Shown here: positions 1 through 64,000 of the stretch, in pieces
Numbering within the stretch: position 1 is the stretch's first letter
Layout: each line of letters starts with the position of its first letter
DNA from: a virus
Virus record (IMG/VR): IMGVR_UViG_3300032223_001420
Location: 1-64,000 of that record
Length of the DNA stretch: 64,000 nucleotides
Strand: one strand, 5' to 3'
The notes under the pieces: generated by a model
What the model saw: only the letters and a program-made list of their open reading frames with translations
Told to the model about the DNA's origin: nothing
The model's database searches: none
Translations under genes and position numbers: made by a program

Positions 1-70
1 GTTCGTCTATCGGTTAGGACATCGCCCTTTCACGGCGGTAAGAGGAGTTCGATTCTCCTACGGTGTGCCA
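1..70 (+). tRNA. tRNA-Glu(TTC), 5' end truncated by the window
   Basis: Anticodon arm TCGCC-CTTTCAC-GGCGG, T-arm GTTCGATTC, 3' CCA at 68-70. Confidence 0.9.
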
Positions 71-120
71 GTTTTTTATAGGAGACCTGTCATGGATAGT
101 GACAAGAGTGGTAAGATGAA

Positions 121-196
121 GGGAGTATGGTCAAACGGTTAAGACAGCGGACTTTTAATCCGTCAGGTCAGGGTTCGAATCCCTGTGCTCCCACCA
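121..196 (+). tRNA. tRNA-Lys(TTT)
   Basis: Acceptor GGGAGTA/TGCTCCC, anticodon loop CTTTTAA, GGTTCGAATCC, encoded CCA. Confidence 0.93.
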
Positions 197-399
197 ATAT
201 CATTAATTGTGTTATTATGGAAAATTCCAGTGATCGCTGGATAGTGCTTCCCGAAATGACTTGTTGTCCGGATTATTCAAGTCTATAGGGTGTGACTGAC
301 GAAAAACCTATGACGATAGGAACAATAAGAGCAGTCCTATTAAATGCAAACCCTAGGCGGTGAATCCTAGGTATAACATGATAACACAATTAATGGTAT
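197..399 (+). ncRNA. Unidentified ~200-nt multibranched structured RNA between tRNA-Lys and tRNA-Gln
   Basis: 197-219 pairs with 377-399 (23 bp, two G-U pairs); internal helices 226-241, 258-283, 285-340 (with the 307-320 hairpin) and 352-371. Confidence 0.7.
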
Positions 400-403
400 C
401 AGT

Positions 404-479
404 TGGAGATTCGCCAAGTTGGTAAGGCATCGGATTTTGATTCCGACATGCACAGGTTCGAGTCCTGTATCTCCTACCA
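404..479 (+). tRNA. tRNA-Gln(TTG)
   Basis: Anticodon arm TCGGA-TTTTGAT-TCCGA, GGTTCGAGTCC, CCA end. Confidence 0.92.
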
Positions 480-518
480 AGTTTAAGTTTACAGTGTACT
501 AGTTTTAAGTTTACAATG

Positions 519-592
519 CTCGGTGTGATGTAATGGCAGCATAGCGGTCTCCAAAACCGTTCGTTGCGGTTCGAGTCCGTACACCGAGGCCA
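519..592 (+). tRNA. tRNA-Trp(CCA)
   Basis: Acceptor CTCGGTG/CACCGAG, anticodon loop CTCCAAA, CCA end. Confidence 0.92.
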
Positions 593-598
593 AACAAC

Positions 599-685
599 GG
601 AGAGTTGGCAGAGTGGTAATGCACCGGATTGCTAATCCGCCGTTTCGAAAGAGGCGCACAGGTTCGAGTCCTGTACTCTCCGCCA
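599..685 (+). tRNA. tRNA-Ser(GCT)
   Basis: Acceptor GGAGAGT/ACTCTCC, anticodon loop TTGCTAA, long variable arm, CCA end. Confidence 0.92.
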
Positions 686-704
686 ATTACGATTGTGCCA
701 ACGC

Positions 705-733
705 TTGACAAATCAAAAAATTTCTGCGATAAT
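705..733 (+). promoter_or_regulatory. Sigma70-type early promoter
   Basis: TTGACA-17 nt-GATAAT, ending 7 nt before ATG 741. Confidence 0.7.
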
Positions 734-740
734 AGATACT

Positions 741-947
741 ATGAATACAAAAATGTGGATTGACCCACCAGCGGGTTGGAAGTATGGCTTTCCTAAAGTG
801 TATGATAAGTCAGTTGATGGCGATTGTACGCAATGGATGCTTAAAAACGGTTATCCGCAACGAGAAATTGATTTATGCGGCAACCATTTTCATGTTAGAA
901 TGTGGGAGTATACCAATGAAGACGAAAATTCCGAAAAAACCACGTAA
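741..947 (+). CDS. Hypothetical phage protein
   Basis: ORF MNTKMWIDPPAGWKYGFPK, directly downstream of the promoter. Confidence 0.7.
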   Translation: MNTKMWIDPPAGWKYGFPKVYDKSVDGDCTQWMLKNGYPQREIDLCGNHFHVRMWEYTNEDENSEKTT

Positions 948-1074
948 TTTTGTTGCAAAAGACTTGATGACGCCAAAATATTCGATGAAAGTCGAAAAAT
1001 CGAGTGTGAATTTTTACAATCGTGCGTCAGAAAAATCGAAATTATGCAGGAATTACCATTTTTATGCAAACTAA
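916..1074 (+). CDS. Small basic hypothetical protein (NFVAK motif)
   Basis: MKTKIPKKPRNFVAKDL, overlapping neighbouring ORFs as is common in phage operons. Confidence 0.55.
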   Translation: MKTKIPKKPRNFVAKDLMTPKYSMKVEKSSVNFYNRASEKSKLCRNYHFYAN

Positions 1075-1085
1075 GCGGAAAAAAC

Positions 1086-1520
1086 ATGAATTTATTCAAG
1101 AAAAAAGTTGCAGTTGAAGAAAAAGAACAGGAAGATGGTGATGTTGCCGAGAATTATGACGGTTTCTACTTTCTTCCTGATTTTGAAGACTTTGAAGACA
1201 ACATGCAGTTGGCATTTTTCAAGTTTAAAGATGATATGAAAGATGCAAAACCGATAGAATCATCATCTGTCGGTGATAAATTTCATTTAGCGTTCTTTAC
1301 GCAAGATGAAGACGGTGCTCCAGTGTTTCAAGATTCATTTGAAGCAATTTTAGCCGATCCTGTTGTGTATATTAACAATATGGTCGGTACCGGAATGTCT
1401 GGATGTATCTTACGTAAGACAGAAAAATCAGATGTGTGGTGGACTGACTATTTGGATTACGTAACTGGTGGTGAGTTTAAAGCAAAAGTGAGAGCAGCAT
1501 TTTCTAACCTAGCGGAGTGA
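1086..1520 (+). CDS. Acidic hypothetical protein
   Basis: ORF track; start moved to the ATG after GCGGA. Confidence 0.7.
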   Translation: MNLFKKKVAVEEKEQEDGDVAENYDGFYFLPDFEDFEDNMQLAFFKFKDDMKDAKPIESSSVGDKFHLAFFTQDEDGAPVFQDSFEAILADPVVYINNMVGTGMSGCILRKTEKSDVWWTDYLDYVTGGEFKAKVRAAFSNLAE

Positions 1521-1524
1521 TAAT

Positions 1525-1818
1525 ATGAGTGATAATGTTTTTACAGGTAACACCAAAGAAGCAAAAGATAGCCGTCAATGGCTAATCGATAATTTGCTTG
1601 AGAGTGTGGTTGAAGTTACGTTTACAAAAAAAGACGGTACTGAACGTGTAATGAATTGTACCTTGCATGAAGACTATTTACCAGAAACTACTGGTGTAGG
1701 CAAAGCAGCAAGTTTGGATGCTCTTTCGGTATTCGATACTGACGTTGAAGATTGGCGTTCTTTCCGTTGGGATTCAGTGAAAGCGGTAAAACTTTCAGTG
1801 GAGAAAACTGATGCCTAA
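1525..1818 (+). CDS. WYL_2/SH3-like phage protein
   Basis: V.FTKKDGTER.M.CTL...V.D.....WRSFR motif typical of T4-like phages. Confidence 0.7.
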   Translation: MSDNVFTGNTKEAKDSRQWLIDNLLESVVEVTFTKKDGTERVMNCTLHEDYLPETTGVGKAASLDALSVFDTDVEDWRSFRWDSVKAVKLSVEKTDA

Positions 1819-2101
1819 GTATATCGTCGAGCAATTGATGACATATCGCAATGTGTATGTTGTCGAAGCAGATAATCAAACACAAGCGATTAAAATTGCA
1901 GAAAACGCCGACGATAACTGGCAGAAATTTCTTGGTACAACGACCATAGATATTAATGAATATACCGATGAACGAATCGCATACTTCAAACAGAAAGAAT
2001 ATTTCTGGGATGGCTTTTCATATCTAGATTCTGATGGGTATCTTGCATATACGTATCCTAATGGTGATAAAAACGAACCAAAAGAAATATTAATCAAATA
2101 A
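1811..2101 (+). CDS. Hypothetical protein
   Basis: ORF track; GGAG SD upstream. Confidence 0.7.
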   Translation: MPKYIVEQLMTYRNVYVVEADNQTQAIKIAENADDNWQKFLGTTTIDINEYTDERIAYFKQKEYFWDGFSYLDSDGYLAYTYPNGDKNEPKEILIK

Positions 2102-2107
2102 GGAACT

Positions 2108-2182
2108 GCGGGTGTAACTCAGTGGTAGAGTGTCAGCCTTCCAAGCTGTTCGTCGCAGGTTCGAACCCTGTCACCCGCTCCA
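2108..2182 (+). tRNA. tRNA-Gly(TCC)
   Basis: Acceptor GCGGGTG/CACCCGC, anticodon loop CTTCCAA, GGTTCGAACCC, TCCA end. Confidence 0.93.
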
Positions 2183-2186
2183 AAAT

Positions 2187-2471
2187 ATGAAATTAAAAAT
2201 ATCAGGTATACTATATGATGTTGTGTACCGTTCAACTGAAGAGATGAATGGTCTTATCGGTTCAGCCGATTTCAACAAACAATTAATCTCAATCAATAAA
2301 GACCACACCGCACAAACTCAAGAAATTGCATTTGTGCATGAAGTATTGCACATACTTAGTGATGCTTATGGTGTTGGTATGTCAGAAGAACAAATCAAAA
2401 TTATGACTCATGCAATAGTTGCATTGTATAAGGATAACGAACTACATGAAAACTTGGACATTAGAAGTTAA
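2187..2471 (+). CDS. Small HEXXH zinc-metallopeptidase-like protein
   Basis: FVHEVLH motif with a downstream EE; start moved to the ATG after tRNA-Gly. Confidence 0.6.
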   Translation: MKLKISGILYDVVYRSTEEMNGLIGSADFNKQLISINKDHTAQTQEIAFVHEVLHILSDAYGVGMSEEQIKIMTHAIVALYKDNELHENLDIRS

Positions 2472-2637
2472 AAAAATGATGGTGACCGATGACTATTACA
2501 TTGAGTTTCCAGAAGAGGTGTTAGAAGAAGCAGGATGGAAGCCAGGTGATACTTTGAAGTGGACTGACAAGGGTGATGGTTCGTGGTCACTATCAAAGAT
2601 TAATGAAAATACTGAGTCGAATGAAGAACAGAAATGA
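2446..2637 (+). CDS. AbrB/MazE/SpoVT-like DNA-binding protein
   Basis: YIEFPEEVLEEAGWKPGDTLKW swapped-hairpin pattern. Confidence 0.65.
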   Translation: MKTWTLEVKKMMVTDDYYIEFPEEVLEEAGWKPGDTLKWTDKGDGSWSLSKINENTESNEEQK

Positions 2638-2673
2638 TTAAATACTAATGTTGTTATTTTTTGAGGAGATGAT

Positions 2674-2814
2674 ATGAAAACATATAAGTGTGAAGTATGC
2701 GACCATATCCATGATGAGTCGGAACACGGTAAGTTGGAAGATTTACCAAAGTTTGCAAACTGCCCAAGTTGCGGTAGTGACGCAAGAGAAGTTTATAAAG
2801 AAGTAGAATTCTAA
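2674..2814 (+). CDS. Rubredoxin-like protein (46 aa, not in the ORF track)
   Basis: MKTYKCEVCDHIHDESEHGKLEDLPKFANCPSCGSDAREVYKEVEF: CxxC...DLP...CPxCG; GAGGAG SD. Confidence 0.8.
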   Translation: MKTYKCEVCDHIHDESEHGKLEDLPKFANCPSCGSDAREVYKEVEF

Positions 2815-2828
2815 TCAAGGAGATTCAA

Positions 2829-2903
2829 ATGGCTTGGACTACACCTTCAGCAACAGATATGCGTTTTGGTTTTGAAATTACAATGTATATTGCAAATCGC
2901 TAA
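2829..2903 (+). CDS. pqqA: Pyrroloquinoline quinone precursor peptide PqqA (24 aa, not in the ORF track)
   Basis: MAWTTPSATDMRFGFEITMYIANR has the W..P...D.R.GFE.TMY signature (ExxxY); AAGGAG SD; terminator follows. Confidence 0.92.
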   Translation: MAWTTPSATDMRFGFEITMYIANR

Positions 2904-2905
2904 AG

Positions 2906-2930
2906 AAAGGACCTTAGGGTCCTTTTTTAT
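2906..2930 (+). terminator. Rho-independent terminator, possibly bidirectional
   Basis: AAAGGACC-TTAG-GGTCCTTT followed by a T-run. Confidence 0.8.
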
Positions 2931-3099
2931 TACCTCTAGCTGGTTTAATCCTAATCAACGAATCATCTTTTACACTGCTGATGGCATGTTCTATTATACG
3001 AGCTAAGGCTTCATTTGAAGTAGCAAGAATCAAGCTGTCGGTTTTATTTGTACGAACGTAGTAAAACGTTTCGTTATCGATTATTTCTTTGTATATCAT
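2914..3099 (-). CDS. Hypothetical protein
   Basis: ORF track; overlaps the upstream minus-strand gene. Confidence 0.5.
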   Translation of the reverse strand: MIYKEIIDNETFYYVRTNKTDSLILATSNEALARIIEHAISSVKDDSLIRIKPARGNKKGP

Positions 3100-3865
3100 A
3101 AATTTCGCAATCGATCCATTTTAGATTATTATATTTGTCATACAACCAACTTCCTTTAGGTATTAAACATTTACCCAACTCTGGTGATTGTTCTATACGT
3201 ACCTGAACGACTGCCCAAACTAACCAAATGAAATAGATGATGAACATTGTTGCTAATCCATATTTCCATGCTTCACATTTGATTTTGTTAATTCTTTTCT
3301 TCTTCAGTATTGCCGCTTCTCTTTCCTTTTTCATTTTGATGCCAATAGCAATACTTTGTTCTTCTTGGATTCTTTCCATCATCTTTTCAACTTTGGTATA
3401 TAAATCACCCAATTCAGGAGGACTCTGATACACCATAATCTCACGAAGTTCAGCCTGCATGGCTTGAAGTTTGGTTTGCATTAGAACACGCTGCAAAGCA
3501 CGTTTACCTACACTATGCGGTCCTTCATAAACTTCGTATGCATGTCTTTCTTCTTCTTGAAAGATAGCCATACAAGTTGCCATGTTTTCGAAGTAAGCAC
3601 CTAAGTTCTCACCGATGACCGTATAGATATCATCGGGCTGTTTTTTGCTTAGTTCTATTACACGATTTTTTTCTTGGATGTACTGATTATGTTCAGCAAC
3701 GGTAGGAGGGCGATCTTTATGTCGGTCGTGGAACTGCGATTCAAGGTCTGTAAGAACACCCTTGACATCACTGGCGGCAGATGCAATTTCTTTGTAGAGT
3801 TTGCATCCTTGTTTAACTGCGGCGACTGCACCATTTGCTAAGGCAAAGAGGGTTAGTGGATCCAT
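3074..3865 (-). CDS. Hypothetical coiled-coil membrane protein
   Basis: MDPLTLFALANGAVAAVK...; coiled coil plus a C-terminal TM helix (YGLATMFIIYFIWLVWAVV). Confidence 0.75.
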   Translation of the reverse strand: MDPLTLFALANGAVAAVKQGCKLYKEIASAASDVKGVLTDLESQFHDRHKDRPPTVAEHNQYIQEKNRVIELSKKQPDDIYTVIGENLGAYFENMATCMAIFQEEERHAYEVYEGPHSVGKRALQRVLMQTKLQAMQAELREIMVYQSPPELGDLYTKVEKMMERIQEEQSIAIGIKMKKEREAAILKKKRINKIKCEAWKYGLATMFIIYFIWLVWAVVQVRIEQSPELGKCLIPKGSWLYDKYNNLKWIDCEIYDIQRNNR

Positions 3866-3923
3866 TTGTCCCTTTAACAACCTTTCGTATATGAAACATA
3901 AAAAAGTTCAAAAAAGACAATGC

Positions 3924-3953
3924 TTGACAATCACCGTATATTTATGTTAGAAT
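3924..3953 (+). promoter_or_regulatory. Sigma70-type promoter
   Basis: TTGACA...TGtTAGAAT upstream of ORF 3987. Confidence 0.6.
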
Positions 3954-3986
3954 GGAAGTTGAACTAAATAATGTGATGAGGATATT

Positions 3987-5063
3987 ATGAGTAAATCTAT
4001 TGACATTAAAGCAATCTTATCAAACAACAAAGAACCCAAGTTTTCGGGTGAGTTGTCGCAAACGGAACTGACTCAAACGCTGAGTTGGTACGCCCAGAAT
4101 CGTGATAGCAAAGATGCAATAAAGTACGCTACCGAATACTTCAAAAAGAAACTTAAAATTGAGGCTCCTGACGGCTTGAAATCACAAGCCCCTACGTTCG
4201 GCTATATCTGTCGGATTGTGAGCCTAGGCGGCGTTCTGAACGATTCTAACGCTAAATGGTTCGATAAGACCATTGAGGAGCTAAAGAATGCAAAACGAGC
4301 CGCTACCAAGTCCGCCAAAGTTGCAAATGTTATATCAATTCAAGATCATATCAAAAGGAAATCGTCCGACTATATTGGAGAGTTGGAAGGTCAAATTGAC
4401 GAACTGATAACATCCGATTTTAAAACAGATGTTTCACCTTATGCAATGATGAACGCTTTGGAAGTAAAAGGCGCACATACAAAATTTATAATTGACCATT
4501 TTAAAACACGCCGTGCTGAATATGATGAAGTTTTGACAACCGATGATCCAGATGTCAAAGAAGCATATTCTAACTTTTCAAAAGTGCAACTAAAAAAATT
4601 AGTTGCGTATTGTGACCAAGTAATTCTTGATGGTATGAAACTTGCGGGTGATGCTGTTAAATCACGTAAGCCACGTAAACGAAAAGCTAAGTCGCCTGAG
4701 CAGTTGACTACTAAATTAAACTACGCAAAAGATTTTGCCGAATTAAAATTAGTATCGGTTGATCCGAAAACTATTGTTGGTGCAAATCAATTATGGGTGT
4801 ATAATACCAAAACACGAAAACTTGGTGTTTACGTTGCTCTTGATGCTGCTGGTCTAAGCGTTAAAGGCTCGACGATACAAAATTTTGCGGAAAGCAAATC
4901 AATCTGCAAAACGATTCGTGTACCGACAACAACAAGAATGAATGATGTGCTTAATGCAGGCAAAGTTGCATTACGTAATATATTAAATGATATTCGTGCT
5001 GCTGAAAATAAGTTGACAGGACGAATTAATGCTGATACAATTCTATTGAGAACAGTAAAATGA
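3987..5063 (+). CDS. Conserved T4-like phage hypothetical protein upstream of rnh
   Basis: 358 aa; C-terminal IVGA..LWVYNTKTRKLG.Y...KGSTI..F...S..KT.R...GRIN.DTILL pattern. Confidence 0.75.
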   Translation: MSKSIDIKAILSNNKEPKFSGELSQTELTQTLSWYAQNRDSKDAIKYATEYFKKKLKIEAPDGLKSQAPTFGYICRIVSLGGVLNDSNAKWFDKTIEELKNAKRAATKSAKVANVISIQDHIKRKSSDYIGELEGQIDELITSDFKTDVSPYAMMNALEVKGAHTKFIIDHFKTRRAEYDEVLTTDDPDVKEAYSNFSKVQLKKLVAYCDQVILDGMKLAGDAVKSRKPRKRKAKSPEQLTTKLNYAKDFAELKLVSVDPKTIVGANQLWVYNTKTRKLGVYVALDAAGLSVKGSTIQNFAESKSICKTIRVPTTTRMNDVLNAGKVALRNILNDIRAAENKLTGRINADTILLRTVK

Positions 5064-5908
5064 TAATTTTTGATTTTAATCAAGTAGCAATTTCATCACT
5101 GATGGAACAAATCGGCTCTTCCAAGAAACCTGTGGAAGAGAATCTGGTACGTCACATGATTTTAAATGTGATTCGTACATACGTGAAGAAATTCAAAGCT
5201 ACACATGGACCCGAAGTTGTGATCGCTTGTGATAACCGCAACTACTGGCGCCGTGATTTTTTTCCACAATATAAAGCATCACGCAAGAAAAATCGTGATG
5301 CATCTGGTCACGACTGGAATTCTATCTTTGAGTGCCTACATAAAATCAAAGAAGAGTTGAAATTATATTCACCATATAAAGTGATTGATGTTGACACTGC
5401 TGAAGCAGATGATATAATTGCAGTGTTGTCTATGCGCCAATCAGCACATGAAAAGGTAATGATACTTTCGTCAGATAAAGACTTTGCACAGTTGCAGAAG
5501 TTCACCAACGTCGAACAGTTTTCACCTATTCTGAAAAAGTTCATTAAAGAACCTTTGCCTGCTATACAACTAAAGCAGATGATTATTCGTGGTGACAAGG
5601 GCGATGGTATACCTAACATTCTATCGCAAGATAATGTCTTCACCGAAGGTGGTCGTCAGAAACCTATTACCGAAGCAAAGATCATTAACTGGCTCAATCA
5701 GAAACCTGAAGAGTTCTGCAATGAAGATATGCTCCGTAACTACAAACGAAATGAACTGCTAATTGACCTAACGCAAATACCAGAGTCGTTGCAGCAAACA
5801 ATCGTGACTACATATGAAAGCACCTCTGCCAAAACTAGACAGGTGTTTATGAATTATATGATTGCCAACAAACTTAAAAATTTAATTGAGGTCCTGGATG
5901 AGTTCTGA
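5060..5908 (+). CDS. rnh: T4-like RNase H (5'-3' exonuclease, FEN family)
   Basis: IIFDFNQ, YWRR.FFP.YKASR, EADDII, SSDKDF.QL and GDKGDGIPN motifs. Confidence 0.93.
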   Translation: MIIFDFNQVAISSLMEQIGSSKKPVEENLVRHMILNVIRTYVKKFKATHGPEVVIACDNRNYWRRDFFPQYKASRKKNRDASGHDWNSIFECLHKIKEELKLYSPYKVIDVDTAEADDIIAVLSMRQSAHEKVMILSSDKDFAQLQKFTNVEQFSPILKKFIKEPLPAIQLKQMIIRGDKGDGIPNILSQDNVFTEGGRQKPITEAKIINWLNQKPEEFCNEDMLRNYKRNELLIDLTQIPESLQQTIVTTYESTSAKTRQVFMNYMIANKLKNLIEVLDEF

Positions 5909-6329
5909 ACTATTGTATTCCGAAATTCTAGACGAATTTACAAACGCACCAACAAAGCAAGATAAAATCAACATTCTTCGTAAGAATGGTGATACTCGAT
6001 TCAAATTCTTTTTAGAATTGGCACTAAGTCCTAACGTCGAATGGGATGTTATTATTCCACACATTTATCGACCAGCGGTTGAACCTGCTGGATTAAACTT
6101 TGCATATCTCGACACAGAGATGCCTAAGATGTATCGGTTTATAAAAAATCATCCGATGCGACCTCAAGGATATACTGCCGAGAAAACAACTCAACAATTA
6201 CAAGTTATCTTAGAATCATTGCACAAAGATGAGTCGGCAATTTTTGCACAATTGATTCAAGGTAAGTTTAAAGTAAAAGGGTTAACTTCTGCCCTAGTCA
6301 AAGAAGCCTTTCCTGATATTAACTTATGA
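5898..6329 (+). CDS. Conserved T4-like hypothetical protein
   Basis: LYSEIL...K..ILR...Q.ILESLH..E...K...LVKEAFP pattern, typically downstream of rnh. Confidence 0.7.
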   Translation: MSSELLYSEILDEFTNAPTKQDKINILRKNGDTRFKFFLELALSPNVEWDVIIPHIYRPAVEPAGLNFAYLDTEMPKMYRFIKNHPMRPQGYTAEKTTQQLQVILESLHKDESAIFAQLIQGKFKVKGLTSALVKEAFPDINL

Positions 6330-6760
6330 AAATCGTTGTCGTTTCTGGTGGGTTTGACCCCATACATTCTGGTCACATTGCTTTGTTGCGTGATGCTTCA
6401 GAACTAGGTGACATTTTAATTGCAGGTTTAAATTCTGATGAATGGTTAACACGCAAAAAAGGTAAACCATTCATGCCATTCGGTGAACGTAAAATTGTTC
6501 TTGGTGCTATTCAATGGGTAGACACTGTTTGGACATTCGATGACCCTGATAATACTGCCTGTGATTTGCTTAAAAAAGTGAGAGAATATTATTTGCAAGA
6601 TACAACAGAGAATTACGAATTTGTATTCGCAAATGGTGGTGACAGAATCGAATCAAATAACGCAGAGGTAAATGTTGAGGGTTGGGAATTTGTTTACGGT
6701 ATTGGCGGATTCGATAAAAAGAATTCGTCGTCAAAAATTCTGAAAGACTGGAATGAGTAA
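6326..6760 (+). CDS. Cytidylyltransferase-like nucleotidyltransferase (TagD/RfaE type)
   Basis: SGGFDPIHSGH (HIGH motif), GLNSD.WL.RKKG, FANGGDR, K.NSSS. Confidence 0.9.
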   Translation: MKIVVVSGGFDPIHSGHIALLRDASELGDILIAGLNSDEWLTRKKGKPFMPFGERKIVLGAIQWVDTVWTFDDPDNTACDLLKKVREYYLQDTTENYEFVFANGGDRIESNNAEVNVEGWEFVYGIGGFDKKNSSSKILKDWNE

Positions 6761-6926
6761 AGGATCAAAACCAAGACCCATAGAAATACCGATGGAAAAG
6801 TTTAATGCTAACTGGGATACAATTTTTAAGAAAAAGGTGAAACATGAAAGTAGCAGTCGTAACGCCAACTGTGGGTGCAAAGATTCTGGAAAAGTGTGTA
6901 CAAAGTGTTCAACAACAAACGTATGA
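6753..6926 (+). CDS. Small hypothetical protein (MSKGSKPRP...F..NWD.IF)
   Basis: 57-aa ORF filling the gap 6760-6844; its C-terminal part overlaps the next gene. Confidence 0.45.
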   Translation: MSKGSKPRPIEIPMEKFNANWDTIFKKKVKHESSSRNANCGCKDSGKVCTKCSTTNV

Positions 6927-7593
6927 TAACATAGTACATTACATTTTTATTGATGGTTCGGAGCATGATAAAAAAGTCCAAGAAATTATCAAAGATTATG
7001 ATGTATCTCAAGTCTTACTTGAACAGAATGTCGGCAAAGGCTGGTATGGTCATCGTGTATATGCTGCATGTTCTTATTTGGTCGATGCTGATGTTATATG
7101 TTACCTCGATGAAGATAATTGGCTGGAACCTAATCACGTTGAGACATTGGTTCAAAAAATCAAAGAAGGTGCTGATTGGGCATACTCATTAAGAAAGATT
7201 TATGATAAAGATGGCGAATTCGTTTGTGAAGATAATTGCGAATCGCTAGGTAAGTGGCCAGTTTATTTTAACAAAGAACAATTCCATATTGATACTTCGT
7301 CATTCATGGTTAAACTTGATGTAGCCAACAAAATTGGTCCTGCATGGTATGGGCAATGGGGACAAGATCGCAAATTCTTCTCCGCACTCAAAACATACTT
7401 TCCCAATTACGCTTGTTCAAAAGAATATTCATTGTGCTATCGCTTAGATGGTAATGAAAACTCTGTGACTGCTGAATTCTTTGATGTGGGTAATGCTGAG
7501 AATGCTAAACAGTATCCAAATGGTTTTCCATGGAAAGAAAAATATAAACAAGAATATCTTGTCGGTCCAGGCATAACAATCGTAGGAAATTAA
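6844..7593 (+). CDS. Glycosyltransferase, GT-A fold / family 2
   Basis: VAVVTPT...CVQSV..QTY...IDGS; YLDED DxD motif. Confidence 0.88.
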   Translation: MKVAVVTPTVGAKILEKCVQSVQQQTYDNIVHYIFIDGSEHDKKVQEIIKDYDVSQVLLEQNVGKGWYGHRVYAACSYLVDADVICYLDEDNWLEPNHVETLVQKIKEGADWAYSLRKIYDKDGEFVCEDNCESLGKWPVYFNKEQFHIDTSSFMVKLDVANKIGPAWYGQWGQDRKFFSALKTYFPNYACSKEYSLCYRLDGNENSVTAEFFDVGNAENAKQYPNGFPWKEKYKQEYLVGPGITIVGN

Positions 7594-7594
7594 G

Positions 7595-8092
7595 ATGAGA
7601 ATTGAGAATACACCACTTGATGGTGTGAGATTAGTTAAGCCTGATGTTTATGAAGATTATCGTGGCACAAACTTTGAACTATACAACGAAACAAAATTTC
7701 GTGATGAGGTTATATTCAACAATTTTGTAGTAGATAGTATTTCCACATCACGCAAACATACTCTCCGTGGTATTCACGGAGATAATAAAACTAAAAAACT
7801 TGTGTCGTGTCTGTATGGTACTATTCATATGGTCATCATCAATCGTGATCCCGATTCGAAACAATATAATAATTGGTTCCACATCACACTATCAGATCGC
7901 AACAAATATCAACTGTTGATACCACCAAAGTTTGGTAATGGTCATTTGGTCATGTCTGACGAAGCAGTGTTCAGTTACAAGTTAAGTGAATACTATGGCC
8001 GTGAATCTCAGTTCACAATCAAGTGGAATGATCCGATGCACAATTTCTTTTGGCCAATTAAAAATCCTATTCTTTCTGAAAGAGACGCATGA
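7595..8092 (+). CDS. rfbC: dTDP-4-dehydrorhamnose 3,5-epimerase (RmlC/RfbC family)
   Basis: D.RG.F.E, S.S...LRGIH, IPP.FG.G, YK....Y, W.DP motifs. Confidence 0.88.
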   Translation: MRIENTPLDGVRLVKPDVYEDYRGTNFELYNETKFRDEVIFNNFVVDSISTSRKHTLRGIHGDNKTKKLVSCLYGTIHMVIINRDPDSKQYNNWFHITLSDRNKYQLLIPPKFGNGHLVMSDEAVFSYKLSEYYGRESQFTIKWNDPMHNFFWPIKNPILSERDA

Positions 8093-9042
8093 GAACAGCA
8101 TTGGTAACAGGTGGTGCAGGTTATCTAGGTAGTCATTTAGCAAAAGCATTAAAGAAAGCAGGTTACACTACAATCTGTTTTGACATTAAATCACCACGCA
8201 ATATGCTGTACTGGAATTATACGATAATTGGCGATGTTCGTTCGAATATTTTAAAAATAGCATTTGCTGAACATCCAATAGATGTTGTATTTCATCTAGC
8301 AGGTCGAATTGAAGTTGGTGAATCTGTAGAAAATCCAGAATTGTTCTGGGATGTGAATGTGGGTGGCACAACAAACCTACTTAATATAATGAGAGAAAAA
8401 AATGTTAGGAATATTGTTTATTCTTCTACTGCCGGTCTATATCGTTCTTCTGGGACGAACCTCTCCGAAAAAGATCAAATAGATGACAACAATCCGTATG
8501 CCAATAGCAAGTATGCTGCGGAGTGTGCAATTCGTAATTCAACTATGAACCATATTATTTTTAGGTTCTTCAATCTTGCTGGTGCTGATCCAGATGGTGA
8601 AATGGGTGAGATGCATAATCCAGAGACGCATCTGATTCCAGTGATGTTCGAAAATCTAAATAATTTCATTATTAATGGTAAGGGTTATAGAACACCAGAT
8701 GGTACATGCATTCGAGATTTCGTACATGTATCTGATGTTGCTGATGCTCATGTCGCTGCTGCCGACTATATGCAAACACGACTGCCAAATCAACCAACTC
8801 TATTCAATCTAGGAACAGGCAAAGGATATTCAGTATTGGAAGTAATTCATGCTGCTATTGAAGAACTTAAAATACCTATCAATTACGGATTCGGAGAACG
8901 GCGTGAAGGTGATCCACCACGACTTGTTGCTATCACAGACCTTGCTAAAAAACATTTAAAATTCAAACCTAAACACGACTTAAAATCTATATTGAGAACG
9001 GCATACGCTTGGCATGAAAAACACAGACGAAATAACATTTGA
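8089..9042 (+). CDS. galE: UDP-glucose 4-epimerase (extended SDR)
   Basis: TGGAGYLGSH, VGESV..P, SSTA, PYANSK (YxxxK), R.FN.AGA, HLIP, DGTCIRDFVHV, R.GDP. Confidence 0.9.
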   Translation: MRTALVTGGAGYLGSHLAKALKKAGYTTICFDIKSPRNMLYWNYTIIGDVRSNILKIAFAEHPIDVVFHLAGRIEVGESVENPELFWDVNVGGTTNLLNIMREKNVRNIVYSSTAGLYRSSGTNLSEKDQIDDNNPYANSKYAAECAIRNSTMNHIIFRFFNLAGADPDGEMGEMHNPETHLIPVMFENLNNFIINGKGYRTPDGTCIRDFVHVSDVADAHVAAADYMQTRLPNQPTLFNLGTGKGYSVLEVIHAAIEELKIPINYGFGERREGDPPRLVAITDLAKKHLKFKPKHDLKSILRTAYAWHEKHRRNNI

Positions 9043-9547
9043 CGATCACAACCACTTTCTTACTGGTGAAATAAACGGTGAGAGTGTAGAGAAAGCGATT
9101 CGTTGGATTATGATGGGTTCAAACAATCCATCACCAGATCATCCAATGAGGTTGTATATTAATTCAGATGGGGGCAGTCTAATCGACGCATTTGCTTTGG
9201 TAGATGTAATGCGTACTTCTCCTGTACCTATCGCTACTCTCGGCATGGGTAATCTGATGAGTTCTGCATTTATGATATTTGCTGCTGGTACATTAGGTAA
9301 ACGAGCAATCGCTAAAAACACCAGTATCATGATTCATCAATTCAATTCCGACTATACTGGTAAGTACCATGACATGAAAGCATATGCTGAAGAGATTGAT
9401 AGAATCAATTATCGCATGGTTGCAGAGTTAGCACGAAACGGTAATTTTAATGAAATGGAAGTATCAACCAAACTATTGAAACCGAGCGATGTTTGGTTAA
9501 CCGCAGAGGGATTGGTAGAACTCGGATTTGCAGATATCATTTTCTAG
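9014..9547 (+). CDS. clpP: ClpP protease-like subunit
   Basis: LYINS.GG, MSSA (Ser), IMIHQ (His), SDVWLTA...GFAD.I (Asp). Confidence 0.88.
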   Translation: MKNTDEITFDDHNHFLTGEINGESVEKAIRWIMMGSNNPSPDHPMRLYINSDGGSLIDAFALVDVMRTSPVPIATLGMGNLMSSAFMIFAAGTLGKRAIAKNTSIMIHQFNSDYTGKYHDMKAYAEEIDRINYRMVAELARNGNFNEMEVSTKLLKPSDVWLTAEGLVELGFADIIF

Positions 9548-9560
9548 GAGAGTAATAAAT

Positions 9561-9710
9561 ATGTTGTCTGGAGGCAAGAAGTTTCAGAAACCCGAAAAGA
9601 CTAAGTTTCGCAAACATCAAGAAAGCGAACCTAAGCACAACAAACAACAAAAGCATCATGATAAATCCATGTATCGCTTACTGAAACAGGAGAAAGATTA
9701 TGTCGTATAA
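9561..9710 (+). CDS. Small basic hypothetical protein
   Basis: AGGAG SD; Lys/His-rich 49 aa. Confidence 0.55.
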   Translation: MLSGGKKFQKPEKTKFRKHQESEPKHNKQQKHHDKSMYRLLKQEKDYVV

Positions 9711-9861
9711 AGACGAATTGAGGCGTCAAATTGAAGAATTGGAAAAACAAGTAGACTCCGACAAAACTCGTTTGAACAATCTTTATCAAGAATTGAGCAG
9801 CATTAATATGAAAGAACGTGCTGAAGCAGCATTCAGTTCACAACAACTTCTCAAAGGCTAG
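9700..9861 (+). CDS. Small coiled-coil protein (not in the ORF track)
   Basis: MSYKDELRRQIEELEKQ...QQLLKG; AGGAG SD. Confidence 0.6.
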   Translation: MSYKDELRRQIEELEKQVDSDKTRLNNLYQELSSINMKERAEAAFSSQQLLKG

Positions 9862-9878
9862 TTTCCCTTTCCTGTTTG

Positions 9879-9886
9879 TATAAATA
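9879..9886 (+). promoter_or_regulatory. T4-type late promoter
   Basis: Exact TATAAATA 20 nt upstream of structural ORF 9906. Confidence 0.75.
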
Positions 9887-9905
9887 AGCAAATAGGAGAC
9901 TAATT

Positions 9906-10613
9906 ATGCCATTAGTAAAAGTATCTTCGGGAAACATACAAGACGGAACAATTATTGCCGATGATTTGGCAAACCTAGCGGTCAACGGAGCTAAACTAGG
10001 AATCTATTCTGTTAGTGGTAACAATCTCGGAATTCAGTCAGTCAGCGGTAACAACATCGGTCTAGGCGCTATCAGTGCTAACCACTTTGGCGGTGGCGGT
10101 GTTACTTCTTCTGTTCTATCGCCAAATCTTTCAATCTCTACTGTTAGAGTAGCTGAGACAATTAATATTGTCAGCTATTCGGTTCAAGGTAATTATAATG
10201 TTCATATAGGAAATAGCACTGTATATCATTTCCTTGCAAACTCTTCAGGGAACGTAACTTTTAATTTAGTTGCTAATAGCGGACCCGCTACAGGAACAAC
10301 TGGTCGTGCAAACGATTTAATTAGTATTGGTCAATCTATTTCCGCAGCCATGTTATTTAAACAAGGCTCGACACGATATCGTGCAAACGTTTATATTGAT
10401 GGTGTGTTGCAAACTGCTTATTGGGCTGGAAATGCACAACCGCAATATACAACATCAGCAGGTGCACAGTCGATGACATATGATGCTTATAATTTCAGTA
10501 TCATTAAAATAGGAAACGATCAATATACAGTCTTCGCTTCTAACACACCGTATGGACAAGCGAATGGTCAAGGTATGGGTCCTATTAATGCTCCATTTGG
10601 ACCGGTTCAATAA
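9906..10613 (+). CDS. Putative virion fibre/adaptor protein
   Basis: 10-aa SVSGNN(L/I)G repeats followed by a beta-rich C-terminal domain; late promoter upstream. Confidence 0.65.
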   Translation: MPLVKVSSGNIQDGTIIADDLANLAVNGAKLGIYSVSGNNLGIQSVSGNNIGLGAISANHFGGGGVTSSVLSPNLSISTVRVAETINIVSYSVQGNYNVHIGNSTVYHFLANSSGNVTFNLVANSGPATGTTGRANDLISIGQSISAAMLFKQGSTRYRANVYIDGVLQTAYWAGNAQPQYTTSAGAQSMTYDAYNFSIIKIGNDQYTVFASNTPYGQANGQGMGPINAPFGPVQ

Positions 10614-11626
10614 TGCCAATTAGAAGTTCAATCGCCAACTCTATAAAATCCTTTGGTGCTGATCGCACCGGAGGTATTCCCAAAACTGCTCCTCCAGGAA
10701 TTGATTATATCGTACTTGCTGGAGGTGGTGGGGGTGGATATAGTGGAGGCGGAGGTGGCGGCGGCGGTGGTTTAGTAGTCGGTTCTGGTTATCCTGTTGC
10801 ATCAGGTATTACATTAACTTTTACTGTTGGTGGCGGTGGTGCGGGTGGCAATCCTGGTGGTACTTCACAAATAACTGGACCAAGCACACCAACCATTACT
10901 GCCAATGGCGGTGGCGATGGTGCTGATGGACCCGGTGGTGCTAACATTGGTGGTTCTGGTGGTTCTGGTGGAGGTGGTGCTAGAGATCAACCTGCGTCGA
11001 ATTCTGGATCAGGAGCAGGAACACCAGGACAAGGAAATAGAGGTGGTTATGGTGGTCAGCCTCCTCAAGGCGCTGCTGGTGGTGGAGGTGGTATTGGTGG
11101 AAATGGTCAAGATGGTCAATCCAATCCTGGTCAACCATATGATTTAGGAAGAAATGGTGCAGATGGTAGAGCCATACACGATTTTTGGGGTGGCTTTGGA
11201 TATGGCTATTTAAATCCCGCTATTGCTCCTGCTGCTGGACCTTGGACAAGTTTTAATATGGGTTGTGGTGGGGGAAATGGAATTCAACGAGATGGTAATC
11301 AACCGGCTGGGAATGGTGGTTCAGCATCTTCTATACCAGCGGCTTATCCACACACAGGCGGCGATGGTGGTGGTGGTCCAGGTTCTGCAAAACCAGCAAA
11401 TAGTGCTATTCAATACACCGGTTCGGGTGGGGGTGGTGCTCCTCCAAATCCTGGTGGTGGCGCAAGTCCTGCTGGCGGTGCAGGTTCTGGTGGTAGTATA
11501 ATTGTTCGATTTGATGAATTTTATAGTAATTCTGTAAGTATAACTGGTGGTCCATTATTATACACATATCAAAATGGATATCATCACTATCATTTTTTAG
11601 GCACCGGAACATTTGCATTTAATTAA
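10613..11626 (+). CDS. Glycine-rich putative adhesin (single Gly-rich domain)
   Basis: IDYIVLAGGGGG...GGSGGG...GQG..GG...GSGG.IIVRF, the same domain as the 53-62 kb proteins. Confidence 0.75.
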   Translation: MPIRSSIANSIKSFGADRTGGIPKTAPPGIDYIVLAGGGGGGYSGGGGGGGGGLVVGSGYPVASGITLTFTVGGGGAGGNPGGTSQITGPSTPTITANGGGDGADGPGGANIGGSGGSGGGGARDQPASNSGSGAGTPGQGNRGGYGGQPPQGAAGGGGGIGGNGQDGQSNPGQPYDLGRNGADGRAIHDFWGGFGYGYLNPAIAPAAGPWTSFNMGCGGGNGIQRDGNQPAGNGGSASSIPAAYPHTGGDGGGGPGSAKPANSAIQYTGSGGGGAPPNPGGGASPAGGAGSGGSIIVRFDEFYSNSVSITGGPLLYTYQNGYHHYHFLGTGTFAFN

Positions 11627-11647
11627 TGTTGTAGAAATACAACACGC

Positions 11648-11676
11648 TTGACAAATAGCCAGTATTGCCGTATAAT
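11648..11676 (+). promoter_or_regulatory. Perfect-consensus sigma70 promoter
   Basis: TTGACA-17 nt-TATAAT. Confidence 0.85.
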
Positions 11677-11685
11677 GGTAATACT

Positions 11686-12045
11686 ATGAAAAATTTGCCT
11701 TCTGTTGGTTCGACAGTTTCCGTAAATTGTCAATATTATACTGGTCCCGTGACGTTCGAAGGAGTAGTTATCAATCCACATCGTTGGTTAGAAGCTAACG
11801 AGTTCTGTTTACAAACTGACAACAAAGTTTTTCCTGTGTCAGTTATCAATCTAGCAAATGTTATCGATATTAAAATACTTAACGGTACGACAACATCTGT
11901 TCGCAAGTTCAAGGTTAAAGGTTCCAAGAACGATGAATATATTGTAACATTGTCGGGTAAGCATTTTTCTTGCCCCTGCATTGGTTTCAAATATCACAAC
12001 AAATGCAAACACATAACAAAAGTAAAAGATAAACTTGCCGCTTAA
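11686..12045 (+). CDS. SWIM zinc-finger protein
   Basis: V.GS....Y.V......CPCIGF.YH..CKH (CxC...CKH). Confidence 0.75.
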   Translation: MKNLPSVGSTVSVNCQYYTGPVTFEGVVINPHRWLEANEFCLQTDNKVFPVSVINLANVIDIKILNGTTTSVRKFKVKGSKNDEYIVTLSGKHFSCPCIGFKYHNKCKHITKVKDKLAA

Positions 12046-12049
12046 CCGC

Positions 12050-12078
12050 TTGACAAGTGGCTCACTTTTTGATACCAT
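12050..12078 (+). promoter_or_regulatory. Sigma70-type early promoter
   Basis: TTGACA-17 nt-TACCAT with an extended TG. Confidence 0.65.
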
Positions 12079-12087
12079 AACTATACT

Positions 12088-12477
12088 ATGATGATTCGCA
12101 TATACCACAAATCAAAGAAGAAGAAAGTAACAAAAAAGCAATTGCAAGAACATCAAGATTTTGAGCGTTCTATCAATGCCATACCGTTACCTTCTGGCGC
12201 CAAGGTCTTACCTACAAAGGTCAAGGTTCAGAAAAAGTCTGTGTTCACGTATCGTGTACCACGTGATATTGTACGTGCTGAGAGCCTTCCTGACACGGTT
12301 AAGGGCGCATTGACTAAAACAGGCATTATGAAAGATTACCACAAGCTCGATTCAAACGACCGTGAGATTGTGGATCATGTAGCATCTTGCACGGCACCAT
12401 TACATAAAGGTAATTATACCTATGTTACCGAAGGTATGAACCCTGCAAGTTTCGGTCGTAAAAACGAAGTATTATGA
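12088..12477 (+). CDS. Basic hypothetical protein
   Basis: ORF track; C-terminal APLHKGNY motif. Confidence 0.7.
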   Translation: MMIRIYHKSKKKKVTKKQLQEHQDFERSINAIPLPSGAKVLPTKVKVQKKSVFTYRVPRDIVRAESLPDTVKGALTKTGIMKDYHKLDSNDREIVDHVASCTAPLHKGNYTYVTEGMNPASFGRKNEVL

Positions 12478-12482
12478 TCCGC

Positions 12483-12511
12483 TTGACAAATGGCACCAAT
12501 CATGATACACT
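12483..12511 (+). promoter_or_regulatory. Sigma70-type early promoter
   Basis: TTGACA-17 nt-TACACT. Confidence 0.65.
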
Positions 12512-12543
12512 ATTATTTCTATTGTTAATTTGGAGTTTATATT

Positions 12544-12969
12544 ATGGCACGAACTAAAACAGGCGCACATGCACCTTACGTAAAACTTCTTGCTCTGTTG
12601 CAAGATGGCAACGTTGTAACCAAAGATGAAATCGAAGCTAGTCTGAGCAACGATATTCATGTCTATCGTCTTTCTACCTATATCTGGGATATTAAGACCA
12701 AAACTGAGGGTATCGTTCGAGTAATCAAGGATGGTCGTGCCGTCACAGGCTATCAGATCACCAATCCCGCAGTTGTCAAAGCCTATCTGGCTAAAGTTGG
12801 TATTGGCGACTTTGTTCCAGGTTCAGGTAATATCAAACCTTCAGCATCAAAATTTGCAGCCCCTAAAGTAAAATCACTTTCTGGTCTGAAAGCCAAGCCT
12901 GCTAAGAAGGCTAAACAAGCTAAGGTTGAAACACCTGTTACTGATGAGGTTGTCGAAATCACTGAATGA
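12544..12969 (+). CDS. Putative winged-helix DNA-binding protein with a Lys/Ala-rich tail
   Basis: LLALL..G..VTK.EI......YRLSTYIWDIK; GGAG SD. Confidence 0.55.
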   Translation: MARTKTGAHAPYVKLLALLQDGNVVTKDEIEASLSNDIHVYRLSTYIWDIKTKTEGIVRVIKDGRAVTGYQITNPAVVKAYLAKVGIGDFVPGSGNIKPSASKFAAPKVKSLSGLKAKPAKKAKQAKVETPVTDEVVEITE

Positions 12970-13070
12970 TAAAAGTTTTCGGGGTGATGGCCGTTCTACG
13001 CCTATATTTCATTAAACAACAATGACTGTCGGGAGACAGACACGTGCCCCATTTTCTTTCTAAGGTGATT

Positions 13071-13304
13071 ATGTCGAAATTTACAAGTTGGGTTTCAAAG
13101 AAGTGGTCAGCACTTGAGGATCGTTCACTCAAGGCGATTGACTCTGCACATTTTTACAGTGCGTTATTTACTGAACGACAAAAATTTTATATGCTGGTAG
13201 TAATCATGGCAATTCTTGCAATGATTGGTGCAAGGGGTGCTGTTGAATTTATTGCCTTTGTTTATGTGATGAATAAAATTACACCTGATGAGGATCAGAA
13301 ATGA
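13071..13304 (+). CDS. Small membrane protein
   Basis: Hydrophobic segment FYMLVVIMAILAMIGARGAVEFIAFVYVM. Confidence 0.6.
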   Translation: MSKFTSWVSKKWSALEDRSLKAIDSAHFYSALFTERQKFYMLVVIMAILAMIGARGAVEFIAFVYVMNKITPDEDQK

Positions 13305-13549
13305 ATATTAAAATCTTAGTTGCTGCTTTGCCGTTATTGTTGACGGCTTGTGCAGCTACAAACAATCCCAACAAATCAAACTTGTCTGATGCAGAGTTTA
13401 TTCGTATGCAACAAGACCAGATGGTTAAGATGGAACGTGAAATGGAAAAACGTGAACAAGAGTTGAAATTTCAACACTTAAAAGATTTACAAATGATCAG
13501 TATGCAGCAAAAAGCAAAAAATTCCGAATGCAAACTTCTCTGCTTCTAA
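13301..13549 (+). CDS. Putative lipoprotein
   Basis: Signal peptide II with lipobox LTAC, followed by a coiled coil. Confidence 0.7.
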   Translation: MNIKILVAALPLLLTACAATNNPNKSNLSDAEFIRMQQDQMVKMEREMEKREQELKFQHLKDLQMISMQQKAKNSECKLLCF

Positions 13550-13550
13550 T

Positions 13551-14126
13551 ATGAATATTTTCTACCTCGACCACGATGTTCGCAAATGTGCAGAAATGCA
13601 CAACGACAAACACGTGGTCAAAATGATCTTAGAATATGCCCAACTTCTATCTACTGCTCACCGTATTCTTGACGGTGTTCTATCTACTGGCGTCAGTGCT
13701 TCTGGTCGCAAGAAAACTGTATATGTTCTTGCCGATAACCGTGATACCACTTTGTACTCTGCTACTCACGCTAATCATCCGAGCGCAATATGGGTAAGGC
13801 AATCAGATGCAAACTATATGTGGTTGGCTGAACTACTGGAAGAATGCTGCAAAGAATATACCTATCGTTATGATAAAGTTCATAAAGTCGAACGTGATGG
13901 GCTGATGCAGGCGTTGAAAAATCAGTTCCCTATAAACATACCTCATGGTACATTTACTGAACCAACACCTGCTATGCCTGAAGATGTTAAAGTGCTGCGT
14001 GAAGTTCATACTGATCGTTATGTCTTAGATTCGTTGGCGTCTTATCGAAACTACTATATACAGAATAAGACACACTTAGCCAACTGGAAAAAACGTGAAG
14101 TTCCAACATGGTACAATACTAAATAA
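13551..14126 (+). CDS. Pyrimidine-dimer DNA glycosylase / endonuclease V-like protein
   Basis: MNIFYLD...A..H.DKHVVKMILE.AQLLSTAH, H.NHPS..W.R, Y..RY.K.H, AMP, YR.YY motifs. Confidence 0.75.
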   Translation: MNIFYLDHDVRKCAEMHNDKHVVKMILEYAQLLSTAHRILDGVLSTGVSASGRKKTVYVLADNRDTTLYSATHANHPSAIWVRQSDANYMWLAELLEECCKEYTYRYDKVHKVERDGLMQALKNQFPINIPHGTFTEPTPAMPEDVKVLREVHTDRYVLDSLASYRNYYIQNKTHLANWKKREVPTWYNTK

Positions 14127-14130
14127 AATT

Positions 14131-14427
14131 ATGCCAACATATGATTTTTTAAATACTAAAACTGGTGAAGAATTTGAGTCGTTCATGAGCATGTCTGCAC
14201 GTGAACAATATCTCAAAGATAATCCGCACATTCAACAAATACTAGGAGCCACATCGACGGTTTCTGGTGTATCAATTACTGGTAAAGTACCAGATGGTTT
14301 CAAAGAAGTTCTAGCTAAAGTAACCGAGAATCATAAACAGTCTGCCGTTGCAAATGCACACGGTCGTCGGTCTATGAAAGAAATCAAAACACAAAATTTA
14401 GTTAATAAACATATCGGAAAAATTTGA
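14131..14427 (+). CDS. FmdB-like small regulatory protein (cysteines absent)
   Basis: MPTYDF.N..TGE.FE..MS; typically found upstream of phoH in T4-like phages. Confidence 0.6.
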   Translation: MPTYDFLNTKTGEEFESFMSMSAREQYLKDNPHIQQILGATSTVSGVSITGKVPDGFKEVLAKVTENHKQSAVANAHGRRSMKEIKTQNLVNKHIGKI

Positions 14428-14471
14428 GGGGTATTATATAATGCTAACCTGCTGTCGTATAAGGAGCATTT

Positions 14472-15233
14472 ATGGCAAGAAGAGCGGCGCTAAAACAAGT
14501 TTACAGTAGTGATGAAGCGTTGGATTTTTCAAAACCAACTAATCGATTAAGACTAAGATTAGATGATATGAAAACATTCCAACCACTAACTGAAAACCAA
14601 AATAAATTTTTTCAAGCATACAAACAAGGAGATTACTTTATAGCACTACATGGTGTTGCGGGAACAGGAAAAACGTTCTCAGCACTATACAAAGCAATTG
14701 AAGAAGTATTAGATAAAGGTAATACGTTTGAAAAAATTATAGTTGTACGCTCCGCAGTTCAATCGAGGGAAATAGGACATCTGCCAGGAAGTGTAGATGA
14801 GAAGATGGAAATCTATCAGCAACCATATCGTCAGATTTGCGAAACACTTTTTGGTCGCAAAGATGCGTGGGATAGATTAGAAGAACAAGGTCATATTGAA
14901 TTCATTTCAACATCATTCATTCGTGGTATGTCGTTTGACAATGCCATTATTATTGTTGATGAAATGCAGAATATGACCTTCGAAGAAATTGATACTGTAA
15001 TGACTAGGGTAGGTAATCAATCTAAGATTATCTGGTGTGGTGATTACAGGCAGACTGATTTGAACAAGAAGAAAAATGATGTTTCTGGTTTATTGAAATT
15101 CTTTGATATTGCATACCACATGGGTGCATTTACCAGAATTGAATTTACACCAGATGATATCGTCCGTTCAAGTTTAGTCAAAGATTATATTTTAGCAAAA
15201 CTGAAGTTTGAGGATATTACAGAAAAGACATAA
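14472..15233 (+). CDS. phoH: PhoH family ATPase
   Basis: G.AGTGKT, RSAV...IG.LPG...EK, F.RG.SF.NA.IIVDE.QN, TR.G..SK...GD..Q.D, IVRS. Confidence 0.93.
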   Translation: MARRAALKQVYSSDEALDFSKPTNRLRLRLDDMKTFQPLTENQNKFFQAYKQGDYFIALHGVAGTGKTFSALYKAIEEVLDKGNTFEKIIVVRSAVQSREIGHLPGSVDEKMEIYQQPYRQICETLFGRKDAWDRLEEQGHIEFISTSFIRGMSFDNAIIIVDEMQNMTFEEIDTVMTRVGNQSKIIWCGDYRQTDLNKKKNDVSGLLKFFDIAYHMGAFTRIEFTPDDIVRSSLVKDYILAKLKFEDITEKT

Positions 15234-15898
15234 TGCGAATATTTAATCATGTGAAGTTGCCGTCTTTGGACTTCGATTTGGAAGCAGTAACAACCGACAG
15301 TGGTAGACTTTATGCTACTCCCACAGGAGAAAAGTATAAGTCTATCACTACGGTGCTTTCACACCACAATAAACAAGCTATCATGGAATGGCGACAAAAT
15401 GTGGGTGAAGAAAAAGCAAATGAGATATCAGGTAAAGCATCACGCCGTGGTACTAAAGTTCATAAAATCTGTGAAGATTATATCAACAATGAAACTACTG
15501 ACTTCAAGTTGCAGATGTTGATGCCCGACTTGAAAGAATTGTTTTTCAAAATCAAACCAATCATCGATGAAAATCTTGGTGATGTCTATTCGCAAGAACA
15601 AGCATTATATTCCCATAAGTTACGAATTGCTGGTCGAGTGGATTTAATTGGATATTGGAATGGTAAGCTGTCGGTAATTGACTTTAAGACTTCTACCAAA
15701 CAAAAGGACGAAGAATACATTCAGAACTACTTCATGCAATGTACCGCATATGCGTTGATGTTCGCAGAGTTGACAGGCATGTGGATTGATGATATAGTAG
15801 TATTGATTGCTACTGAAGAAGGACCGCCACAGGTATTTGAACGTCAGATTCACGATTACCGAAAATCGTTGATGCAATATATAGATAAATATGCCTAA
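15233..15898 (+). CDS. PD-(D/E)XK exonuclease (Cas4/MGME1-like)
   Basis: SITTVL, RGT.VH, AGRVD, IDFKTS, Y..Q..AYA motifs. Confidence 0.85.
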   Translation: MRIFNHVKLPSLDFDLEAVTTDSGRLYATPTGEKYKSITTVLSHHNKQAIMEWRQNVGEEKANEISGKASRRGTKVHKICEDYINNETTDFKLQMLMPDLKELFFKIKPIIDENLGDVYSQEQALYSHKLRIAGRVDLIGYWNGKLSVIDFKTSTKQKDEEYIQNYFMQCTAYALMFAELTGMWIDDIVVLIATEEGPPQVFERQIHDYRKSLMQYIDKYA

Positions 15899-15913
15899 AA
15901 CAGGAGGCTTTTT

Positions 15914-16483
15914 ATGCTATCATTAAAACAGTACATTGTTGAAGGTAATCCACTTCAGCAGAAAGTAAATAAACACATATCGCATGGTCGTAGTATCGGT
16001 GCAATTTCACCAGAAGGCGCTCATACAGACACACCAGAAAAACTGCATCACGCTCATGCTGAAATAAAGAAGGATTTGGAACATGCACGTAAATCAGGAC
16101 ATATTGGTGGTTGGTCTGGACCACACAGAGGTGAATATCAGTATAAGAGTGATGAGGGGCATGAAAAAGTAAGTCGTGAAGGTTCATACCTAGTTCATGC
16201 AAAAGATGAAGGTGAAGAAGGACATAAAAAAATGGTACATGCTTTAAGTCATATCGGTAATAAACATAAGCAAGAATCTATTTTATCTGTTCACCATAAA
16301 ACTCAAGAATCTAATTGGCATCACCTCAACAATTCACCGAAAAAAGGTGAAGTTGAACATAAAGGAAAATTACATTATAATGTTAAAGTAAATCCCGATG
16401 CAGAAACAGAAGAAGAAAGACAAAAAGGAAGAGGCAGAACTGGAATGAAAAAGTCTGGGCATTCCTTTACTTCCCACGATTAA
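15914..16483 (+). CDS. His-rich protein, possibly an internal head protein
   Basis: N-terminal MLSLKQYIVE resembles T4-like capsid-targeting/prohead-protease leaders; GATAAATA late-like promoter and GGAGG SD upstream. Confidence 0.6.
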   Translation: MLSLKQYIVEGNPLQQKVNKHISHGRSIGAISPEGAHTDTPEKLHHAHAEIKKDLEHARKSGHIGGWSGPHRGEYQYKSDEGHEKVSREGSYLVHAKDEGEEGHKKMVHALSHIGNKHKQESILSVHHKTQESNWHHLNNSPKKGEVEHKGKLHYNVKVNPDAETEEERQKGRGRTGMKKSGHSFTSHD

Positions 16484-16486
16484 AAA

Positions 16487-16810
16487 GTGAGTTATACTAT
16501 GGATACAATTGAAAATTTAATTGCTGAATTGAAGAGTACAAATGTTTCGTCTATATACGAATCTGATTTAAATAAGTATATTAGTCGTTATCAACAATAC
16601 TATCGTGAAAACGTAGCTATGAATCCTACAAAAGGATTTACCGCAGTTATTGGTTGGTATGATCAGAGGCGAAAAGAATTCTACGAAGAATTTAAAAAAA
16701 TAGGTATTCATGTTAAAGATAATCCAGTTCCACCACTACACGAATACGAACATCAGCTTAAACAAACTGGTATGAATCGATTGAGTGAATTGGAAAGAAA
16801 ATTAAAATGA
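16487..16810 (+). CDS. Hypothetical protein
   Basis: ORF track. Confidence 0.6.
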   Translation: MSYTMDTIENLIAELKSTNVSSIYESDLNKYISRYQQYYRENVAMNPTKGFTAVIGWYDQRRKEFYEEFKKIGIHVKDNPVPPLHEYEHQLKQTGMNRLSELERKLK

Positions 16811-16932
16811 GTGATGATAAAAAAGAACCTAAAACACCACTCGATCATTTCGAACGCTGGTTTGATATAGCACTTCGATTTGGTTGGTGTTTGTTCATTT
16901 ATGTGGTTGTCACTGGCAATTACATAAGATAG
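16807..16932 (+). CDS. Small membrane protein (41 aa, not in the ORF track)
   Basis: MSDDKKEPKTPLDHFERWFDIALRFGWCLFIYVVVTGNYIR; ATGA overlap with the previous stop. Confidence 0.55.
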   Translation: MSDDKKEPKTPLDHFERWFDIALRFGWCLFIYVVVTGNYIR

Positions 16933-16934
16933 AA

Positions 16935-17200
16935 TTGTTGTAATCCCTTCAAAGCGAAGGCATGTTGGACGAGGGTTCGATTCCCTCCATCTCCACCAAA
17001 AGCATATTGTGTAGTATGTTTTTGATGGGGATGACCAGGTTTCGACAGCGTGAGATAGTGGAGACGGCAACACGGTAGGCGATGACCGTAAATCAAGCAA
17101 AACTACAAATGCAAATGACGCATTTTATGGTGAGGATCGCCTAGCAGCGTAACTCACTTGGGGTTTAGGGAGTGTCCTTATTAACCAATCACTCCCACCA
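16935..17200 (+). ncRNA. ssrA: Circularly permuted (two-piece) tmRNA
   Basis: The acceptor piece GGACGAGGGTTCGATTCCCTCCATCTCCACCA (ends 16998) precedes the 5' piece GGGGATGACCAGGTTTCGAC (starts 17027); G3-U70 pair; tag ANDAFYGEDRLAA* at 17111-17152; outer boundaries approximate. Confidence 0.92.
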
Positions 17201-17213
17201 AATTTTATACATT

Positions 17214-17774
17214 ATGAAAATCTATAAATCAAATTACCGTAATCATTGGATTTCTCCTTACACTATTTTGGAGAAAGTTTTCTTTTGGCGTGAGATTGAT
17301 TATAATGAACCGATTATAGAGAAGTGGTCTAATCGTCTAAATCCAATCTGTGTAGCATGGCATGATTTTCTTGACTTTGTGCATCCACGAATCAGTTATG
17401 TGAAGATTGATCGGTATGATACATGGTCAATGGATGACACATTAGCAGATATCATTCTACCTATGTTAAAGCAGTTGAAGGAAACAAAACACGGTTCACC
17501 ATTCGTAGAAATGGAAGATGTGCCGGAACACCTTCGTGGTACAACTACCGAAGATTGGGAACCTCAATTTACCTTTGATTTTTATGAAGAAGATAAAGTA
17601 AGAGAAGGTATAAATGATGTTCATGCTCGATGGGATTGGGTAATGAATGAAATGATTTATGCATTTGAAAGGAAAGCAAACGATACTGATTGGTCAGCAA
17701 CTTGGGAAGAAACTGAACGTATGCAGAATGGATTCCGCTTGTTTGGCAAGTATTACCAAGGTCTCTGGGATTAA
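17214..17774 (+). CDS. Conserved phage hypothetical protein
   Basis: YDTWSMD.TLA.II.PML.QL...HG.P...GF.LFGKYY..LWD pattern. Confidence 0.75.
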   Translation: MKIYKSNYRNHWISPYTILEKVFFWREIDYNEPIIEKWSNRLNPICVAWHDFLDFVHPRISYVKIDRYDTWSMDDTLADIILPMLKQLKETKHGSPFVEMEDVPEHLRGTTTEDWEPQFTFDFYEEDKVREGINDVHARWDWVMNEMIYAFERKANDTDWSATWEETERMQNGFRLFGKYYQGLWD

Positions 17775-17837
17775 ATTAACTAAATAAAGATACTGGCATC
17801 ACACACAATCGCCAGTATTACACACACAGGAGAAATT

Positions 17838-18110
17838 ATGAGTAATCTAACACCGTTTGAGATTCGTCTTGAACTTCTAAAAATGGCGAAAGACCTTTTG
17901 ATGGAGGAATACTACTCCAACAAAGATCGCCTAACCAATGAATGGCACGTAAAGGTAGAGTCCGCTAAACTAAATGGACAAGTAATACCTGAACATCCAG
18001 CCTTTCCATCATATCCCTCAGAAAACGATATCATAGCCAAGGCACAGTCCTTGAACGGATTCGTTTCAAATATTTCAGTAGATAAACCAAAATCAAAATC
18101 ATCTACCTGA
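17838..18110 (+). CDS. Conserved T4-like hypothetical protein
   Basis: PFEIRLELLKMA...P...DII.KA..L..FVS; AGGAG SD. Confidence 0.75.
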   Translation: MSNLTPFEIRLELLKMAKDLLMEEYYSNKDRLTNEWHVKVESAKLNGQVIPEHPAFPSYPSENDIIAKAQSLNGFVSNISVDKPKSKSST

Positions 18111-18118
18111 TTGGGACC

Positions 18119-18138
18119 AGAGGTACTTCGGTACCTCT
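18119..18138 (+). terminator. UUCG hairpin (terminator or mRNA-stabilising stem)
   Basis: AGAGGTAC-TTCG-GTACCTCT, weak U-tract. Confidence 0.55.
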
Positions 18139-18158
18139 CTAACTAACAAGGAGAAATA

Positions 18159-18698
18159 ATGCGTTTTCTAACACTAGCACTAGGTGCTGTATTCGCAAGT
18201 TTAATTTTATTCTTTAGTCAATCAATGGCACAGATTGTTGTACCGACTAAAATGAATGTTGAACTGCAAGATTTATCAAAAGAAGCAAGGCAAGAAGTTG
18301 AATGCCTTGCACAAAATATGTTCTTTGAAGCGGGGCAAGAACCTAGACAAGGACAACTTGGCGTAGCATTTGTTACACACAATAGAGTATTGAGTGGTAA
18401 GTATCCAACCACTTATTGTGAAGTGGTAAAACAAAAAGTCAATAACGTTTGCCAGTTTTCATGGTATTGTGAAGCAGCAGCACGTAAAAGACTCTTGACA
18501 TTAAGTAACAATCCATTATATAATGATATTACTGAGTTAGCATTGAGATTCTATCTTTTTAGTGATGAATTTGATGATCCAACAAAAGGTGCATTATTCT
18601 TTCATGCAGACTATGTGAAACCTACTTGGAATAATATGAGAAGAACTGCTTACATTGGCAGACACATTTTCTACAATAGGATTAAAAAGAACACATGA
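18159..18698 (+). CDS. Cell wall hydrolase, SleB/Hydrolase_2 family
   Basis: CLA.N.FFEA..E...GQ..VA.V..NR, C.VV.Q...CQFSW, T.GA.FFHA.YV.P.W, IG.HIFY; N-terminal signal/TM. Confidence 0.9.
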   Translation: MRFLTLALGAVFASLILFFSQSMAQIVVPTKMNVELQDLSKEARQEVECLAQNMFFEAGQEPRQGQLGVAFVTHNRVLSGKYPTTYCEVVKQKVNNVCQFSWYCEAAARKRLLTLSNNPLYNDITELALRFYLFSDEFDDPTKGALFFHADYVKPTWNNMRRTAYIGRHIFYNRIKKNT

Positions 18699-18967
18699 TT
18701 TTATCAAGCAAAAAGGAGAAGGTGATTATGGAAGAAGTGAAACAAAAGAGATCGAACGATTTAATTGTAATATCAATTGCGATAGTTCTACTCTCAATTG
18801 TTACTGCCGTAGGTATTTACGAAATGAATGAACGTAAACTTATGGCATCAAATATTGAAAGCGCAATCGCTAAAGGAATTGATCCATTGGCAGTGCGTTG
18901 TTCATATGCACGTAGTGACGATATTACTTGTGTAGCACACGCTGTTGCAAGTGGTCGTAAATTTTAA
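18695..18967 (+). CDS. Single-TM membrane protein
   Basis: LIVISIAIVLLSIVTAVGIY; C-terminal GIDP..VRC.Y. Confidence 0.65.
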   Translation: MILSSKKEKVIMEEVKQKRSNDLIVISIAIVLLSIVTAVGIYEMNERKLMASNIESAIAKGIDPLAVRCSYARSDDITCVAHAVASGRKF

Positions 18968-18984
18968 TTATTAGGAGATATAGT

Positions 18985-19542
18985 ATGAATAAACTTGGCG
19001 GATATCACAACGAAGAACGTAGTCATTATAATTTTAGTTTTAGTGACAATGAAGGTAAACATGTAACAGTATCATTTGGTGCTGAACCTGATTACGATTT
19101 GGATACAATCTTTAATGAGTTTCGAAACTTTCTGATTGCAACTGGTCATGACGTTGAAGGTCAGATTGGTGAGTTATTTCATGAAGAAGACGAATGGGAA
19201 GATAATCCTTTAGAGGAACAGAATCGGGCATATAGAGAAGCAGCCGTGCAGAATTTTCAACATCCAAGAGATAAGTTCTCAATGGATCATTTGCCTAACA
19301 ACGGATGGCCATTTGGCGGTTTGACATCACAACCATTACCTACAATCACTTCACTTGATTTGTCGGCAATAAAAACTGTTGATTTGAGTTCTTTTAATCA
19401 GTATCCAACAATGGCACCGATTACACAAGAGCAAATCAAATCATGGCGAATTGATGCGCCAGGAACAATGGGTAGCGCAGAGTTGAGTTTCAAACAAGAA
19501 GAAAATGATTGGTCACCACGTTCGAAGGACTATCGAGCATAA
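18985..19542 (+). CDS. Hypothetical protein
   Basis: ORF track; AGGAG SD. Confidence 0.65.
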   Translation: MNKLGGYHNEERSHYNFSFSDNEGKHVTVSFGAEPDYDLDTIFNEFRNFLIATGHDVEGQIGELFHEEDEWEDNPLEEQNRAYREAAVQNFQHPRDKFSMDHLPNNGWPFGGLTSQPLPTITSLDLSAIKTVDLSSFNQYPTMAPITQEQIKSWRIDAPGTMGSAELSFKQEENDWSPRSKDYRA

Positions 19543-19766
19543 TGCCAACAAAAGATGAGATGATGAAGTTTACACTAGAGATCGAATCTTTAGTTGCAAA
19601 CACAGATTACACTTATCTTGAAGCTATTGTTGAGCATTGCAAAGACACAGGTTTGGAGATGGAAGTAGCAGCAACACTTATCACTCCAAACCTGAAGTCT
19701 AAGATACATGAACAAGCTGAGAGATTGAATATGTTGAAAACTAAAAGTAATCGTTTACCTATATGA
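19542..19766 (+). CDS. gp33: Late-transcription coactivator gp33
   Basis: F...IE..V......YLEAI...C....E.E....LI...LK.KI...A..LN.L; synteny with gp59 and gp32. Confidence 0.85.
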   Translation: MPTKDEMMKFTLEIESLVANTDYTYLEAIVEHCKDTGLEMEVAATLITPNLKSKIHEQAERLNMLKTKSNRLPI

Positions 19767-20377
19767 TGACTGGATATGAAGCCTTCTGTTTATACTCTTC
19801 TCTCAAACTGCATTTTACACAAGAATCTTATGACTACTTTAAATATGGTGGTAAATCAAGAACTAGTATAGATGCGTTTGAGAACAAGAAAGATAAATGG
19901 TTTTATTATAAATTGAGTCGGAGATTTTCTAATGTTGAACAGGCTAGAGATTTTCTTGTTGCTAATTTTCTGCATCGTTCTGATGTATGGATTGGACATC
20001 TACTGACCGATGATTCTGATGTTCACTATCGTGCAAGACAGAAAGTGATTCAATCGTTATCGTATACGTTCACAAACGAAATTGCATCAATAATGAGTCA
20101 TGAGAACCCAAATGAATCATTAATAGTACACGATGGAGGATATCCTCAACTGCTGCGTCTGTTGCTATATGGTGAAGTATCGATTGAGACTGTATGCATC
20201 CTAAACTCAATACTAGGTTTCTTGCCAATGTGGGATAAAAAGATTACTGATACAATTCACTATCCAGCAACAAGTTTAAAGATAAAGAAGTACACACCGT
20301 TTATACAATTTGACCCGACAAAGTATAAACTTATACTGAAGAAAGAACTACATGAAAATACAGAAGATATATCTTGA
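19763..20377 (+). CDS. gp59: Helicase loader gp59
   Basis: Y..Y.SLKLHF....YDYFKY.GK...F..KKDK.FY.KLS, S.ET..IL, KY.PF. Confidence 0.9.
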   Translation: MMTGYEAFCLYSSLKLHFTQESYDYFKYGGKSRTSIDAFENKKDKWFYYKLSRRFSNVEQARDFLVANFLHRSDVWIGHLLTDDSDVHYRARQKVIQSLSYTFTNEIASIMSHENPNESLIVHDGGYPQLLRLLLYGEVSIETVCILNSILGFLPMWDKKITDTIHYPATSLKIKKYTPFIQFDPTKYKLILKKELHENTEDIS

Positions 20378-20900
20378 TATGGATGGAGTTCTTTGCGACT
20401 TCTATAAACGATATTATGAAGTATTCAATGTTGACCTTCCGAGTGCTAGGGCACATGGAGAAAAAGTTAGCCTTGAATGGAATAAGTTTGTAGAAGATAA
20501 AAACTTTGAACTTTTAGATTGGCATCCTGGTGGTAAAGAACTACTGCAATACGTTCTGTCATTAGATATACCAATTGAGATTCTATCATCATCTGGTGGT
20601 AGACTTCATCATGAAGATGTAAAGAAGCAAAAAAAGGTTTGGTTGAAAAAACATTATATTGATTTTCCAGCCAATATCGTACCTGGACGTAAGTTGAAGG
20701 CTACCTACGCTAAACCTGATATTATTTTGATTGACGATACCGAAGATGTTATCGATGATTTTAATATGGCTGGTGGCATAGGCATACTTCACACCGATAC
20801 GGATAAAACGATAAAAATAATCAAGTCTATTCTTGACGACACATATATAAATGTATATAATGAATCATGTGGACAAGATGCACATACAACAAACACTTAA
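20352..20900 (+). CDS. HAD-family 5'(3')-deoxyribonucleotidase-like protein
   Basis: YLDMDGVL.DF, ILSS, K..W, LIDD...W/F..AGG.GI. Confidence 0.82.
   Translation: MKIQKIYLDMDGVLCDFYKRYYEVFNVDLPSARAHGEKVSLEWNKFVEDKNFELLDWHPGGKELLQYVLSLDIPIEILSSSGGRLHHEDVKKQKKVWLKKHYIDFPANIVPGRKLKATYAKPDIILIDDTEDVIDDFNMAGGIGILHTDTDKTIKIIKSILDDTYINVYNESCGQDAHTTNT
20833..20861 (+). promoter_or_regulatory. Promoter for gp32
   Basis: TTGACG-17 nt-TATAAT, with a late-like TATAAAT inside the spacer. Confidence 0.65.
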
Positions 20901-20916
20901 CTATACGAGGTAATAC

Positions 20917-21789
20917 ATGTCTGACTTTTCTTCACTAAAACGCAACCGCAATTCATTCGACAAGCTCACTAAAGCAATCGAATCGACCACACAAACTACA
21001 GAAGCAGGTTCAAAAGAAGATGACCGCTTTTGGCAGCCAGAGGTAGACAAAGCAGGTAATGGTATGGCAATCATTCGTTTTCTACCTGGACCAGCGGTAG
21101 ATGGTGATGATGCACTTCCATGGGTTCGTGTATTCAATCATGGCTTTCAAGGACCAGGCGGCTGGTATATTGAAAACTCTTTGACTACGTTGAATCAAAA
21201 AGACCCAGTATCAGAATACAACTCTGTGTTGTGGAACTCTGGTATTGAAGCAAACAAAGAAATCGCACGTAAACAGAAACGCCGTTTGACTTACATTTCA
21301 AATGTTCTTATCGTTTCTGATCCTAAGCACCCAGAGAATGAAGGGCAAATCAAACTGTATAAGTTTGGTAAGAAAATCTTCGACAAAATCTCTGAAGCAA
21401 TGAATCCTGAATTTGCTGATGAGACACCGTTGAATCCTTTTGACTTTTGGGAAGGTGCTAACTTCAAAATCAAGATTCGTCAAGTTGAAGGCTATCGCAA
21501 TTATGATAAGTCTGAGTTTGATTCTGTTTCAGCACTGCTTGATGGTGATGATGCTAAACTCGAAGCACTGTGGAAGAAAGAACACTCACTCAAAGAGTTT
21601 CTTGATCCTAAACACTTCAAGCCATATGATGTGTTGAAAGCACGACTTGATAAAGTTTTTGGTCTAGATGGTGTTGCACCAGTAAAGACAAAGGCTGAAG
21701 ATACAGTATTGAGTCCAGCTAAAGCAGCACCTAATTTGGATGAACACGATGAAGAATTAGATTATTTCAAGTCCCTAGCAGACGATTAA
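20917..21789 (+). CDS. gp32: Single-stranded DNA-binding protein gp32
   Basis: DDRFW, GNG.A.IRFLP, HGFQ..GGWYIENS, KFGKKIFDKI, GY.NYD.S.F, acidic tail. Confidence 0.95.
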   Translation: MSDFSSLKRNRNSFDKLTKAIESTTQTTEAGSKEDDRFWQPEVDKAGNGMAIIRFLPGPAVDGDDALPWVRVFNHGFQGPGGWYIENSLTTLNQKDPVSEYNSVLWNSGIEANKEIARKQKRRLTYISNVLIVSDPKHPENEGQIKLYKFGKKIFDKISEAMNPEFADETPLNPFDFWEGANFKIKIRQVEGYRNYDKSEFDSVSALLDGDDAKLEALWKKEHSLKEFLDPKHFKPYDVLKARLDKVFGLDGVAPVKTKAEDTVLSPAKAAPNLDEHDEELDYFKSLADD

Positions 21790-21816
21790 AACCTCCTTTA
21801 TCTTAGTCAACTGCGG

Positions 21817-21842
21817 ATGCCATCTTCGGGTGGCATTTTTTA
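21817..21842 (+). terminator. Rho-independent terminator between convergent operons
   Basis: ATGCCATC-TTCG-GGTGGCAT followed by a T-run. Confidence 0.8.
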
Positions 21843-23645
21843 TACTTTGCGTGTTTCGGTGACGTTATTGTTTGTGCTACGAGCAGCAATATAAGTTGGA
21901 TTCTGTGGTTTTGATTGTTCACGATAAGCTAACGCAAGTTTAGATGATTCTGCATCCAAACCTTGACCATAATCACCTTTGTAGTTTGCATACTTTTCAC
22001 TTATTGAATAATCTGTTGCAGCAATTTTATCACCAAAACTAATCATTCTGGTAGCACCAGTTTTCACAGGATCAAAAGTATCTTTACCGTCATAAGAAAG
22101 TTTACTGCGATGTTCAAAGTGTAAATGTGCGCCATAAGCATCTTCGATTATTCTACCATCCTTTTTACTACTTCCTCCAACAAGTCCAATCGTTTGCCCC
22201 TTCTCAATCTTGTCACCAGACTTAACAAGCATTTTGCTCAGGTGTGCAAAGCGTAACAATTCACCATTCGTAATGATATCAACAACACGACCATATCCAT
22301 TGTGTGCAGATGCATCAACAACTTTAGCGGCGGAACCTATAAAAGTAATTGGTGTAGCATATGCAGCTTGATAATCAATACCACCATGCAATCTAGGTTG
22401 CTTTTCATCGGGCAATTGACGCATACCATATTTTGAAATGATTTTGACTACATTCGAACCATCCGAATATTTCATTCCTGTATCACCAGAACCTTCTTTT
22501 TCGTCTTTTTCTTTTCTCTTTTCTGCTGTAGGTTTTTTCTCTGGTGGTTCTGGTATAGGTGCTTTCGTACCATCTGATGCGGGTACTTGTCTTACATCTA
22601 CTTTAGGTTTTACTTCTTCTTTTTTAGGTACAGGAGTTGGTGCCTCTTCTTTCTTTGGCTCCTCTTTTACTTCTTCTTTTTTACCAAATACTCTACTAAG
22701 AAAAGGTTTTTTCTTTTCTTTTTCAGCCGCTTCTGCAACTTTCTTTTTTCTTTCTGCTTCTTTTTTGTCTTCTTCGGCTTTCAATAACTTAGATTTTTCT
22801 TCGAAAAGTTTATTTCTTTTATCCGACAGGTCTTTGTCTTGTTTATCTAAGTCATCATATTGCTTTTTTAATTCTTCGGAACGTTTAACTAACTGCTCAT
22901 TTACACTGCGTCTTTCAATAAGTTTATCAACATCAACACCAAGAATATCTTTTGCAACATATCTTCCAATAACTTGCAACTTAGGCGCCAACCATTCTAC
23001 AGCACTTTTAATAAAGCCGCCAATACCTTTTACAATTTCTTTATAAACCGAACCTACTTGTCCAAGCGCACTATCAACTTGCTTTTCACTAATCAAACCA
23101 AAACTGATGAAGTTTAAATATTTTTTGAATGCTGTTTTGAATAAATCTAACCAATCCACATCTTTGAAAAAGGTGGTTACACCGTCGGCTATGTAAGAAA
23201 TTCCTTCAGATATTATGTTGGTAATTTTCTCAATATAAGGCGAAATGATTTCCGTAATTTTATAAATTACATATCCAACAGAAAGCAACGTGGTAATGAA
23301 TAGACCTTGTAATACTTTTACAAAGAAATCTAGTATGCCAGCCAGAAAAGTTCGTTTCTTTTCTTTTCCATATTTTTTAACTTTGATGGTTGCTACTTTT
23401 ATTTCTTTAGATTCTGATAGAGATTTCGTAATATCCGAAATCTGACTTCCAGTTGCCGGTTCAATATTGTGTAATTTTACATAGTTACCAAATGCATTGT
23501 TTAATGCTTTAAGTTCTTTAGCGATTGTTGGAAACAGTAAAGTATTCTTGGCGATGATACGCAACGAAGACACTGCATCTTTTGTGTCTCTGTCTTTTTG
23601 TACCTTACTATCAGGATTTTTTTTGTTAAATAATTTTTCTAACAT
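21840..23645 (-). CDS. Tape-measure/hub-like protein with an M23 peptidase domain
   Basis: HGGID (HxxxD), GYG, FAHL, G..V..GQ.IG.VG, HLHFE (HxH); TM segment and coiled coil. Confidence 0.85.
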   Translation of the reverse strand: MLEKLFNKKNPDSKVQKDRDTKDAVSSLRIIAKNTLLFPTIAKELKALNNAFGNYVKLHNIEPATGSQISDITKSLSESKEIKVATIKVKKYGKEKKRTFLAGILDFFVKVLQGLFITTLLSVGYVIYKITEIISPYIEKITNIISEGISYIADGVTTFFKDVDWLDLFKTAFKKYLNFISFGLISEKQVDSALGQVGSVYKEIVKGIGGFIKSAVEWLAPKLQVIGRYVAKDILGVDVDKLIERRSVNEQLVKRSEELKKQYDDLDKQDKDLSDKRNKLFEEKSKLLKAEEDKKEAERKKKVAEAAEKEKKKPFLSRVFGKKEEVKEEPKKEEAPTPVPKKEEVKPKVDVRQVPASDGTKAPIPEPPEKKPTAEKRKEKDEKEGSGDTGMKYSDGSNVVKIISKYGMRQLPDEKQPRLHGGIDYQAAYATPITFIGSAAKVVDASAHNGYGRVVDIITNGELLRFAHLSKMLVKSGDKIEKGQTIGLVGGSSKKDGRIIEDAYGAHLHFEHRSKLSYDGKDTFDPVKTGATRMISFGDKIAATDYSISEKYANYKGDYGQGLDAESSKLALAYREQSKPQNPTYIAARSTNNNVTETRKV

Positions 23646-25735
23646 TATGCCGTTACTCTATTTGCCATCGCTGTTCCTGGATCAGTTTTTGGTTTTTCCA
23701 ATGAAGCAGTTTGAGTGTCTACTTTTTTATTGTTATTAACCCTAGCTACATTCACTACATTAGCATCTTTAGGCTTCAATTGTTCTCTTTGTGCTTGAGC
23801 AACTTGCGTAGATTCATCTTGTAAAAATTTACCGGCGGCAGCAACTTTAGTTGAGCCTGTTACTGAAGCAAGTGCTGCCGAACCTTCTTTGTCACTAGCA
23901 GCACCAGCACGAATCAAACTTAATGTTATTGGACCACGACTCTTGACTTGTTTATACCAAGCACTATTTCTAAATTCATCTGCGGCACCTTTAAAGTTTC
24001 CTTCACCTAATAGTGCTGCCGCCTTTTTAAATTTCGTATACCAATAGCCACCCATGTTATATGTCAAATCAACCAATCCAGCTTTACCAGCTTCATTAGC
24101 CTTGTCCCAACCAGGTGCTTTTTCTGCTAGTTTCAAATGTTCGGCAAAATCTTTTTCAAACAATATACGAATTTCTTGATTACTGAATTCTCTGTCATAT
24201 TCTTTAGGTAATTTTTTACCATCACCAATCAAATGCCCAACACCAACAGTCCATAATCCACGAGAATCTTTGTATGGTTTATTTTTCCATCCCTCATTTG
24301 CAATAACCATTTGTTTGATGTTTTCATACTTACCACTTGTTGGAGATGGAGTTGCCGCTACCGGTGCAACCGCAGGCGCTGGTGTTACTGCTGGTGCGGT
24401 TGCGGGTTTAGTTATTTTCGGTTCAGCTTTTGGTGGTGTGGTTTTCTGCTCAACGGGAATACTTCCACCTTCTCTTGTTCGTTTTGTTTCCGCTTCAAGT
24501 TCAGTCTTTTCTTTTTCCTGTTTTGCCTTTTCGACTTTTGCTGCCTCTAAATTAGCTTTTTCGGGACCCTCAGCCATTGACTTAATATCATATTCGAGTG
24601 TGGCTATTTCTATTTCAAGTTGACGAATATGAATTTTTTTCTGTTCGATTTTTTCGTCCATTTGTTGAAAATACTCAGCATATTTCTCACGTTGTTTTGC
24701 TTCTTCTTCCATTCTTTTGGCATTCATTTGCTCGAATGAAGATTTAAAATCTGATGGAGTAGATTCGTTAGTAAATAAAGAGGTAACTTTTTTGTATATA
24801 AAGATGGCAAATTTACTAATTTTTTCTTCAATAAATTGGATTGATTTGTCTATTACATTCAAAGAAAACTTAAAGAAATTATTATACCATTTACCAAAAA
24901 AATCATAGATATCAGACGAATTTTCTTTACCCAATATACCAAAGCTGAATTCATCCATCAGACCAACAATAAAAGTTTTAAAAAAATCTCCACCTTTTTG
25001 ATACTCCGCCCATGCGTCTTTTAGTGGGTCCCAGACCATTAATACGACTGTTACTGCGGCCGCAATCAATGCTGCAAATGGACCAGAAAACGCTACGGAA
25101 GCGGCAAACGCAGTGCCAAATCTAACGGCCAATTTTTGTAAACCTTTTGTGAAAAATCGTTTTAATGCATTCGAAAATACTTTAACTACAGGTTTTATAA
25201 TTTTACTGGCGTTTTTTCTAAACCAATCCATGAACATCTTTTTGACGTTCAGTTTACCCATTATACTTTTTAGACTTGATAATAGTTTTCTTTTGAATTT
25301 CATAAACTTACGAATCCACGTAAGTTTTTTCAACTTCTTCAATGCTGCTGCGGCAAGTTTTCGTTCTAACGGTCTTTCTACTCTATAATTGATATATTTT
25401 TCCATCAACGATTTTACCCAACCTTTATTACTATGGGTTCCATCTTGTGATGCTTTGGATATTTTTGAACCTAGATATTTTTCACGAAGAACATTGAATT
25501 TTTTAGAACGCTCGTCATCTTTCAAAAAGTGTGCATCTGGAGTACCTTTAACTTTGATACCCTCTATGGCCAACCAACGTGAAAAATTTAAACGAATGAG
25601 TTTGAGGTCGTTTGCCATTTTACCAATGGCAAGATAATTAATCGCTGTCTTTTTTAGGGTGCTGACTACAGGAGATGGTGATGATTTATTAAGATCACCC
25701 TTGTCTATTGTAAGACCAAGAAGATCAGATAGCAT
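23645..25735 (-). CDS. Tape-measure/hub-like protein with a T4-type lysozyme (GH24) domain
   Basis: NEGWKNKPYKDSRGLWTVGVGHL has the E-x8-D-x5-T catalytic spacing; L.YNMG, S.WY.QV..R. Confidence 0.88.
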   Translation of the reverse strand: MLSDLLGLTIDKGDLNKSSPSPVVSTLKKTAINYLAIGKMANDLKLIRLNFSRWLAIEGIKVKGTPDAHFLKDDERSKKFNVLREKYLGSKISKASQDGTHSNKGWVKSLMEKYINYRVERPLERKLAAAALKKLKKLTWIRKFMKFKRKLLSSLKSIMGKLNVKKMFMDWFRKNASKIIKPVVKVFSNALKRFFTKGLQKLAVRFGTAFAASVAFSGPFAALIAAAVTVVLMVWDPLKDAWAEYQKGGDFFKTFIVGLMDEFSFGILGKENSSDIYDFFGKWYNNFFKFSLNVIDKSIQFIEEKISKFAIFIYKKVTSLFTNESTPSDFKSSFEQMNAKRMEEEAKQREKYAEYFQQMDEKIEQKKIHIRQLEIEIATLEYDIKSMAEGPEKANLEAAKVEKAKQEKEKTELEAETKRTREGGSIPVEQKTTPPKAEPKITKPATAPAVTPAPAVAPVAATPSPTSGKYENIKQMVIANEGWKNKPYKDSRGLWTVGVGHLIGDGKKLPKEYDREFSNQEIRILFEKDFAEHLKLAEKAPGWDKANEAGKAGLVDLTYNMGGYWYTKFKKAAALLGEGNFKGAADEFRNSAWYKQVKSRGPITLSLIRAGAASDKEGSAALASVTGSTKVAAAGKFLQDESTQVAQAQREQLKPKDANVVNVARVNNNKKVDTQTASLEKPKTDPGTAMANRVTA

Positions 25736-25737
25736 AG

Positions 25738-27423
25738 TTAAGCAGCAGCCGTTCTATTTGAATAATAACTATCAATAAAACTAGTATTAAATGCATCGGC
25801 TGTTTGTTTTGATTTGTTACTGGTCGTACCCATATTATTATTGACGGTACCAGCATCAACAACAATACCAGCATCAGCAGCCGCATCCATTCTCTGTCCT
25901 TCAGCAACATCAGATGATGCTTGTGATAGTGATGCTCCAGAAGTTTTTGGTGTTGCTGCTGTTTCTGCTGAAGGTGAAGCGGCTGCACTTATTGAAGATG
26001 CCGGTGGTGTTCCACCTCCAGCAGTTGCCGCAGGAGGTGTTGCTGTTTGTGTAGTTGGAGCAACTGCTGTAGGTGTTGCTGCTGCTTTCAGTGCTGCTAG
26101 AATTTTATCAGGATTGCCCCCTTCGTCCGCAATATCTTGCCGAACGGCTTCTACTGAAACTGGATAATTTGTTTTTACTCTTGAAAAACCCGTTGGCGAT
26201 TTTGGGTCAACTTGTACACCAACTTTTTTTCTTAAAAATTCTACAGCAGATTCTTTACTTGTTTCCGCTTTGGTTGCTAAAGATTCTTTTGATGCGGAAC
26301 CTTTTGCTCCTTTATCGGGAGTTGGGCTTGTTGCCATACCACCAGACACAACAACACCTTGCTGATCGGTGACAATTTCTCCTTGTGCAGTTTTTGCTTT
26401 ACCTAAATCTTCTTTAGGTGGAGCAATTGGTGTCGCACCACCAGTTGGTGCTGGAGCAACTTCATCCGCAGTTTTCTTAAATGGTCTAAATCCAGGTACC
26501 TGAACATCAGAAAACCCCCAACCAATTTTCTTTAATAAGTCACCGACAATAGGAAGATCATTAATCTTAGATAATGGAATCGTAAATGGGTCCCACCCAA
26601 TATTATCTTTTAACCATCCTACAATTTTTTGAAATGTTTCACCAATAACATCAATCATTGGAGAAATATATTCTGATAAATCATCTAATGATTTGCGTAG
26701 TTCTTTTTCACCAAATAATCCAGCAGTAATAAAATCTAAAAATTTACCAACACCTTTAATCAGCGTCTCTTTAACGATATCCGTTTCGGTAATTGCTTTC
26801 CAGCCTTCTTCAATAGATTTGAATAGGTCTTCAATTAATGGCAATGGATTTAATTTCTCTGCAATACCACTTATAATCTTACCCAAATCAAATGCGGAAG
26901 AAAATGCTAAGGCCAAACCTAAAAAGAGAGTTGCTAATACCTTTTTCAATAAATCCCAAAGATAACCAACAACACCTTCTTCACCACCAGTGTCTTCTTT
27001 TTCTTTTTTAGGTTTACCTTCTTTGTCTACCTGCTTTGGAGCAGTTTCTTTCTTACGGGCTTCTTCAAGTTCTGCTTCTCGTTTGTCTTCGGTTTTAAAA
27101 AACTTATCCGCTTTGGTAATCGCTTCGGCGTTTTTAAACTTGACTAGCTTGACAATATTTTGACGCAACACATTCATATCTCTTGCCATACCAGGCAGAG
27201 CAAGAGAGTTTTTCGCAATGATGTTTAGAAAAGGTATAACATCTGCGCTGATTGAACCTTCAGTCTCACCGCCAGCTTTAGTTGGAGACTTCTCATCCTT
27301 TTTTTTCTGAAATAACGAACCAAATGAAAAACTAGCCCCTTTGTTACCAAGAGACTCTTTCATCATACGAAAATTTTCGTACCCTAACTTCTTAGCCAGT
27401 TCTTCTAAATTTTTATCTGCCAT
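25738..27423 (-). CDS. Tape-measure/baseplate-hub-like protein
   Basis: Position after gp51; helical/TM region; paralogous motifs shared with the two downstream genes. Confidence 0.65.
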   Translation of the reverse strand: MADKNLEELAKKLGYENFRMMKESLGNKGASFSFGSLFQKKKDEKSPTKAGGETEGSISADVIPFLNIIAKNSLALPGMARDMNVLRQNIVKLVKFKNAEAITKADKFFKTEDKREAELEEARKKETAPKQVDKEGKPKKEKEDTGGEEGVVGYLWDLLKKVLATLFLGLALAFSSAFDLGKIISGIAEKLNPLPLIEDLFKSIEEGWKAITETDIVKETLIKGVGKFLDFITAGLFGEKELRKSLDDLSEYISPMIDVIGETFQKIVGWLKDNIGWDPFTIPLSKINDLPIVGDLLKKIGWGFSDVQVPGFRPFKKTADEVAPAPTGGATPIAPPKEDLGKAKTAQGEIVTDQQGVVVSGGMATSPTPDKGAKGSASKESLATKAETSKESAVEFLRKKVGVQVDPKSPTGFSRVKTNYPVSVEAVRQDIADEGGNPDKILAALKAAATPTAVAPTTQTATPPAATAGGGTPPASSISAAASPSAETAATPKTSGASLSQASSDVAEGQRMDAAADAGIVVDAGTVNNNMGTTSNKSKQTADAFNTSFIDSYYSNRTAAA

Positions 27424-27563
27424 TACTTCCTAGCCTGTTTTTGTGCATTAATACGTTCTTTTTCTTCTTCCAGATACTTAATCAAAAGACTAATGTATAT
27501 GTTTCTTTCCCAAGGTATCATATCTTCAAGTTCAGTCAAACTATATTTGTGATGCTGCATCAT
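27423..27563 (-). CDS. gp51: gp51-like baseplate hub assembly protein (46 aa from ATG; probably the C-terminal part of a frameshift fusion)
   Basis: MMQHHKYSLTELEDMIPWERNIYISLLIKYLEEEK; not in the ORF track. Confidence 0.8.
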   Translation of the reverse strand: MMQHHKYSLTELEDMIPWERNIYISLLIKYLEEEKERINAQKQARK

Positions 27564-27610
27564 TGCAAAGTTTGTCTGATAGTAATTACCTAGTGTATCA
27601 TGACGAAATA

Positions 27611-28342
27611 TTAAGCGAAAAAATTTTGTAAGCCTTTGATGACCATTTCTTCCTCATAGCCACATTTAGGGCAATGAAAGTGAACATCTTTTTTAATCTC
27701 AGGCATTGTGTCAAAAAACACACGAATTTTTTCTAAATCTTTTTGCTGCATAGAATCCACGAAGTCTTCAAGTTCTTTACGTGAGGTATCTTTGGCATAA
27801 TAAATTTGTTCATCATCATATAAGAAATCGATACAGTCAATAAGAATATTGACCATGATATCATTTTCATCCATCTGTTCATACTTCTGAACCATCTCAA
27901 ACGTTGGATATTTTAGACTGATGCCGATTTTATCATTCAACATAAACTTAGATTCATGCTCGGTGTGTTTTGTTGGTTCTATTTGTAATAGGTTTACATC
28001 AAACTCAACGGAGCCGTTACAAACGGTATCTTCACCCTTATCGTTTTTTATTGAATTGTTGCATTTATATTTTAGGTTAACGACTTCTTCTACCGATCTT
28101 GCACGAAGATTCATAAACAGATATTCAAGATCAAATGTTGGCAAACTATCAACATCTATCTCATCCAAGATACAGTTTTTTAAAACTTGCTTAATTGTTG
28201 TGATCGTTTCTTTTGAATCTTCTGATTCGGCTGCCATTAAAAACAACTTTTGTTCTTTGACTAAGAATGGACGAATTCTAACATCCTGTCCTGTTGAAAT
28301 CAATTTAACATTGTAAATAGGCACATCAAGTTTTGGTAACAT
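27611..28342 (-). CDS. gp26: gp26-like baseplate hub assembly protein/chaperone
   Basis: LPK...P.Y...L.S.G..V..RPFLVKE.K..LMA.ES, FD.EYLF..LRARSV.E, KYP, F.TMP, GL.NFF. Confidence 0.85.
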   Translation of the reverse strand: MLPKLDVPIYNVKLISTGQDVRIRPFLVKEQKLFLMAAESEDSKETITTIKQVLKNCILDEIDVDSLPTFDLEYLFMNLRARSVEEVVNLKYKCNNSIKNDKGEDTVCNGSVEFDVNLLQIEPTKHTEHESKFMLNDKIGISLKYPTFEMVQKYEQMDENDIMVNILIDCIDFLYDDEQIYYAKDTSRKELEDFVDSMQQKDLEKIRVFFDTMPEIKKDVHFHCPKCGYEEEMVIKGLQNFFA

Positions 28343-28359
28343 AGTTTCCTCTCAAGTAA

Positions 28360-29100
28360 TTAAAATATACTTCTTCCAAGCACACCTAATCCAGTTGCTC
28401 CAAGCGTTGTTAGTGTTTGACCAACATCCCAATTACCTTCATAAATTGGTCGATAACGTTGATAAGCAAACTGTATTGACAAACGATGAAACCCATCATC
28501 TTGCCAGCTTAGTGTTTGTGGAGAAATTCCAATTGGAAAAGCATCAACTAAATCTACCGCAAATATCTGACGAACCACATCATCATATTGTATAATACGA
28601 ATATTTGTCATGTATCTTGATGCTTCGCTTTTTGGAAAACGAGCGTTGTTTGTATCAGACGGTATAATTGCTTCCATCCAACGATCAAACAATTTGCGCT
28701 CGTAAAAATCATTTGTACAGATAAACGTCAGTGTTGTATCTGTGTATTGCATACGATATGGAATCTTATAACTTGGTCCATATATTCTTGCATCGGCTGT
28801 TTCTAATGTACGACCTGGCAATTCTGCTGCTTCACATTGTAACGCTAAGTATCGTGATATCGATGGGTTAGCCGACTTCATTGGTCCATCTTGATCTTGT
28901 GTTCCTAATGCAGAATTAATAGCATCCGAAACATCTGAAAAAATAGAATTAGGAAAATTCAATATTTTCTCGATAACTGAGTTACCTACCGCTTGTCCAA
29001 TATAAGGTGGTATGGGTAATATCACTTCAAATCGTGATGGTTTGGCTGGACCGCCTTTACCGTTTATATTTGATAGAAATAGATTAGGTGAAAACGACAT
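28360..29100 (-). CDS. Tail tube / baseplate-tube initiator (gp19/gp54-like)
   Basis: GG.AK..RF.V, C....LPG, YGP..K.PY, F..W...I, AFP.......LS, F.Y. Confidence 0.75.
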   Translation of the reverse strand: MSFSPNLFLSNINGKGGPAKPSRFEVILPIPPYIGQAVGNSVIEKILNFPNSIFSDVSDAINSALGTQDQDGPMKSANPSISRYLALQCEAAELPGRTLETADARIYGPSYKIPYRMQYTDTTLTFICTNDFYERKLFDRWMEAIIPSDTNNARFPKSEASRYMTNIRIIQYDDVVRQIFAVDLVDAFPIGISPQTLSWQDDGFHRLSIQFAYQRYRPIYEGNWDVGQTLTTLGATGLGVLGRSIF

Positions 29101-29684
29101 TAAAATTTATCCTCTGATTCTGACCATACTTTGTTTTTACTTGCTTTAGCAAACGACTCTACAGGCAACATGACGGCGATGTCCCATTCATCTGCTGTAA
29201 TCTCTAAAAACCTAGACTGCACATGACTAAACAAGTATCGTTTGATACAAGGTTTAGCCTGATATATTTTCGATGCTTTTGCTAGGTAATCATAACTTAT
29301 TCTGAGTCTAGTTTTCTCATCGTAGTTATGGTCAGTTAATAAGGTACTCAATTTATCTAAAAGAAGTACACGTTGCTTTGGGCTAATGTAATGTAAATTG
29401 AGCCCTAAAAAGCCGTCTGGGTATTGTTCTATTGGAATCACCAATGGGAACTTATCGTAGTATGGCAACGTATCCTTCGTTTTTGGATCATAAAAATAAA
29501 AGTACATTCTACCAATAATGGACTTTTCTCTGAGTCTTTGCTTGTCACGCATCAAATCACCTTTGGTAGGTTTCAATGCAGAGATTTTAGCTTTTAACCA
29601 AGTACGTGAGTCACGTGTACGAGGTTCTAATCCTTTTTTAGCAAGAGATTCTTTGATTCTGTCTATGAGTGTTTTGGTAGCCAT
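29100..29684 (-). CDS. gp2: DNA end protector gp2
   Basis: G.MYFY.YDPK.K..LPYYD.FPL, GLNLHY, PC.KRYL..HV.S, W..A..LP...F. Confidence 0.92.
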   Translation of the reverse strand: MATKTLIDRIKESLAKKGLEPRTRDSRTWLKAKISALKPTKGDLMRDKQRLREKSIIGRMYFYFYDPKTKDTLPYYDKFPLVIPIEQYPDGFLGLNLHYISPKQRVLLLDKLSTLLTDHNYDEKTRLRISYDYLAKASKIYQAKPCIKRYLFSHVQSRFLEITADEWDIAVMLPVESFAKASKNKVWSESEDKF

Positions 29685-29696
29685 CTAGTATTTATC

Positions 29697-30143
29697 TCAA
29701 ATGCCTAGATGTTTTTCCGTGATGACTTGAAATTCCCAGCCGTGGTCTTTGCAGAATTCTGTTGCTGCTTTCCACTTTGATTGGTTGATGATGTACGTAG
29801 CCGACTCTTGCAGGTATCGTTTAGTCTTGCGTTTTTGAGTTGGTGGTTTAGTTTGAGCATCTGGCTTAACTTCAATGATATAAGTTTTTATTGTACCGTC
29901 TCTGCGGCGTATTTTGGCTACAAAGTCGGGAAAGTACCGATGTTTCTTATTATCGATTGGATTCCAGTAAGGTATGACCAGTTCTTCCGAACCCCACCAT
30001 ATAACGTCAGGATGCTCATCTAAATATTTCATCACCTTTAACTCCCAGGACGAACGATAGATGATGTTTGTCGCATCCCCTTTATATTTTTGTGGGTTTT
30101 TCGAAACGAAGATTCCTTTGTAAGTTTTTCCTGAATATGACAT
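29697..30143 (-). CDS. gp4: Head completion nuclease gp4
   Basis: NP.KY.GD...I.YRSSWE, W.SEE..IPY, HRYFPDF, IEVKP..QT, N..KW.AA, F...TE. Confidence 0.92.
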   Translation of the reverse strand: MSYSGKTYKGIFVSKNPQKYKGDATNIIYRSSWELKVMKYLDEHPDVIWWGSEELVIPYWNPIDNKKHRYFPDFVAKIRRRDGTIKTYIIEVKPDAQTKPPTQKRKTKRYLQESATYIINQSKWKAATEFCKDHGWEFQVITEKHLGI

Positions 30144-30176
30144 AAATACTATCTAGTCAATCATTTTAGGACAAAT

Positions 30177-31358
30177 ATGGCACTTTTCGGTCTTTCAGAT
30201 ATTACCATTTCCCAAGAAAAGAAAACAAGGGGTCCTCTTGCTCCACTTTTTACTGATGAATATGGCACATCAAATACGTTCAGATACCCACTTGATATTG
30301 GTAACTATGACAAAGCGCACTACATGGTTATTCATATTTTTCAACAAAATAAATCAGTTATTAAAGGTATAGAAAGAAACAATAATCTACCTACTGGTAT
30401 TGATATTCAAACCAAGATGAATAACCTGGCAGCTACAACCGCTCAGAATTTCAAACAACAATTTTCAAGCGTCATCAATAATAAAATTGACGGTGCATTT
30501 AATTCAATTAATAATGCAGTTGGAGGGCGATTAAACTTTTTTAAAGCGTCTGGACCATCATTCGATTCAGCAGCAAAGGCACAATCTACGAGTAACAAAT
30601 CTTATATTGACAGTGTGGCAAATATTCAAAATGAATCACTTTTCAAAAATCAAACAACACGGACCAAAGATTCGATTGTTTTGTATATGCCAGACACAGT
30701 ACAATTTTCAAGTACGCAAGGATATGAAAATTTAGACTTAGGTGGATTGGCTGGACAAGCAGGAAAAATTGGTGCGAGTATATTAAAAGGTGAAGAAGTA
30801 AATGTTGGTGGTGCAGTTGTAGCCGCTGCGGTAAACGCTGGTATAAAAAAATTAGGTGAACTTTCTAATTCGGGAGATGCAGCAAAGGCTGCCGCTTTTT
30901 TGGCTACAGGTGGTATTGTTAACCCACAATTAGAACTTCTCTATACTGCTCCGAATTTTCGCTCATTCAATTATGAATTTATGTTCTACCCAAGAAGTGA
31001 ACAAGAAGCATTAGAGGTGCAGAACATTATCGAACGATTGCGTTTTCATCAAGCTCCAGAATTGGATAAAAGTACAGCAAATGTTTTATTGATTCCACCA
31101 TCAGAATTTGAAATTATGTTTTTCTATAATGGTAGAAAAAACCCGAATATTCCAAATATGACACGTTGTGTTTTGGAGTCGATTGATGTCAACTATGCGC
31201 CAAACGGATGGTCTGCTTATGAGATGCCAGGCGAAAGTAGCCCAGCAATAGGTAGAACTGGTATGCCCACAGCAATTCAATTGACACTGGGATTTAAAGA
31301 AACCCAATTCTTAACAAAACGTGATTTCAGAACTTTTGCTTCGGACAATAAGAAATAA
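30177..31358 (+). CDS. gp48: Baseplate tail-tube cap gp48
   Basis: YP.D, LYMP, NP..ELLY..P.FR.F.Y.F.F.PRS..E, CVL....VNY.P, L.F.E. Confidence 0.85.
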   Translation: MALFGLSDITISQEKKTRGPLAPLFTDEYGTSNTFRYPLDIGNYDKAHYMVIHIFQQNKSVIKGIERNNNLPTGIDIQTKMNNLAATTAQNFKQQFSSVINNKIDGAFNSINNAVGGRLNFFKASGPSFDSAAKAQSTSNKSYIDSVANIQNESLFKNQTTRTKDSIVLYMPDTVQFSSTQGYENLDLGGLAGQAGKIGASILKGEEVNVGGAVVAAAVNAGIKKLGELSNSGDAAKAAAFLATGGIVNPQLELLYTAPNFRSFNYEFMFYPRSEQEALEVQNIIERLRFHQAPELDKSTANVLLIPPSEFEIMFFYNGRKNPNIPNMTRCVLESIDVNYAPNGWSAYEMPGESSPAIGRTGMPTAIQLTLGFKETQFLTKRDFRTFASDNKK

Positions 31359-31360
31359 AA

Positions 31361-32032
31361 ATGGCAAATTATTTTAACTTTTTTCCAACAACATATTATA
31401 CCAGTTCGAATACAACTTCCGATTTAGATACTGTTACGAATATTATTGCACGATTTGCTTTTGAGAATTCGACTAAAAATAATAGCAATATTTTTTATCC
31501 TTATGAAATACAAGATGGCGATACACCAGAAATTATAGCATCTAAGTATTATGGCTCACCAGAGAGACATTGGATTGTTTTGTTGTACAATGATATTATC
31601 GATCCACAATATGATTGGCCATTAGACCAAAGAACAATTATTAAATACATCGATAAGAAATATTCCGCACCCGAATATGCAGATACGGCAAATACAAATG
31701 TATCTGGTTTAAGTTGGTCTATGAACGTAAATAATGTATACGCATACACTAAAACAATATCTAGAGTTGGTACAACTGATGCTTCACCAGTCACTATTAC
31801 TGAAACAATTCGAGTTGATGCGAGTACGTATGCAAATGTGATTACTTCAACAAATAATTATACTTTGAAAAGTGGTACAAAAGTTGCCGAAACAACCACA
31901 AAACAAAAACAAACCTATTATGATTATGAAATTCAGACCAACGATACAAAACGAAAAATCAAATTACTAAGACCAGAATATGTAACCGAAAAGGGTTTAA
32001 TTGGCGAATTTAAGAAAGTAATTAGTTCATGA
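31361..32032 (+). CDS. gp53: Baseplate wedge subunit gp53
   Basis: YF..FP, Y.I.DGDTPE.IA..YYG....HWIVLL.N.I.DP.YDWP, YE...N..KR.IKLL. Confidence 0.9.
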   Translation: MANYFNFFPTTYYTSSNTTSDLDTVTNIIARFAFENSTKNNSNIFYPYEIQDGDTPEIIASKYYGSPERHWIVLLYNDIIDPQYDWPLDQRTIIKYIDKKYSAPEYADTANTNVSGLSWSMNVNNVYAYTKTISRVGTTDASPVTITETIRVDASTYANVITSTNNYTLKSGTKVAETTTKQKQTYYDYEIQTNDTKRKIKLLRPEYVTEKGLIGEFKKVISS

Positions 32033-33372
32033 GTTTAGAGATTACCAATTCATCGAAGTTTGAAGTTAATGAACTTACGGTTATTACAAAGGGTGGTAAG
32101 GTTGACATTTCTCGTATATACGAAGAGATAAATCTTTTTGATTCTTTGTTTGTGCCGGTCATGAATGGTATTATTGTTATTAATGATGCCATTGGCTTAT
32201 CCAACAAATTATTATTTGATGGTTCCGAATCTTTATTGATCAATATTACCAAAACATCAAGTTCGAGTGTTTTGAATTTTAAAAAAGCATTTAGAATTTT
32301 TAAACAAAGTGACCGTAAAAATACCAACCAAAACAGCGAAACATATTCTTTACATTTTGTTTCTGATGAGTTGATGTTTTCGGATCAACAATTAGTATCG
32401 CAATCCTATAAAGGAACATATACCGATATTGTAAAGAAGATTTTAGTTGGCTATTTAAAAGTTCCAAATAATAAATTTAATGGTGTGATAGAAAACACAA
32501 CTGGATTGCGTGATATTGTTATACCAAATTTAAGACCTTTAGATGCTATTGAGTGGTGCGCTAAAAGATCGATTGATGAAAAACGTTCACCAAATTATGT
32601 TTTCTTTGAAAATAGTTTGGGATATAACTTTGTTTCGCTTTCGACTTTGTTGTCACAAAAAGAATTGTTTGAGATTAGATTCCGAGCAAAAAATTTAGAA
32701 GAAACGAATGTGGTTGATGATTTGTTTAGCCCTAAACACTATGAAATGATCAATCAAGTAGACAAAATTAAAGCTACCCGTGATGGTATAAATGCTGGTA
32801 CATTTATTGGTTTCGATCCAATGACTCGTAAAATTGCATCACGAAAAATTACTTATGAAGATCATTATTCGGCTATGAAACACGGTAACGATAGCCCAAA
32901 TTATTCGGCTTCCGTTAATCGTGCAGGTGATGATTCATCTCAAGCATACGATTCAAAGAAAACATTAAGTTCATTTGGAACATTTCGTAAAGATAGTGCA
33001 TATATTAAAAAATATGATCCTTCGTCATTATCAAAGTTAGAAGCGCAAGAAGATTTTATTTTTCAGCGTAAAGCCATCTTTTCTAATTTGATGAATAAAC
33101 GCATGAAGTTAGTTATGCCAGGAAACTTTCAATTGACTTCTGGTTTTAATTTGAATGTTCGTGTACCAAATTTTGCTCTGAGAGATAGTAAAGAAGAAAA
33201 TGATGACCGTTCTTTAAGTGGTCGTTATTTGATTATTGCTACAAGACATATTATTGGCTTTCAAAAACATGAAACAGTTTTAGAATTGGCGACAACATCT
33301 AATGAATTACCATTTATAACATCTGCCACAAACCAGCAGTCAAAAGAAATAGAGAATTATGGAACAATCTGA
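32029..33372 (+). CDS. Baseplate hub protein (gp27-like)
   Basis: Position between gp53 and gp5; IPN..P..AI.W, FFEN..G.NF.S, PG...L..G, SG.YLI....H. Confidence 0.7.
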   Translation: MSLEITNSSKFEVNELTVITKGGKVDISRIYEEINLFDSLFVPVMNGIIVINDAIGLSNKLLFDGSESLLINITKTSSSSVLNFKKAFRIFKQSDRKNTNQNSETYSLHFVSDELMFSDQQLVSQSYKGTYTDIVKKILVGYLKVPNNKFNGVIENTTGLRDIVIPNLRPLDAIEWCAKRSIDEKRSPNYVFFENSLGYNFVSLSTLLSQKELFEIRFRAKNLEETNVVDDLFSPKHYEMINQVDKIKATRDGINAGTFIGFDPMTRKIASRKITYEDHYSAMKHGNDSPNYSASVNRAGDDSSQAYDSKKTLSSFGTFRKDSAYIKKYDPSSLSKLEAQEDFIFQRKAIFSNLMNKRMKLVMPGNFQLTSGFNLNVRVPNFALRDSKEENDDRSLSGRYLIIATRHIIGFQKHETVLELATTSNELPFITSATNQQSKEIENYGTI

Positions 33373-34228
33373 AGATAATAAAAATTTTGCTGGTAAGAAC
33401 GGGTTTACTTGGTGGGTTGGTGTTGTTGAAAAAATCAATGATCCACTCAAACTAGGTCGTTGCCGTGTTCGTTGCGCTGGCTGGCATACAGATAATAAAT
33501 CAATATTGCCCTCAGATTCGTTGCCATGGGCACAGCCGGCTATGCCAACAAATAATACAAGTACCTATCCACCACGTGAAGGAGATATGGTATTTGGATT
33601 TTTCACCGATGGAGATAATGCACAAGACCCAATAATTCTTGGTGTACTTCCTGGCATACCCCTCACCGCTGGAAATTATCAACAAGGATTTAATGATGCA
33701 CGAACAAGTGCAGAACTTGCTGCTGCACCAGTTAAACCCGAAGATTCTGCTACAAATTATCCACGCAAGTTGGATGAGCCGACAACATCACGTTTAGCAA
33801 GAAATGATACTGATTATCCATCAGCAATTAATGTAGCAAAGAAAGCGAAAAAAGCAAGTAAGGTAGAACCAGATTCGTATTATGCAGCCAAGTATCCTTA
33901 CAACAATGTTTATGAATCTGAATCAGGACATGCATTTGAATTTGATGACACCAAAGATGCCGAACGAATTCATTTATATCATCGTTCAGGTTCTTATGTT
34001 GAATATGGTCCATTAGGTGATCGGTCAGAAAGAATACAAAGAAACAAGTTTGAGGTCGTTGTCGGTAGCGAACAAGTGTATGTTAAGGGTGATGTTACCA
34101 TTTATGTTGATGGTAATGTAAAGATGACTGTTGGTGGTAACTATCAAGCAGATATTGGTGGTACATGTAAGATAACATCAGGTGGTAATATGACACTCAA
34201 AGCACCACGTATAGATTTGAATCCATAA
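33359..34228 (+). CDS. gp5: Baseplate central spike gp5 lacking a lysozyme domain
   Basis: WWVGVVE...DP..LGR.RVR..G.H, LPWA, GFF.DG..AQ.P.ILG, YPYN.V.ESESGH..EFDDT, short beta-helix. Confidence 0.9.
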   Translation: MEQSEDNKNFAGKNGFTWWVGVVEKINDPLKLGRCRVRCAGWHTDNKSILPSDSLPWAQPAMPTNNTSTYPPREGDMVFGFFTDGDNAQDPIILGVLPGIPLTAGNYQQGFNDARTSAELAAAPVKPEDSATNYPRKLDEPTTSRLARNDTDYPSAINVAKKAKKASKVEPDSYYAAKYPYNNVYESESGHAFEFDDTKDAERIHLYHRSGSYVEYGPLGDRSERIQRNKFEVVVGSEQVYVKGDVTIYVDGNVKMTVGGNYQADIGGTCKITSGGNMTLKAPRIDLNP

Positions 34229-34533
34229 TGCCAGCAGTTTCTAGAAAAGATGGAACCGATACAATAACAACAGGTCATGGTTGTGATGCTACAACTGTGA
34301 CCGATCAAGGTTCATCTACAGTTTTTGTCAATAGTATTGGTGCAGTTCGTGCTGGAGATTTATGTAAAGTGCATTTAATTCTTGTGGGTGATTCTTGTGT
34401 ACCACATACGGTGCCATTAACTTCATATTCTGGTAGTGTTTTTGTAAATGGAAAAGGTGTTGGAAGAAAAGGTGATTCTTATTCCGGAGAAGTTTTAACA
34501 TCCGGTTCAGGTAATGTTTTCGCTGGAGGCTGA
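34228..34533 (+). CDS. PAAR-domain spike tip (gp5.4-like)
   Basis: MPAVSR, GS.TVFVN.....R.GD....H, GS.NVF.G. Confidence 0.88.
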   Translation: MPAVSRKDGTDTITTGHGCDATTVTDQGSSTVFVNSIGAVRAGDLCKVHLILVGDSCVPHTVPLTSYSGSVFVNGKGVGRKGDSYSGEVLTSGSGNVFAGG

Positions 34534-34544
34534 ATAAATAAACG

Positions 34545-34967
34545 ATGTCAACAAAAATAACATCAACCGACCCATCTATAGCTTCCGAGAGAAGTTATAT
34601 AGATTTAGATTTGAACTTTACAGCACATCCTGTAAAGAAAGATATTAATGTGCATTATAATGAAAAAGCGGTCATCAATTCTGTAAAGAATTTAGTATCG
34701 ACAAATTTTTATGAACGACCATTTCAGCCAGAATTGGGTTCGAATATTCGTCGTTTGCTTTTTGAACCGATTGATTCTATTGTTGCCGCTTCTTTGGAAA
34801 GACAACTTCAAGAAACGATTGAAAACTTTGAGCCGAGAGTTTCAATAGATTCGATTACTGCATATGCTGCACCGGATGAAAATGGATATAGTGTTAGTTT
34901 AACTTTTTTTATTCAGAACTCACCTAATCCAATAACAATTAACTTCTTTTTAGAGCGTATAAGATAA
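34545..34967 (+). CDS. gp25: Baseplate wedge subunit gp25
   Basis: DLDL.F..HP, SVKNLV.T...ERPF.P..G..I..LLFE, I.NFEPRV, LER.R. Confidence 0.93.
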   Translation: MSTKITSTDPSIASERSYIDLDLNFTAHPVKKDINVHYNEKAVINSVKNLVSTNFYERPFQPELGSNIRRLLFEPIDSIVAASLERQLQETIENFEPRVSIDSITAYAAPDENGYSVSLTFFIQNSPNPITINFFLERIR

Positions 34968-34968
34968 A

Positions 34969-37029
34969 ATGACAGAACGTCTAAGAGTAACCGAACTTGA
35001 TTTTGATACAATCAAGCAGAATTTAAAAACATATTTACAAGCACAAAACAAGTTTACCGACTATGATTTCGATGGTTCTGGTCTGTCTATTTTGCTTGAT
35101 ATTCTGGCATACAATACTCACTATAATGCGTATTACCTGAATATGGTTGCAAACGAATCATTTTTAGATACTGCTCTTTTACGTGATTCGGTTATTTCTC
35201 ATGCTAAAGTTTTGGGCTACGTTCCATATTCGACTAAAGCGCCGATTGCTAATATTAACTTTACTGTACAAACCACTTCAAATTCAGCAGCAACAATTAC
35301 TGTCCCTAAAGGATTTCGTTTTTTATCAAATGAGATTGATGGTGTAAGTTATGGTTTTGTCACACTACAAGAGAATAAAGTTACCAAAGCAAACACCGAC
35401 TTTGTTTTTGAAAACCTAGAATTGTATGAGGGACAGTTAGTAACATATTCATATACGTATGATACGACATCCAATCCCAAACAAATATTTACAATTCCTG
35501 ATGAAAACGTTGACACAACAACGATTACGGTAGTCGTTCAGCCTTCTACATCTTGTACCGCTTCTGAAGTATATACATTCGCTCCAGATGCATCGGAAAC
35601 GAATACAAACTCTTCTGTGTTTTATCTACAAGAAAATAAGAGCAAAAAATACGACATTTATTTTGGTAACGATGTTATCGGTAAAAGTTTAACTAATGGT
35701 TCGATTGTTTCAATTTCATACTTGATTACAAATGGAAGTGCTGCAAATAAAGCAGCTAATTTTGTAGCCGCAGGTGGGGGATTAACTGATTCGTTAGGTA
35801 ATAATCAAACAAACTTTATAATCGATTTGGTCAACGAAGCATCTGGTGGTGCTGAACGAGAGTCGGTCGATGAAATTAAATTTTCTGCTCCTTTACAATT
35901 TACCACGCAGAATCGATTAGTGACAATCAAAGACTATGAGTCTTTCATTATTAAAAATTATCCTTCGGTAGATTCGGTATCGGTATGGGGTGGTGAAGAT
36001 GAAGCTCCTCCTGTTTTTGGAACAGTATTTCTTTCTCTAAAACCTCGTCAAAACTATTATCTGTCAAACGTTGAAAAGCAAAGAATTATCGATGAGATTA
36101 TAAAACCAAAAGCAGTTGTTGCTGTTCAAACGATCATACGTGATCCAGAATATTTGTATTTGTTAATTTCACCAAACGTAACGTATGATCCCAAGAAAAC
36201 AATTTTAACGCCAGAACAATTGAAGACATCAATTAGAACGGCTGTTGTAAACTATAAAAATACTTACTTGGATAAGTTTAATTCGAGATTTATTCTGTCT
36301 AAACTTCAACAAGATATTGCTTCAGTTGATTTGAACTCAATCATTGGTTCAAAAGTGGTGGTTCGTCTGCAAAAAAGATTTGAGCCAACACTAGGTATTG
36401 GTCAATCATATACTCTCTATTTTAATGCTGCGTTATATCGTGGTACGATTTCTGATAAATTGACATCTACATATTTTAAAACATATGATAGTTTGGGTAT
36501 TGAAAGAGAAGTTCAGTTTGAAGAAATTCCACAATCATACTCAGGTATTTCATCTATTTCGATTATCAATCCTGGTTCAGGATATACTTCTGCACCGAAT
36601 GTAACTATTTCTGGTGACGGAACTGGAGCGACTGCTGTGGCTACCGTGGTCAATGGAGTAATCTCAAACATAACTGTTGTTAATAGAGGCATCGATTATA
36701 CACGTGCAGTTATTACTATTGATGGTGGTAACGGTTATGGTGCATCAGCCGCAGCCGAAGTTGATGCTAAGATCGGTACAATACGAACTGTATATTATGA
36801 TACTCTATCACAAAAACAAGTTGTTGATGAATCCGCTGGTACAATCAATTATGATACCGGTGAAGTTGTGATTAACAATATTCTCATTAACTCAGTCACT
36901 TCGGCCGATGGTTATATTAGACTTTCAATTGAGGCTGATAAAGGTATAATAGATACAGTAAAAAATACAATTATAACTATTGATGAACAAGACCCAATTT
37001 CGATTAGCACAACACTAGAAACTGTATAA
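34969..37029 (+). CDS. gp6: Baseplate wedge subunit gp6
   Basis: ELDFD.IK.NL, F.DYDF.GS.L..LLD.LAYNTHY, GG...ES...IK..AP.....Q.R.VT..DY, WGGE. Confidence 0.95.
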   Translation: MTERLRVTELDFDTIKQNLKTYLQAQNKFTDYDFDGSGLSILLDILAYNTHYNAYYLNMVANESFLDTALLRDSVISHAKVLGYVPYSTKAPIANINFTVQTTSNSAATITVPKGFRFLSNEIDGVSYGFVTLQENKVTKANTDFVFENLELYEGQLVTYSYTYDTTSNPKQIFTIPDENVDTTTITVVVQPSTSCTASEVYTFAPDASETNTNSSVFYLQENKSKKYDIYFGNDVIGKSLTNGSIVSISYLITNGSAANKAANFVAAGGGLTDSLGNNQTNFIIDLVNEASGGAERESVDEIKFSAPLQFTTQNRLVTIKDYESFIIKNYPSVDSVSVWGGEDEAPPVFGTVFLSLKPRQNYYLSNVEKQRIIDEIIKPKAVVAVQTIIRDPEYLYLLISPNVTYDPKKTILTPEQLKTSIRTAVVNYKNTYLDKFNSRFILSKLQQDIASVDLNSIIGSKVVVRLQKRFEPTLGIGQSYTLYFNAALYRGTISDKLTSTYFKTYDSLGIEREVQFEEIPQSYSGISSISIINPGSGYTSAPNVTISGDGTGATAVATVVNGVISNITVVNRGIDYTRAVITIDGGNGYGASAAAEVDAKIGTIRTVYYDTLSQKQVVDESAGTINYDTGEVVINNILINSVTSADGYIRLSIEADKGIIDTVKNTIITIDEQDPISISTTLETV

Positions 37030-40000
37030 TGTCAGCAAATACCGATCTAAAAACTTCCGTTCTTGTTAGCCAAGAAGTCCCTGAATTTATTCGGGATGAG
37101 TATCCCACGTTTATTGCTTTCTTAGAAGCGTATTATCAATTCTTAGAAGAAAAACAAGGAACCGAGAATAATGATTTAATTACTCAGTCTAAAAAATTAA
37201 GAACGATTCGTGATGTTGATGAGTCAATAGATGAGTTTGAAACAAATTTTTATAATACTTACGCTACACTTTTACCTTTAGAAGTTCAGTCTGATAAAGC
37301 ACTTCTGTTTAAACAATTAGTACCTTTGTATAAAACAAAGGGTAGCGATGCATCATTTAAACTGTTGTTTAGATTAGTATTCGGCGAAGATATCGATGTT
37401 ATTCTTCCTAAAAATAATGTTCTAAAGTCTTCATCGAGTAAATGGCAGATTGATAATAAACTTCGTGTCAACTCACAGATATCATCACGTTATGTAGCTG
37501 ATGGCTCAACCAAAACTTTTGTTCTTGCACAGATTTCTGGTAAAGAAGATATTAAAGTTTATTTGGGCGACACTTTACAAACTACAGGCTATAGTGTTCG
37601 CAAAGAATATCGTAAATTAATTTTTGACGTTGCACCAGCAAATAATACAGTCGTTACTGTTACCTACACATCTTTTAATACCGATCTGTTAAAGAACCGA
37701 CAGGTTACTGGATTAACATCGGGTGCTACCGCAATCATCGAGTCAGCAACTCGAAGAATTATTACAGACTCATTGAATGTTGGTTTGCCAATTGAATTGT
37801 TAATTGATTCCGCAAATTTAACAGGTACGTTTTTAAATGGTGAGAATGTATCTATACCGATTGTTGATGTAAATGGAATATTGATTGACATTCGTGCTTC
37901 AACATTCTCTGTTGTTAAAGCAATCAATTTAACCAGTTTGGGTGCAAATTATAATGTTGGTGACCCAGTTTATGTTACTGGTGGTAATGCAACATCGAAT
38001 GCTATTGGTACAATCGAATCAATTTATCAAGGTATCGTTCAACAAATTTTAGTATCACATGGCGGTGCTATTTTTGGTCAAGATTCTCCAATTACCGTTC
38101 TTGGCAACACAAGTGCATATGGTTTGGAAGTGGTTGTCGATCAAATTGATTTGAGTGGAACGAATTCTGCGAATAGTCTTGTAGTATCCGATACACTGGT
38201 TGGACCGTATCAAAATGTTTACATTAACAATGCAAACTATGCTTGTACAACCGGCATTTCGACTACTGGTATTTTAAGTCCAAATTTAACAACTAGAATC
38301 GCTGATGTTTTAACTTATACATCAATACAAGCTGGACCGATTGCAAACGTCAAAGTTTTGCAGACATCAATGCCTTTAACTGTCAATCCAGTTTTTGATT
38401 CGTTTGGTGTTGCGTATGGCACAGATGCATCTATAATTACTAGCGTTACAGCAAACGCCGGTTCTGTAGGTGTAAACAGTTATGTTATTTTTAGTGGAGG
38501 CGCAACTTCTAACAGCGCAGCGAATGCAAGAATATATGTCAATTCCGCTGGTTATGTTGTCAACGTAAATCTTAATTATGGTGGTTTTTATGTTGGAAAC
38601 GTTTCTACTGCAACTGCTAATCAAGGTAACATAGCACTTTCTGTTTCATCAGTTAGACTTTCGCAAAGAACTCCAAAAAGTTTAAGATCGATTGGAAGAT
38701 TTAAAATTAATGATGGTGGTTCCAATTATAGACCATTTGATGAGATTGTATTTGGTGGAAACCCATTAGGAACTTATGGTAACTATGCCGAAGCTGTAGT
38801 CAGTGAAGTATACGCTGCAAATGGTGCGATTAGAAAAATTGCTCTTGCTAATACTTCGATTCCTGGAACGGTAACAATTTTTTCTGGTGGCACAATTATA
38901 AACGGTACCGGTACTAATTTTAACCGTGATTTAGTTGTTGGTGACTTGATTGATGTTAATGGTGAATCAAGAATCGTTGCTACAATTTCACCAGGTGGTC
39001 TTCAAGCATCTGTACAAAGCGGAACGCCTTTCACGAATTCTGCTACAGGTAAAAAAATTCGAGTTGCAAATCGTTATCCATTAGGTGGCTTTGGTTATAC
39101 ACAGAATAATTTTCCAACAGTAACAGTTTCATCTGCAACGGGTGCTGGCGCAAATATTGCAATCGATTCTCTTGTTTCAGATGGCGATAGATTCATAGCT
39201 ACTGGAACTGGAACGCAAGGTTCAATTCTTTCTCTTAAAATTCTTGATCCGGGTGCAGGATATCAATATATTCCTTCGGTTGAAATTAGAAGCGCAACCG
39301 GTACTGGTGCAGTAGCAAATGCAACTATTGAGCGTTCTTACGTAACAGCACCTGGTCGTTGGACAACTTCAGATTCTATTCTTTCTACTACTGAACGTAA
39401 ACTTGCTGGTCGAGATTATTACGTTGATTACTCATATATCATCTCTTCTAGAGTTGAATTTTACAAATATAAAACATTATTAAAAGAATTATTGCATCCA
39501 GTTGGTTTTGTAAAATATGCTGAATACAAAGCTGAGTCGGTTATTGACCTGTATGACATTGGTGTAGTTGTACCGAATCCTTTTGGTGATGAGCAATTCT
39601 TAACGATTTCTGGTCGTGTAAATGTTGGTAATGGAAGTATCGTTGTCAGTGGTTCACACGATCAAACAAAGTTTAATATCGCAAATAGTAGAGCATCAGG
39701 TATTTTATCATTAGGTATAAATGATGCATCTTATATTTCAGTTAATGGTGAAATTCGCAGAGTCAATTCTATTATTAGTAATACTACTCTTTTGACTTCC
39801 GCCAAAATAAATGATATCAAAATTGCAAACGTTGGATCAGGCTATTCTAATGGATATGTTGTATTCACTGGCGGTGGTGGTCGATTAACTGGAACAACTT
39901 TAACTTATCCAGGCTCAGGATATTCTAACGGCACATTGTTATTTACTGGTGCCGATGAAGCTATTCCTGCTTATGCTACTGTTGAAGTTTATGCATCTAA

Positions 40001-42560
40001 TGGTTCAATTCGTAATGTTAATTTTTTAAGCGGTGGTTTATATTCACAGCAACCAATAGCATCTTTTGATTCGACTAATGATCCACATCGAGTTCTTTAT
40101 GCAAACACAATAACGGTTACTAATCCTGGTGCTGGTTATACAAATGGCTTCTTTGATTTTTCTGATGCGGGCACGACAGGCAGAACTGCTAACATAGAAT
40201 ACACGGTATATACTTCAAATGGTGGTATTAACGTTCAGTCTATTAAAGTTAATGACTCTGGTTTATACGAAGGTTTTGTTACTGTTACACCAAATTCAAA
40301 ACCAAACACCACGGTTACGTATGTGAATATTGCAAATGCTGGTATCGCACATGCAAATGGTACACTTTTGTTTAATGACAAAGGCGTTATAAGCGTAACT
40401 GCAAATGCTGGTTCAGTAGTTCAATCTGGTAGTGGTCCTGGCGCAACACCAGTAAACACATTTATTACATTCTCTGGTGGTGGGTTAAGTAACACTATAG
40501 CAAATGCTAGAATTTATGTTAATAGTGCTGGTTATATTGTAAACGTAACAATGTGGGGAACAAGTGATTCGACTGGTGCTTTAGTACCACAAACTGGTAA
40601 TGGAATATATTTTAGCACACCAACGGCGACAGTTAATTCTGTAATCGATGGATTGTCTTATTCGAACGCAGTCTTTACTGTAACATCATCAACACTTTAT
40701 ACGAATAGACCCGCTTCTGGAACTGCTGAAGTTTATTCGAGTAATGGATCGCTTCGTAGTGTTACAGTTACCGATAGTGGTTTGTATTCAGCGAATTCTT
40801 ATTCAGTTAGTTCGCTTGGATGGCCATCAACGCCAACCAGTGCTGTAAATTTAAGTTATGTTATATTCACTGGCGGAACTGCACCAAATACAAGAAACAT
40901 TGCAGCGAATGCACAAATTTATGTAAACCTTGCTGGTTATATTGTAAATGTAAAAGTCACTTCTACTGGTTTATATACAAATAATACAATTACCGCTTTA
41001 ACATCTACTGGTGATGTGCTTACCGTAAATCCAGTTCAGTTTCCACAAGCAATATTAAATACCGCACCACTTTCCATCAATTCGATTTCGGCAAATGCTA
41101 TAACATATTATGGTAGAGCGCATCAGAATGGTTATATTAGATTTACTGGTGGCGATCCAATTGTTAATGCCAATGTGACGTATACGGTAGATGCGAATGG
41201 TGCAATAAATGCTGCGTCATTTACGATTGTTAATTCTGGATTGTATCGTTCAGCACCAACTGTTTCGGTTGATAATAATGCTGTTTCAATTACTGAAGCA
41301 TATCCAACTTCTATTGGTTCTGGTTATTCAGATGGATATTTAATTGTGATGGGTGGTGCACCATTAGTCAATTCTTCATCTATAACAATAGATACACGAC
41401 CAATTACCAATGCGAATATTCGTTTAGTTACCGATTCAACTACGGGTGCTATTGTCAGAAGTATCATAAATAATATCGGATTGTATGCTAATTCTGGTAA
41501 TATTACAGTTGATACTGCTGTTCAAAATGTTTATCCAAACGTAGTTACTGTCGCAAGTATAACTGCAAATGCTGGCGCAGTTGGTACGAATAGTTATGTT
41601 GTATTCTATGGCGGTGGTTGGGGTAATACTGCGGCGAATGCTAGAGTGTTTGTTAATACTGCTGGTTACATTCAAAACGTTGTTATTAATTATCCAGGTT
41701 CATATTGGGGTCTTCCAGTAGCGAATGCAAATACTACGGTGTTTGGTGGATCAGCATATAGCAATGCTAACTTTACAGTATCAATGAACGCCAACCCATC
41801 AGTTGCCGTGAATAGTTGGGTAACGTTTATTGGTGGTGGTCCTTTAGCTTTAGCGAATACTGCAAATGCTAGAATTTATGTTGATAGCAGAGGATATATT
41901 GAAAATGTAGTTGTATCGAATGCCGGCATTTATATGGCTGCTCCGATTGCAACAACAAATTCTGTGATTGATTTGTTGTCTTACAGTAACGCAACATTTA
42001 CGATTCAGATGGGTCCGACCATCATTTATGCAGCAAATGGTTATACACAGAATGGTTCTGGTGCTAAGTTTAGATTATCGTACAATTCAAATACGTCAAA
42101 TATTGCGAATCTGATTGTAACGACAAATGCGAATACTTTATATACTGCAATTCTGAATGTAGCATCGTATAGTAACTCAACGACAAATGCATCATTTACT
42201 GTTGCGGCAGTTTCCAACTCTCAGACAAACGCTGTAATATCAGTTTCTTTTGTTGGACAAAACACTGCTGCAAATGCTAATGTTGAAGTATATTCTGATA
42301 CTGGTGCAATTCGCAGAATTACAATTAATAATTCTGGAGAATATTATTATGCTCCAACGATAACACCAAACAGTTCAGGCATAGGTGGAGTATTAACTTT
42401 ATCAAGTAATAGTATAGGTAATTTTACGCAAACAGCAAACTTGCAGACGATGATCATTTATCAATCGCCTTCAATTATTCTTGGTGAGAATTATTATCAA
42501 CTTACGACAGATGATGATTTGCAGACATTATCAATCGATAGTGAAGAAGAAATACATTGA
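37029..42560 (+). CDS. gp7: Baseplate wedge initiator gp7-like protein with expanded internal repeats
   Basis: PEF...YP.F..FL..YY.FLE, Y..KG...S...LFR..FG, DYY..YSY.I.S, LHP.G; position after gp6. Confidence 0.8.
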   Translation: MSANTDLKTSVLVSQEVPEFIRDEYPTFIAFLEAYYQFLEEKQGTENNDLITQSKKLRTIRDVDESIDEFETNFYNTYATLLPLEVQSDKALLFKQLVPLYKTKGSDASFKLLFRLVFGEDIDVILPKNNVLKSSSSKWQIDNKLRVNSQISSRYVADGSTKTFVLAQISGKEDIKVYLGDTLQTTGYSVRKEYRKLIFDVAPANNTVVTVTYTSFNTDLLKNRQVTGLTSGATAIIESATRRIITDSLNVGLPIELLIDSANLTGTFLNGENVSIPIVDVNGILIDIRASTFSVVKAINLTSLGANYNVGDPVYVTGGNATSNAIGTIESIYQGIVQQILVSHGGAIFGQDSPITVLGNTSAYGLEVVVDQIDLSGTNSANSLVVSDTLVGPYQNVYINNANYACTTGISTTGILSPNLTTRIADVLTYTSIQAGPIANVKVLQTSMPLTVNPVFDSFGVAYGTDASIITSVTANAGSVGVNSYVIFSGGATSNSAANARIYVNSAGYVVNVNLNYGGFYVGNVSTATANQGNIALSVSSVRLSQRTPKSLRSIGRFKINDGGSNYRPFDEIVFGGNPLGTYGNYAEAVVSEVYAANGAIRKIALANTSIPGTVTIFSGGTIINGTGTNFNRDLVVGDLIDVNGESRIVATISPGGLQASVQSGTPFTNSATGKKIRVANRYPLGGFGYTQNNFPTVTVSSATGAGANIAIDSLVSDGDRFIATGTGTQGSILSLKILDPGAGYQYIPSVEIRSATGTGAVANATIERSYVTAPGRWTTSDSILSTTERKLAGRDYYVDYSYIISSRVEFYKYKTLLKELLHPVGFVKYAEYKAESVIDLYDIGVVVPNPFGDEQFLTISGRVNVGNGSIVVSGSHDQTKFNIANSRASGILSLGINDASYISVNGEIRRVNSIISNTTLLTSAKINDIKIANVGSGYSNGYVVFTGGGGRLTGTTLTYPGSGYSNGTLLFTGADEAIPAYATVEVYASNGSIRNVNFLSGGLYSQQPIASFDSTNDPHRVLYANTITVTNPGAGYTNGFFDFSDAGTTGRTANIEYTVYTSNGGINVQSIKVNDSGLYEGFVTVTPNSKPNTTVTYVNIANAGIAHANGTLLFNDKGVISVTANAGSVVQSGSGPGATPVNTFITFSGGGLSNTIANARIYVNSAGYIVNVTMWGTSDSTGALVPQTGNGIYFSTPTATVNSVIDGLSYSNAVFTVTSSTLYTNRPASGTAEVYSSNGSLRSVTVTDSGLYSANSYSVSSLGWPSTPTSAVNLSYVIFTGGTAPNTRNIAANAQIYVNLAGYIVNVKVTSTGLYTNNTITALTSTGDVLTVNPVQFPQAILNTAPLSINSISANAITYYGRAHQNGYIRFTGGDPIVNANVTYTVDANGAINAASFTIVNSGLYRSAPTVSVDNNAVSITEAYPTSIGSGYSDGYLIVMGGAPLVNSSSITIDTRPITNANIRLVTDSTTGAIVRSIINNIGLYANSGNITVDTAVQNVYPNVVTVASITANAGAVGTNSYVVFYGGGWGNTAANARVFVNTAGYIQNVVINYPGSYWGLPVANANTTVFGGSAYSNANFTVSMNANPSVAVNSWVTFIGGGPLALANTANARIYVDSRGYIENVVVSNAGIYMAAPIATTNSVIDLLSYSNATFTIQMGPTIIYAANGYTQNGSGAKFRLSYNSNTSNIANLIVTTNANTLYTAILNVASYSNSTTNASFTVAAVSNSQTNAVISVSFVGQNTAANANVEVYSDTGAIRRITINNSGEYYYAPTITPNSSGIGGVLTLSSNSIGNFTQTANLQTMIIYQSPSIILGENYYQLTTDDDLQTLSIDSEEEIH

Positions 42561-42587
42561 TTTTAGTATAAAAATTTAGGACAAAAA

Positions 42588-43271
42588 ATGGCACGAATTA
42601 AAATATCGGATTTACCATCACTTACAGATTCAGGAGTAGACCAAACGCAAGTGTATTTGGTTGCTAGTGATTTTACTGGAACAACTCCAGTAACTAAAAA
42701 AATGTCACTTAGTACCATCGATGCATCTGTCAGCAAAAGTGATGCCAATGCAAATTCTGCTGGTGCTTATGCCAATGGCGCATTTGCTACTGCTAATGTG
42801 GCGGGTACTTATGCAAATGGCGCTTTTATTCAAGCAAACGCTGCATTCTTGGTAGCAAACAATACACCGTTTGCATATAATCATGCTAATGCTGCATTCG
42901 TTCAAGCCAATTCGGCATATAATAATGGTGTTCAAGGAATCAGTGATGCTGCGGTAGCTTCAAGTTTAGCCATATCAGCTTTTGCAAAAGCGAATTCTGG
43001 TGCGATTGCTGCAAATACTCCTAGCCTTACAGCAAATATAGCATATTCAACTTCAATTGGCGCATATGCAAATGCCAATTCCTCTTTCACACAAGCCAAT
43101 GGAGCATTCATTCGAGCAAATGCTGCATCAATTACAGCAAATAATGCTAATGTATTTTCAGCGATTGTTGTGTCAGATTGGAATATATCACCTCCCATAA
43201 CGGTAAATGATGCTATTAATCGTCTTGCAAATTTAGTTTTTGCATTGAACAGTAATCTTCCAATACCATAA
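42588..43271 (+). CDS. Virion fibre-like protein with ANxA heptad repeats
   Basis: IKISDLP N-terminus, repeated ANGAF/ANAAF/ANSAY. Confidence 0.7.
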   Translation: MARIKISDLPSLTDSGVDQTQVYLVASDFTGTTPVTKKMSLSTIDASVSKSDANANSAGAYANGAFATANVAGTYANGAFIQANAAFLVANNTPFAYNHANAAFVQANSAYNNGVQGISDAAVASSLAISAFAKANSGAIAANTPSLTANIAYSTSIGAYANANSSFTQANGAFIRANAASITANNANVFSAIVVSDWNISPPITVNDAINRLANLVFALNSNLPIP

Positions 43272-43283
43272 TAAATATACATT

Positions 43284-44867
43284 ATGTCATCACAAACATC
43301 AAAACAAATATCTTACGTTGTTGCACAACAATTTAAAGAAGGCTTCTATGAGCCTTCCCCAACTCTTGGTTATGTATTTGTAGGTAATCACACTGCGTAT
43401 CCTGACGAGACTACTCCAACAACAACTGGCGATACTATTTCCGATGAAAAGGCGACTTGGAATAACATGTATGCCGCTAAACGAGTTACGGGAAATGACG
43501 TTGAACTTGTTATACCGAAAGTTATTTGGACATCAAATACAAAATATAAGCAATATGATGATAAAGTTGCAGTCAGGGATTTAATAGAACCTGATATTAC
43601 TGGAAACGTAAAGCCATTTTATGTTTATACGTCACAGCGAAATGTTTATAAGTGCTTATCAAATAATGCTTCAGCTAATTCTACAGTAGAACCATTTGGT
43701 GATTATACGTCATCCAATGGTAACATCGCAACTTCTGATGGTTATCTTTGGAAATACATGTATAGTGTCAAACCATCAAACAGATTCATATCAGATACAT
43801 GGATTCCAGTACCAGATTCGACAGCATTATTGGATTATTCTGTTAGCCCAATTGGTGTCGTTGATGGTGAATTGGCATCAATTACAGTTACAAACAAAGG
43901 TTCTGGATATTATGAAAATAAAATACGAGTTCTTCCAACATTTGCTGCTGGCTGTACAACATTAGTTTTAGCCAACACAACAAACGTAGCAGCGAACATG
44001 TATGTTTCAGGAACTGGACTTGCCCCACAGACATATATTTTACAGAAACAAACTTATGTTGGAAATGGCGTTAGTGCAATCGACCTTTCCACCGCAGCAA
44101 TTTCATCAGGTGGCGGCAACACAGAAGCAACTCAATTAACATTAACCACAAGAGTTTATGTTGATGGAGATGGGACAAGCGTAATTGCTATTCCAACTGT
44201 TAGTTCTGGTGATCCAGCTAATGCGAACATTTCAAAAGTAACTGTTTCAACTATTGGTACGGGCTATTCACGTGCAAATGCATACGTTTATGGAACAGGA
44301 ACCGGAGCATCCTTACGTGTAGTTTTAGACCCAAAATATGGTCATGCACATAATCCAGCTTTAGAATTGGGTTCTAATAGTGTTATGATCACAGTTAGAA
44401 TGGGTGAAATCGAAACAACCGAAGGTGGAGTCATTCCAGCAAACACAACATTTAGGCAATATGGTTTGTTTGTGGACCCTCATAAATACGGAGACTCGAA
44501 TGTAGTTTCACCGGCAAATGCGGCTTCGGTGGTTACACAAGCAACTCTATTAAACTTAGTTACTGGTCCGGCTTATTATCAAGACGAATTTGTTTATCAA
44601 GGTGTATCTCCAAGCACTGCAACCGCATATGGTTATGCATTGGATCAACCATCAGCAACTAAAATTCGATTAACAAATGTTGTTGGTAATTTTATTGTTG
44701 GTGCACCTTTGATTGGCGCAAATTCTGGCTCAAGTAGATTGGTAATTAATACCACTCCGCCAGATTTTCAGCCATACAGTGGAACAATATTGCATACAGA
44801 AAACGTTACCAAAGTGACCAGATCAGATGGTCAAGCAGAAAATATCAAACTTATTGTAAGATTATAA
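43284..44867 (+). CDS. gp8: Baseplate wedge subunit gp8
   Basis: W..M...KR, W.....Y..YD, FYV......VYKCL.N, DGY.WKYMY, P..GH......EL, FRQ.G...DP, R...Q.E.IK. Confidence 0.9.
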   Translation: MSSQTSKQISYVVAQQFKEGFYEPSPTLGYVFVGNHTAYPDETTPTTTGDTISDEKATWNNMYAAKRVTGNDVELVIPKVIWTSNTKYKQYDDKVAVRDLIEPDITGNVKPFYVYTSQRNVYKCLSNNASANSTVEPFGDYTSSNGNIATSDGYLWKYMYSVKPSNRFISDTWIPVPDSTALLDYSVSPIGVVDGELASITVTNKGSGYYENKIRVLPTFAAGCTTLVLANTTNVAANMYVSGTGLAPQTYILQKQTYVGNGVSAIDLSTAAISSGGGNTEATQLTLTTRVYVDGDGTSVIAIPTVSSGDPANANISKVTVSTIGTGYSRANAYVYGTGTGASLRVVLDPKYGHAHNPALELGSNSVMITVRMGEIETTEGGVIPANTTFRQYGLFVDPHKYGDSNVVSPANAASVVTQATLLNLVTGPAYYQDEFVYQGVSPSTATAYGYALDQPSATKIRLTNVVGNFIVGAPLIGANSGSSRLVINTTPPDFQPYSGTILHTENVTKVTRSDGQAENIKLIVRL

Positions 44868-44878
44868 AAGGTTAATAA

Positions 44879-47800
44879 ATGGCAATAACTACAAATTTTA
44901 ATGTTGATCCATACTATGATGATTTTGATGAAGATAAGAACTATCACCGTATTTTATTTAAACCAGGATACGCTGTTCAATCACGTGAATTAACCCAAGC
45001 ACAATCAATATTACAAGACCAAATCAAGAAGTTTGGTAATCATATGTTTAAGACTGGTTCAGTTGTTACTGACGGTCAAGTTACTATTCAGAATACTGCA
45101 TATTTGAATATCGCATCAACTTATTCAAACAATTCTATTTTGTATTCAAACTATGCGAATCAAGTAATTTTTAATTCAGCAAATACAAAACGTGCGTATG
45201 TTTTGGCTTCGTATGATGCCAGCCAAACAAATAAAGAGCCAATTACTTTTGTCATCAACCAACTATATGGTGATGCTTTTGTTCCAGGCGAAACTATATT
45301 TACTTCTAATACTACATCTAATTCAGTTACCTATTATGCAAATGTAGCAGACACATACGTAAATACAGCATCGTATACAGTAAGTCCAGTAGGCAACAAT
45401 CAAACGTTTTCTATTAATGAAGGTGTATTTTATTACGAAGGTTACTTTGTAAAATCTAACGCACAATCTATAGCGATTGATAAGTATAGCCGCATAGGTA
45501 ACGCAATTATTGGTTTTGAAGTTTCTGAATCTATCGTGAATTATACTTCAGATACTACATTACTTGATCCTGCACAAAGTTCATCCAACTATCAAGCACC
45601 TGGTGCTGACAGATTTAAAATTAGTTTAGCTCTTGCTAATCGCCCAATTACCAGTACCGACTTAACACGTTTTATTGAATTAGCTCAAGTTGCTGGTGGT
45701 GTACCACAAAAAGTAGTTCAGACTCCAATTTATGCTGCGATTGGTGATGAGATGGCTCGTCGCACGTTTGACGAATCTGGTGATTACATAGTTAAAGATT
45801 TTGAATTATCTATTACTGATAGTAGCGCAAATTCTGCATATGCAAACGTTGCTCTTGCTCCAGGTAAAGCATACATTAAAGGTTATGAATTTGGAACGAT
45901 TGCTCCAACTATTTTAACTATTCCAAAACCAAGAACAACTGCAACGATTTCTCAACAACATATTAATTCTGATTTTGGTTACTACATTTACGCTAATAGT
46001 CTCTTTGGTAACTTTGGTACTAACCAATATGCTAACGTAAACATTCTAAATGTAGACGCACAAACAGCTTCTGGACTTGTTATTTCTGGAACATCAACTG
46101 CAAACGTATCGAATCTCTCAAATACACTTATTGCAAATGCTAAAGTTAAATTGATGTCATTCTATTCTGTTGGTAACTCCAGCGGTTCGGTTGTCGATAG
46201 TAATACTTACATTTACAAAGTATTTTTAACTGACGTAAATACCAAAACAATTTTTAATACAACAACTGGTGCTGGCTATAATGTTAATACTGGTAGTACC
46301 GTAGCACCATACTCGAATATTGGTTTGCCGAGTGGTTTCCCACAAAACACAAACATCTATGTTGGTGCTACAGTTAGAATGACTGCGGGTGGTCGTGTTC
46401 TCGATGGTAATCGTATCGTTGTTGGCTACGATGCTGCAACAAGAAACATTACTGTTGATCGCCCATATACTGGACCAGTTACAACCAGTTCACAGTTTAT
46501 GCTTGATGCTGATTATAGATTGGGTGAATCTTTAGTTGTATTGAACACTGCTGGATTTGTAATTGCTTCGGCAAACGTTCATCCATCATCAAAAGATTTG
46601 ACGAATAAACTTCCTGGTGTTACACCAGATAACTATTGGCAACCAGTCGTTATTCAAGAGGCTGTGAGTGAACCTTTGTTGTTAAAAGTTGGACAGAATT
46701 TTGTAGCCGATAATACTATTTCTAATTTCTCGTATAGTTATAAACGTCTCTATCAAGGTATTTCGTTTACGTCTGGTGTATCTTCGCCTTTATCAATTGC
46801 TACTGGTGAAAGTTTACAAGGCGCAACAACAAACGCATCTAGACAACAATATTATACAATTATTCCAACAACCACAACTGGTGGATTTACAACTGGTTAT
46901 TCATTGAATTCTGCTGCGTTTACTGTAGATACTCAATCACGTACTTTAACAGTTTCGAGTGCATATGGAACACCATCATTCTCTGCAAACGTATATGCTA
47001 CAATCAACTCAGTAAACCCAACATCAAAAACTAAAACATATATCAAGGCAAATACAACATTAGTTGCTGCTGCTGGTGGTTCTGCTAATGATATTTTTGC
47101 AAATGCTACAGTTTTCGTTTCATCGTTAGATGGTCAAACACAAATTGCAAGTAGTTTGATTACCAAAACACCTGGTATACCACAATATCTTTATGTGACC
47201 GATGTTGATTCGATTGCCTCGATTTATGATTTTAATGGTACAGCAATTACACTGACATCATATAATGCACTTGATAAATCAGAAACTTCATCTGCTAACG
47301 TAACTTCACGTTATACATTATACACCGGTCAAAGAGATTCTTACTATGATTGGAGTGCGATTGTATTGAAGCCTGGACAATTGCCTCCAGTTGGACCTTT
47401 GTTAGTTCGTTATAATCGTTTCAAATCTACTGGCGCAGGTTTCTTCAACGTAGATTCATATACACGTTTAGGTTCACAAACCAATGGTGGTAGTGGTGTC
47501 GATTATGGACAAATTCCTATTTTCAGATCAGAAGATGGTTTCTTATACAAGTTATCAGACTACCTAGACTTTAGACCAGTTCGTAAAGATGCAACTGGTC
47601 CCGCAACAGCAAATGCATTTGTTTTGGATAACGAAGAAGGTGGAGTTGGTTCGAAAATTAGTGAACCAGGAATGGATATTGTAACAAACTATTCTTACTA
47701 CCTAAATCGTATTGACCGAATTGTTCTTTACAAAGATCGTTCGTTCAAAGTTCTTCAAGGCACACCAGCAGTTAATGCGGTCGTACCAGATGAGCCAGAT

Positions 47801-50800
47801 GGCGCTATGACTTTGTATATTCTTGCATATACACCGTATCTGACTTATCCAAGTTCAACACAGATTCAGCGTTTTGGTAACAAACGTTACACAATGAAAG
47901 ACATTGGTAACCTAGAACGCCGAATTCAAAACTTGGAATACTATACAGCATTAACTCTTGCTGAACTTGCTACGCTTCAGAAAAATGATAGCACCATTTT
48001 GGATGATAAAGGTCTTTCACGTCCAAAGAATGGTGTTTTAGTTGAATCATTTATTGATAGAAATAGTGCCGATATTACTGCTGTTGATTTTAGTGCAGCG
48101 ATTGATATTGCTAGAAAACGTATGTTGAATACATCCAATACTTATTATTGGGATTTGTTCTCTAACAACAGTACATCAAATTACAACATTCAAGTTAATG
48201 GACCAGTTCTAACTTTAGGTTCTACTAATGTAGCATGTATTGTTCAGAATAAAGCATCAAGAACTTTAAATATTAATCCGTTTAATATTGTTAATTACAT
48301 CGGTACAATTCGTTTAGACCCAGCATCAGATATTTGGCAATCAACAAACAGAATGGAATCACAAATTGTTGACTTGACTGGTGGTCAAGCAGCACGTGAT
48401 GCATATGCTTCGATGACAAATACTGTTTGGGGACCTGAAGAATATTCAACTGGTGTTTCGGATCAAGTTCTTTCTGAATCAACTAAACAAACAATAACGA
48501 ATAAGAAAAATACGAGTACCAAATCAGGAATTAATAAAAGTGGTCAAAAATTAGATGTTATTGGTGATGTCAATACAATTAAAACCCAACAGGTTTTAGA
48601 AACAACAACCGTAACAGCAACTAAAAATGGTGTGTTGAATCAAATTGTTCCTGTTGAATTGACTAAATCATTAGGTGATCGTGTGGTTAACGTTACCATG
48701 GTTACTTACATGAGACAGTTAAATGTTCTTGTTGTTGGTACTAAATTTAGACCAATGCAAACTTTGTATTCGTTCTTCGATAATGTAAACGTATCCGATA
48801 AAGTTGCAAGAACAAATCGCTTCACATTTGTGAATAACAATTTAAAATATCAAACTGCCATTGGTAACGCTGAAGCGGTTGACATTAAAGATGCAACAAC
48901 TGGCGCCACAATGGGTATTGGTGGTATTGTTTTAACTTCAAATAACAAAGGTTATATTGTAAGTATAACACCAACTCCAGCATATGGCACATGGGCAAAT
49001 GCAACAGGTGGCATCAATATTGTTGGTCGTAAGAGTGGTCAAACAAATAAAGTTACTTCTTGGAATCATTATTCTGGTACCGCAAGTAGCGCAACAGCTT
49101 CGACAATCGTTCTCAGTTATCATGCAGGTGGTTCAGCTGGAACGACTGATTATGCTGGTCAAACAATTTATATCATGGGCGGTACTGGCAAGGGACAATC
49201 AGCAATTATTTCTGCATATGATCCAACGACACGTACTGCAACAATCAACGGAACTTGGACAGTAACTCCAGACACAACATCAGCTTATAGTATTGGTCGT
49301 TTGGGAACTGATGAATCGGGAGGTACTTCGGGTGTATTCTTTATTCCTGATGCTACATTTAGAACTGGTGAAAAGTTATTCCGTTTAATCGATAATGAGT
49401 TTGGCAACATCGAACAATCGAAAACAAACGGTGACGCAAGTTTCTATGCACAAGGTCAAGTTAATACTGTTCAAGAAACGTCAATTTCTGTTCTTGTACC
49501 GAACGTTGTCAAACAAAGTGTTACAGATAGTCACGTTGTATCATCAAAATCTTCGGTTAAGAGTGTTCAATCTATTGATACACAGAAAAACGTTGTTGTT
49601 GGTTACTACGACCCACTTGCACAAACATTTTTGATTAATCCAAATCAATATCCACAAGGTATTGTAATTGATAGCATTCGTGTTTGTTTCAAAACAAAAG
49701 ATATCAACGTACCTGTAACTTTACAACTTCGACCAGTTACAAATGGTTATCCGTCTTCTTCTGTGATATACCCGTATGCTGAAAAGACATTAACACCAGA
49801 TCAGGTAACTACATGTGAAATACCTGATGTTACAGATGCTACAAAATACACCGAATTTAAATTTGATGTTCCTGTACTACTGTTACCCGGTGAACATTCG
49901 TTTGTTCTTATTTCAAATAGTACAGGATATGAAGCATTTGTTGGTGAACATAATGCTACTGATTTACGAACAAGCGTTAAGATTGCTGATCAGCCATATA
50001 GTGGTGTTCTATTCTTATCACAAAATGGTTCGACATGGGACCCAGATGATGAAAAAGATTTGATGTTCAGTATTCAACGAAGAGTATTCTCAACCGATCC
50101 AGGTTATGCATATTTTGAAACTGATATGACATCAAGCGCAGCATCAGCCGCAAATACTGTTTTTGATGCTATGCAACTCACATCAACTGATGCAGTTATT
50201 GCAAATACAAATATTAACTACGAATTCAGTACGAGAATGGTATCTGGTGGGCAACATGCTTACTTACCAGTTGTTCCAAACTATAACTATATGATGACTG
50301 ATGGATATGATAGACGAGTTTTAGATTGGACAACAGGAAATACAACATTTACAGTTCGTACAACATTACAAACATCGAATCCTGATGTTACACCAATGTT
50401 AGATATTACTCGTCTAAATCTGATTACGATTGAAAACAAGATTAATAATCTACCATTAAGAAACAATGACTTTGCAATTACCAGTTCTGGTTCTGGCTAT
50501 ACTGTTACATCTGGTTCGGGTGTTCCAGCATACTTAGTTATTACTGGAGGTGGTGGTAGTGGTGCTAACGCATATGCAAACGTCACCGGTTCAGGCACAA
50601 TCGATAGAATCGTTGTTGTAAATGGTGGTACAGGTTACTATTCATCACCAACAATTACTTTAACTGGTAATGGTACTGTTACATATAACGGCGAAGATAA
50701 ATCGGCGGGTGGCAATTCATTGGTTCGTTACATGACCAAAAAGGTTCAATTGTCAACAGGTTTCAATGCTGGCGATCTTCGTGTTTATATGGATGCATAT

Positions 50801-51145
50801 AAACCATCTGGTGCGGGCATTCTTGTTTACTACAAATTGTTATCGTTATCTGACCCAGAACCATTTGAGGTAAATACATGGCAGTTGATGACACAATTAG
50901 GTAATCTGAGTTTTGTTTCTGATGCTTTAGATACATTTACTGAATTAACATTCGCACCAGGAACATTTGGTAGTGGTTTGGCTGCAAATAAAACATCATA
51001 TACTAAGAATGGAACTTCCTATAATGACTTTATGACATTTGCAATCAAGATTGTTATGTATGGTTCAAGTACCGTAGATATTCCTAAGGTTAGAAATCTG
51101 CGTGTAATTGCGTTGCCACCAACAGCAATACCACAGTCTTCATAA
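44879..51145 (+). CDS. Large virion structural protein (DUF4815/VrlC-like)
   Basis: N..PYYDDF...KN.HR.LF.PG.AVQ.RELTQ.Q.ILQ.Q, APGADR, A.RT.DESG.Y, RYTM.DIG.LE.RI..LEYYT.L, DPLAQTF, P....LR.IAL. Confidence 0.85.
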   Translation: MAITTNFNVDPYYDDFDEDKNYHRILFKPGYAVQSRELTQAQSILQDQIKKFGNHMFKTGSVVTDGQVTIQNTAYLNIASTYSNNSILYSNYANQVIFNSANTKRAYVLASYDASQTNKEPITFVINQLYGDAFVPGETIFTSNTTSNSVTYYANVADTYVNTASYTVSPVGNNQTFSINEGVFYYEGYFVKSNAQSIAIDKYSRIGNAIIGFEVSESIVNYTSDTTLLDPAQSSSNYQAPGADRFKISLALANRPITSTDLTRFIELAQVAGGVPQKVVQTPIYAAIGDEMARRTFDESGDYIVKDFELSITDSSANSAYANVALAPGKAYIKGYEFGTIAPTILTIPKPRTTATISQQHINSDFGYYIYANSLFGNFGTNQYANVNILNVDAQTASGLVISGTSTANVSNLSNTLIANAKVKLMSFYSVGNSSGSVVDSNTYIYKVFLTDVNTKTIFNTTTGAGYNVNTGSTVAPYSNIGLPSGFPQNTNIYVGATVRMTAGGRVLDGNRIVVGYDAATRNITVDRPYTGPVTTSSQFMLDADYRLGESLVVLNTAGFVIASANVHPSSKDLTNKLPGVTPDNYWQPVVIQEAVSEPLLLKVGQNFVADNTISNFSYSYKRLYQGISFTSGVSSPLSIATGESLQGATTNASRQQYYTIIPTTTTGGFTTGYSLNSAAFTVDTQSRTLTVSSAYGTPSFSANVYATINSVNPTSKTKTYIKANTTLVAAAGGSANDIFANATVFVSSLDGQTQIASSLITKTPGIPQYLYVTDVDSIASIYDFNGTAITLTSYNALDKSETSSANVTSRYTLYTGQRDSYYDWSAIVLKPGQLPPVGPLLVRYNRFKSTGAGFFNVDSYTRLGSQTNGGSGVDYGQIPIFRSEDGFLYKLSDYLDFRPVRKDATGPATANAFVLDNEEGGVGSKISEPGMDIVTNYSYYLNRIDRIVLYKDRSFKVLQGTPAVNAVVPDEPDGAMTLYILAYTPYLTYPSSTQIQRFGNKRYTMKDIGNLERRIQNLEYYTALTLAELATLQKNDSTILDDKGLSRPKNGVLVESFIDRNSADITAVDFSAAIDIARKRMLNTSNTYYWDLFSNNSTSNYNIQVNGPVLTLGSTNVACIVQNKASRTLNINPFNIVNYIGTIRLDPASDIWQSTNRMESQIVDLTGGQAARDAYASMTNTVWGPEEYSTGVSDQVLSESTKQTITNKKNTSTKSGINKSGQKLDVIGDVNTIKTQQVLETTTVTATKNGVLNQIVPVELTKSLGDRVVNVTMVTYMRQLNVLVVGTKFRPMQTLYSFFDNVNVSDKVARTNRFTFVNNNLKYQTAIGNAEAVDIKDATTGATMGIGGIVLTSNNKGYIVSITPTPAYGTWANATGGINIVGRKSGQTNKVTSWNHYSGTASSATASTIVLSYHAGGSAGTTDYAGQTIYIMGGTGKGQSAIISAYDPTTRTATINGTWTVTPDTTSAYSIGRLGTDESGGTSGVFFIPDATFRTGEKLFRLIDNEFGNIEQSKTNGDASFYAQGQVNTVQETSISVLVPNVVKQSVTDSHVVSSKSSVKSVQSIDTQKNVVVGYYDPLAQTFLINPNQYPQGIVIDSIRVCFKTKDINVPVTLQLRPVTNGYPSSSVIYPYAEKTLTPDQVTTCEIPDVTDATKYTEFKFDVPVLLLPGEHSFVLISNSTGYEAFVGEHNATDLRTSVKIADQPYSGVLFLSQNGSTWDPDDEKDLMFSIQRRVFSTDPGYAYFETDMTSSAASAANTVFDAMQLTSTDAVIANTNINYEFSTRMVSGGQHAYLPVVPNYNYMMTDGYDRRVLDWTTGNTTFTVRTTLQTSNPDVTPMLDITRLNLITIENKINNLPLRNNDFAITSSGSGYTVTSGSGVPAYLVITGGGGSGANAYANVTGSGTIDRIVVVNGGTGYYSSPTITLTGNGTVTYNGEDKSAGGNSLVRYMTKKVQLSTGFNAGDLRVYMDAYKPSGAGILVYYKLLSLSDPEPFEVNTWQLMTQLGNLSFVSDALDTFTELTFAPGTFGSGLAANKTSYTKNGTSYNDFMTFAIKIVMYGSSTVDIPKVRNLRVIALPPTAIPQSS

Positions 51146-51153
51146 GGATAATT

Positions 51154-51390
51154 ATGTTTGTTCAAATTAAAGATAAAGAGTATCTCATTCGTGACTTGAA
51201 CAGTGGTGCGATATTAAATACTGATGAAGAAGAGTTGAAGGCATATTATGCACGTAGAGAACTTGCTCTAAAAGAGCATGAAGAAAAAGAAGTATTAACA
51301 AATAAAGTAAATAAACTAGAAGAGGATATCACGGACATCAAAGGGATGCTCCGTGAACTCGTACAGATGAGAATTCCAAATGGCAATTAA
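51154..51390 (+). CDS. Small coiled-coil protein, conserved after DUF4815 genes
   Basis: L.RD..SGAI.N.D...Y...R......L..DI..IK.ML. Confidence 0.75.
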   Translation: MFVQIKDKEYLIRDLNSGAILNTDEEELKAYYARRELALKEHEEKEVLTNKVNKLEEDITDIKGMLRELVQMRIPNGN

Positions 51391-51958
51391 TCAATTATCT
51401 ACAGCAAACTCGTTTTCGGAATGGTTAACCACAACTGGTTATTTGGTTAATGCTACGAATGCACTTACCGATAACGTAGGCGGTTCTGGATTTCTTGCCA
51501 ATACGTCACTGTTTATTCAAGGTACCGATGCATCGTTGAATGTAAGAACTCTTGCAAACATCAATACATTACAAGCAAATACAGGTAATATTGCTAATGT
51601 ATTTTTTGCAGGCAGCAACATTTACGTTCCTAAAAATATAACTGTAAATGGAAACATCACAAGAGCCAACATTACAAGTAATTTGTCGGTTGGTGGTGAT
51701 GCATTCATTTCTGGTAATCTTGTAGTTTCTGGTAATCTAACTTTAGATACTATTGGGTTTCAAGACTTACTTGTTTCCGGTTCTGCGAATGTAGTTAATA
51801 CGCTTTTTGTTTCAAGTAATTCAACATTTGTAAATGCGGTTTCCGCACAACATATATCACTAACAGGATCGTTTACTGGTCCACCAAATACGGCTATTTA
51901 CCAAGCGATTGCTACAGTAGATGCAGGCGCAATTGCATATGCTATTGCTTTAGGTTAA
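51380..51958 (+). CDS. Fibre/adaptor protein
   Basis: gp9/10-like N-terminus T.NSF.EW...T, beta-helix-like repeats, C-terminal AIAYAIALG. Confidence 0.65.
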   Translation: MAINQLSTANSFSEWLTTTGYLVNATNALTDNVGGSGFLANTSLFIQGTDASLNVRTLANINTLQANTGNIANVFFAGSNIYVPKNITVNGNITRANITSNLSVGGDAFISGNLVVSGNLTLDTIGFQDLLVSGSANVVNTLFVSSNSTFVNAVSAQHISLTGSFTGPPNTAIYQAIATVDAGAIAYAIALG

Positions 51959-51988
51959 ATAAATACATCATAAAATTAGAGGATTTTA

Positions 51989-52315
51989 ATGGCTAACTCG
52001 TTTAAAAATAGTTTTGTAAATGCAGTGGGTGGAACAAAAACTGCTGTATATACTGCTGGCGCTGGCATACAAGCTACAGTTATCGGCATGAGTATATCAA
52101 ATTTAATCAGCACTCCAATCTCAGTAAACGTTATTGTTACGTCTTCGGGAACAGATTATTACATGATTAAGAATGCTACGATATCTCCAGGTGGTGCATT
52201 AGTTCCAATTGGCGGTGACCAAAAATTAGTAATCAAAGCAACCGACTCAATTTCCGTAAATAGTTCAGTAGCATCTTCTGCTGACGTTATTCTTTCAATT
52301 TTGGAGATTAGTTAA
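51989..52315 (+). CDS. Small beta-sandwich virion connector, paralog 1
   Basis: MANSFKN...VYT.....ATVIG...N...G.QK.V....D.I.V...D..LS.LE. Confidence 0.7.
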   Translation: MANSFKNSFVNAVGGTKTAVYTAGAGIQATVIGMSISNLISTPISVNVIVTSSGTDYYMIKNATISPGGALVPIGGDQKLVIKATDSISVNSSVASSADVILSILEIS

Positions 52316-52773
52316 TGGCTTATATTGGTAACGCACCAGAATTAACCACTTATGTAATTTCCACTGACAAGTTCAATGGAACAGGTGCTTGTACACAATT
52401 CACATTAGCAAGAAATATCAGTGACGCAAATGCTTTAAGTGTTATTGTTAATGGTATTCAACAAACACCAATTCAATCATATACAGTTACTAATGGTGTG
52501 CTAACTTTTGACGAAGCACCTTCATCAGGTACGACAAATATCACAGTCAACTATCTTGCATCAAGTGTAATCACATATGCAAATCTTGGACCAGGACAAA
52601 TTTCTGCTGGTGCAGTAACATCAACATCATTAGCAACCAATTCAGTTACTACTGATAAAATTGTTGCTCTTGCGGTTACTGGAGATAAACTTGCTAATAA
52701 TTCGGTTTCTGGAAATAACATAGTATCACCAGCAGACATCTTTGATGATGCTTTCTTATTCGGCGGAATGTAA
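52315..52773 (+). CDS. Virion adaptor protein (MAYIGN type), paralog 1
   Basis: MAYIGN.P, V.VNG..Q.P..SY....L.F.EAP, 10-aa VT..K repeats. Confidence 0.7.
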   Translation: MAYIGNAPELTTYVISTDKFNGTGACTQFTLARNISDANALSVIVNGIQQTPIQSYTVTNGVLTFDEAPSSGTTNITVNYLASSVITYANLGPGQISAGAVTSTSLATNSVTTDKIVALAVTGDKLANNSVSGNNIVSPADIFDDAFLFGGM

Positions 52774-52789
52774 AAAGGAAAAATAACAA

Positions 52790-53128
52790 ATGGCAAGAGC
52801 ATATAAAATACTTGGTCAGAAGAATCCATCAGCAAATGTCTTAACGACATTATATACTGTACCGTCAAGTAACTCTGCAATCATATCTTCATTAGTAATT
52901 GCAAATCTAAACGAAACTGATGGTACAGGAAACGCATTCACTATAGCAGTAAATGTTGGTGGTGTTGCAATATCAAATACAAATTACTTAGCGTATAAAG
53001 TTAATTGCCCAACAAAAGATACAATTACTTTAACTTTAGGTATTACTTTAAATGCAGGTTCAATCGTTTCTGTTAATGCAAATGGTTCACTTATAGCATT
53101 CTCCGCATTCGGCACTGAAATTTATTAA
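52790..53128 (+). CDS. Small beta-sandwich virion connector, paralog 2
   Basis: YKILGQ..P....T.LYTVP......SS..I.N...LGITL......V......FSAFG.E. Confidence 0.7.
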   Translation: MARAYKILGQKNPSANVLTTLYTVPSSNSAIISSLVIANLNETDGTGNAFTIAVNVGGVAISNTNYLAYKVNCPTKDTITLTLGITLNAGSIVSVNANGSLIAFSAFGTEIY

Positions 53129-53138
53129 TGGAGTTTAA

Positions 53139-55733
53139 ATGAGTCTTCGTAGACTTGCTGTAAATCCTCTTTCGTCACAGAGACTTACTGCTGCTAGAAT
53201 TATCAATAACCTTTTATCTTTACAAAGATTATCGGTACCGGTACCATCGAGCATTGGTAGCATTTTTCAAGTAATTCAAATTTTTAATGGGACATCTACA
53301 TGGTCTGTTCCATCTGGAACAACTTTAGTTGACTATCTAATTGTTGCAGGTGGTGGTTCTGGTGGTTATCAAACTGGCGGTGGAGGTGGTGCTGGTGGAT
53401 TATTAACCGGAACAAATTTATCTGTAACTCCTGGACAAACTTTTACACTTGCGGTAGGTGGCGGTGGTGCCGAAACAACATCACCTTTAAGTAGAGGATC
53501 AAACGGATCGAATTCTGGAATTTATAGTTCATCACCATCACCATTTCCTGCTTTATGGTCTATTGGTGGTGGCGGTGGTGGTTATATAGCTAATGCTTAT
53601 GGTGGAGGTTCCGGTGGTGGCGGCGGTGGAGACGGTCCAGGACCAACAAATGCAGGAGCACCGGGTACACCGGGACAAGGTTTTGGTGGAGGTGCTGGAG
53701 CATTTTTATCAGCATCTCCAGGCATTCCAGGTAATCCAGGTTATCGTTTTGCTGGCGGTGGCGGTGGTGGCGCAGGTACTGCGGGTTTTGATGGATCAGT
53801 ACCTGCTCCAGCACCATTAGTAGTTACTGGGGGTAATGGTGGTATAGGAATTTTTTCAACCATCTCTGGTTCAAATACAGGTTATGCTGGTGGTGGCGGT
53901 GGAGCTGCTATGCTTACGTTACCGGGCAATCAACAAACAGCAGGATATGGAGCGATCACTACTGGTGGTGCTAACGGTTCCATTTATGGTGCAAATGCAA
54001 ATGCAGGAATTTCTGGAACAGGTGGCGGTGGAGGTGGTGCCTCAAATCCTGGTGCTGGCCCAGGATATGTTGGAGGTGGTAATAGCGGTGGATCGGGTGT
54101 CATCATTCTTCGTTATAGTGCATATCAAGCTGGCGCTTATATATTTTCGAATACGGGACAGCTTGTAATTCCTCAAGGTGTAACAGCAATCGATTATCTT
54201 GTTGTTGCTGGCGGTGGCGGTGGTGCATCTTCTGGAATTGGCGCTGGTGGAGGTGCTGGTGGATTATTAACTGGTTCTGGTTATCCAGTAATACCAGGAC
54301 AACTTTATACAATTCAAGTTGGTTCTGGAGGAAATGCTGGATATCCAATAGGTAGCCAAGGATCAAATTCTGGCATATGGAATACATCATCGGGAACCAA
54401 TATATGGACTAATGGTGGTGGTTATGGTGCAGCGGCAAATCCAAGTCCAGGAACTGGAAATGGTGGGGGATCAGGTGGTTCTGGTGGTGGTGCCGCTGGT
54501 GGTGCTGTACCTGTTGCTATTTATCCGGGCGGCGCAGGTACTCCGGGTCAGGGAAATAATGGTGGTAACGCAGGATTTCTTGCTGCTGGGGGCGGCGGCG
54601 GAGCAGGCAGTGTTGGTGTTGTTGGTTCTTCTGGCACAACTGGCAATGGAGGTCTTGGTATTTTCTCCAGTATAAGTGGAGCCAATACAGCATACGCTGG
54701 CGGTGGTGGCTCAATAGGCGGTCCAGGTCCATCTATCAGTTATGGTGGAGGAGGCAACTCTAGAGGACCTGGTTATTATGGTTCAACAAGTTCTTTAATA
54801 GCACCTTATGGTGCATTTATAGGTACGCCTTTTGGTGCGGGTAGTGGCAACACTGGTGAAAGTGGAGTTTCAGGAACGGGCAGTGGTGGTGGAGGTGCAA
54901 CTCCTCTGGCTGGTTCAGGTGGTTCGGGTATAGTAATCATTAAACCTTCTTCAATTCAAACTGGATATGCGACATGGACTTCTTCGAGCATATGGACACC
55001 ACCTGCCGGTGTTAGTTTGATTTCATATCTAATTGTTGCAGGTGGAGGTGGTGGGGGTCTAGCATCACCAAATGCTGGCGCTGGCGGCGGAGGTGGTGCT
55101 GGTGGCCTCAGAGCCGGATCAGGATTCCCTGTAACACCTACAGTGCCAATCACCGTAACAGTTGGTGCTGGCGGTGCTAGTCAAACAAACGGTTCAAATT
55201 CTGGAATTTATGGAACATCTCCATTTCCTGCTATTTGGTCTACTGGTGGTGGACGAGGTGGCAACGATGATGGTGCCACATTTGCTGGTGGTCCAGGTGG
55301 TTCTGGTGGTGGAGCAGCATGTTCTGGGTTTGGCACTCCAACAAGTAGAATTGGTGGGCAAGGTAATTTAGGAGCATATACTCCAGCCGAAGGAACAGGT
55401 GGTGGTTCTGGAACAAGTAATCCAGGTGCTGCTGGTGGTGGTGGAGGTGCTTCTGCGAACGGTATAAGTGGAACACCTTCTGCTGGCGGTAATGGGGGAG
55501 TTGGAATTTTCTCAACCATATCTGGCTCAAATACTGGATATTCTGGTGGAGGTGGTGGTGGTACAAATGCACCAATAACTATAGGCTATGGTGCATTTAC
55601 AAGTGGCGGTGCGAATGGAGTAACTTCGGGTACTGGTTCAAGTGCAGTATCTTATCAAGGCGGTGGTGGCGGTGGAGGTGCTACTGGTGGTGGTTCTGGT
55701 GGTTCCGGAGTTGTTGTTTTGAGATGGGTATAA
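53139..55733 (+). CDS. Glycine-rich putative adhesin with three tandem Gly-rich domains
   Basis: Three copies of W..P.G...(V/I)DYLIVAGGG...GGSG.VI. Confidence 0.8.
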   Translation: MSLRRLAVNPLSSQRLTAARIINNLLSLQRLSVPVPSSIGSIFQVIQIFNGTSTWSVPSGTTLVDYLIVAGGGSGGYQTGGGGGAGGLLTGTNLSVTPGQTFTLAVGGGGAETTSPLSRGSNGSNSGIYSSSPSPFPALWSIGGGGGGYIANAYGGGSGGGGGGDGPGPTNAGAPGTPGQGFGGGAGAFLSASPGIPGNPGYRFAGGGGGGAGTAGFDGSVPAPAPLVVTGGNGGIGIFSTISGSNTGYAGGGGGAAMLTLPGNQQTAGYGAITTGGANGSIYGANANAGISGTGGGGGGASNPGAGPGYVGGGNSGGSGVIILRYSAYQAGAYIFSNTGQLVIPQGVTAIDYLVVAGGGGGASSGIGAGGGAGGLLTGSGYPVIPGQLYTIQVGSGGNAGYPIGSQGSNSGIWNTSSGTNIWTNGGGYGAAANPSPGTGNGGGSGGSGGGAAGGAVPVAIYPGGAGTPGQGNNGGNAGFLAAGGGGGAGSVGVVGSSGTTGNGGLGIFSSISGANTAYAGGGGSIGGPGPSISYGGGGNSRGPGYYGSTSSLIAPYGAFIGTPFGAGSGNTGESGVSGTGSGGGGATPLAGSGGSGIVIIKPSSIQTGYATWTSSSIWTPPAGVSLISYLIVAGGGGGGLASPNAGAGGGGGAGGLRAGSGFPVTPTVPITVTVGAGGASQTNGSNSGIYGTSPFPAIWSTGGGRGGNDDGATFAGGPGGSGGGAACSGFGTPTSRIGGQGNLGAYTPAEGTGGGSGTSNPGAAGGGGGASANGISGTPSAGGNGGVGIFSTISGSNTGYSGGGGGGTNAPITIGYGAFTSGGANGVTSGTGSSAVSYQGGGGGGGATGGGSGGSGVVVLRWV

Positions 55734-55736
55734 ATA
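55729..55736 (+). promoter_or_regulatory. T4-type late promoter
   Basis: Exact TATAAATA upstream of ORF 55771. Confidence 0.7.
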
Positions 55737-55770
55737 ATGATTAGCAATTTTACTTTATAGGAGTGATTGA

Positions 55771-56184
55771 ATGAATAACAAAGAAATTGAATATGCACAT
55801 TACTTAATTGGTAACGATAATAAATTAGTTTGTGGTATCGACACAGCAATTAAAGCACTACGCCCAACCGCACGTTATGATATGGCAGCATCAGGTGGGC
55901 ATTTTACTTTTACTCGTTGGGAAGATGAAGCTGATACAAAAGCACCAACTAAAGCGGAGATTATGGCAGAGTTGGAATATCAGAATAAGTTTATTGAACA
56001 CAATCAGTATTTTTTAGATCGTGCTGCAAACTATCCCGATATTACTGTTCTAGTAAATTTACTTTGGGAAGCAATGGATAATAGTGAGATACCAGGCAAA
56101 GGAACAAAGTTTTATAATGCAATCAAAGAAGTGAATGAGAAGTTTCCTAAACCAGAAGGTGATGCTCCAGTAAGACCAACATAA
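55771..56184 (+). CDS. Putative tail-fibre assembly chaperone (XkdW-like)
   Basis: AI.ALRP.A.....W......PT..EI...Y...R...YP.....LW......FY.AI..V..KFPKP. Confidence 0.6.
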   Translation: MNNKEIEYAHYLIGNDNKLVCGIDTAIKALRPTARYDMAASGGHFTFTRWEDEADTKAPTKAEIMAELEYQNKFIEHNQYFLDRAANYPDITVLVNLLWEAMDNSEIPGKGTKFYNAIKEVNEKFPKPEGDAPVRPT

Positions 56185-56196
56185 CGAAAGAGTTAA

Positions 56197-56589
56197 ATGA
56201 GTTACATAGGAAACCAAGTCAAGTCAGTACCATACATCACTGATGTTTTTAGTGGAGCAGGTGGCACATCGTTTGGACCACTTACGATTGTACCAGCCAG
56301 CCCCGCTTCAGTTATGATATTTGTTGGTGGTGTATATCAACGACCAACATTAGATTATACACTGAGTGTTGACTATGTAAACTTTGTATCCGCACCAACA
56401 TCAGGAACAAACAATATTGTCATTCATCATATTGGATATGGTTACATGTCAACCCAAGTTCCTGCTGATGGAACAGTAACCGCACCAAAATTAGGTGTAC
56501 AGTCGATCTATTCAAACAATTTTTCAACACAAGCAAATTCAACAATCACAGGAAAATCAGTAGCGATGGCTATTGTATTCGGAGGATAA
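56197..56589 (+). CDS. Virion adaptor protein (MSYIGN type), paralog 2
   Basis: Paralog of 52315; VGGVYQ.P..DY, F.SAP.SGT.NI, C-terminal AMAIVFGG. Confidence 0.7.
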   Translation: MSYIGNQVKSVPYITDVFSGAGGTSFGPLTIVPASPASVMIFVGGVYQRPTLDYTLSVDYVNFVSAPTSGTNNIVIHHIGYGYMSTQVPADGTVTAPKLGVQSIYSNNFSTQANSTITGKSVAMAIVFGG

Positions 56590-56594
56590 AATAA

Positions 56595-56990
56595 ATGGCA
56601 GCACCAAATATCGTCGCAGTTTCAACCATTAATGGTAAATCAAATGTTGCCAACGTAACCACAGTTACTTCGAACGTTGTTGTGAATGCAATAGGATCAG
56701 GTAAAGTATTTAAGATTAATACGATCTATATTTCTAATGTTGATGGTACAAATTCTGGTAATATTACTGTTGGTCTTTATAAAGCAGGTAACACTGGTTC
56801 ACAAAGGTCTGCTGACGGCACACTTTCAAATACAGTATTTTCACTTGCTAACGTAGTTACTGTTCCTGCTAAATCAACACTTGATCTTCTAAGTAAAACT
56901 CTTTATTTGGAAGAAGGAGATGTAATTACTGTCAAAGGCGATTCAAATAATCGTATGCATATGATTACATCATTCGAGGAACTAAGCTAA
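56595..56990 (+). CDS. Small beta-sandwich virion connector, paralog 3
   Basis: MAAPNIV.V..I.G...KIN.I..SNVDG...VPA.STL......YLEEGD......SFEE. Confidence 0.7.
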   Translation: MAAPNIVAVSTINGKSNVANVTTVTSNVVVNAIGSGKVFKINTIYISNVDGTNSGNITVGLYKAGNTGSQRSADGTLSNTVFSLANVVTVPAKSTLDLLSKTLYLEEGDVITVKGDSNNRMHMITSFEELS

Positions 56991-56991
56991 G

Positions 56992-59508
56992 ATGCCACTT
57001 GGTTTAAATGGTGGTATAATTGGTGTATTAAATTCATCCACAAAAGCTGGCGGGGCATCTGGTCTTTGGTCGCACAGTGAAGTTGGTATCAATAGATTAC
57101 AAGGATTGTGGCCAGACCCAACCAGTGTAGTTCGCACATTTACATCATCGACTACGTGGACCGCTCCAGGTGCAGTAACGATTGATTATTTCGTTGTTGC
57201 TGGTGGTGGCGGTGGAGCATCTGGCGCAGCAGGACCAGGTAATGCTGGCGGTGGTGGAGGTGGCGGTGCTGGTGGTTATCTCTCGGGCACTGGGTTACCA
57301 ATATCATCCGGACAAACATATACGATTGCAGTTGGTTCGGGTGGTGCAGGAGGAACAGCACCACCCGCCAATTTTAGTAACTATGGAAGTAACGGAACAA
57401 ACTCTGGTATATTTGTTACATCATCTGGTGCAAATTTAATTCCTTCTTGGGCATATGGTGGTGGCGGTGGTGCTGGTGGAGATGCAACACCCACAAGCAT
57501 TGGTTATTCTGGTGGTTCAGGTGGTGGTGGAAATTCTAACGGTCCAGCCGCAGGTAAAGGAATTTATCCTGGCTCGGCTTTCATAGATGCTCCTAGACAA
57601 GGTTATGATGGAGGTACTGGTAGTACCGCAGGAGGCGCAGGTGGTGGTGCGGGTGCAGCCGCACTTTCTCCAGGTGGCGGAAATTTTACAACTATTCCTG
57701 GTGGTTTGGGAGTATATAACTCACTCGTTGGTTCAAACACGTATTATGCTGTTGGTGGTGACGGTGGTCGAAATGATTTCCCTTCACCCACTTTAACAGG
57801 TGCGACCGCTGCCAGTTCGACTGGTTCTGGTGGAGGTGGAGGAGGACAAGGAGGTGGCGGTGCATATTTAGGTGGTGCTGGTGGTTCGGGTATTATCGTA
57901 CTCAAATATTCTTTGAACCCCACACTAAATTCCACTCCAATGGTTTTTTCAAATACAAGTCAACTTGTTATTCCAGATGGCGTAACATCTATAGATTATT
58001 TAATTGTTGCTGGTGGTGGAGGCGCTGATTCTGGTGGCGGTGGTGGCGGTGGTTTAATAACAGGAACAGGTTTTCCTGTAACCCCAAATCAATCATATAC
58101 TGTCGTTGTAGGTGCCGGAGGAGCAGGCGGTCGTAATGGTGGTGGATCAGGACCTTTATCCACTGCTGGTGGTAATTCAAGTTTTTCATCACTGTGGACA
58201 CATGGTGGAGGTAGAGGAGGTTCTAGTAATTCACCAAACTATCTAGGCGGTGTTGGTGGTTCTGGTGGTGGTTCGGGTCAAGCACTTTCTCCACCATCTG
58301 GTGGTGGAACATTTAATGGTGGAGCAGCGAATTCTGTAGTAGTCCAAGGCTATGCTGGTGGTCAAGGTGGAACTGATAACGGTTCATATCGTTATTCTGG
58401 TGGAGGTGGCGGGGCGGGTGCTGTTGGTGGCAATGGCACATCAACTGGTGGTGGAGTTGGTGGAAATGGTGGAGCAGGATTATTATCATCTTTATCTGGT
58501 ACACCAACGTATTATGCTGGCGGAGGTGGTGGAAAAGGTGATTCTCCAACTGGTCAATCAACAGGCGGCACAGGTGGCGGTGGTGCTGGTGCATTAGGAC
58601 CTACTGGAAATGGAAGTAGTGGTACTGCTTCAACCGGTGGCGGTGCGGGCGGTCAAAATTCAGGCAGTGCATATGGTGGTAATGGTGGTTCTGGTGTTGT
58701 TGTTATTAGATTTTCTGGCACGAAGCCTAATGTTTTTTCTGTATTTACTAGCACATCTTCGTGGACTGTACCAACAGGAATTACAGGAATAAGTTATATG
58801 ATTGTTGGTGGTGGCGGTGGTGGAGGTGCAGGATTTTCTGGAGGTGGTGGCGGTGGCGGTGGATTCCGTACAGGAACATTTTTAGTAACTCCAGGTTCAA
58901 CATATACAGTTACAGTTGGCGCTGGTGGTGCAATTAATTCAGGTAATGGTTCCAATTCAGGAATCAGTGGTACTACAGGGTCCGTTTGGGCTGCTGGTGG
59001 GGGCGGTGGAGGTGGAACCGGTTCTGGTGCTCCTTCATTAGGATATGGTCAATCTGGTGGCTCTGGTGGCGGTAACGGAAGTAAAAATCCAGATGGTACT
59101 ACAGTCGGGCAAGGAAACTCACCATATACAACACCGGTACAAGGATACAATGGTAACACAGGTGGAACTCCAGGTGGTGTTGATTGGGGTGGTGGCGGTG
59201 GTGGTGCAGGTGGAGCCGGTGGCGGTGGCGGATACAACGGTGTCGGTCAAGGCGGTTTAAGTGTATTTTCTTCATTCTCTGGATCAAATACTTCATACGG
59301 TGGCGGTGGTGGTGCAGGAACAGCAAACGTTCCAGGTGGTTATGGAAATGGTGGCGGTGGTTCACAAGCTGCACCAATAGGAGATTTATCTGGTGGTAGT
59401 ACAGGTTCTCCAGGAATAACAAATTCTGGTGGTGGCGGTGGCGGGCAACCTCAAGCACCCAATATTGGTGCTGGTGGTTCTGGAATCGTTATCATCAAAG
59501 GATTATAA
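56992..59508 (+). CDS. Glycine-rich putative adhesin with three tandem Gly-rich domains
   Basis: N-terminal NGG.IG..N....SG.W...WP, then three Gly-rich domains. Confidence 0.8.
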   Translation: MPLGLNGGIIGVLNSSTKAGGASGLWSHSEVGINRLQGLWPDPTSVVRTFTSSTTWTAPGAVTIDYFVVAGGGGGASGAAGPGNAGGGGGGGAGGYLSGTGLPISSGQTYTIAVGSGGAGGTAPPANFSNYGSNGTNSGIFVTSSGANLIPSWAYGGGGGAGGDATPTSIGYSGGSGGGGNSNGPAAGKGIYPGSAFIDAPRQGYDGGTGSTAGGAGGGAGAAALSPGGGNFTTIPGGLGVYNSLVGSNTYYAVGGDGGRNDFPSPTLTGATAASSTGSGGGGGGQGGGGAYLGGAGGSGIIVLKYSLNPTLNSTPMVFSNTSQLVIPDGVTSIDYLIVAGGGGADSGGGGGGGLITGTGFPVTPNQSYTVVVGAGGAGGRNGGGSGPLSTAGGNSSFSSLWTHGGGRGGSSNSPNYLGGVGGSGGGSGQALSPPSGGGTFNGGAANSVVVQGYAGGQGGTDNGSYRYSGGGGGAGAVGGNGTSTGGGVGGNGGAGLLSSLSGTPTYYAGGGGGKGDSPTGQSTGGTGGGGAGALGPTGNGSSGTASTGGGAGGQNSGSAYGGNGGSGVVVIRFSGTKPNVFSVFTSTSSWTVPTGITGISYMIVGGGGGGGAGFSGGGGGGGGFRTGTFLVTPGSTYTVTVGAGGAINSGNGSNSGISGTTGSVWAAGGGGGGGTGSGAPSLGYGQSGGSGGGNGSKNPDGTTVGQGNSPYTTPVQGYNGNTGGTPGGVDWGGGGGGAGGAGGGGGYNGVGQGGLSVFSSFSGSNTSYGGGGGAGTANVPGGYGNGGGGSQAAPIGDLSGGSTGSPGITNSGGGGGGQPQAPNIGAGGSGIVIIKGL

Positions 59509-61944
59509 ATGGCTAAAAGATTCAATGGTGGTTTAATTGGCACACCAAACTTAACAACAATCACTAGAGCTACTGGTATTTGGTCACTTGGTGATGTACG
59601 AAATAGTATTTTAACGAATTCATGGCCACAAGCAACTCCAGTCGTATATACATTTTTATCATCAACTACATTTCAGATACCTGCGGATGTAGGTGCTATA
59701 GACTATTTTATAGTTGCAGGTGGTGGTGCGGGTGGTGGGCAAGGTAATGGTATTGGTGGTGGCGGTGGTGGAGGTGGAGGTTATCTAACAGGTTTAGCTG
59801 TACCAGTTATTTCTGGTGCAACATATACTATCGCTGTCGGTTCTGGTGGTACAGGAACAAGCGCCCAAACACAAGGTGCCAATGGAGGTAACTCTGGCAT
59901 ATTTAATACAAGTTCTGGTACAACAGTAACACCGTGGGCAATTGGCGGTGGTGGAGGCGGTGGTGGTAATGGTGCCGCATCAAGTAATGGTTATGCTGGT
60001 GGTTCTGGTGGTGCTGCAAGTAATGGTAATGCTGGCGCAGGAACACCAGGTCAAGGTAATAACGGAGGTTCAGGAAATAATAGTGGAGCACCAAACTATC
60101 GACTATCTGGTGGTGGCGGTGCAGGAGCTATTGGGCAAGATGGTAATTTTGGTGGTGCTGGCGGCGCAGGAATTTATTCATCGTTCTCTGGTGCTAACGT
60201 AGCATACGCTGGAGGTGGTGGCGGTGGAGGTAATGGGGGTTCTGCTGCTGCTATCGCAATTGGTGGCGGTGGTATAGGTGGCGGTGGAAGTGCAAATACA
60301 AACACCGGTGGTGGTGGCGGTGGCGCACAAAATGGCGGTACCAGTGGCAATGGTGGTTCGGGTATCGTTATGATTAGATGCTATCAATATACCACTGATG
60401 CTCTTATATTTAATAACACAACTCAATTTACAATACCTTCTGGCATAACAGCAATCGATTATCTTGTTGTTGCTGGCGGTGGCGGTGGTGGTGCACAATA
60501 TGGAGGCGGTGGTGGCGGTGGAGGTGGTTATGTAGTTGGAAGCGCATTTCCGGTTTCTGGTACATTAAACATTGTTGTTGGTGCTGGCGGCACTGGAGGT
60601 GGAGCTGAACCAAATAGCGCACAAGGAACAAGAGGAGGTAACTCTTCAATAGCTGCAATTTCTTCGAATACCGCAATACTTGCTGTTGGTGGTGGATATG
60701 GGGGTCAAGGTGGCGCATATATTGCAGCCGGTGGCTCAGGTGGTTCTGGTGGAGGTGGAGGTGGTTTTGCTGGTGGTACAACAGCGATAGGTGGTATTGG
60801 ATTTTTAGGTCAAGGAAATAATGGTGGTAGTGGTTATGGAACTGCAAATTATGGCTCCGGTGGAGGTGGGGGTGCCGGTCAAGTAGGAACATCTGCAGTA
60901 ACAAATGCCCCAACATATAGTTCAGGAAAAGGTGGCGATGGACTATCATCATCATTATCTGGAACACCCACATATTATTCTGGAGGTGGTGGCGGTGGAG
61001 GTAATGGTGGTTCGGCAGCAGGTGGCTTAGGTGGTGGTGGAACTGGAGGTTCTTCTAGTAATCCCACAACACCCGCTCCTGGTTATTTTGGAACAACTGG
61101 TACACCAAATACTGGTGGCGGTGCTGGTGGTTCTGGAGGCAATTTGGGTGGTGTGAATGGTGGTTCGGGAATCGTAATCATTCGACCTTCATATTATCAG
61201 TCACAATATAAAACTGCTGTATTTACTACAACCACATCATGGGTTGCAACAACTTCATTAGTTGATTATCTTGTCGTTGCAGGCGGTGGTGGTGGCAATG
61301 AAGGCGGCGGCGGTGCAGGAGGTTTCTTAACTGGCACTGGAATGTCATTAACGCCAGGTCAATCGTACTCAGTTATAGTTGGTGCTGGTGGTAGTGGTGG
61401 ATCAGGAAGTTCGGTACTAGCAACAAACGGAGCAAACTCTTCATTTAATGGTATCAATTCTATTGGTGGTGGTTATGGTGGCGGTGGTACCAATGGTGGA
61501 GCTAATAATGGTGGTTCAGGTGGCGGTGCATCAGCATCAACACAAGGTGGTCCATATGCTGGAGGAATTGGAATACTAGGTCAAGGTCTTGGTGGTGGCG
61601 GTGGTATAAGTGTTTCTGGTGTAGGTAACTTTACTGGTGGTGGAGGTGGTGCTGGTGCTAACGGAGAACCAGGTATTGGTAGCACTAGATCAGGTAATGG
61701 TGGTATAGGTTTATCATCTTCTATATCTGGTATGCCAACTTATTACGCCGGCGGTGGTGGTGCTTGGGGTTCTCCTGGTACATTAACAACATCAGGAGGT
61801 ATAGGTGGTGGCGGCAGCGGCACTACCGTAAGAGGAGATTATACTAACGCAGGAACGCCAGGAACTGGTAGTGGTGGTGGCGGTAATCCAAATCCTGTTG
61901 GCGGCAATGGTGGTTCGGGTATAGTAATTCTCAGATGGACATAA
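59509..61944 (+). CDS. Glycine-rich putative adhesin with three tandem Gly-rich domains
   Basis: N-terminal NGG.IG..N....G.W...WP, then three Gly-rich domains. Confidence 0.8.
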   Translation: MAKRFNGGLIGTPNLTTITRATGIWSLGDVRNSILTNSWPQATPVVYTFLSSTTFQIPADVGAIDYFIVAGGGAGGGQGNGIGGGGGGGGGYLTGLAVPVISGATYTIAVGSGGTGTSAQTQGANGGNSGIFNTSSGTTVTPWAIGGGGGGGGNGAASSNGYAGGSGGAASNGNAGAGTPGQGNNGGSGNNSGAPNYRLSGGGGAGAIGQDGNFGGAGGAGIYSSFSGANVAYAGGGGGGGNGGSAAAIAIGGGGIGGGGSANTNTGGGGGGAQNGGTSGNGGSGIVMIRCYQYTTDALIFNNTTQFTIPSGITAIDYLVVAGGGGGGAQYGGGGGGGGGYVVGSAFPVSGTLNIVVGAGGTGGGAEPNSAQGTRGGNSSIAAISSNTAILAVGGGYGGQGGAYIAAGGSGGSGGGGGGFAGGTTAIGGIGFLGQGNNGGSGYGTANYGSGGGGGAGQVGTSAVTNAPTYSSGKGGDGLSSSLSGTPTYYSGGGGGGGNGGSAAGGLGGGGTGGSSSNPTTPAPGYFGTTGTPNTGGGAGGSGGNLGGVNGGSGIVIIRPSYYQSQYKTAVFTTTTSWVATTSLVDYLVVAGGGGGNEGGGGAGGFLTGTGMSLTPGQSYSVIVGAGGSGGSGSSVLATNGANSSFNGINSIGGGYGGGGTNGGANNGGSGGGASASTQGGPYAGGIGILGQGLGGGGGISVSGVGNFTGGGGGAGANGEPGIGSTRSGNGGIGLSSSISGMPTYYAGGGGAWGSPGTLTTSGGIGGGGSGTTVRGDYTNAGTPGTGSGGGGNPNPVGGNGGSGIVILRWT

Positions 61945-61994
61945 ATAAATAACTAAATAGATTGAAATAGTTTTTAACAAAGGGAGTTTTTTAG

Positions 61995-62378
61995 ATGGCA
62001 CATTTTGCACAACTTGATGATAATAATATTGTTACTCAGGTCATTGTTGTAGGTAACAATGAATTACTTGACGCCAATGGTCAAGAACGTGAAGAGCTTG
62101 GAGTGGCTTTTTGTCAACGACTATTTGGTGGTAATTGGAAACAAACATCATACAATCATAATTTGCGTTTTAGATATGCTGGTATTGGCTATCATTACAA
62201 CGCTGATCTTGATGCGTTTGTTCCACCAAAACCATTCCCATCATGGGTACTCGATAATACGACAGCGAATTGGAAAGCGCCAGTAGACTTGCCTTCTGAT
62301 GCTGGTACAGGTGAACCACCTAAAACTTATCATTGGGATGAAGCAACAACTTCATGGGTTGCAGATACAACAACATAA
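61995..62378 (+). CDS. Putative tail-fibre assembly chaperone
   Basis: MAHFA.LD.NN.V..V.V, WKQTSYN...R..YAGIG..Y....DAF..P.PF.SW.L....W.AP, Y.WDE. Confidence 0.7.
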   Translation: MAHFAQLDDNNIVTQVIVVGNNELLDANGQEREELGVAFCQRLFGGNWKQTSYNHNLRFRYAGIGYHYNADLDAFVPPKPFPSWVLDNTTANWKAPVDLPSDAGTGEPPKTYHWDEATTSWVADTTT

Positions 62379-62396
62379 GTTATTATCATTCAAAAT

Positions 62397-62424
62397 AAAC
62401 CCTGCTTCGGCAGGGTTTTTTATT
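62397..62424 (+). terminator. Rho-independent terminator
   Basis: AAACCCTGC-TTCG-GCAGGGTTT followed by a T-run. Confidence 0.88.
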
Positions 62425-62469
62425 AGGCAATTCTGGAATGACTAAATAAACGATTAGAAGGAGAATACA

Positions 62470-62805
62470 TTGGCTGCTTTTGTTGAGCTTACAATCGAAC
62501 AAGGTGCAAACTTAACATCATATGTCACAGTAAGTGATGATTATGGTGTAGGAATAAATTTGCAGACCTATTCAGCCACATCGATGCTTCGTAAATCTTA
62601 TTATTCTACAACAGCCGTGCCAATAACTGCAACTGTTACTGGTATTGCTAATGGTGAAATAACACTTTCCATGACCGCAGCAAACACGGCTAATCTTACT
62701 CCAGGACGCTATGTGTATGATTTATTGGTTACTGATTCGACAGACAATAAAGTCACAAGAGTAATAGAAGGAACAGCAGTGATTCTTCCATCGGCTACGA
62801 GGTAA
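62470..62805 (+). CDS. Conserved virion protein (Ig-like / BppU N-terminal-like)
   Basis: L.IEQGA, RKSY.S, G.I.L.......L..GRY.YD, R..EG...P; TTG start after a GGGAG SD. Confidence 0.7.
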   Translation: MAAFVELTIEQGANLTSYVTVSDDYGVGINLQTYSATSMLRKSYYSTTAVPITATVTGIANGEITLSMTAANTANLTPGRYVYDLLVTDSTDNKVTRVIEGTAVILPSATR

Positions 62806-62808
62806 GAT

Positions 62809-63030
62809 ATGGGCACAATTACAATTTTTCAACCAAATAGAACCACAATAACATCACCCAATTTTAAACCAACACCTAATGTTGCGTTTGCGGGTTTGAA
62901 TGATGTTAATACAATTGGTTTACAGAATGGATATACACTCATTTATAGTGCAGCAAACAGCAAGTATGAAATGAAAGCTGCACAAGAACTCACATCGTCG
63001 ATTACATCAATCGATGGTGGAACTTTCTAA
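62809..63030 (+). CDS. Small virion protein
   Basis: L.DV.....G..L.Y....KY, C-terminal IDGGTF. Confidence 0.7.
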   Translation: MGTITIFQPNRTTITSPNFKPTPNVAFAGLNDVNTIGLQNGYTLIYSAANSKYEMKAAQELTSSITSIDGGTF

Positions 63031-63038
63031 GAATCTAA

Positions 63039-64000
63039 ATGTCTAATACAGCTATTCAAATAAAACGCTCGACGGTTACCAGTGCGCCAACTAAGCTGAA
63101 TATTGGTGAGCTTGGCTATTCTTATACGAGTAATACTCTTTTTATTGGTAGTCGAGATGGTCAAGGATCATTAGCCGTTGGTGGTAATGCATTTATTGGC
63201 ATGTATCAAACGATGTATGATCGTTCGAACACTGCTTACACCACAGCGATTCAAGCATCAATTGATGTTGGCGCAGGATTTAGTCAAGCGAATGGTGCTT
63301 ACAATCAAGCCAATGCTGCTTATATTTCACAAAACACTACTGGTGTTGTTGCGAACTCTGCTGGCATTTATGCCAATGGTGCATTTGGAGCAGCCAATGC
63401 TGCTGGTTCTTATGCCAATGGTGCATTTATTAAAGCCAATTCTGCTTATCTGTCACAGAATGTAACTGGCTCATATGCAAACTCTGCTTATGCGAATGCT
63501 AATGCGGCATTCTCTCAAGCTAACTCAGCGTTTGCAAATGCGAATGCTTCTTTTGCACAAGCGAATGCTTCGTTCATTCAAGCTAACGGTGCATTCATAC
63601 AAGCGAACGCTGCTTATATTTCACAAAATACAACCGGCGCTGTTGCAAATTCTGCTGCAATATATGCTAATGGCGCATTCGTTACCGCTAATGCTGCTGG
63701 CGTTTATGCCAATGGCGCATTTGCTGCCGCTAACGTAGCTGGTACATATGCTAACGGTGCTTATGGTTTTGCGAATTCAGCTTCGTCGTATGCCAATGGT
63801 GCTTTTATTACAGCTAATGCAGCATCTTATTACGCAAACATCCCATCGTATGGTGCGAACTCAGCTTCGGCATATGCTAATGGTGCATTTGCAGCCGCTA
63901 ACGTATCGGGCATTTATGCGAATGGTGCTTATGGATTTGCAAACTCTGCTTCAGCATACGCCAATGGTGCTTTCGCTGCTGCAAACGTTGCTGGCATATA
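63039..64000 (+). CDS. Tail-fibre-like protein with a long ANxA heptad-repeat stalk (runs off the window)
   Basis: MSNTAIQIKRS.....P..L..GEL.YS....LFIG N-terminus, then more than 30 heptads such as YANGAF/AANVAG; open to the end. Confidence 0.8.
   Translation, partial: MSNTAIQIKRSTVTSAPTKLNIGELGYSYTSNTLFIGSRDGQGSLAVGGNAFIGMYQTMYDRSNTAYTTAIQASIDVGAGFSQANGAYNQANAAYISQNTTGVVANSAGIYANGAFGAANAAGSYANGAFIKANSAYLSQNVTGSYANSAYANANAAFSQANSAFANANASFAQANASFIQANGAFIQANAAYISQNTTGAVANSAAIYANGAFVTANAAGVYANGAFAAANVAGTYANGAYGFANSASSYANGAFITANAASYYANIPSYGANSASAYANGAFAAANVSGIYANGAYGFANSASAYANGAFAAANVAGI

Follow-up and report, generated by a model that had tools for sequence, protein, structure and literature searches.

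A covarying structured RNA of about 200 nt in the tRNA islands of a few uncultured T4-like aquatic phages

A gap between two tRNA genes of an uncultured phage holds a 203-nt structured RNA element (positions 197..399, + strand), which forms a five-way junction closed by a long helix, P1. We regard the element as almost certainly a real structured RNA gene. Our preferred reading, to which we give a probability of roughly 0.55, is that it is an uncatalogued gene for a structured non-coding RNA of about 200 nt, present as one copy per genome in a few uncultured T4-like aquatic phages, and that its product is released by tRNA processing and acts in trans as a self-associating scaffold. The element lies in the viral record IMGVR_UViG_3300032223_001420 (86.5 kb; 48% complete by the CheckV estimate), of which the first 64 kb were analysed and are called the window here. 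The source phage is uncultured and T4-like; one structural protein of the record shares 24–27% identity with tail or structural proteins of T4-like cyanophages and of a pelagiphage.

The window opens with a tRNA-Glu gene cut by the contig start (1–67), followed by tRNA-Lys (UUU) with an encoded CCA (121..196; 69.7 bits with the Rfam tRNA model), tRNA-Gln (UUG; 404..479), tRNA-Trp (519–592) and tRNA-Ser (599–685), all on the + strand and all found by both ARAGORN and Rfam. The original prediction, made from the sequence alone, placed an RNA in the gap between tRNA-Lys and tRNA-Gln, and the ARAGORN coordinates agreed with it. The element begins directly 3' of the tRNA-Lys CCA, which forms its 5' boundary, and fills the gap except for a 4-nt linker, CAGU (400..403, + strand), that separates it from the 5' end of tRNA-Gln, its 3' boundary. 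The statement that no open reading frame accounts for the element also held. The sole ATG-started frame has 15–26 codons, stops at differing places among the homologues and is missing in one of them (L181), and a small peptide gene was rejected for want of a conserved ORF. Neither a sigma-70-like promoter nor a + strand terminator-like site was found within or just 5' of the element, and the closest promoter-like sites lay at 488–517 and 705–733.

RNAfold gave positions 197–403 a free energy of −63.5 kcal/mol, against −42.1 ± 3.9 kcal/mol for shuffled sequences (z −5.51; 0 of 200 shuffles as good), and the minus strand folded less well (−54.0 kcal/mol, z −4.33). As had been proposed, 197–219 pairs with 377–399 in an unbroken 23-bp closing helix, in which the only two non-Watson-Crick pairs are both wobbles, U200.G396 and U216.G380; the latter was retained in 10 of 12 homologues. 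RNAalifold and a covariance model, R1, agreed on seven helices. The proposed inner hairpins at 226–241, 258–283, 307–320 and 352–371 and the GACTG/CAGTC helix (294–298 with 332–336) were all present and recurred in the consensus fold. The exception was the proposed pairing of ATAG (285–288) with CTAT (337–340), which is present in the window yet lacks conservation (pairing in 72.9% of cells, with 0 compensatory changes, at the level of shuffles). In its place, G288–G290 pair upstream with U249–C251, and this pairing covaries.

All parts of the element lie on the + strand. The family core of P1 comprises 199–219 paired with 377–397 (21 bp), the outer two pairs being specific to the window. Across the family P1 is an AU-rich helix of 19–23 bp, with compensatory changes in 11 of 21 pairs and 99.2% of cells paired. 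The A-rich junction J1/2 (220..225, GAAAAU), in which a single position varies in the alignment, leads into the P2 hairpin (226..241), whose stem (226–231 with 236–241, UCCAGU/GCUGGA) carries a variable 4-nt loop. None of the six P2 pairs ever varies, so covariation speaks neither for nor against this helix, which is unsupported in that sense. The P3 arm (246..293) consists of P3a (246–247 and 249–251 with 288–290 and 292–293) and P3b (258–263 with 278–283), with conserved internal loops in between. Compensatory changes affected 2 of 5 pairs in P3a and 4 of 6 in P3b. In five sequences the P3a strand TAGGG became TAAGG together with a change of TCCC to CCTC, and the pair C251–G288 became U–A, likewise in five sequences. 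The P3b terminal loop (264..277) contains the self-complementary hexamer UCCGGA at 267–272. P4 (294–298 with 332–336; compensatory changes in 2 of 5 pairs) encloses two conserved A-rich internal loops and P5 (307–311 with 316–320; 2 of 5 pairs), which bears an invariant GACG loop. J4/6 (337..351) terminates in AAAUGCAAAC, invariant in the alignment, and is followed by the P6 hairpin (352..371; 352–357 with 366–371), which has an invariant 8-nt loop, CGGUGAAU, compensatory changes in 2 of 6 pairs and 100% of cells paired. The last junction, J6/1 (372..376), is an invariant UAUAA, and the P1 3' arm starts at the next base, C377.

Homologues in IMG/VR, in JGI metagenome contigs and in one MAG contig were found by scanning for exact patterns taken from parts of the element. 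The scans placed the element in 16 records besides that of the window, at 77–97% identity to the window; these held 12 distinct full-length sequences and three that are incomplete because the contig stops within them (L164, L172 and L188). The metagenome scan returned 15 matches, 8 real and 7 by chance, and the genome scan returned 3, one real partial (L188) and two by chance. Three further pattern scans of viral contigs gave known members only, apart from two chance matches in coding DNA (L169 and L171). R1, run over 187 sources (about 1.4 Mb), confirmed the known members and added none beyond the close family; a weak match at L170:2919-3127 was rejected, as it folded at shuffle level (z 0.07). 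Among GenBank phages (blastn, 50,697 records), no match covered more than 18% of the query, and the 17 records returned held short chance matches at E 0.7 or worse. Likewise, nhmmer and blastn on 80 loci fetched via a neighbouring 68-aa protein detected no homologue (best E 0.98). The element family is narrow, all later scans returning the same contigs. The element occurred as a single copy in 6 of 6 records, namely that of the window and five others, among them a genome of 214 kb that is complete and has terminal repeats.

To support a structural RNA, the original prediction had called for homologues with covariation, and these were found. In alignment A3 (fitted to the covariance model, 15 rows), 98.6% of 697 cells were paired and 23 of 54 consensus pairs showed compensatory changes. 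In the controls, 0 of 500 shuffles reached any of five measures, and sliding the partners by 1–3 columns left 2–5 such pairs. A MAFFT alignment that was not fitted to the model (A2) likewise gave 23 of 54 pairs, with 98.6–98.8% of cells paired across both alignments. Compensatory changes were present in all helices but P2. About four divergent lineages bear most of the changes (the main group, L167, L163/L172 and L181), and since the family is small (12 full sequences), many of the compensatory changes can be assigned to one lineage each (L181, L167 or L163). Because so few lineages carry most of the changes, an all-against-all column scan produced hundreds of spurious covarying pairs; even in this blind scan, pairs of the structure were enriched about 40-fold (about 40% versus about 1% of random column pairs). 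We claim no pseudoknot from covarying unpaired columns, the scan being swamped by the spurious pairs.

The paired cells included 58 G.U pairs and one A.C pair, which indicates that the + strand is the RNA and that selection acts on the + strand transcript. R1 scored the window at 251.3 bits on the + strand and 27.7 bits on the − strand, and the earlier claim of RNA-level selection, drawn from the two wobbles of P1, was borne out. Unpaired positions were conserved more than paired ones: 53 of 92 unpaired columns were invariant compared with 50 of 108 paired columns, and the fraction rose to 52 of 77 outside the P3b loop. In L181 the sequence of P1 is wholly different and still pairs, with junctions and loops essentially unchanged. 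Within the first 12 kb of the window, the coding flanks scarcely align with those of other element-bearing phages, and alignments were confined to the tRNAs and the element; the L170 element, for example, is 96% identical to that of the window over 191 nt. The G.U bias, the conservation of the loops, the replaced helix of L181, the lack of an ORF and the single copy per record together lead us to reject a mobile element, a peptide gene and chance, and make a purely stem-based, processing-only role unlikely.

The element keeps close company with tRNA genes. At 19 of 19 loci, every tRNA found by ARAGORN within 1.5 kb lay on the strand of the element. The 3' end of the element is included in 18 loci, and in 15 of these a tRNA begins no more than about 10 nt beyond P1. 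The identity of this tRNA varies among the phages (Gln, Ser, Tyr, Asn or Cys), and its first bases overlapped the outermost P1 pairs in L166/L183, where the element lies between tRNA-Glu and tRNA-Ser, and in L181. The next tRNA lay 385 nt away in L163 and 212 nt away in L172, and the L162 contig stops 27 nt 3' of the element. On the 5' side, the element directly followed the CCA of tRNA-Lys (window and L177) or of tRNA-Glu (L162, L166/L183 and L181), and in the tRNA-Glu cases the ACCA of the tRNA was drawn into the helix. At the remaining loci, other structured spacers preceded it. A further uncatalogued RNA of these islands, module B, immediately precedes the element in L170, L174 and L128 and also occurs in seven loci without the element; R1 gives no match to it, and it appears to be a separate family.

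The element is accessory and modular. The closest relative, L002, has a neighbouring protein 91% identical to that of the window and coding flanks 82–84% identical, and the alignment is broken at 197–392, where a different 109-nt long-stem hairpin occupies the slot between tRNA-Lys and tRNA-Gln. The absence of the element from so close a relative marks it as an accessory gene. In L176, L180 and L184, both the L002-type hairpin and the element lie between tRNA-Lys and tRNA-Gln, so the simplest history is the loss of one module or the other.

The element matched no catalogued RNA. With the 4227 models of Rfam 15 at the gathering score, the window matched tRNA and tmRNA only, with no match in 197–403. 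The two-piece tmRNA of the phage gave its highest score with the betaproteobacterial model. At E values up to 10, positions 100–520 gave only tRNA-derived matches and an 11-bit match to tmRNA_permuted (E 4.3). On ten related loci (80.6 kb), 130 of 130 Rfam matches were tRNA. The suggestion of a new class thus withstood the Rfam comparison at both thresholds. The SRP Alu domain was considered and rejected, no SRP family being among the Rfam matches at E values up to 10. The literature searched yielded no description of such an RNA. A related motif may be among the 224 motifs in the supplement of PMC5737381, although these are presumably contained in Rfam. Phage tRNA islands are known to carry orphan structured RNAs as a kind, and the family described here is undescribed in Rfam or in the searched literature.

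The classical parallels from a phage tRNA cluster are rnaC and rnaD of T4 (NC_000866), the stable RNA species 1 and 2 of 139 and 119 nt, which are annotated without function. Like the element, they are small, lack an ORF, lie inside a T4-type tRNA cluster on the tRNA strand and adjoin a tRNA. The element differs from both in its greater length, its five-way junction and its 21–23-bp closing helix, whereas the rnaC fold lacks a long closing helix and includes a T-arm of the tRNA type, and the folding of rnaD is at shuffle level (z −0.83). R1, run by cmsearch with filters off on T4 68000–76000, gave a best score of 10.1 bits and no match over rnaC or rnaD. Searches by term in PMC2330249 and PMC3014915 returned no passage on the T4 stable RNAs.

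Larger phage RNAs offer a second comparison. ROOL and GOLLD are phage or prophage RNAs of unknown function, often near tRNA islands (10.1101/2024.12.08.627333; PMC5737381), which form homo-oligomeric cages via covarying kissing loops and A-minor contacts (10.1101/2024.12.08.627333). The element resembles them in its tRNA-island setting, its A-rich invariant junctions and a loop that changes yet stays self-complementary, and perhaps in self-association, at which its sequence hints. It is unlike them in being three to four times smaller, with 203 nt and one five-way junction, compared with about 580 to more than 800 nt and many multistem junctions, and the ROOL and GOLLD models of Rfam did not match it at the gathering score or at E values up to 10. 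The bacterial YrlA Y RNAs, some of them phage-encoded (PMC4201824), have their 5' and 3' ends in a long helix, and this pairing of the ends is what the Ro60-bound Y RNA shares with the element. The element differs from Y RNA in having no Rfam match, no tRNA-like module and no TROVE/Ro60 gene in the element-bearing records (0 of 3). More broadly, genes for the possible partners TROVE, RNase III, RtcB and reverse transcriptase (RVT_1) were found in 0 of 3 records (that of the window, 48% complete; G001, complete; and G002), a count in which fragments are weak proof. A retron msr-msd RNA was rejected, as no reverse transcriptase is adjacent to the element and RVT_1 was found in none of these three records.

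Relatives of the element were also found in RNA libraries. Matches came from 24 sequencing runs, each with at most 0.20 of the sampled words. Four RNA libraries from four studies, three freshwater and one marine (X1–X4; assembled contigs, in which DNA carry-over is possible), contained contigs of the element or its close relatives covering positions 201–305 (X1), 325–446 (X2), 235–393 (X3) and 203–393 (X4), with 105–191 nt of the element. These pieces had a word depth of 3–10 and 3–15 differences; some contigs bridge the element and its flanks, and some continue into unlike flanks. One contig in each of two RNA runs skips the element, joining position 196 to 399 or 404, with shorter sides of 23–28 letters. 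This shows that relatives of the element occur in RNA libraries, in the form of contigs alone from which neither strand nor ends can be read.

The P3b loop is the most variable part of the element, and a 6-nt self-complementary word occurred at a similar position in 4 of 4 loop classes. These were UCCGGA (window 267–272 and eight other main-group sequences), GAUAUC (L163/L172; L164 is cut inside the loop), CCCGGG (L181) and UGAUCG, with G.U ends (L162 and L167). The chance of a Watson-Crick 6-mer palindrome was about 0.07–0.20 per shuffled loop, and that of the three Watson-Crick classes jointly was of the order of 0.003 by simple multiplication; the G.U-ended fourth class is unremarkable alone (42% of shuffled loops). 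Predicted self-duplexes of the GC-rich loops (UCCGGA and CCCGGG) reached −12.5, −14.7 and −12.9 kcal/mol, values matched by at most 1.5% of shuffles, whereas those of the AU-rich loops (GAUAUC and UGAUCG) reached −5.6 and −7.0 kcal/mol, as low as in about 30% of shuffles. The duplex energy therefore stands out from shuffles for 3 of 5 loop variants only. A palindrome in a hairpin loop cannot fold on itself, which suggests a kissing contact between two copies. We put forward a kissing-loop dimer through the P3b hexamer as a tentative proposal, somewhat short of even odds, prompted by this sequence pattern. A less specific alternative that the data also suggest is contact between the P3b loop and the GG in the P6 loop; since the P6 loop is invariant, covariation does not decide on such a loop-loop contact.

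Under our preferred reading of a tRNA-processed RNA that acts in trans, the element would be co-transcribed with the tRNA island, having no promoter or terminator of its own. As in established tRNA maturation, RNase P would cut where the adjoining downstream tRNA begins and so create the 3' end of the element, with a tail of 0–9 nt; in the window, the tRNA-Gln leader CAGU (400–403) would stay on the element after this cut. The 5' end would come either from the endonucleolytic cut that sets free the CCA of the preceding tRNA or from cleavage of P1 by RNase III. The remaining P1 would then shield both ends, so that the RNA would persist as a stable species in an amount tied to that of the tRNAs, and release in such a stable form seems somewhat more likely than not. 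Long processing stalks flank the rRNAs of rRNA operons and are cut by RNase III, and RNase P makes the 3' end of MALAT1 by releasing mascRNA. The element resembles these systems in two ways: within a polycistronic precursor its ends pair in a long helix, and the tRNA downstream would offer RNase P a site that sets the 3' end; the likeness is one of biogenesis alone, the enclosed RNA being unrelated. Near-perfect duplexes of about 20 bp or more are the length expected of an RNase III stem, and P1 has 23 bp in the window and 21 bp in the family core. RNase III may accordingly cut this helix and not leave it to shield the ends. Once released, the RNA could form a compact scaffold, with its invariant A-rich junctions and loops binding a partner in trans and two copies pairing by the P3b loop hexamer. 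We would guess that the target belongs to the tRNA or translation metabolism of the host or the phage. A stronger version, in which the element is a small cousin of OLE, ROOL and GOLLD that dimerises or oligomerises through the P3b loop and the A-rich junctions into an RNA-only particle capturing or organising tRNAs or a translation component, seems doubtful.

Other explanations account for parts of these observations. One is that the whole spacer acts in cis, P1 serving as an RNase III site or as a folding insulator between tRNAs and the interior being waste. P1 is a 21–23-bp duplex made from both ends of the spacer, which is the size that RNase III accepts. Other long-stem spacer hairpins also start at a tRNA ACCA, as at L163:7629-7720(-) (19-bp stem, z −7.0), L002:883-991 and L176:68-219(-) (z −5.0), and the hairpin of L002 occupies the same slot between tRNA-Lys and tRNA-Gln. 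Across phages with coding DNA that can no longer be aligned, however, a spacer that needs only a stem would not preserve 52 invariant positions among the 77 unpaired ones of its interior, together with four covarying inner helices, and L181, in which the stem was replaced and the interior kept, is the opposite of what it predicts. We consider this explanation unlikely as a full account, and part of the selection may nevertheless act in cis, as other spacers of related islands are also long hairpins. Less likely still, in our estimation, is that the RNA is catalytic or binds a ligand, as a ribozyme or aptamer that acts on a tRNA precursor or a small molecule. Compact tertiary folds are typically built on multi-helix junctions in which many unpaired, A-rich nucleotides are invariant, and the element lies directly against tRNA ends. 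Yet no ribozyme or riboswitch model of Rfam matched at E values up to 10, no expression platform lies downstream, and with one copy per island, where the tRNAs can number up to 16 or more, it could not process all of them in cis.

Phage tRNA islands are thought to counter host defences that cleave tRNAs, and the element could on this account be a tRNA-like decoy that soaks up such a nuclease. The tRNA-Lys, Glu, Gln, Tyr and Asn classes are targets of anticodon nucleases, and by context these tRNAs are the neighbours of the element. Neither ARAGORN nor the Rfam tRNA model recognised a tRNA-like part in it, though, and it has no 7-nt anticodon-like hairpin loop, the P6 loop sharing just GAAU with a T-loop, which makes a decoy very improbable. 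The original prediction had offered a decoy, a sponge or a ribozyme as possible roles; these are so far unsupported, the folds showing no hairpin like an anticodon loop. Least credible of all is a MITE-like mobile element or recombination scar, in which the apparent helix would be the terminal inverted repeats of a DNA. The inverted termini of 19–23 bp, the precise gain and loss of the module among close relatives, its position between different tRNA pairs and the two RNA-run contigs that lack it would all fit such an origin. Correia-like MITEs are recognised by many copies in either orientation, conserved terminal repeats, a variable interior and a target-site duplication. The element, on the contrary, is single in all six records and shares the orientation of the tRNAs at all 19 loci, and no target-site duplication was seen by eye in its flanks. 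Its termini are its least conserved part, replaced in L181, and its interior the most conserved; both this pattern and the replacement of P1 argue against a MITE as well as against a mere processing hairpin, and the excess of G.U over A.C pairs points to selection on the RNA of one strand.

These results indicate that a few uncultured T4-like phages carry a small structured RNA within their tRNA islands, which have repeatedly yielded conserved structured RNAs with no assigned function, from rnaC and rnaD of T4 to ROOL and GOLLD. With a size of about 200 nt, a fold backed by covariation, invariant unpaired nucleotides and a candidate dimer loop, the element is far more tractable than RNAs of 600–800 nt for structure probing, mutational tests of pairing, cryo-EM and crystallography. 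We propose that it exemplifies a simple way to make an RNA with neither promoter nor terminator, its ends being borrowed from tRNA processing. A partner, if one is found, could explain why such RNAs reside among tRNAs.

The slot that the structured RNA element takes in the window is held in L002, the closest relative, which lacks the element, by hairpin A (L002:883-991). Hairpin A forms a second family of spacer hairpins with long stems, in which the 5' end lies at the tRNA-Lys or tRNA-Glu ACCA and the 3' end is AUAUGGU. It was also found at L163:7629-7720 on the minus strand, with a 19-bp stem (z -7.0), and after tRNA-Lys in L086 and L088, and it occurs together with the element in L176, L180, and L184. 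Another spacer, 152 nt long and located between tRNA-Arg and tRNA-Met on the minus strand (L176:68-219, identical to L184:4113-4264), folded into inner hairpins within an 18-bp closing helix (z -5.0). The predicted fold indicates that this spacer is an additional structured module in islands carrying the element. L003 and L005, both relatives without the element, have a 201-nt spacer separating tRNA-Ser from tRNA-Trp (L003:3690-3890 and the corresponding place in L005), and R1, the covariance model built from element homologues, gave no match to it.

Immediately 5' of the element in three loci, we found a conserved block of approximately 190 nt, termed module B (L170:~9030-9222, L174:~3416-3637, and L128:~7957-8173). 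Module B showed apparent compensatory changes, and blastn also detected it in L139, L083, L156, L141, L135, L149, and L095, all without the element. The copies in L170, L174, and L128 had no Rfam matches, and module B is probably a further uncatalogued RNA.

In L170, a complete 214-kb phage, ARAGORN reported an anticodon-UUA tRNA ('tRNA-Stop') about 1.1 kb 3' of the element, which, judged from its anticodon, could be an ochre suppressor. The window encodes a permuted (two-piece) phage tmRNA at 16889-17243, for which the betaproteobacterial model gave the top score (154.9 bits) and ARAGORN the tag peptide ANDAFYGEDRLAA. The 523-bp contig L188 (JAPOKG010000087.1), binned with an Actinomycetota MAG, contains the final two thirds of the element (its 3' part) and, after it, tRNA-Gln and tRNA-Tyr. 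This contig is in all likelihood a mis-binned piece of phage DNA, and its binning is at best a weak pointer to the host.

Promoter-like sites were present in the window. A strong sigma-70-like site with an extended TG (TTGACA-17-GATAAT, 705-733) stops 7 nt short of an ATG at position 741. In the tRNA-Gln/tRNA-Trp spacer (481-518), two copies of the direct repeat TTTAAGTTTACA, also retained in L002 and L003, make a sigma-70-like site, TTTACA-18-TACAAT, matching the consensus at 10/12 positions. By its sequence, this site is a candidate internal promoter of the tRNA island.

Follow-up and report, generated by a model that had tools for sequence, protein, structure and literature searches.

The PQQ-dependent methanol dehydrogenase is the entry point for both carbon and energy in abundant aquatic methylotrophs. 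Viral genes related to this enzyme have been described. In its passages on the Lake Baikal methylotroph virus population VP_266, the study of Coutinho et al. 2020 (PMC7678222) reports a viral PqqA together with a methanol dehydrogenase, and it proposes for them the same auxiliary metabolic gene (AMG) role that we consider here. Likewise, pqqA is among the virus-encoded genes in the list given in PMC13188868. Viral PqqA has thus been in print since 2020, and the novelty implied by the initial annotation of our locus was overstated. The VP_266 PqqA, as presented in the passages on that population, is phage-encoded and is a proposed aid to methanol oxidation in methylotroph hosts, which is also how we read the present gene. 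Compared by description, the two cases differ in that VP_266, which is assigned to Methylophilaceae, also carries a methanol dehydrogenase gene, whereas our record lacks a dehydrogenase and its peptide is of a non-Methylophilaceae Burkholderiales type. A further candidate precedent for a phage pqqA, PMC11118758, was rejected; the PqqA in that paper is a family of bacterial RiPPs whose expression accompanies that of defence systems. Our literature search found no statement that all cultured methylophages carry pqqA, no statement that pqqA stands alone in complete phage genomes, and no report that a Burkholderiales-type pqqA is common in a freshwater T4-like phage family.

Two other systems are useful for comparison. 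Methylophilaceae hold 3–12 copies of pqqA per single pqqBCDE (Beck et al. 2014; PMC4109929). One Ca. Methylopumilus genome, of 1.3 Mb, carries three. The multi-copy orphan pqqA of this family shows that evolution adjusts the dosage of the precursor alone. Like the gene studied here, these orphans are extra precursor genes unlinked to pqqBCDE; unlike it, they are chromosomal and not borne by a lytic phage. The second system is cyanophage psbA (D1 protein), through which a phage encodes a fast-consumed part of the host energy system, with a function in infection that has been shown experimentally. Phage pqqA would follow the same logic, in which energy supply outlasts host shut-off. The protein and the pathway are unrelated, however, and the function of psbA is known from experiment, whereas that of phage pqqA is one that we infer.

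The window, by which we mean the whole stretch of DNA analysed here, is 64,000 nucleotides long and comprises bases 1–64000 of a linear 86,490-bp IMG/VR virus record, for which CheckV estimates a completeness of 48%. T4-type proteins of the baseplate wedge, the tail-tube cap and the tail are encoded in the window, as is a T4 RNase H-like protein. The RNA genes there include a permuted tmRNA, five complete tRNAs and a further tRNA truncated at the window edge. The gp6-like baseplate protein has its nearest counterparts, 39% identical, in Pelagibacter phage HTVC008M and Methylophilales phage Melnitz. The carrier is a lytic, T4-like myophage of the same type as HTVC008M and Melnitz, and pqqA lies inside a bona fide phage genome with phage genes as its flanks, as is expected of an AMG. 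Megablast of positions 1–8000 against phages returned tRNA-sized matches only, so this search found no close cultured relative at the DNA level. Contigs that are ∼90% identical over kilobase pieces are found in freshwater metagenome runs X2 and X3, which come from two studies, and in the subsurface metagenome X7. The phage lineage is probably one of freshwater and groundwater. A further run, X1, in which 0.96 of the words of the stretch occur, is probably the source sample; regions that had no cover in the comparison with the runs carry no weight here. The GC content is 38.5%, a value that is uninformative on the host of a T4-like phage. The features of the locus are collected in Table 1.

Table 1. 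Features at and around pqqA, with positions numbered from the first base of the window
Feature	Position	Strand	Remarks
tRNA-Gly(UCC)	2108..2182	+	ARAGORN; Rfam tRNA 66.8 bits; last of the tRNA region preceding the pqqA unit
72-aa ORF	2419..2637	+	Same rightward unit, upstream; directly precedes pqqA in closest relatives
Rubredoxin-like gene, 46 aa, CxxC ... CPxCG	2674..2814	+	Ends 14 nt upstream of pqqA
Shine-Dalgarno AAGGAGA	2817..2823	+	6 nt upstream of pqqA ATG; read from sequence
pqqA, 24-aa PQQ precursor peptide	2829..2903	+	ORF with ATG start; PF08042 and TIGR02107
Intrinsic-terminator hairpin, A-tract/U-tract arms	2903..2928	.	Folding; 11-bp stem 2903–2913/2918–2928, 4-nt loop 2914–2917; begins at pqqA stop codon; common to convergent pqqA and minus-strand genes
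Convergent gene, 268 aa	3074..3880	-	Conserved right-hand neighbour of pqqA in relatives
T4 RNase H-like gene	5060..5908		

A 24-codon ORF is by itself no evidence of a gene, since the first 8 kb of the window alone hold 127 ORFs of at least 20 aa. The ORF at this position rises above chance because it matches the PqqA family. The initial annotation had described it as a pqqA of 24 codons that gene calling had missed, and had named a search with PqqA profiles as one way to check it, with a lack of any match as a refutation. The ORF starts with ATG, its length and translation are as described, and both profiles place the peptide well inside the family. The Pfam PqqA model PF08042 scores 41.4 bits (E = 1.3e-10, cut-off 21.1) with profile positions 1–19 of 19 aligned, and the NCBIfam equivalog model TIGR02107 scores 40.5 bits (cut-off 20) with positions 1–21 of 21 aligned; each score is roughly double the curated cut-off of its model. 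Searched in six frames, the 86,490-bp record gave this PqqA match and no other. The translated peptide has Trp3 and Pro6 in its leader, which is the part of PqqA recognised by PqqD, and its core carries Glu16 and Tyr20, spaced E-x-x-x-Y within FEITMY. Both leader residues, which lie outside our search pattern, are invariant in the 121 viral homologues listed, with Pro encoded by four different codons, and in all 121 the stop falls four codons past the Tyr. The E-x-x-x-Y segment was fixed by the search pattern, and its conservation in the viral set is therefore not independent. Every one of the 121 listed ORFs is intact, and they represent 110 distinct nucleotide sequences. A search of PDB sequences with the window peptide gave no match. 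By profile match and residue content, then, the window ORF is a genuine member of the PqqA family.

The family is widespread in phages. A tblastn search with the window peptide across 50,697 phage records, as had also been suggested at the outset, matched 12. Ten of these are true phage records: four Melnitz strains, P19250A, Venkman, MEP301, MEP401, MEP402 and one environmental podovirus. The other two are contigs named 'Acinetobacter phage MD-2021a' and were discarded; the one that we inspected is a bacterial chromosome with ppk and pqqBCDE. The pqqA holders Melnitz (Kyanoviridae), MEP401/402 (Zobellviridae), Venkman, P19250A and MEP301 are unrelated phages. The portion of PMC10580990 that deals with cultured isolates states that no OM43 phages besides Venkman, MEP301 and Melnitz had been isolated before MEP401/402, and it places these three in distinct viral groups. 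We find pqqA in every cultured OM43/LD28 (Methylophilaceae) phage group named in that portion, the LD28 phage P19250A included. Like the window phage, the cultured Methylophilaceae phages carry a stand-alone pqqA of 23–24 codons with its own ribosome-binding site, and in Melnitz, one of the window phage's nearest cultured relatives, the gene adjoins a tRNA, as it does here. Unlike the window peptide, those of the cultured methylophages end in VMNK or VLNK (IMTR in Melnitz), near the Methylophilaceae host form, and they are 64–73% identical to it.

Routine gene calling misses the gene in the GenBank phage records that we examined. None of the ten homologous GenBank phage records annotates pqqA; five have no feature under the match, and in two inspected records that do have a CDS there, the CDS lies on the opposite strand. 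The main texts of the Melnitz, MEP301, Venkman and MEP401/402 papers, as distinct from their supplements, do not mention a pqq gene. Environmental viruses extend the family much further. Our IMG/VR scans used degenerate DNA patterns, and their totals are lower bounds. The core pattern MRFGFE[V/I]TMY occurs in at least 120 contigs, and all 120 matches listed are complete PqqA ORFs. The window-type ending pattern occurs in at least 119 contigs; eight contigs overlap with the core set, for a union of at least 231.

In the window phage pqqA stands alone, as it generally does in phages. The models for pqqB, pqqC, PqqD and pqqE match nothing in the whole 86,490-bp record, which also contains no PQQ_2 dehydrogenase or quinoprotein dehydrogenase. 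The earlier statement that the window lacks pqqB–E therefore extends to the entire 86.5-kb record, and a check of the rest of the genome for pqq genes and dehydrogenases, run on this 48%-complete record, likewise yielded none. The pqqC model had been silent on our first control genomes and scored 424 bits on a true pqqC in a later control. Because half of the genome is missing, complete pqqA-bearing genomes were tested for pqqC and pqqE. Neither gene was found above the cut-off in 16 IMG/VR records, nine of them at least 90% complete, or in six GenBank phage genomes including Melnitz. The control contig for this search scored 424 and 632 bits, and two of the phage records gave weak generic radical-SAM matches, of 22 and 17 bits. 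The half of the genome that our record lacks may hold pqq genes; the complete relatives speak against this. A tblastn search for pqqB–E in the stored flanks of viral pqqA, among the matches listed, found none near 120 loci of the core set (1.02 Mb) and none near 119 of the window-type set (0.98 Mb). The same queries match 64 of 120 listed bacterial pqqA loci, and the other 56 have no pqqB–E beside pqqA. Adjoining pqqBCDE is typical of pqqA, although not obligatory, and is not seen in the 86.5-kb record. Since those 56 bacterial loci and the orphan copies of Methylophilaceae are alike in this respect, the missing neighbours do not disqualify the gene. A PQQ-dependent alcohol/methanol dehydrogenase (608 bits) accompanies pqqA in one of 50 larger viral records that carry the gene, which matches the Baikal case; that just one in 50 co-encodes the enzyme runs counter to the precursor-supply reading that we set out below.

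The locus carries recognizable expression signals. The strong Shine-Dalgarno sequence noted initially is present, and an SD-like 4-mer is found at positions −18 to −5 in all 224 listed viral pqqA genes with usable flanks. The hairpin taken at first for pqqA's own terminator is also present, but because it stands between convergent genes it must be regarded as a shared, two-way terminator and not as one belonging to pqqA. Its folding energy is −14.9 kcal/mol (z = −4.14), a stability that no shuffle out of 200 reached; a simple consensus terminator scan did not flag it. In metagenome contigs from relatives, hairpins occur at the same place with both stem arms altered. More broadly, a downstream hairpin of −8 kcal/mol or lower follows 127 of the 224 listed viral pqqA genes, versus 26 of 224 shuffles. 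A reading of the site as an RNA gene was dropped, as Rfam models on positions 1–5000 found tRNAs only, and no match of any kind at 2200–5000. Among the RNA sequencing runs listed, none contains the stretch.

The 46-aa rubredoxin-like protein scores 21.6 bits against Pfam Rubredoxin (PF00301), below its cut-off of 23, and 24.4 bits against NF045768, where the cut-off is 90. Its best PDB sequence matches are rubredoxins (E = 4.8e-4), and the four Cys are present by reading. This gene and pqqA are probably co-transcribed. Further upstream, the 72-aa ORF has a weak MazE/AbrB-like match (20.9 bits, below cut-off), and its homologues flank pqqA in loci L289, L264, L340, L262, L305 and L322. On the other side, the 268-aa convergent gene has no Pfam match, and homologues with 61–89% identity adjoin pqqA in relatives.

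The ending of the peptide carries information on the host. Bacterial PqqA endings sort by taxon among the 125 ORFs listed in a set of one genome per species. EVTMYVMNK, in 31 listed ORFs, comes nearly always from records titled Methylophilaceae or its genera (two are titled only Pseudomonadota); EVTMYIYNR, in 15, nearly always from Methylococcales-titled records; and EVTMYICNR, in six, from the Methylophaga group. The window ending, EITMYIANR, is found in 20 of the 125. Named non-Methylophilaceae Burkholderiales genera account for 17 of these, unresolved Proteobacteria bins for two and a bin labelled Bifidobacterium for one; no listed ORF from Methylophilaceae, Methylococcales or Methylophaga has it. 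The suggestion of a betaproteobacterial host, made originally from the look of the ending, agrees with this distribution. The bacterial Burkholderiales-type PqqA shares with the window peptide its length class, the W..P leader, the E-x-x-x-Y core and the EITMYIANR ending. The difference is that the window copy is phage-borne, in a record without pqqBCDE. The best bacterial match to the window PqqA, among the ORFs listed, agrees at 21 of 24 residues. As far as such comparisons reach, the PqqA ending could be usable as a marker for host prediction.

We consider it likely that this stand-alone phage pqqA, carried by a T4-like myophage, feeds the PQQ pathway of the host. The gene would be expressed as the last member of a short rightward unit, behind small ORFs and the rubredoxin-like gene and ahead of the terminator. 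The 24-aa peptide would then enter the PqqD/PqqE/PqqB/PqqC pathway of a host assumed to possess pqqBCDE; PqqE would cross-link Glu16 to Tyr20, and the product would mature to PQQ. PqqA is consumed one-for-one, one peptide being spent per PQQ, and the enzymes are reused. Thus, the precursor would be the component that runs out when the phage shuts down host transcription, and pqqA alone could keep the periplasmic PQQ-dependent dehydrogenases (XoxF/MxaF or others) supplied and energy flowing through a long latent period. For OM43 phages, the passages on infection in PMC10580990 give latent periods of 17–20 h, which suits this proposal, as do the multiple pqqA copies of Methylophilaceae. The auxiliary-gene reading is well supported, in that it fits the conservation of the gene, the selection on it and its host distribution, and from these we infer expression of the peptide, its processing by host enzymes and a benefit to the phage. 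PQQ is itself a stable, reusable cofactor. A need for fresh PQQ during infection is for that reason not obvious, barring the synthesis of new apo-enzyme or leakage of the cofactor. Also counting against supply are the bacterial agreement of at most 21 in 24 residues among the ORFs listed and, as described below, the rarity of the exact peptide ending in sampled Burkholderiales and the weak hint of a relative without the gene. We have weighed other explanations, in which pqqA is a neutral passenger, a means of interference or the source of another product, or an attachment site; these fit the data less well than precursor supply.

The first of these holds that host pqqA, being tiny, multi-copy and highly transcribed, is often captured and lost again, such that the intact viral copies reflect recent capture. 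We regard this as unlikely, chiefly in light of how the gene has been kept. Of the 119 listed window-type loci, 72 share one or more of 27 window genes. In at least nine relatives, pqqA occupies the same slot between homologues of the 72-aa ORF and the 268-aa convergent gene, while the flanking proteins have diverged to ∼51–69% identity; in ∼40 other loci, among the contexts listed, it sits beside homologues of window genes at 17.8–18.7 kb, a different slot. The set of 127 loci analysed (120 listed from IMG/VR, six from GenBank and the window) resolves into 14 multi-member flank groups and 23 singletons. Homologous flanks imply that pqqA was inherited within a phage lineage, and this is the case for 388 pairs of viral loci. 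In these pairs, pN/pS, computed on the codons that the search pattern left free, is 0.22, 0.10 and 0.22 at flank identities of 60–80, 80–90 and 90–97%, respectively. By this measure viral pqqA is under purifying selection, although, should capture be frequent, evolution in the hosts could have left part of this signal. The intact ORFs of all 121 listed homologues and the ribosome-binding site in 224 of 224 genes likewise argue against a neutral passenger.

Some observations do suit a passenger. Among the matches listed, most of the viral peptides that our first scan found have an identical counterpart in Methylophilaceae hosts, and hosts hold many orphan copies from which to capture, as the 56 of 120 listed bacterial loci without adjacent pqqB–E illustrate. 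In addition, one low-depth metagenome contig (85% likeness) gives a weak hint of a relative that has only a hairpin where pqqA stands, and pqqA may be dispensable in this lineage. The similarity between phage and bacterial copies does not resemble that of recent capture, however. It is confined to the ORF and ∼20 nt, with a median length of 87 nt and a median nucleotide identity of 88.5% (range 73–98%). The flanks of pqqA are common to other viral contigs and hardly to bacterial pqqA loci. We also considered whether bacterial orphan pqqA genes are prophage-borne, or whether the viral contigs are mis-called bacterial DNA. Neither idea is supported: only 23 of 120 listed bacterial loci share any protein of at least 80 aa with viral loci, in each case with one or two of them.

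A second alternative accepts a function and changes its direction. By occupying host PqqD/PqqE, or by signalling, the peptide might divert or slow down the synthesis of PQQ; alternatively, it might mature to some other product, perhaps together with the neighbouring rubredoxin-like protein. We think this rather improbable. The argument for it begins with the peptide itself: the exact 15-residue ending of the window peptide was found in two of 401 sampled Burkholderiales genomes, yet window-type endings occur in at least 119 viral contigs. Judged by these counts, the PqqA of the window clade may be a phage-adapted variant, common in viruses and rare in sequenced bacteria. Against interference, the residues required for PQQ formation are all retained, and specific inhibition is excluded for the Methylophilaceae-type phage peptides, since these are identical to the host substrate. 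The case for an alternative product draws on the rubredoxin-like gene 14 nt upstream, but this adjacency is not conserved. Rubredoxin homologues are absent from the stored loci of the closest relatives, L289, L264 and L340, and they lie near pqqA in three of 120 and two of 119 viral loci listed. We have down-weighted a functional rubredoxin–PqqA pair on these counts.

Small conserved host genes are classic attachment sites. Under the third alternative, the phage would integrate into host pqqA, and its own copy would contribute one half of the site and restore the gene after insertion. We hold this to be highly improbable, despite the position of pqqA in an intergenic gap near recombination genes in small phages: the carrier here is a T4-like myophage with no integrase-family match among 24 window proteins in a general Pfam/PHROGs scan, the MEP301 authors report no functional integrase (PMC8024684) and the Melnitz authors none (PMC9004378), the phage–host identity given above falls short of the perfect agreement that an att core should show, and the whole ORF with its own ribosome-binding site is conserved, which goes beyond a 3′ part.

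Precursor supply, if it operates as we propose, may be relevant for several questions. First, phages that sustain methanol dehydrogenase by means of the precursor alone would mark precursor supply as the vulnerable step of cofactor synthesis. Second, a one-peptide auxiliary gene would join the means by which viruses steer C1 cycling. The supply hypothesis is directly testable, since cultured phage–host pairs exist for Melnitz, Venkman, MEP301, MEP401/402 and P19250A. Indeed, the interest of viral pqqA lies mainly in its being systematically unannotated, broadly conserved and testable in existing cultures. Gene calling overlooks pqqA, and the ending of the peptide follows the clade of the host; searches designed to pick up small ORFs could therefore benefit annotation as well as host prediction. 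A wider generalization is more tentative, and our confidence in it falls somewhat below even. It holds that phages whose hosts are PQQ-dependent methylotrophs or related freshwater Burkholderiales have stand-alone pqqA as a hallmark gene, that unrelated lineages of myophages, siphophages and podophages acquired it independently and have long kept it, that its ending marks the host clade, and that precursor supply is limiting. In the IMG/VR scans, a core of the Pseudomonas/Acinetobacter type was found in two contigs only, compared with at least 120 for the methylotroph/Burkholderiales core.

The customary location of pqqA in myophages seems to be the tRNA/tmRNA region. In three large phages (L254 in G017, L255 in G013 and L256 in G034), the gene is placed either just past an extended tRNA array, with counts of 19 and 28 tRNAs, or close to a permuted tmRNA, and it is likewise found beside a tRNA/tmRNA region both in the window and in the cultured Methylophilales phage Melnitz. 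At the left edge of the window, Rfam detects an additional, truncated tRNA, for which ARAGORN makes no call (Table). The tRNA array continues leftwards past this point and, because the window begins at base 1 of the record, is truncated by the record end. Following tRNA-Gly are two small ORFs, one with an IrrE/Peptidase_M78-like match (19.8 bits) and the other with a MazE/AbrB-like match (20.9 bits). Both profile matches are weak and under the cut-off; the two may be a regulator or a toxin–antitoxin-like pair.

Table. Features of the window phage and of a second viral contig
Feature	Position	Strand	Evidence
Additional tRNA, truncated by window start	window 1-67	+	Rfam 38.3 bits
Two small ORFs after tRNA-Gly	window 2130-2637	+	weak profile matches under cut-off
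Minimal rubredoxin-like protein, 46 aa	window 2674-2814	+	CxxC ... CPxCG
Cytidylyltransferase-like gene, family-2 glycosyltransferase and dTDP-4-dehydrorhamnose 3,5-epimerase	window 6326-9042	+	epimerase 152.6 bits
PQQ-dependent alcohol/methanol dehydrogenase frame, 628 aa	G011 34049-35731		TIGR03075, 608 bits

Immediately 5′ of pqqA, and separated from it by 14 nt, is a gene for a minimal rubredoxin-like protein. Its Pfam score falls slightly under the cut-off, and rubredoxins are the top matches in a PDB sequence search (E 4.8e-4). Among the matches listed, homologues occur close to pqqA in five large viral contigs (L058/G017, L107/G034, L100, L305 and L364); none was found near pqqA in the closest relatives of the window phage. 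Metagenome contigs provide weak hints that relatives vary by indels around window 2612-2941, weak because all of these contigs are of low depth at 85% likeness. One contig from freshwater run X3 carries a hairpin alone at the pqqA position, and one from subsurface run X7 skips the rubredoxin-like gene. Relative to the window hairpin, those in freshwater runs X2 and X3 are changed in both stem arms with pairing retained.

Stand-alone pqqA also occurs in a 356-kb, 96% complete jumbo-phage record (L033; G006, IMGVR_UViG_3300023174_000036), where pqqC was not found and the sole radical-SAM-like match is generic (22 bits). A 72-kb viral contig (G011, IMGVR_UViG_3300025120_009955; L249/L250) holds pqqA together with a dehydrogenase frame, the same combination as in the published Lake Baikal population VP_266 (PMC7678222). 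Among bacteria, the streamlined 1.3-Mb genome of Ca. Methylopumilus universalis (G051, via L219) has three pqqA copies, far apart.

In GenBank, “hypothetical protein” CDSs are annotated on the strand opposite the pqqA ORF in Melnitz (L002; MZ577097.1, 76100-76205) and in MW202481.1 (L003; 2067-2195); these are probably mis-calls that hide pqqA. The contig titled “Acinetobacter phage MD-2021a” (L004; CAKLQF020000010.1, 104204-112275) contains ppk, pqqA-B-C-D-E and a membrane dipeptidase, and looks like bacterial chromosome rather than phage.

Elsewhere in the window, the glycosyltransferase- and epimerase-containing cluster, which is conserved in relatives L289, L322 and L314, resembles a sugar-modification module of phages.

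Follow-up and report, generated by a model that had tools for sequence, protein, structure and literature searches.

A circularly permuted beta-type tmRNA gene in an uncultured T4-like myophage

Does an uncultured phage carry a complete tmRNA gene whose 3' half comes before its 5' half, which subtype does it represent, and what would the phage gain from it? These questions are raised by a locus within the first 64,000 bases (bases 1-64000, the whole stretch of DNA analysed here, hereafter the window) of a linear 86,490-base IMG/VR virus record estimated to be 48% complete. The original prediction had proposed a circularly permuted two-piece tmRNA with its own tag, a proposal upheld by a permuted ARAGORN call (tmRNA*) and by two Rfam models. 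Judged from sequence comparison, the gene is very probably a functional, circularly permuted beta-type ssrA of a lytic T4-like phage.

Phage-encoded two-piece tmRNAs are already published and common (PMC9004378; at least 120 viral contigs in the present searches). Buchholz et al. (2022; PMC9004378) reported that the OM43 myophage Melnitz carries a two-piece ssrA. In the same paper tmRNA is counted in 402 of 18,146 phage genomes; the unique forms number 133, of which 53 are two-piece, and 50 of these 53 are from marine or aquatic phages. Permuted tmRNA was reported there in 17 of 47 Melnitz-like contigs. The 2025 tmRNA database counts 79 unique bacteriophage sequences (PMC11915505), and a 2014 survey lists one-piece phage tmRNAs only (PMC4131195). 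Processing of permuted tmRNA into two pieces by tRNA enzymes is described in both PMC11915505 and PMC9004378.

Architecture and subtype of the gene

ARAGORN, the use of which had been suggested with the original prediction, called a permuted tmRNA at 16906-17243 with a coding part at 17111-17152 and the identical tag, ANDAFYGEDRLAA. The Rfam covariance models, also suggested, gave scores well above gathering for RF01850 (beta_tmRNA; 16889-17207, 154.9 bits against a gathering cut-off of 84, E 1e-47, model positions 1-331 of 331) and for RF04321 (tmRNA_permuted; 16936-17152, 154 bits against 47, E 1.2e-30, model positions 1-213 of 213). At the same locus alpha_tmRNA scored 61.8 bits and cyano_tmRNA 43.6 bits, the latter not reaching its cut-off of 70. 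The three older Rfam models (alpha, beta and cyano) are recommended for subtyping permuted tmRNAs (PMC11915505). Beta was the best-scoring subtype model and was matched over its full length, and by this comparison of models the window gene is a beta-type permuted tmRNA. Both the ARAGORN and the RF01850 span reached at their ends into the neighbouring genes, and the limits of the gene were taken as 16936 to approximately 17200. The 5' flank of the RF01850 match was aligned with low confidence; the consensus is promoter-like there, and here the flank is the end of a protein-coding micro-ORF.

The predicted features are listed in Table 1. All element coordinates given beforehand (the T-arm, CATCTCC-A-CCA, the 28-nt segment, GGGGATG, helix 2 and the GCA at 17111) were found to be correct by direct reading. 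The circular permutation is seen in the encoded CCA, which ends upstream of G1 at 17027. The acceptor stem consists of seven pairs including G3:U70, and in helix 2 all seven pairs form, two of them G-U. The T-arm loop is of the GGUUCGAUUCC type. G3:U70 is the alanine identity element; its predicted presence was verified, and the position was a U-G pair in all 81 aligned sequences described below.

Table 1. Predicted features of the permuted tmRNA gene and its immediate neighbours (window coordinates)
Feature	Position	Strand	Details and basis
Upstream micro-ORF, 41 aa	16807..16932	+	hydrophobic C-terminal half; outside the RNA
Acceptor piece, ~63 nt	16936..16998	+	Rfam alignments, RNAalifold covariation, reading by hand
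Outer helix, upstream strand UGUUGU	16936-16941	+	pairs with GCAACA 17067-17072
Helix-2 strand CATGTTG	16961-16967	+	pairs with CAGCGTG 17046-17052
GAC	between helix-2 strand and T-arm, acceptor piece	+	direct reading
T-arm	16971-16987	+	GAGGG 16971-16975, loop TTCGATT 16976-16982, CCCTC 16983-16987
Acceptor 3' strand CATCTCC	16988-16994	+	discriminator A 16995; encoded CCA 16996-16998
Intervening segment, 28 nt	16999..17026	+	fold and covariation in 81 sequences
5' part of coding piece	17027..17072	+	direct reading, Rfam, RNAalifold
Acceptor 5' strand GGGGATG	17027-17033	+	G3 at 17029
D-loop analogue ACCAGGTTTCGA	17034-17045	+	in coding piece
Helix-2 strand CAGCGTG	17046-17052	+	in coding piece
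Outer helix, downstream strand GCAACA	17067-17072	+	in coding piece
Hairpin at PK1 position	17073..17088	+	stem CGGU/ACCG, loop AGGCGAUG; Rfam structure
Tag reading frame ANDAFYGEDRLAA	17111..17152	+	resume codon GCA 17111, stop TAA 17150-17152; ARAGORN
ATCGCCTA within tag end	17136..17143	+	perfect 8-bp complement of loop TAGGCGAT 17076-17083
3' hairpin	17168..17196	+	GGGAGTG, 15-nt loop TCCTTATTAACCAAT, CACTCCC; matches RF01850 structure
Downstream gene, 186 aa from ATG 17214	17214..17774	+	starts 17 nt after 3' hairpin

The intervening segment, which would be the portion cut out of the precursor, contains a stem of approximately 12 bp, stacked on that of the acceptor, and the leader UGAU lies directly 5' of G1. 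For the PK1-position hairpin to be a true pseudoknot a second stem would be needed, and this was sought and not found. An A-rich spacer lies between this hairpin and the resume codon. The 3' hairpin is probably the 3' end region of the coding piece.

The description of the intervening segment as a hairpin-former was supported by folding. The acceptor stem together with this hairpin (16988-17033) had a predicted energy of -22.5 kcal/mol compared to -7.77 +/- 2.58 for shuffled sequences (z -5.71), and none of 200 shuffles was as good. For the whole 265-nt gene the energy was -85.4 compared to -70.8 +/- 4.82 (z -3.03), with one of 200 shuffles as good. The computed folds of the acceptor/intervening region and of the whole gene thus appear far more stable than chance. 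The 3' hairpin folded alone was not significant (z -1.25).

Conservation of the RNA and the tag in a viral family

A pattern search for the permuted arrangement returned 10 viral contigs, and ARAGORN called a permuted tmRNA in all 10; the beta cut-off was passed by five of them, that of alpha by four, and one contig passed only that of RF04321. With a two-motif pattern for the beta-type group, at least 120 viral stretches or contigs were matched. Eighty loci were fetched from among the matches listed, and 75 of them were called permuted tmRNA by ARAGORN, the other five being shortened to 412-459 bases.

When RNAalifold was given 81 sequences, a set that includes the loci fetched from among the matches listed (at least 120) to the two-motif pattern, and no structure was supplied, 43 pairs were predicted, of which 33 showed compensatory changes. 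Besides the T-arm, acceptor stem and helix 2, the predicted structure contained the outer helix, a 12-bp stem within the intervening segment and the PK1-position hairpin. Covariation was found in three of the seven acceptor pairs and in all five T-stem pairs, in helix 2 (for example CG 38, UA 21 and AU 15 at columns 58:326), in the stem of the PK1-position hairpin (GC 60 and AU 20 at columns 351:364) and in the stem of the intervening segment (columns 95-107/283-295). The length of the intervening segment in the relatives ranged from 26 to 200 nt with a median of 74, which places the 28 nt of the window gene near the family minimum. An RNAalifold run on the 3' tails returned no structure; in a direct count, the 3' loop motif was flanked by a stem of at least 5 bp in 60 of 81 relatives, with 30 distinct stem sequences.

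The tag ANDAFYGEDRLAA was found in five other viral contigs. Among the window and 91 further loci there were 87 ARAGORN calls with 66 distinct tag strings, several of them 24-31 aa long. In the ANDAF[YF]GExRLAA-type subfamily (n=11), nine of the 13 codons varied, seven of them synonymously only and one between Y and F, while position 9 was free and codon 10 (CGC) was invariant. Because seven of the nine variable codons change synonymously only, the tag frame appears to evolve as a translated sequence, a pattern pointing to protein-level selection in the RLAA subfamily. Read as comparative evidence, these findings show that selection maintains both the predicted helices and the tag frame in a large family of viral contigs.

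The end of the tag frame is also complementary to the loop at the PK1 position. None of 2000 shuffles of the tag end reached the 8 bp of the ATCGCCTA/TAGGCGAT match, and the minimum-energy fold of the whole gene uses this pairing. Among RLAA-type sequences, the match was 8 bp in six of 12 and 6-7 bp in five more, and the pairing may be a possible subfamily-specific long-range interaction. Its extension to the whole family was rejected, CGCCT being present in 16 of 82 beta-type members, mostly those with RLAA tags. The invariance of the loop in the 80 fetched loci is a product of the search pattern itself; independently of that pattern, the loop was found in all six beta-type sequences of the set made up of the permuted-arrangement matches and the window. 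A proposal that helix 5 is replaced in sequences with RLAA tags was dropped, the crude measure used giving the same median, 4 bp, for the two groups compared.

Phage, neighbouring genes and relatives

By its PHROG matches (a gp32-type SSB, helicase loader, baseplate wedge and hub, tail tube, PhoH and exonucleases), the record is assigned to an uncultured T4-like myophage. No close cultured relative was found: megablast with 20 kb returned two 77-nt matches only. The nearest isolates by protein were Pelagibacter phage HTVC008M and Methylophilales phage Melnitz (39% identity in the baseplate wedge); gp32 was 53-55% identical to that of HTVC008M and Mosig and 55-59% to those of cyanomyophages. 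DNA sequencing runs holding 0.36-0.48 of the sampled words were labelled mostly freshwater, aquatic or drinking water, and one was marine, which gives no more than a hint of the habitat. As in the window, gp32 (82-85% identity) lay within a few kb of the tmRNA gene in four of five relatives' records, one of which has 169,777 bases with terminal repeats and is estimated to be complete; in the fifth record (85% complete) the gp32 search gave no match.

The upstream micro-ORF begins with an ATG that shares bases with the stop codon of the ORF before it (ATGA), and the micro-ORF ends 3 nt before the tmRNA gene. This region is kept in close relatives, and the micro-ORF had no Pfam or PHROG family. 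The gene downstream, as the longer frame 17172-17774, matched phrog_11543 (unknown function) and had no Pfam family. Two minus-strand ORFs that overlap the tmRNA gene (16753-17100 and 16920-17096) had no Pfam or PHROG match. A promoter-like site is present upstream (TTGTCA 16907-16912, a 17-nt spacer, TAGAAT 16930-16935); such sites were not above chance (10 found compared to 8.1 +/- 3.2 in shuffles), and a search of the + strand for terminator-like sites found none. Since the gaps are 3 and 17 nt, both neighbours are on the same strand and no separate promoter for the gene is convincing, co-transcription with them is probable.

Contigs from public RNA libraries matched parts of the region with 0 differences in run X15 (16929-16994), run X16 (16876-16944 and 17091-17154) and run X17 (17058-17101), which shows presence in RNA libraries and not transcription. 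In the assembled contigs of runs X15-X18, depth covered 16796-17700 and was highest at 16972-17015 and at 17060-17103, and no depth was found on 16400-16795 in any of the four runs. Many of the RNA contigs run into unlike sequence (shares 0.30-0.65) and therefore would derive from conserved parts of relatives. Gaps in depth and contig ends near 16994-16996 were rejected as evidence of processing, as assembled contigs cannot show RNA ends.

Among phages, one of the closest parallels is the Melnitz group: Melnitz, HTVC008M and Mosig likewise have a permuted ssrA in a T4-like myophage of a marine/freshwater clade, and in Melnitz-group phages, as in the window, the ssrA lies among phage genes and no phage SmpB was found. 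In contrast to the window gene (beta 154.9 bits, alpha 61.8), the ssrA genes of Melnitz (alpha 106.7, beta 25, RF04321 113.4 bits) and HTVC008M (alpha 83.8, beta 56, RF04321 90.6 bits) are alpha-type, and blastn found no DNA similarity of the window gene to either. A glutamine riboswitch (glnA-type) is reported in the 3' domain of the Melnitz ssrA, whereas no riboswitch family reached the Rfam cut-off anywhere in the 64-kb window.

Beta-type genes like that of the window were found in DLP_6 (KU682439; alpha 54.2, beta 103.7, RF04321 136.8 bits) and XacN1 (AP018399; alpha 39, beta 107.8, RF04321 123.2 bits). With these, blastn aligned the acceptor/T-arm region at 76-80% identity, although only 19-22% of the query aligned and the phage types and hosts differ from those of the window phage. 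Table S1 of PMC9004378 classes both phages, and Mendera as well, as 'Permuted'; in the sequence records of DLP_6 and XacN1 the tmRNA genes are unannotated at the matched places, and XacN1 has two copies. Judged by model scores, beta-type permuted genes are already present in catalogued cultured phages. DLP_6 and XacN1 are phages of Stenotrophomonas and Xanthomonas, hosts that are not betaproteobacteria, and therefore the subtype does not name the host.

Among cellular systems, the match to the betaproteobacterial two-piece tmRNA (RF01850) is full-length and takes in helix 2, the PK1-position hairpin and also the 3' hairpin, loop motif included; that RNA is cellular, whereas the window gene is on a phage. 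The betaproteobacterial lineage was reportedly described by Sharkady and Williams in 2004, and the Caulobacter two-piece tmRNA is said to have been described by Keiler, Shapiro and Williams in 2000, a study to which PMC9004378 and PMC11915505 refer. The Caulobacter RNA, to our knowledge the only two-piece kind shown to be functional, shares its architecture and presumed two-piece processing with the window gene. Unlike the window gene, it is alpha-type and cellular, and the same genome encodes an SmpB. Among the control searches, Caulobacter alone was matched by the alpha model. According to PMC4131195, Bxz1-group mycobacteriophages and Bacillus phage G carry ssrA without a phage SmpB, as in the window, but in the unpermuted order, and the TLD-only RNA of DS6A differs from the window gene in having no tag frame.

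A scan of 185,579 species genomes for the motif combination of the family returned two loci, and neither was accepted as a cellular copy. L014 gave no tmRNA by ARAGORN or Rfam and was a chance match; the 46-kb contig of L015 also encodes a gp32 homologue (61% identity), and the MAG to which it was assigned carries a one-piece tmRNA of its own (192 bits) at another place, so that the contig was taken as a binned phage contig. When 151 genomes around this MAG were sampled at class level, including two unpublished genomes with sub-threshold RF01850 matches only, no other genome passed the RF01850 cut-off. At the phylum level, a pattern search that allowed just 15-45 nt between the halves matched 0 of 401.

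Proposed role and alternative explanations

No SmpB gene was found in this record (estimated to be 48% complete), nor in the records of five relatives, four of which are at least 90% complete, one with the same tag being 100% complete. Host SmpB, alanyl-tRNA synthetase and EF-Tu would therefore be needed, and the best reading is that the phage supplies its own ribosome-rescue RNA, as we infer from the conserved features. In the proposed mechanism, host tRNA-processing enzymes would free both pieces: RNase P would cut 5' of G17027, 3' trimming would halt at the encoded CCA at 16998, and the 28-nt hairpin would be thrown away. The products would be an acceptor piece of approximately 63 nt (16936-16998) and a coding piece of approximately 170 nt (17027 to about 17200), which the acceptor stem, helix 2 and the outer helix would keep joined. 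Assuming host compatibility, host alanyl-tRNA synthetase would charge the RNA via G3:U70, and host SmpB, if compatible, would together with EF-Tu bring it to ribosomes stalled on broken messages, which are expected to be plentiful while the phage degrades host RNA. Translation would resume at GCA 17111 and append ANDAFYGEDRLAA. C-terminal LAA is linked to ClpX degradation, and the LAA end would route the product to host proteases. The phage would gain by having ribosomes and amino acids returned to use.

The same molecule could serve another purpose, namely to seize trans-translation from the host tmRNA for host takeover or counter-defence, which we consider unlikely. In variants of this explanation, it might rescue ribosomes from abortive-infection toxins that cut mRNA or tRNA, or re-route products via its own tag with the RLAA end and variable ninth residue. 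The great diversity and occasional length of the tags, the invariant CGC codon next to a free residue in the RLAA subfamily, and the beta-type permuted genes of the Xanthomonadales-infecting isolates XacN1 and DLP_6 are consistent with such a purpose, and selective tagging of host proteins is proposed as a possible role in PMC9004378. Yet no sequence feature separates it from plain ribosome rescue, and no defence or anti-defence gene is linked to the locus, the neighbours being without informative family and one weak, sub-threshold SAM-lyase-like match lying upstream. A wider scheme, in which a phage-propagated beta-type two-piece lineage spreads independently of the host ssrA type, its tags and 8-bp pairing being adapted to infection, and replaces the host tmRNA and redirects trans-translation, is regarded by us as doubtful.

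The RNA might also soak up SmpB or alanyl-tRNA synthetase and so inhibit host trans-translation with no tagging at all, a role put forward for the TLD-only RNA of mycobacteriophage DS6A (PMC4131195, PMC11915505). The lack of SmpB in the searched phage records would fit such a decoy, but a tRNA-like domain alone would suffice for it, whereas here conservation extends to helix 2, the 3' hairpin and the region of the resume codon, and a complete tag frame is kept with mostly synonymous change; we find this explanation very improbable. Least probable of all is that the locus is a passenger or relic, whether a recently captured host ssrA, an integration fragment, a chance tRNA-like stretch or minus-strand coding sequence. 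It is true that ssrA is a common integration site with fragments in prophages (PMC9004378) and that two minus-strand ORFs overlap the gene. However, the gene is complete, with every position of RF01850 and RF04321 matched, the phage is of the T4-like lytic type, the family occurs on at least 120 viral contigs with covarying helices, and the scan of species genomes returned only the binned phage contig and one chance match. Coding across the locus is incompatible with intervening lengths of 26-200 nt, and the minus-strand ORFs belong to no Pfam or PHROG family.

With ribosome rescue by a phage-supplied RNA as the preferred reading, what is particular to the window gene is modest: its beta-type, unlike the genes published for Melnitz and pelagimyophages, its short intervening segment, and an RLAA tag end with an 8-bp complement. 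By itself, the locus leaves current understanding unchanged. It is a well-documented example of an RNA gene that is often missed in the annotation of viral contigs, and the family to which it belongs, with at least 120 viral contigs and dozens of tags, is a natural experiment on the role of phage tmRNAs.

Genes upstream of the tmRNA gene and other features of the window

The 41-aa micro-ORF upstream of the tmRNA gene is translationally coupled to the preceding 107-aa ORF through an ATGA overlap, and it is kept in close relatives (A1). No family match was found for this micro-ORF in Pfam or PHROG. With the S-adenosylmethionine lyase family PF23780, the 189-aa ORF scored 27.2 bits (E value of 4e-6), a weak match that falls short of the cut-off of 28. 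The 189-aa ORF is a possible candidate for an anti-restriction SAM lyase.

A tRNA gene cluster was also present in the window, and four large ORFs matched phrog_2295, a family of unknown function. The G+C content was higher in the part of the window containing the phrog_2295 ORFs, 0.44-0.46 compared to approximately 0.37.

Features of the window and matched permuted tmRNA genes in cultured phages
Feature	Sequence	Position	Strand	Remarks
41-aa micro-ORF	window	16807-16932	+	hydrophobic C-terminal half; ends 3 nt 5' of the tmRNA gene
189-aa ORF	window	15914-16483	+	two genes 5' of the tmRNA gene
tRNA gene cluster	window	1-685 and 2108-2182	+	Lys(ttt), Gln(ttg), Trp(cca), Ser(gct), Gly(tcc) (ARAGORN)
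Further tRNA	window	1-67		cut by the window start (Rfam)
phrog_2295 ORFs	window	53139-61944 and 10613-11626	+	four large ORFs
Stenotrophomonas phage DLP_6 permuted tmRNA	KU682439.2	102838-103059		
Xanthomonas phage XacN1 permuted tmRNA	AP018399.1	37231-37530 and 356026-356325		two copies

Permuted tmRNA genes in cultured phages and in a binned phage contig

When the GenBank records of phages DLP_6 and XacN1 were inspected at the matched permuted tmRNA places, annotation was found to be absent. Table S1 of PMC9004378 nevertheless gives both phages as 'Permuted'.

Locus L015 lies on a 46-kb T4-like phage contig (C228) found inside a metagenome-assembled genome, G001, which bears the label Alteromonadales. 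On C228 are a permuted tmRNA of the beta type, with the tag ANDSTYALAA, and a gp32 homologue (61% identity), and G001 has its own one-piece tmRNA on a contig other than C228. The binning of the phage contig in G001 may represent either contamination or a virus-host link.

Many tags of the viral family were unusually long, 24-31 aa, and fell into recurring types (for example at loci L059, L113, L128, L085, L095, L099 and L102). Examples of these long types are ANA[ND]TFDFSAMSFTGNTV...ALAA and the A[KN]AST GEVTV...FAV type.

ORFs nested in the intervening segment of tmRNA genes

The 28-nt intervening segment of the window's own tmRNA gene is without an ORF. Among the 81 family members, 17 have an ORF of 15-62 codons, starting with ATG, inside the segment that separates the two halves of their permuted tmRNA gene. 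At 12 of these 17 ORF-bearing loci, the ORF stops at the TGA within TGAT, a conserved leader that lies directly 5' of G1, the first base of the acceptor 5' strand.

The ORFs of 24 or 23 aa (loci L085, L092, L095, L097, L115, L074 and L125) encode a conserved hydrophobic peptide of the MNDDLT.. type, with conservative changes from contig to contig. The 50-aa ORFs of loci L073 and L116 are clearly related to each other, and a 62-aa ORF was present at locus L134. These intervening-segment ORFs look like micro-genes nested in a stable-RNA gene.

Follow-up and report, generated by a model that had tools for sequence, protein, structure and literature searches.

A conserved slippery heptamer and a gp51-like -1 frame extension at the end of a gp26-type gene, a putative tail assembly chaperone gene, of an uncultured T4-like phage

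The DNA analysed here, referred to as the window, is the whole 64,000-nt stretch formed by positions 1-64,000 of IMG/VR record IMGVR_UViG_3300032223_001420, from an uncultured T4-like phage, and has a G+C content of 38.5 %. The features at the locus are listed in Table 1. The product of the gp26-type gene is a member of the Pfam family PF12322 T4_baseplate (E 3.8e-61, 207 bits against a cut-off of 24.5), its residues 8-243 covering positions 2-219 of the 219 in the profile, and it also matched phrog_150 'baseplate hub' (E 3.9e-69) over profile positions 7-232 of 282. The best 120 of 2206 gp26 protein matches, all from the close clade, were each 239-244 aa in length, with the exception of one of 217 aa, and no in-frame fused form of gp26 was found among these 120.

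Table 1. Features of the gp26-type locus (positions in the window)
Feature	Position	Strand	Remarks
Tail-tube-like gene (gp54/gp48 type), 246 aa	28360..29100	minus	Upstream of gp26; phrog_45 'tail tube', E 1.6e-35
gp26-type gene (TAC-N equivalent)	27611..28342	minus	243 aa, zero frame; TAA stop 27613-27611 included
Purine-rich AAAGG	27633..27637	minus	9 nt 5' of heptamer; possible Shine-Dalgarno (SD)-like stimulator, weak, not specific
Overlapping heptamer A_AAT_TTT	27620..27626	minus	Present in window; not conserved in relatives
Slippery heptamer T_TTT_TTC, proposed -1 shift site	27617..27623	minus	One codon 5' of gp26 stop; conserved
-1 frame extension, gp51-like C-terminal module (putative TAC-C equivalent)	27423..27617	minus	64 codons, CGC 27617-27615 to TAA 27425-27423
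ATG usually taken as separate 'gp51' start	27561..27563	minus	21 codons into conserved extension; inside predicted helix 11-25
561-aa gene, candidate tape measure (gp29 equivalent)	25738..27423	minus	ATG shares one base with extension stop (TAATG)

On the minus strand the gp26-type gene ends GGC TTA CAA AAT TTT TTC GCT TAA. A first-pass annotation of this DNA had pointed to two overlapping slippery heptamers in this end and to an open -1 frame running into a gp51-like ORF, and both observations were confirmed in the minus-strand sequence. T_TTT_TTC and A_AAT_TTT are each in X_XXY_YYZ phase relative to gp26, and the -1 frame is free of stops from some nine codons before the heptamer, past the ATG at 27563, to the TAA that closes the extension; its translation across the junction contains ...FFRLIFRHDTLGNYYQTNFAMMQHHKYSL... 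The predicted fusion would comprise 242 + 64 = 306 aa, and the contiguity of the gp51-like C-terminal module with the gp26 domain depends on the putative -1 shift. The extension matched phrog_634 (E 1.1e-28) and positions 231-279 of phrog_150 (E 1.7e-8); on the latter profile the zero-frame match runs to position 232 and the -1-frame match takes over at 231. The ATG at 27563 had been described as having no evident SD, and this was borne out when the 15 preceding bases were read by eye, which revealed no purine-rich Shine-Dalgarno stretch.

The pair had also been placed between a tail-tube-like gene and tape-measure-like genes. The upstream neighbour does encode a tube-like protein by its phrog_45 match, but of the gp54/gp48 type; its similarity to PF06841 gp19 (22 bits) was below the family cut-off, and phiM9 has a gene annotated gp54 at the syntenic position. 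For the downstream 561-aa protein no Pfam, PHROG or NCBIfam match was obtained, and the BLASTP results with T4 gp29 (E 0.79) and the Cr30 'tape measure' (E 1.0) were not significant. PF25671 T4_Tape_measure was the second-ranked cluster for this protein in the Atlas, which is based on a language model (score 0.91, 151 shared features; a lead only). The label 'tape-measure-like' is therefore owed to position and this lead only, and identification of the gene as the tape measure is itself only a lead.

Conservation of the junction, which had been suggested as a check, was surveyed in 229 homologous loci, of which 227 were assessable (two ran off the end of the locus), giving 169 non-identical junctions. 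T_TTT_TTN was present in the matching phase in all 227 assessable loci, as TTTTTTC (176), TTTTTTT (47) or TTTTTTG (4), and the loci carrying it span phages of cyanobacteria, Vibrio, Sinorhizobium, Caulobacter, Pseudomonas and Ralstonia. The codon before the T run always ended in T despite encoding N, D, S or A (AAT in 86 loci, GAT in 50, TCT in 49, AGT in 40 and GCT in 2), and the gp26 stop followed the heptamer at a distance of 0 codons in 40 loci, 1 codon in 184 and 8 codons in 3. A -1-frame stop immediately 5' of the heptamer in 42 loci leaves only a narrow window for the shift. In two clades the entropy was zero at all seven heptamer positions, including the synonymous ones. Judged from these alignments, the conservation of the heptamer is far beyond chance and the heptamer is kept as DNA, beyond the need to encode Phe-Phe. 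Of the two heptamers noticed at first, only T_TTT_TTC is conserved: relatives read CAG AAT or CAA AGT ahead of the T run, which destroys A_AAT_TTT, and because of this lack of conservation A_AAT_TTT is probably not a functional site. Within the window itself the bare TTTTTTC motif is unremarkable, since it occurs 32 times against 29.9 +/- 5.9 expected. An in-phase slippery heptamer within the last five codons was found in only one of the 62 ORFs of at least 100 aa, which is gp26.

The extension is conserved as well as the site. Homologous -1 extensions in relatives were 57-68 residues long, and the gp51-C profile was matched by all 227. For the window's clade, entropies at codon positions 1, 2 and 3 were 0.27, 0.11 and 0.71, respectively, over codons 1-18 of the extension, upstream of the ATG, and the pattern was the same (0.36, 0.11 and 0.71) over codons 19-45. 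The profile matches and this codon-position pattern therefore indicate that coding in the -1 frame starts right at the slip site. In 13 close relatives an I, L or V replaces the M encoded by the ATG at 27563. Of 221 complete extensions, 81 have their first ATG no further than four codons from the slip; in the other 140 it was located at codons 5-15 (9 extensions), 16-21 (116) or 22 and later (15).

GenBank records of eight T4-type phages plus L236 were used as a small control set; a search with T4 gp26 gave seven loci, and a search of viral contigs with gp26 of Vibrio phage D482 found no relatives. PF12322 was matched by both T4 gp26 (E 8.8e-64) and T4 gp51 (E 3.9e-52), in the latter by residues 1-201, and the remaining tail of T4 gp51 matched phrog_634. 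The window extension was collinear with the C-termini of the T4 and Aes012 gp51 proteins across the junction. On these alignments T4 gp51 is the in-frame version of the arrangement, consisting of a gp26 paralogue and the extension module. No X_XXY_YYZ heptamer was found in the last 20 gp26 codons of any of the eight Straboviridae having a separate full-length gp51; in T4, RB69, Bp7 and a Klebsiella phage the Phe-Phe of gp26 is retained but is written TTC TTT.

AF2 models were obtained in which gp26 and the extension were folded separately. In the gp26 model (pLDDT 89.6), residues 1-91 aligned in VIA-align with 3fgx (Z 7.6), with 2ob9, the HK97 tail assembly chaperone (TAC) (Z 7.0; rmsd 4.0 A over 83 residues), and with 3klu (YqbN; Z 7.0), the next unrelated row having a Z of 4.5, although values under 8 can reflect a common arrangement. 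Foldseek returned no PDB match for gp26 at E 0.001 or better (2ob9 appeared at E 1.6), no sequence match of gp26 to the Pfam TAC families was found at E 0.01 or better, and sequence searches found no solved structure for gp26 or T4 gp51. The predicted N-terminal domain of about 90 residues would thus resemble the HK97 TAC fold, a middling match that would favour a chaperone identity. An additional β-rich, Cys-containing domain was modelled at residues 85-240. Phe 241-242 sit in a low-confidence tail past the last strand (residues 230-236), and the extension model (pLDDT 79) is all-helical with the ATG at 27563 in the middle of a helix; on both counts the predicted structure fits a modular design.

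Stimulatory elements were less evident. No downstream hairpin was found in the window, where the fold of 27616-27520 gave -14 kcal/mol (z -0.28), and the RNA structure 5-9 nt 3' of the heptamer that characterizes canonical stimulated -1 frameshifting is absent there. Across 163 junctions the 70-nt downstream stretch had a mean z of -1.17, with values below -2 in about 31 %, and no conserved downstream stimulator was detected in this set or in the window's clade; hairpins are present downstream in P-SSM2, Vibrio D482 and Milchi. On the 5' side, 4-5-mers similar to AAAGG were found 8-10 nt upstream of the heptamer in 150 of the 169 non-identical junctions. AAAGG was discounted as an SD-like stimulator because T4-type gp26 genes, which lack a slip site, have the same (R/K/E)-G codons.

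The slip signal and its conservation, the selection on the -1 frame and the homology with T4 gp51 were all computed directly here. From the sequence comparisons we consider it highly probable that the gp26-type gene encodes a tail (hub and tape-measure) assembly chaperone in two forms, the longer of which would arise via a -1 ribosomal slip. The first-pass proposal of a -1 shift that fuses gp26 to the gp51-like ORF as a lambda G/GT-like pair is supported by the heptamer in 227 of 227 loci, the coding-type variation upstream of the ATG, the continuity along phrog_150, T4 gp51, the heptamer-free T4-type gp26 genes and the predicted fold, which may be TAC-like. We infer that the shift is ribosomal, and the same applies to its efficiency and to the binding partners, as follows. 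Most ribosomes would stop at the TAA at 27613-27611 and release the 243-aa short form. A minority would slip back by one base, with Phe-tRNAs on TTT TTC within T_TTT_TTC, and would continue on CGC TTA ATA... in the -1 frame to give a protein of about 306 aa, in which the whole gp26 domain would be followed by a 64-residue helical C-terminal module. The short form would correspond to T4 gp26 and the long form to T4 gp51. Going by lambda G/GT, the common domain may coat the tape measure protein, whilst the rare C-terminal module may recruit a tube or hub partner.

The same long protein could be made if RNA polymerase added one U on the run of T residues, and transcriptional slippage of this kind would be consistent with a conserved element that is a homopolymeric T run (six T in 180, seven in 12 and eight in 35 of the 227 loci), with the failure to find a conserved downstream RNA structure, and with the small amount of long form, a few percent (3 to 4 %), that lambda-type systems are described as needing. 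We nevertheless regard it as unlikely. All 180 six-T runs are in the sole phase that permits tandem tRNA re-pairing (T_TTT_TTC), whereas the equally synonymous N TTT TTT phase was found in none of them, and the T run never reaches 5' of heptamer position 1. Six T residues are, moreover, short for slippage by a bacterial RNA polymerase.

A second alternative is that there is no fusion and that the gp51-like ORF encodes a separate small protein of 46-60 aa, translated from an internal ATG or, through re-initiation or coupling, at the stop of gp26. GenBank annotation agrees with this, since a joined CDS was absent from all eight inspected records with the split arrangement, seven of which annotate a separate small ORF. 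Start codons are also suitably placed in some lineages: in the 81 extensions that have an ATG no more than four codons from the slip, it is at or beside the gp26 stop (TGATG or TAATG types), and outside the cyanophages an ATG overlaps the stop at four of five inspected junctions (Vibrio, Sinorhizobium, Caulobacter and Ralstonia phages). In the lineages with such an ATG (81 of 221 extensions) a small protein could be initiated separately. As a general account, however, it seems very improbable, as it leaves unexplained the invariant synonymous T residues of the heptamer and their absence where gp51 is full-length, as well as the coding-type selection seen over the 18-20 codons that precede the ATG in those clades that lack an upstream start. 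The replacement of the supposed initiator Met in 13 close relatives, the mid-helix position of the ATG and the module joined to the gp26 domain in T4 gp51 also argue against it. Finally, the notion that a genome with a G+C content of only 38.5 % is simply rich in T runs (TTTTTTC being about as frequent as expected) and that the open -1 frame is an accident or artefact can be dismissed, refuted as it is by retention of the site in every assessable locus across phages of six host groups, by the zero-entropy heptamer, by the coding-type variation in the -1 frame and by the single window ORF that ends with such a site.

With ribosomal slippage as the preferred reading, a broader proposal can be made, for which we would give about even chances. 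In all T4-like phages outside the Straboviridae the small 'gp51' would be the -1 tail of gp26, with no gene of its own; in the window's clade the shift would take place on a bare U6 heptamer with a nearby stop and without RNA structure; and the two-gene state of T4 would be derived, having arisen when a copy with a fixed shift was duplicated. In keeping with such a history, the end of T4-type gp26 still lies 3-4 residues inside extension-like sequence.

The first-pass annotation, which was aware of no description of the arrangement in T4-like phages, was mistaken on this point. A 2022 paper by Vladimirov, Gautam and Davidson (Virology 566:9-15) is cited for just this arrangement: according to the citing articles (PMC10885494, PMC12846349), gp26 and gp51 are the tail assembly chaperones (TAC-N and TAC-NC) of T4-like phages, and the citing passage credits that work with poly-T slippery sequences in T4-like TAC-N genes. 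As described there, the arrangement is already published, and the credited poly-T slip in TAC-N genes is what the window shows. The window contributes one further instance together with comparative statistics. A small 'gp51 baseplate hub assembly catalyst' has been counted among the near-core T4 genes. In cyanophages and vibriophages gp51 was reported to reach only some 20 % of the T4 gp51 length (Sullivan et al. 2010, PMC3037559), an oddity that would be explained if it is a -1 tail. This reading would also bring the T4 superfamily under the general rule that the tail assembly chaperones of long-tailed phages come in a short and a long form. In practice it is of use for annotation, given the missing joined CDS in the eight GenBank records inspected.

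The -1 frameshift of E. coli dnaX takes place on a homopolymer-type heptamer, with an SD-like element about 10 nt upstream and a strong downstream hairpin. The window resembles it in the type of heptamer, the nearby stop and the purine-rich bases upstream, but those bases are accounted for by conserved codons and the hairpin has no equivalent. A possible likeness to the HK97 TAC lies in the modelled N-terminal domain (Z 7.0). The heptamer of lambda G/GT is G_GGA_AAG where the window has T_TTT_TTC; the window has both a heptamer and a -1 extension of 64 codons, and its gp26 gene directly precedes a gene for a long protein, possibly the tape measure. It differs from lambda in that gp26 is larger (243 aa, with the extra β-rich domain predicted at residues 85-240) and matches none of the Pfam TAC families at an E of 0.01 or better, and in having a tube initiator of the gp54/gp48 type, instead of the major tube gene, as the neighbour upstream of gp26. 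The lambda gpG/gpGT pair and the conserved -1 frameshift in TAC genes of long-tailed phages are described by Levin (1993) and by Xu, Hendrix and Duda (2004), and their function by Atkins et al. (2016, PMC5009743). As a further likeness, neither T4 counterpart is a stable part of the virion; gp51 is absent from the particle, and gp26 and gp51 are listed as hub assembly chaperones (Leiman 2010, PMC3004832). The T4-like gp26/gp51 TACs themselves share with the window the PF12322 family and the same short/long logic. In T4 and other Straboviridae, however, the long form is the product of a separate, divergently transcribed full-length gene without a slip site, whereas in the window one gene and its -1 extension would provide both forms.

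The minus-strand cluster of the window is a T4-type tail and hub cluster.

Features of the minus-strand cluster and positions of the two proposed heptamers (window coordinates)
Feature	Position	Strand	Remark
gp4-like head completion gene	30143..29697	-	
gp2-like DNA end protector gene	29684..29100	-	
Tail-tube-like gene	29100..28360	-	gp54/gp48 type
gp26-type ORF	28342..27611	-	243 aa; PF12322
Heptamer A_AAT_TTT	27626-27620	-	
Heptamer T_TTT_TTC	27623-27617	-	
Short ORF	end at 27423	-	downstream of gp26 ORF
561-aa protein		-	after short ORF
696-aa protein		-	after short ORF; phage lysozyme domain
601-aa protein		-	after short ORF; M23 peptidase domain

The 243-aa protein was a full-length member of the T4 gp26/gp51 family (profile match, E 3.8e-61). 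Its gene ends CAA AAT TTT TTC GCT TAA, and inspection of the sequence found both heptamers proposed in the first-pass annotation where that annotation had placed them, in X_XXY_YYZ phase. The −1 frame was likewise open as claimed, and extended from about nine codons 5′ of the heptamers to a TAA at 27425-27423; slippage on T_TTT_TTC is predicted to give a product of 306 residues (242 + 64). TTTTTTC occurred 32 times in the window (38.5 % G+C), compared with 29.9 ± 5.9 expected, yet gp26 was the only one of the 62 ORFs of at least 100 aa with an in-phase heptamer within the last five codons. Taken alone, the junction sequence of the window is no more than chance would provide, and the main evidence is the comparison with relatives.

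The comparison set comprised 229 loci: the window, 80 IMG/VR loci with gp26 70–93 % identical, 80 further loci related to S-PM2 gp26, 60 related to phiM9 gp26 and eight GenBank phages. Two loci stopped short of the gp26 stop; the 227 assessed represented 169 non-identical junctions. T_TTT_TTN was kept in the same phase in all 227 (176 TTTTTTC, 47 TTTTTTT and four TTTTTTG), with TTT as the first Phe codon throughout, and the codon before that one always ended in T and encoded N, D, S or A (AAT 86, GAT 50, TCT 49, AGT 40, GCT 2). The other proposed heptamer, A_AAT_TTT, was not borne out, being destroyed in relatives with CAG AAT or CAA AGT. The stop followed the heptamer after no codon in 40 loci, one in 184 and eight in three. 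In 42 loci a −1-frame stop immediately preceded the heptamer, so that a shift is possible there only at the heptamer. In a variant lineage (IMG/VR loci L215, L216 and L218) the zero frame ran eight codons past the heptamer, rather than none or one, and a −1-frame stop lay directly 5′ of it. In Synechococcus phage ACG-2014i (NC_027132) gp26 is annotated and the 180-nt extension region is not; a −1-frame TAA abuts the heptamer on its 5′ side and the conserved LMQHH has no preceding ATG.

From the slip site onward the −1 frame is, on comparative evidence, coding sequence. Every one of the 227 extensions, of which 221 were complete (57–68 residues), matched a profile made from aligned gp51 C-termini. 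Among 52 non-identical full-length junctions of the window's clade, the stretch from the slip site to the annotated gp51 ATG (18 codons) had entropies of 0.27, 0.11 and 0.71 at codon positions 1, 2 and 3, a coding-type pattern of the kind of conservation that the first-pass annotation had suggested looking for; the 27 codons beyond that ATG had the same pattern, with 0.36, 0.11 and 0.71. The cyanophage clade had the same periodicity. Only 81 of the 221 complete extensions had their first ATG no more than four codons from the slip; it lay at codons 5–15 in nine, 16–21 in 116 and 22 or later in 15, and the 'start' Met was replaced by I, L or V in 13 close relatives. An AF2 model of the extension was all-helical (pLDDT 79), with the ATG (27563) within helix 11–25.

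T4 genes 26 and 51 are neighbours in divergent orientation. T4 gp51 (249 aa) is a gp26 paralogue carrying the C-module fused in frame, because its residues 1–201 match the whole gp26 family profile (E 3.9e-52) and residues 147–246 the gp51 profile. The window's zero frame covered positions 7–232 of phrog_150 and its −1 peptide 231–279, and the −1 peptides of nine phages aligned unbroken over the junction with the in-frame T4 and Aes012 sequences. By tblastn, the full-length form was found in 1375 of 1380 matching records, and the short module in 587, from cyanophages and phages of Vibrio, Aeromonas, Rhizobium, Sinorhizobium, Pelagibacter, Methylophilales, Caulobacter, Pseudomonas and Ralstonia; in Aes012, the Aeromonas record inspected, the module sits within a full-length in-frame gp51. 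None of eight Straboviridae with a separate gp51 had X_XXY_YYZ in the last 20 codons of gp26, four retaining Phe-Phe as TTC TTT; a further IMG/VR T4-like locus (L236) had GAG TTT TTT, in which the six T's are out of phase. The heptamer is thus retained just where it is needed, in split-arrangement loci and not in the T4-type gp26 genes compared, which argues against a purely protein-level constraint. Together with the 227 conserved heptamers and the coding signal in the −1 frame, the in-frame T4 form upholds the central proposal that a −1 shift would join gp26 to a gp51-like module.

In T4, RB69, Klebsiella phage 15882-3-1 and Bp7, gp26 extends three to four residues beyond Phe-Phe (ELL, KIMS, KVM), resembling the beginning of the gp51 extension (KLL); it looks as if T4-type gp26 had descended from a fused copy that a stop cut short. 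Cronobacter phage GAP161 (a Pseudotevenvirus) has full-length gp51 and gp26 in tandem, co-oriented, directly after gp48 and gp54, which may be an intermediate gene order relative to the divergent T4 one.

The best reading, and a likely one, is that Phe-tRNAs slip in tandem by −1 on T_TTT_TTC during translation. The 97 nt downstream in the window folded no better than shuffles (z −0.28) and no conserved stimulator was found across the junctions; a hairpin at the right distance was present in some relatives only (P-SSM2, Vibrio D482 and Milchi). A purine-rich AAAGG 9 nt upstream of the heptamer has counterparts in most junctions, and similar purines also occur in T4-type gp26 genes lacking a slip site. 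Transcriptional slippage would give the identical long protein, but is improbable given that each of the 180 six-T runs has the one phase in which tRNAs can re-pair and that the T run never reaches upstream of the heptamer. Separate initiation as the only route to a small gp51, to which an ATG overlapping the gp26 stop in some lineages would lend itself, is very improbable, leaving all the synonymous-site conservation unexplained.

The AF2 model of gp26, a confident one (pLDDT 89.6, pTM 0.82), places the two Phe residues in a flexible tail that follows the final strand; the extension would thus be appended to a complete domain. Foldseek gave no match to this model at E 0.001 or better. Over residues 1–91, VIA-align against 48,161 chains ranked 3fgx first (Z 7.6), with the HK97 tail assembly chaperone 2ob9 (Z 7.0, rmsd 4.0 Å, 83 residues) and YqbN (3klu, Z 7.0) ahead of 5ir0 (5.6) and of the row below that (4.5); for the modelled N-terminal domain this is suggestive, not proof, of a tail assembly chaperone-like fold. 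In the same model, residues 85–240 (27611-28090) form a β-rich second domain weakly matched to Hsp40/DnaJ peptide-binding domains (3agz, Z 3.9; 7zhs, 3.3; 1nlt, 3.2). It includes the C-terminal CxxC of a zinc-ribbon-like hairpin, which is probably why several homologues were auto-named 'RNA polymerase subunit M/TFIIS' by JGI. The pair had been placed between tail-tube-like and tape-measure-like genes; the upstream neighbour is indeed tube-like, whereas the 561-aa protein is a candidate tape measure by position and an Atlas lead only. A weak N-terminal motif common to the 561- and 696-aa proteins (21840-27423, minus strand; BLASTP E 7e-4, 79 residues) fits the idea that these two and the 601-aa protein are tandem members of one family of tape-measure or ejection type, the motif comparison being between the first two.

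T4 gp26 and gp51 are listed as hub assembly chaperones, gp51 being absent from the particle (Leiman et al., 2010; PMC3004832), and in one GenBank record gp51 is already called 'tape measure protein assembly chaperone'. The short cyanophage gp51 was noted by Sullivan et al. (2010), without an explanation. The frameshift predicted to join gp26 to the gp51 extension is well supported and appears real. It is also already known, and not new to T4-like phages as the first-pass annotation had supposed, since two papers refer to Vladimirov, Gautam and Davidson (Virology 2022) on their tail assembly chaperone (TAC) genes: that on phage Adele (PMC12846349) for poly-T sequences as −1 signals in TAC-N genes of T4-like phages, and that on PRFect (PMC10885494) for a short gene accompanied by a longer, fused one in place of frameshifting in some of these phages.
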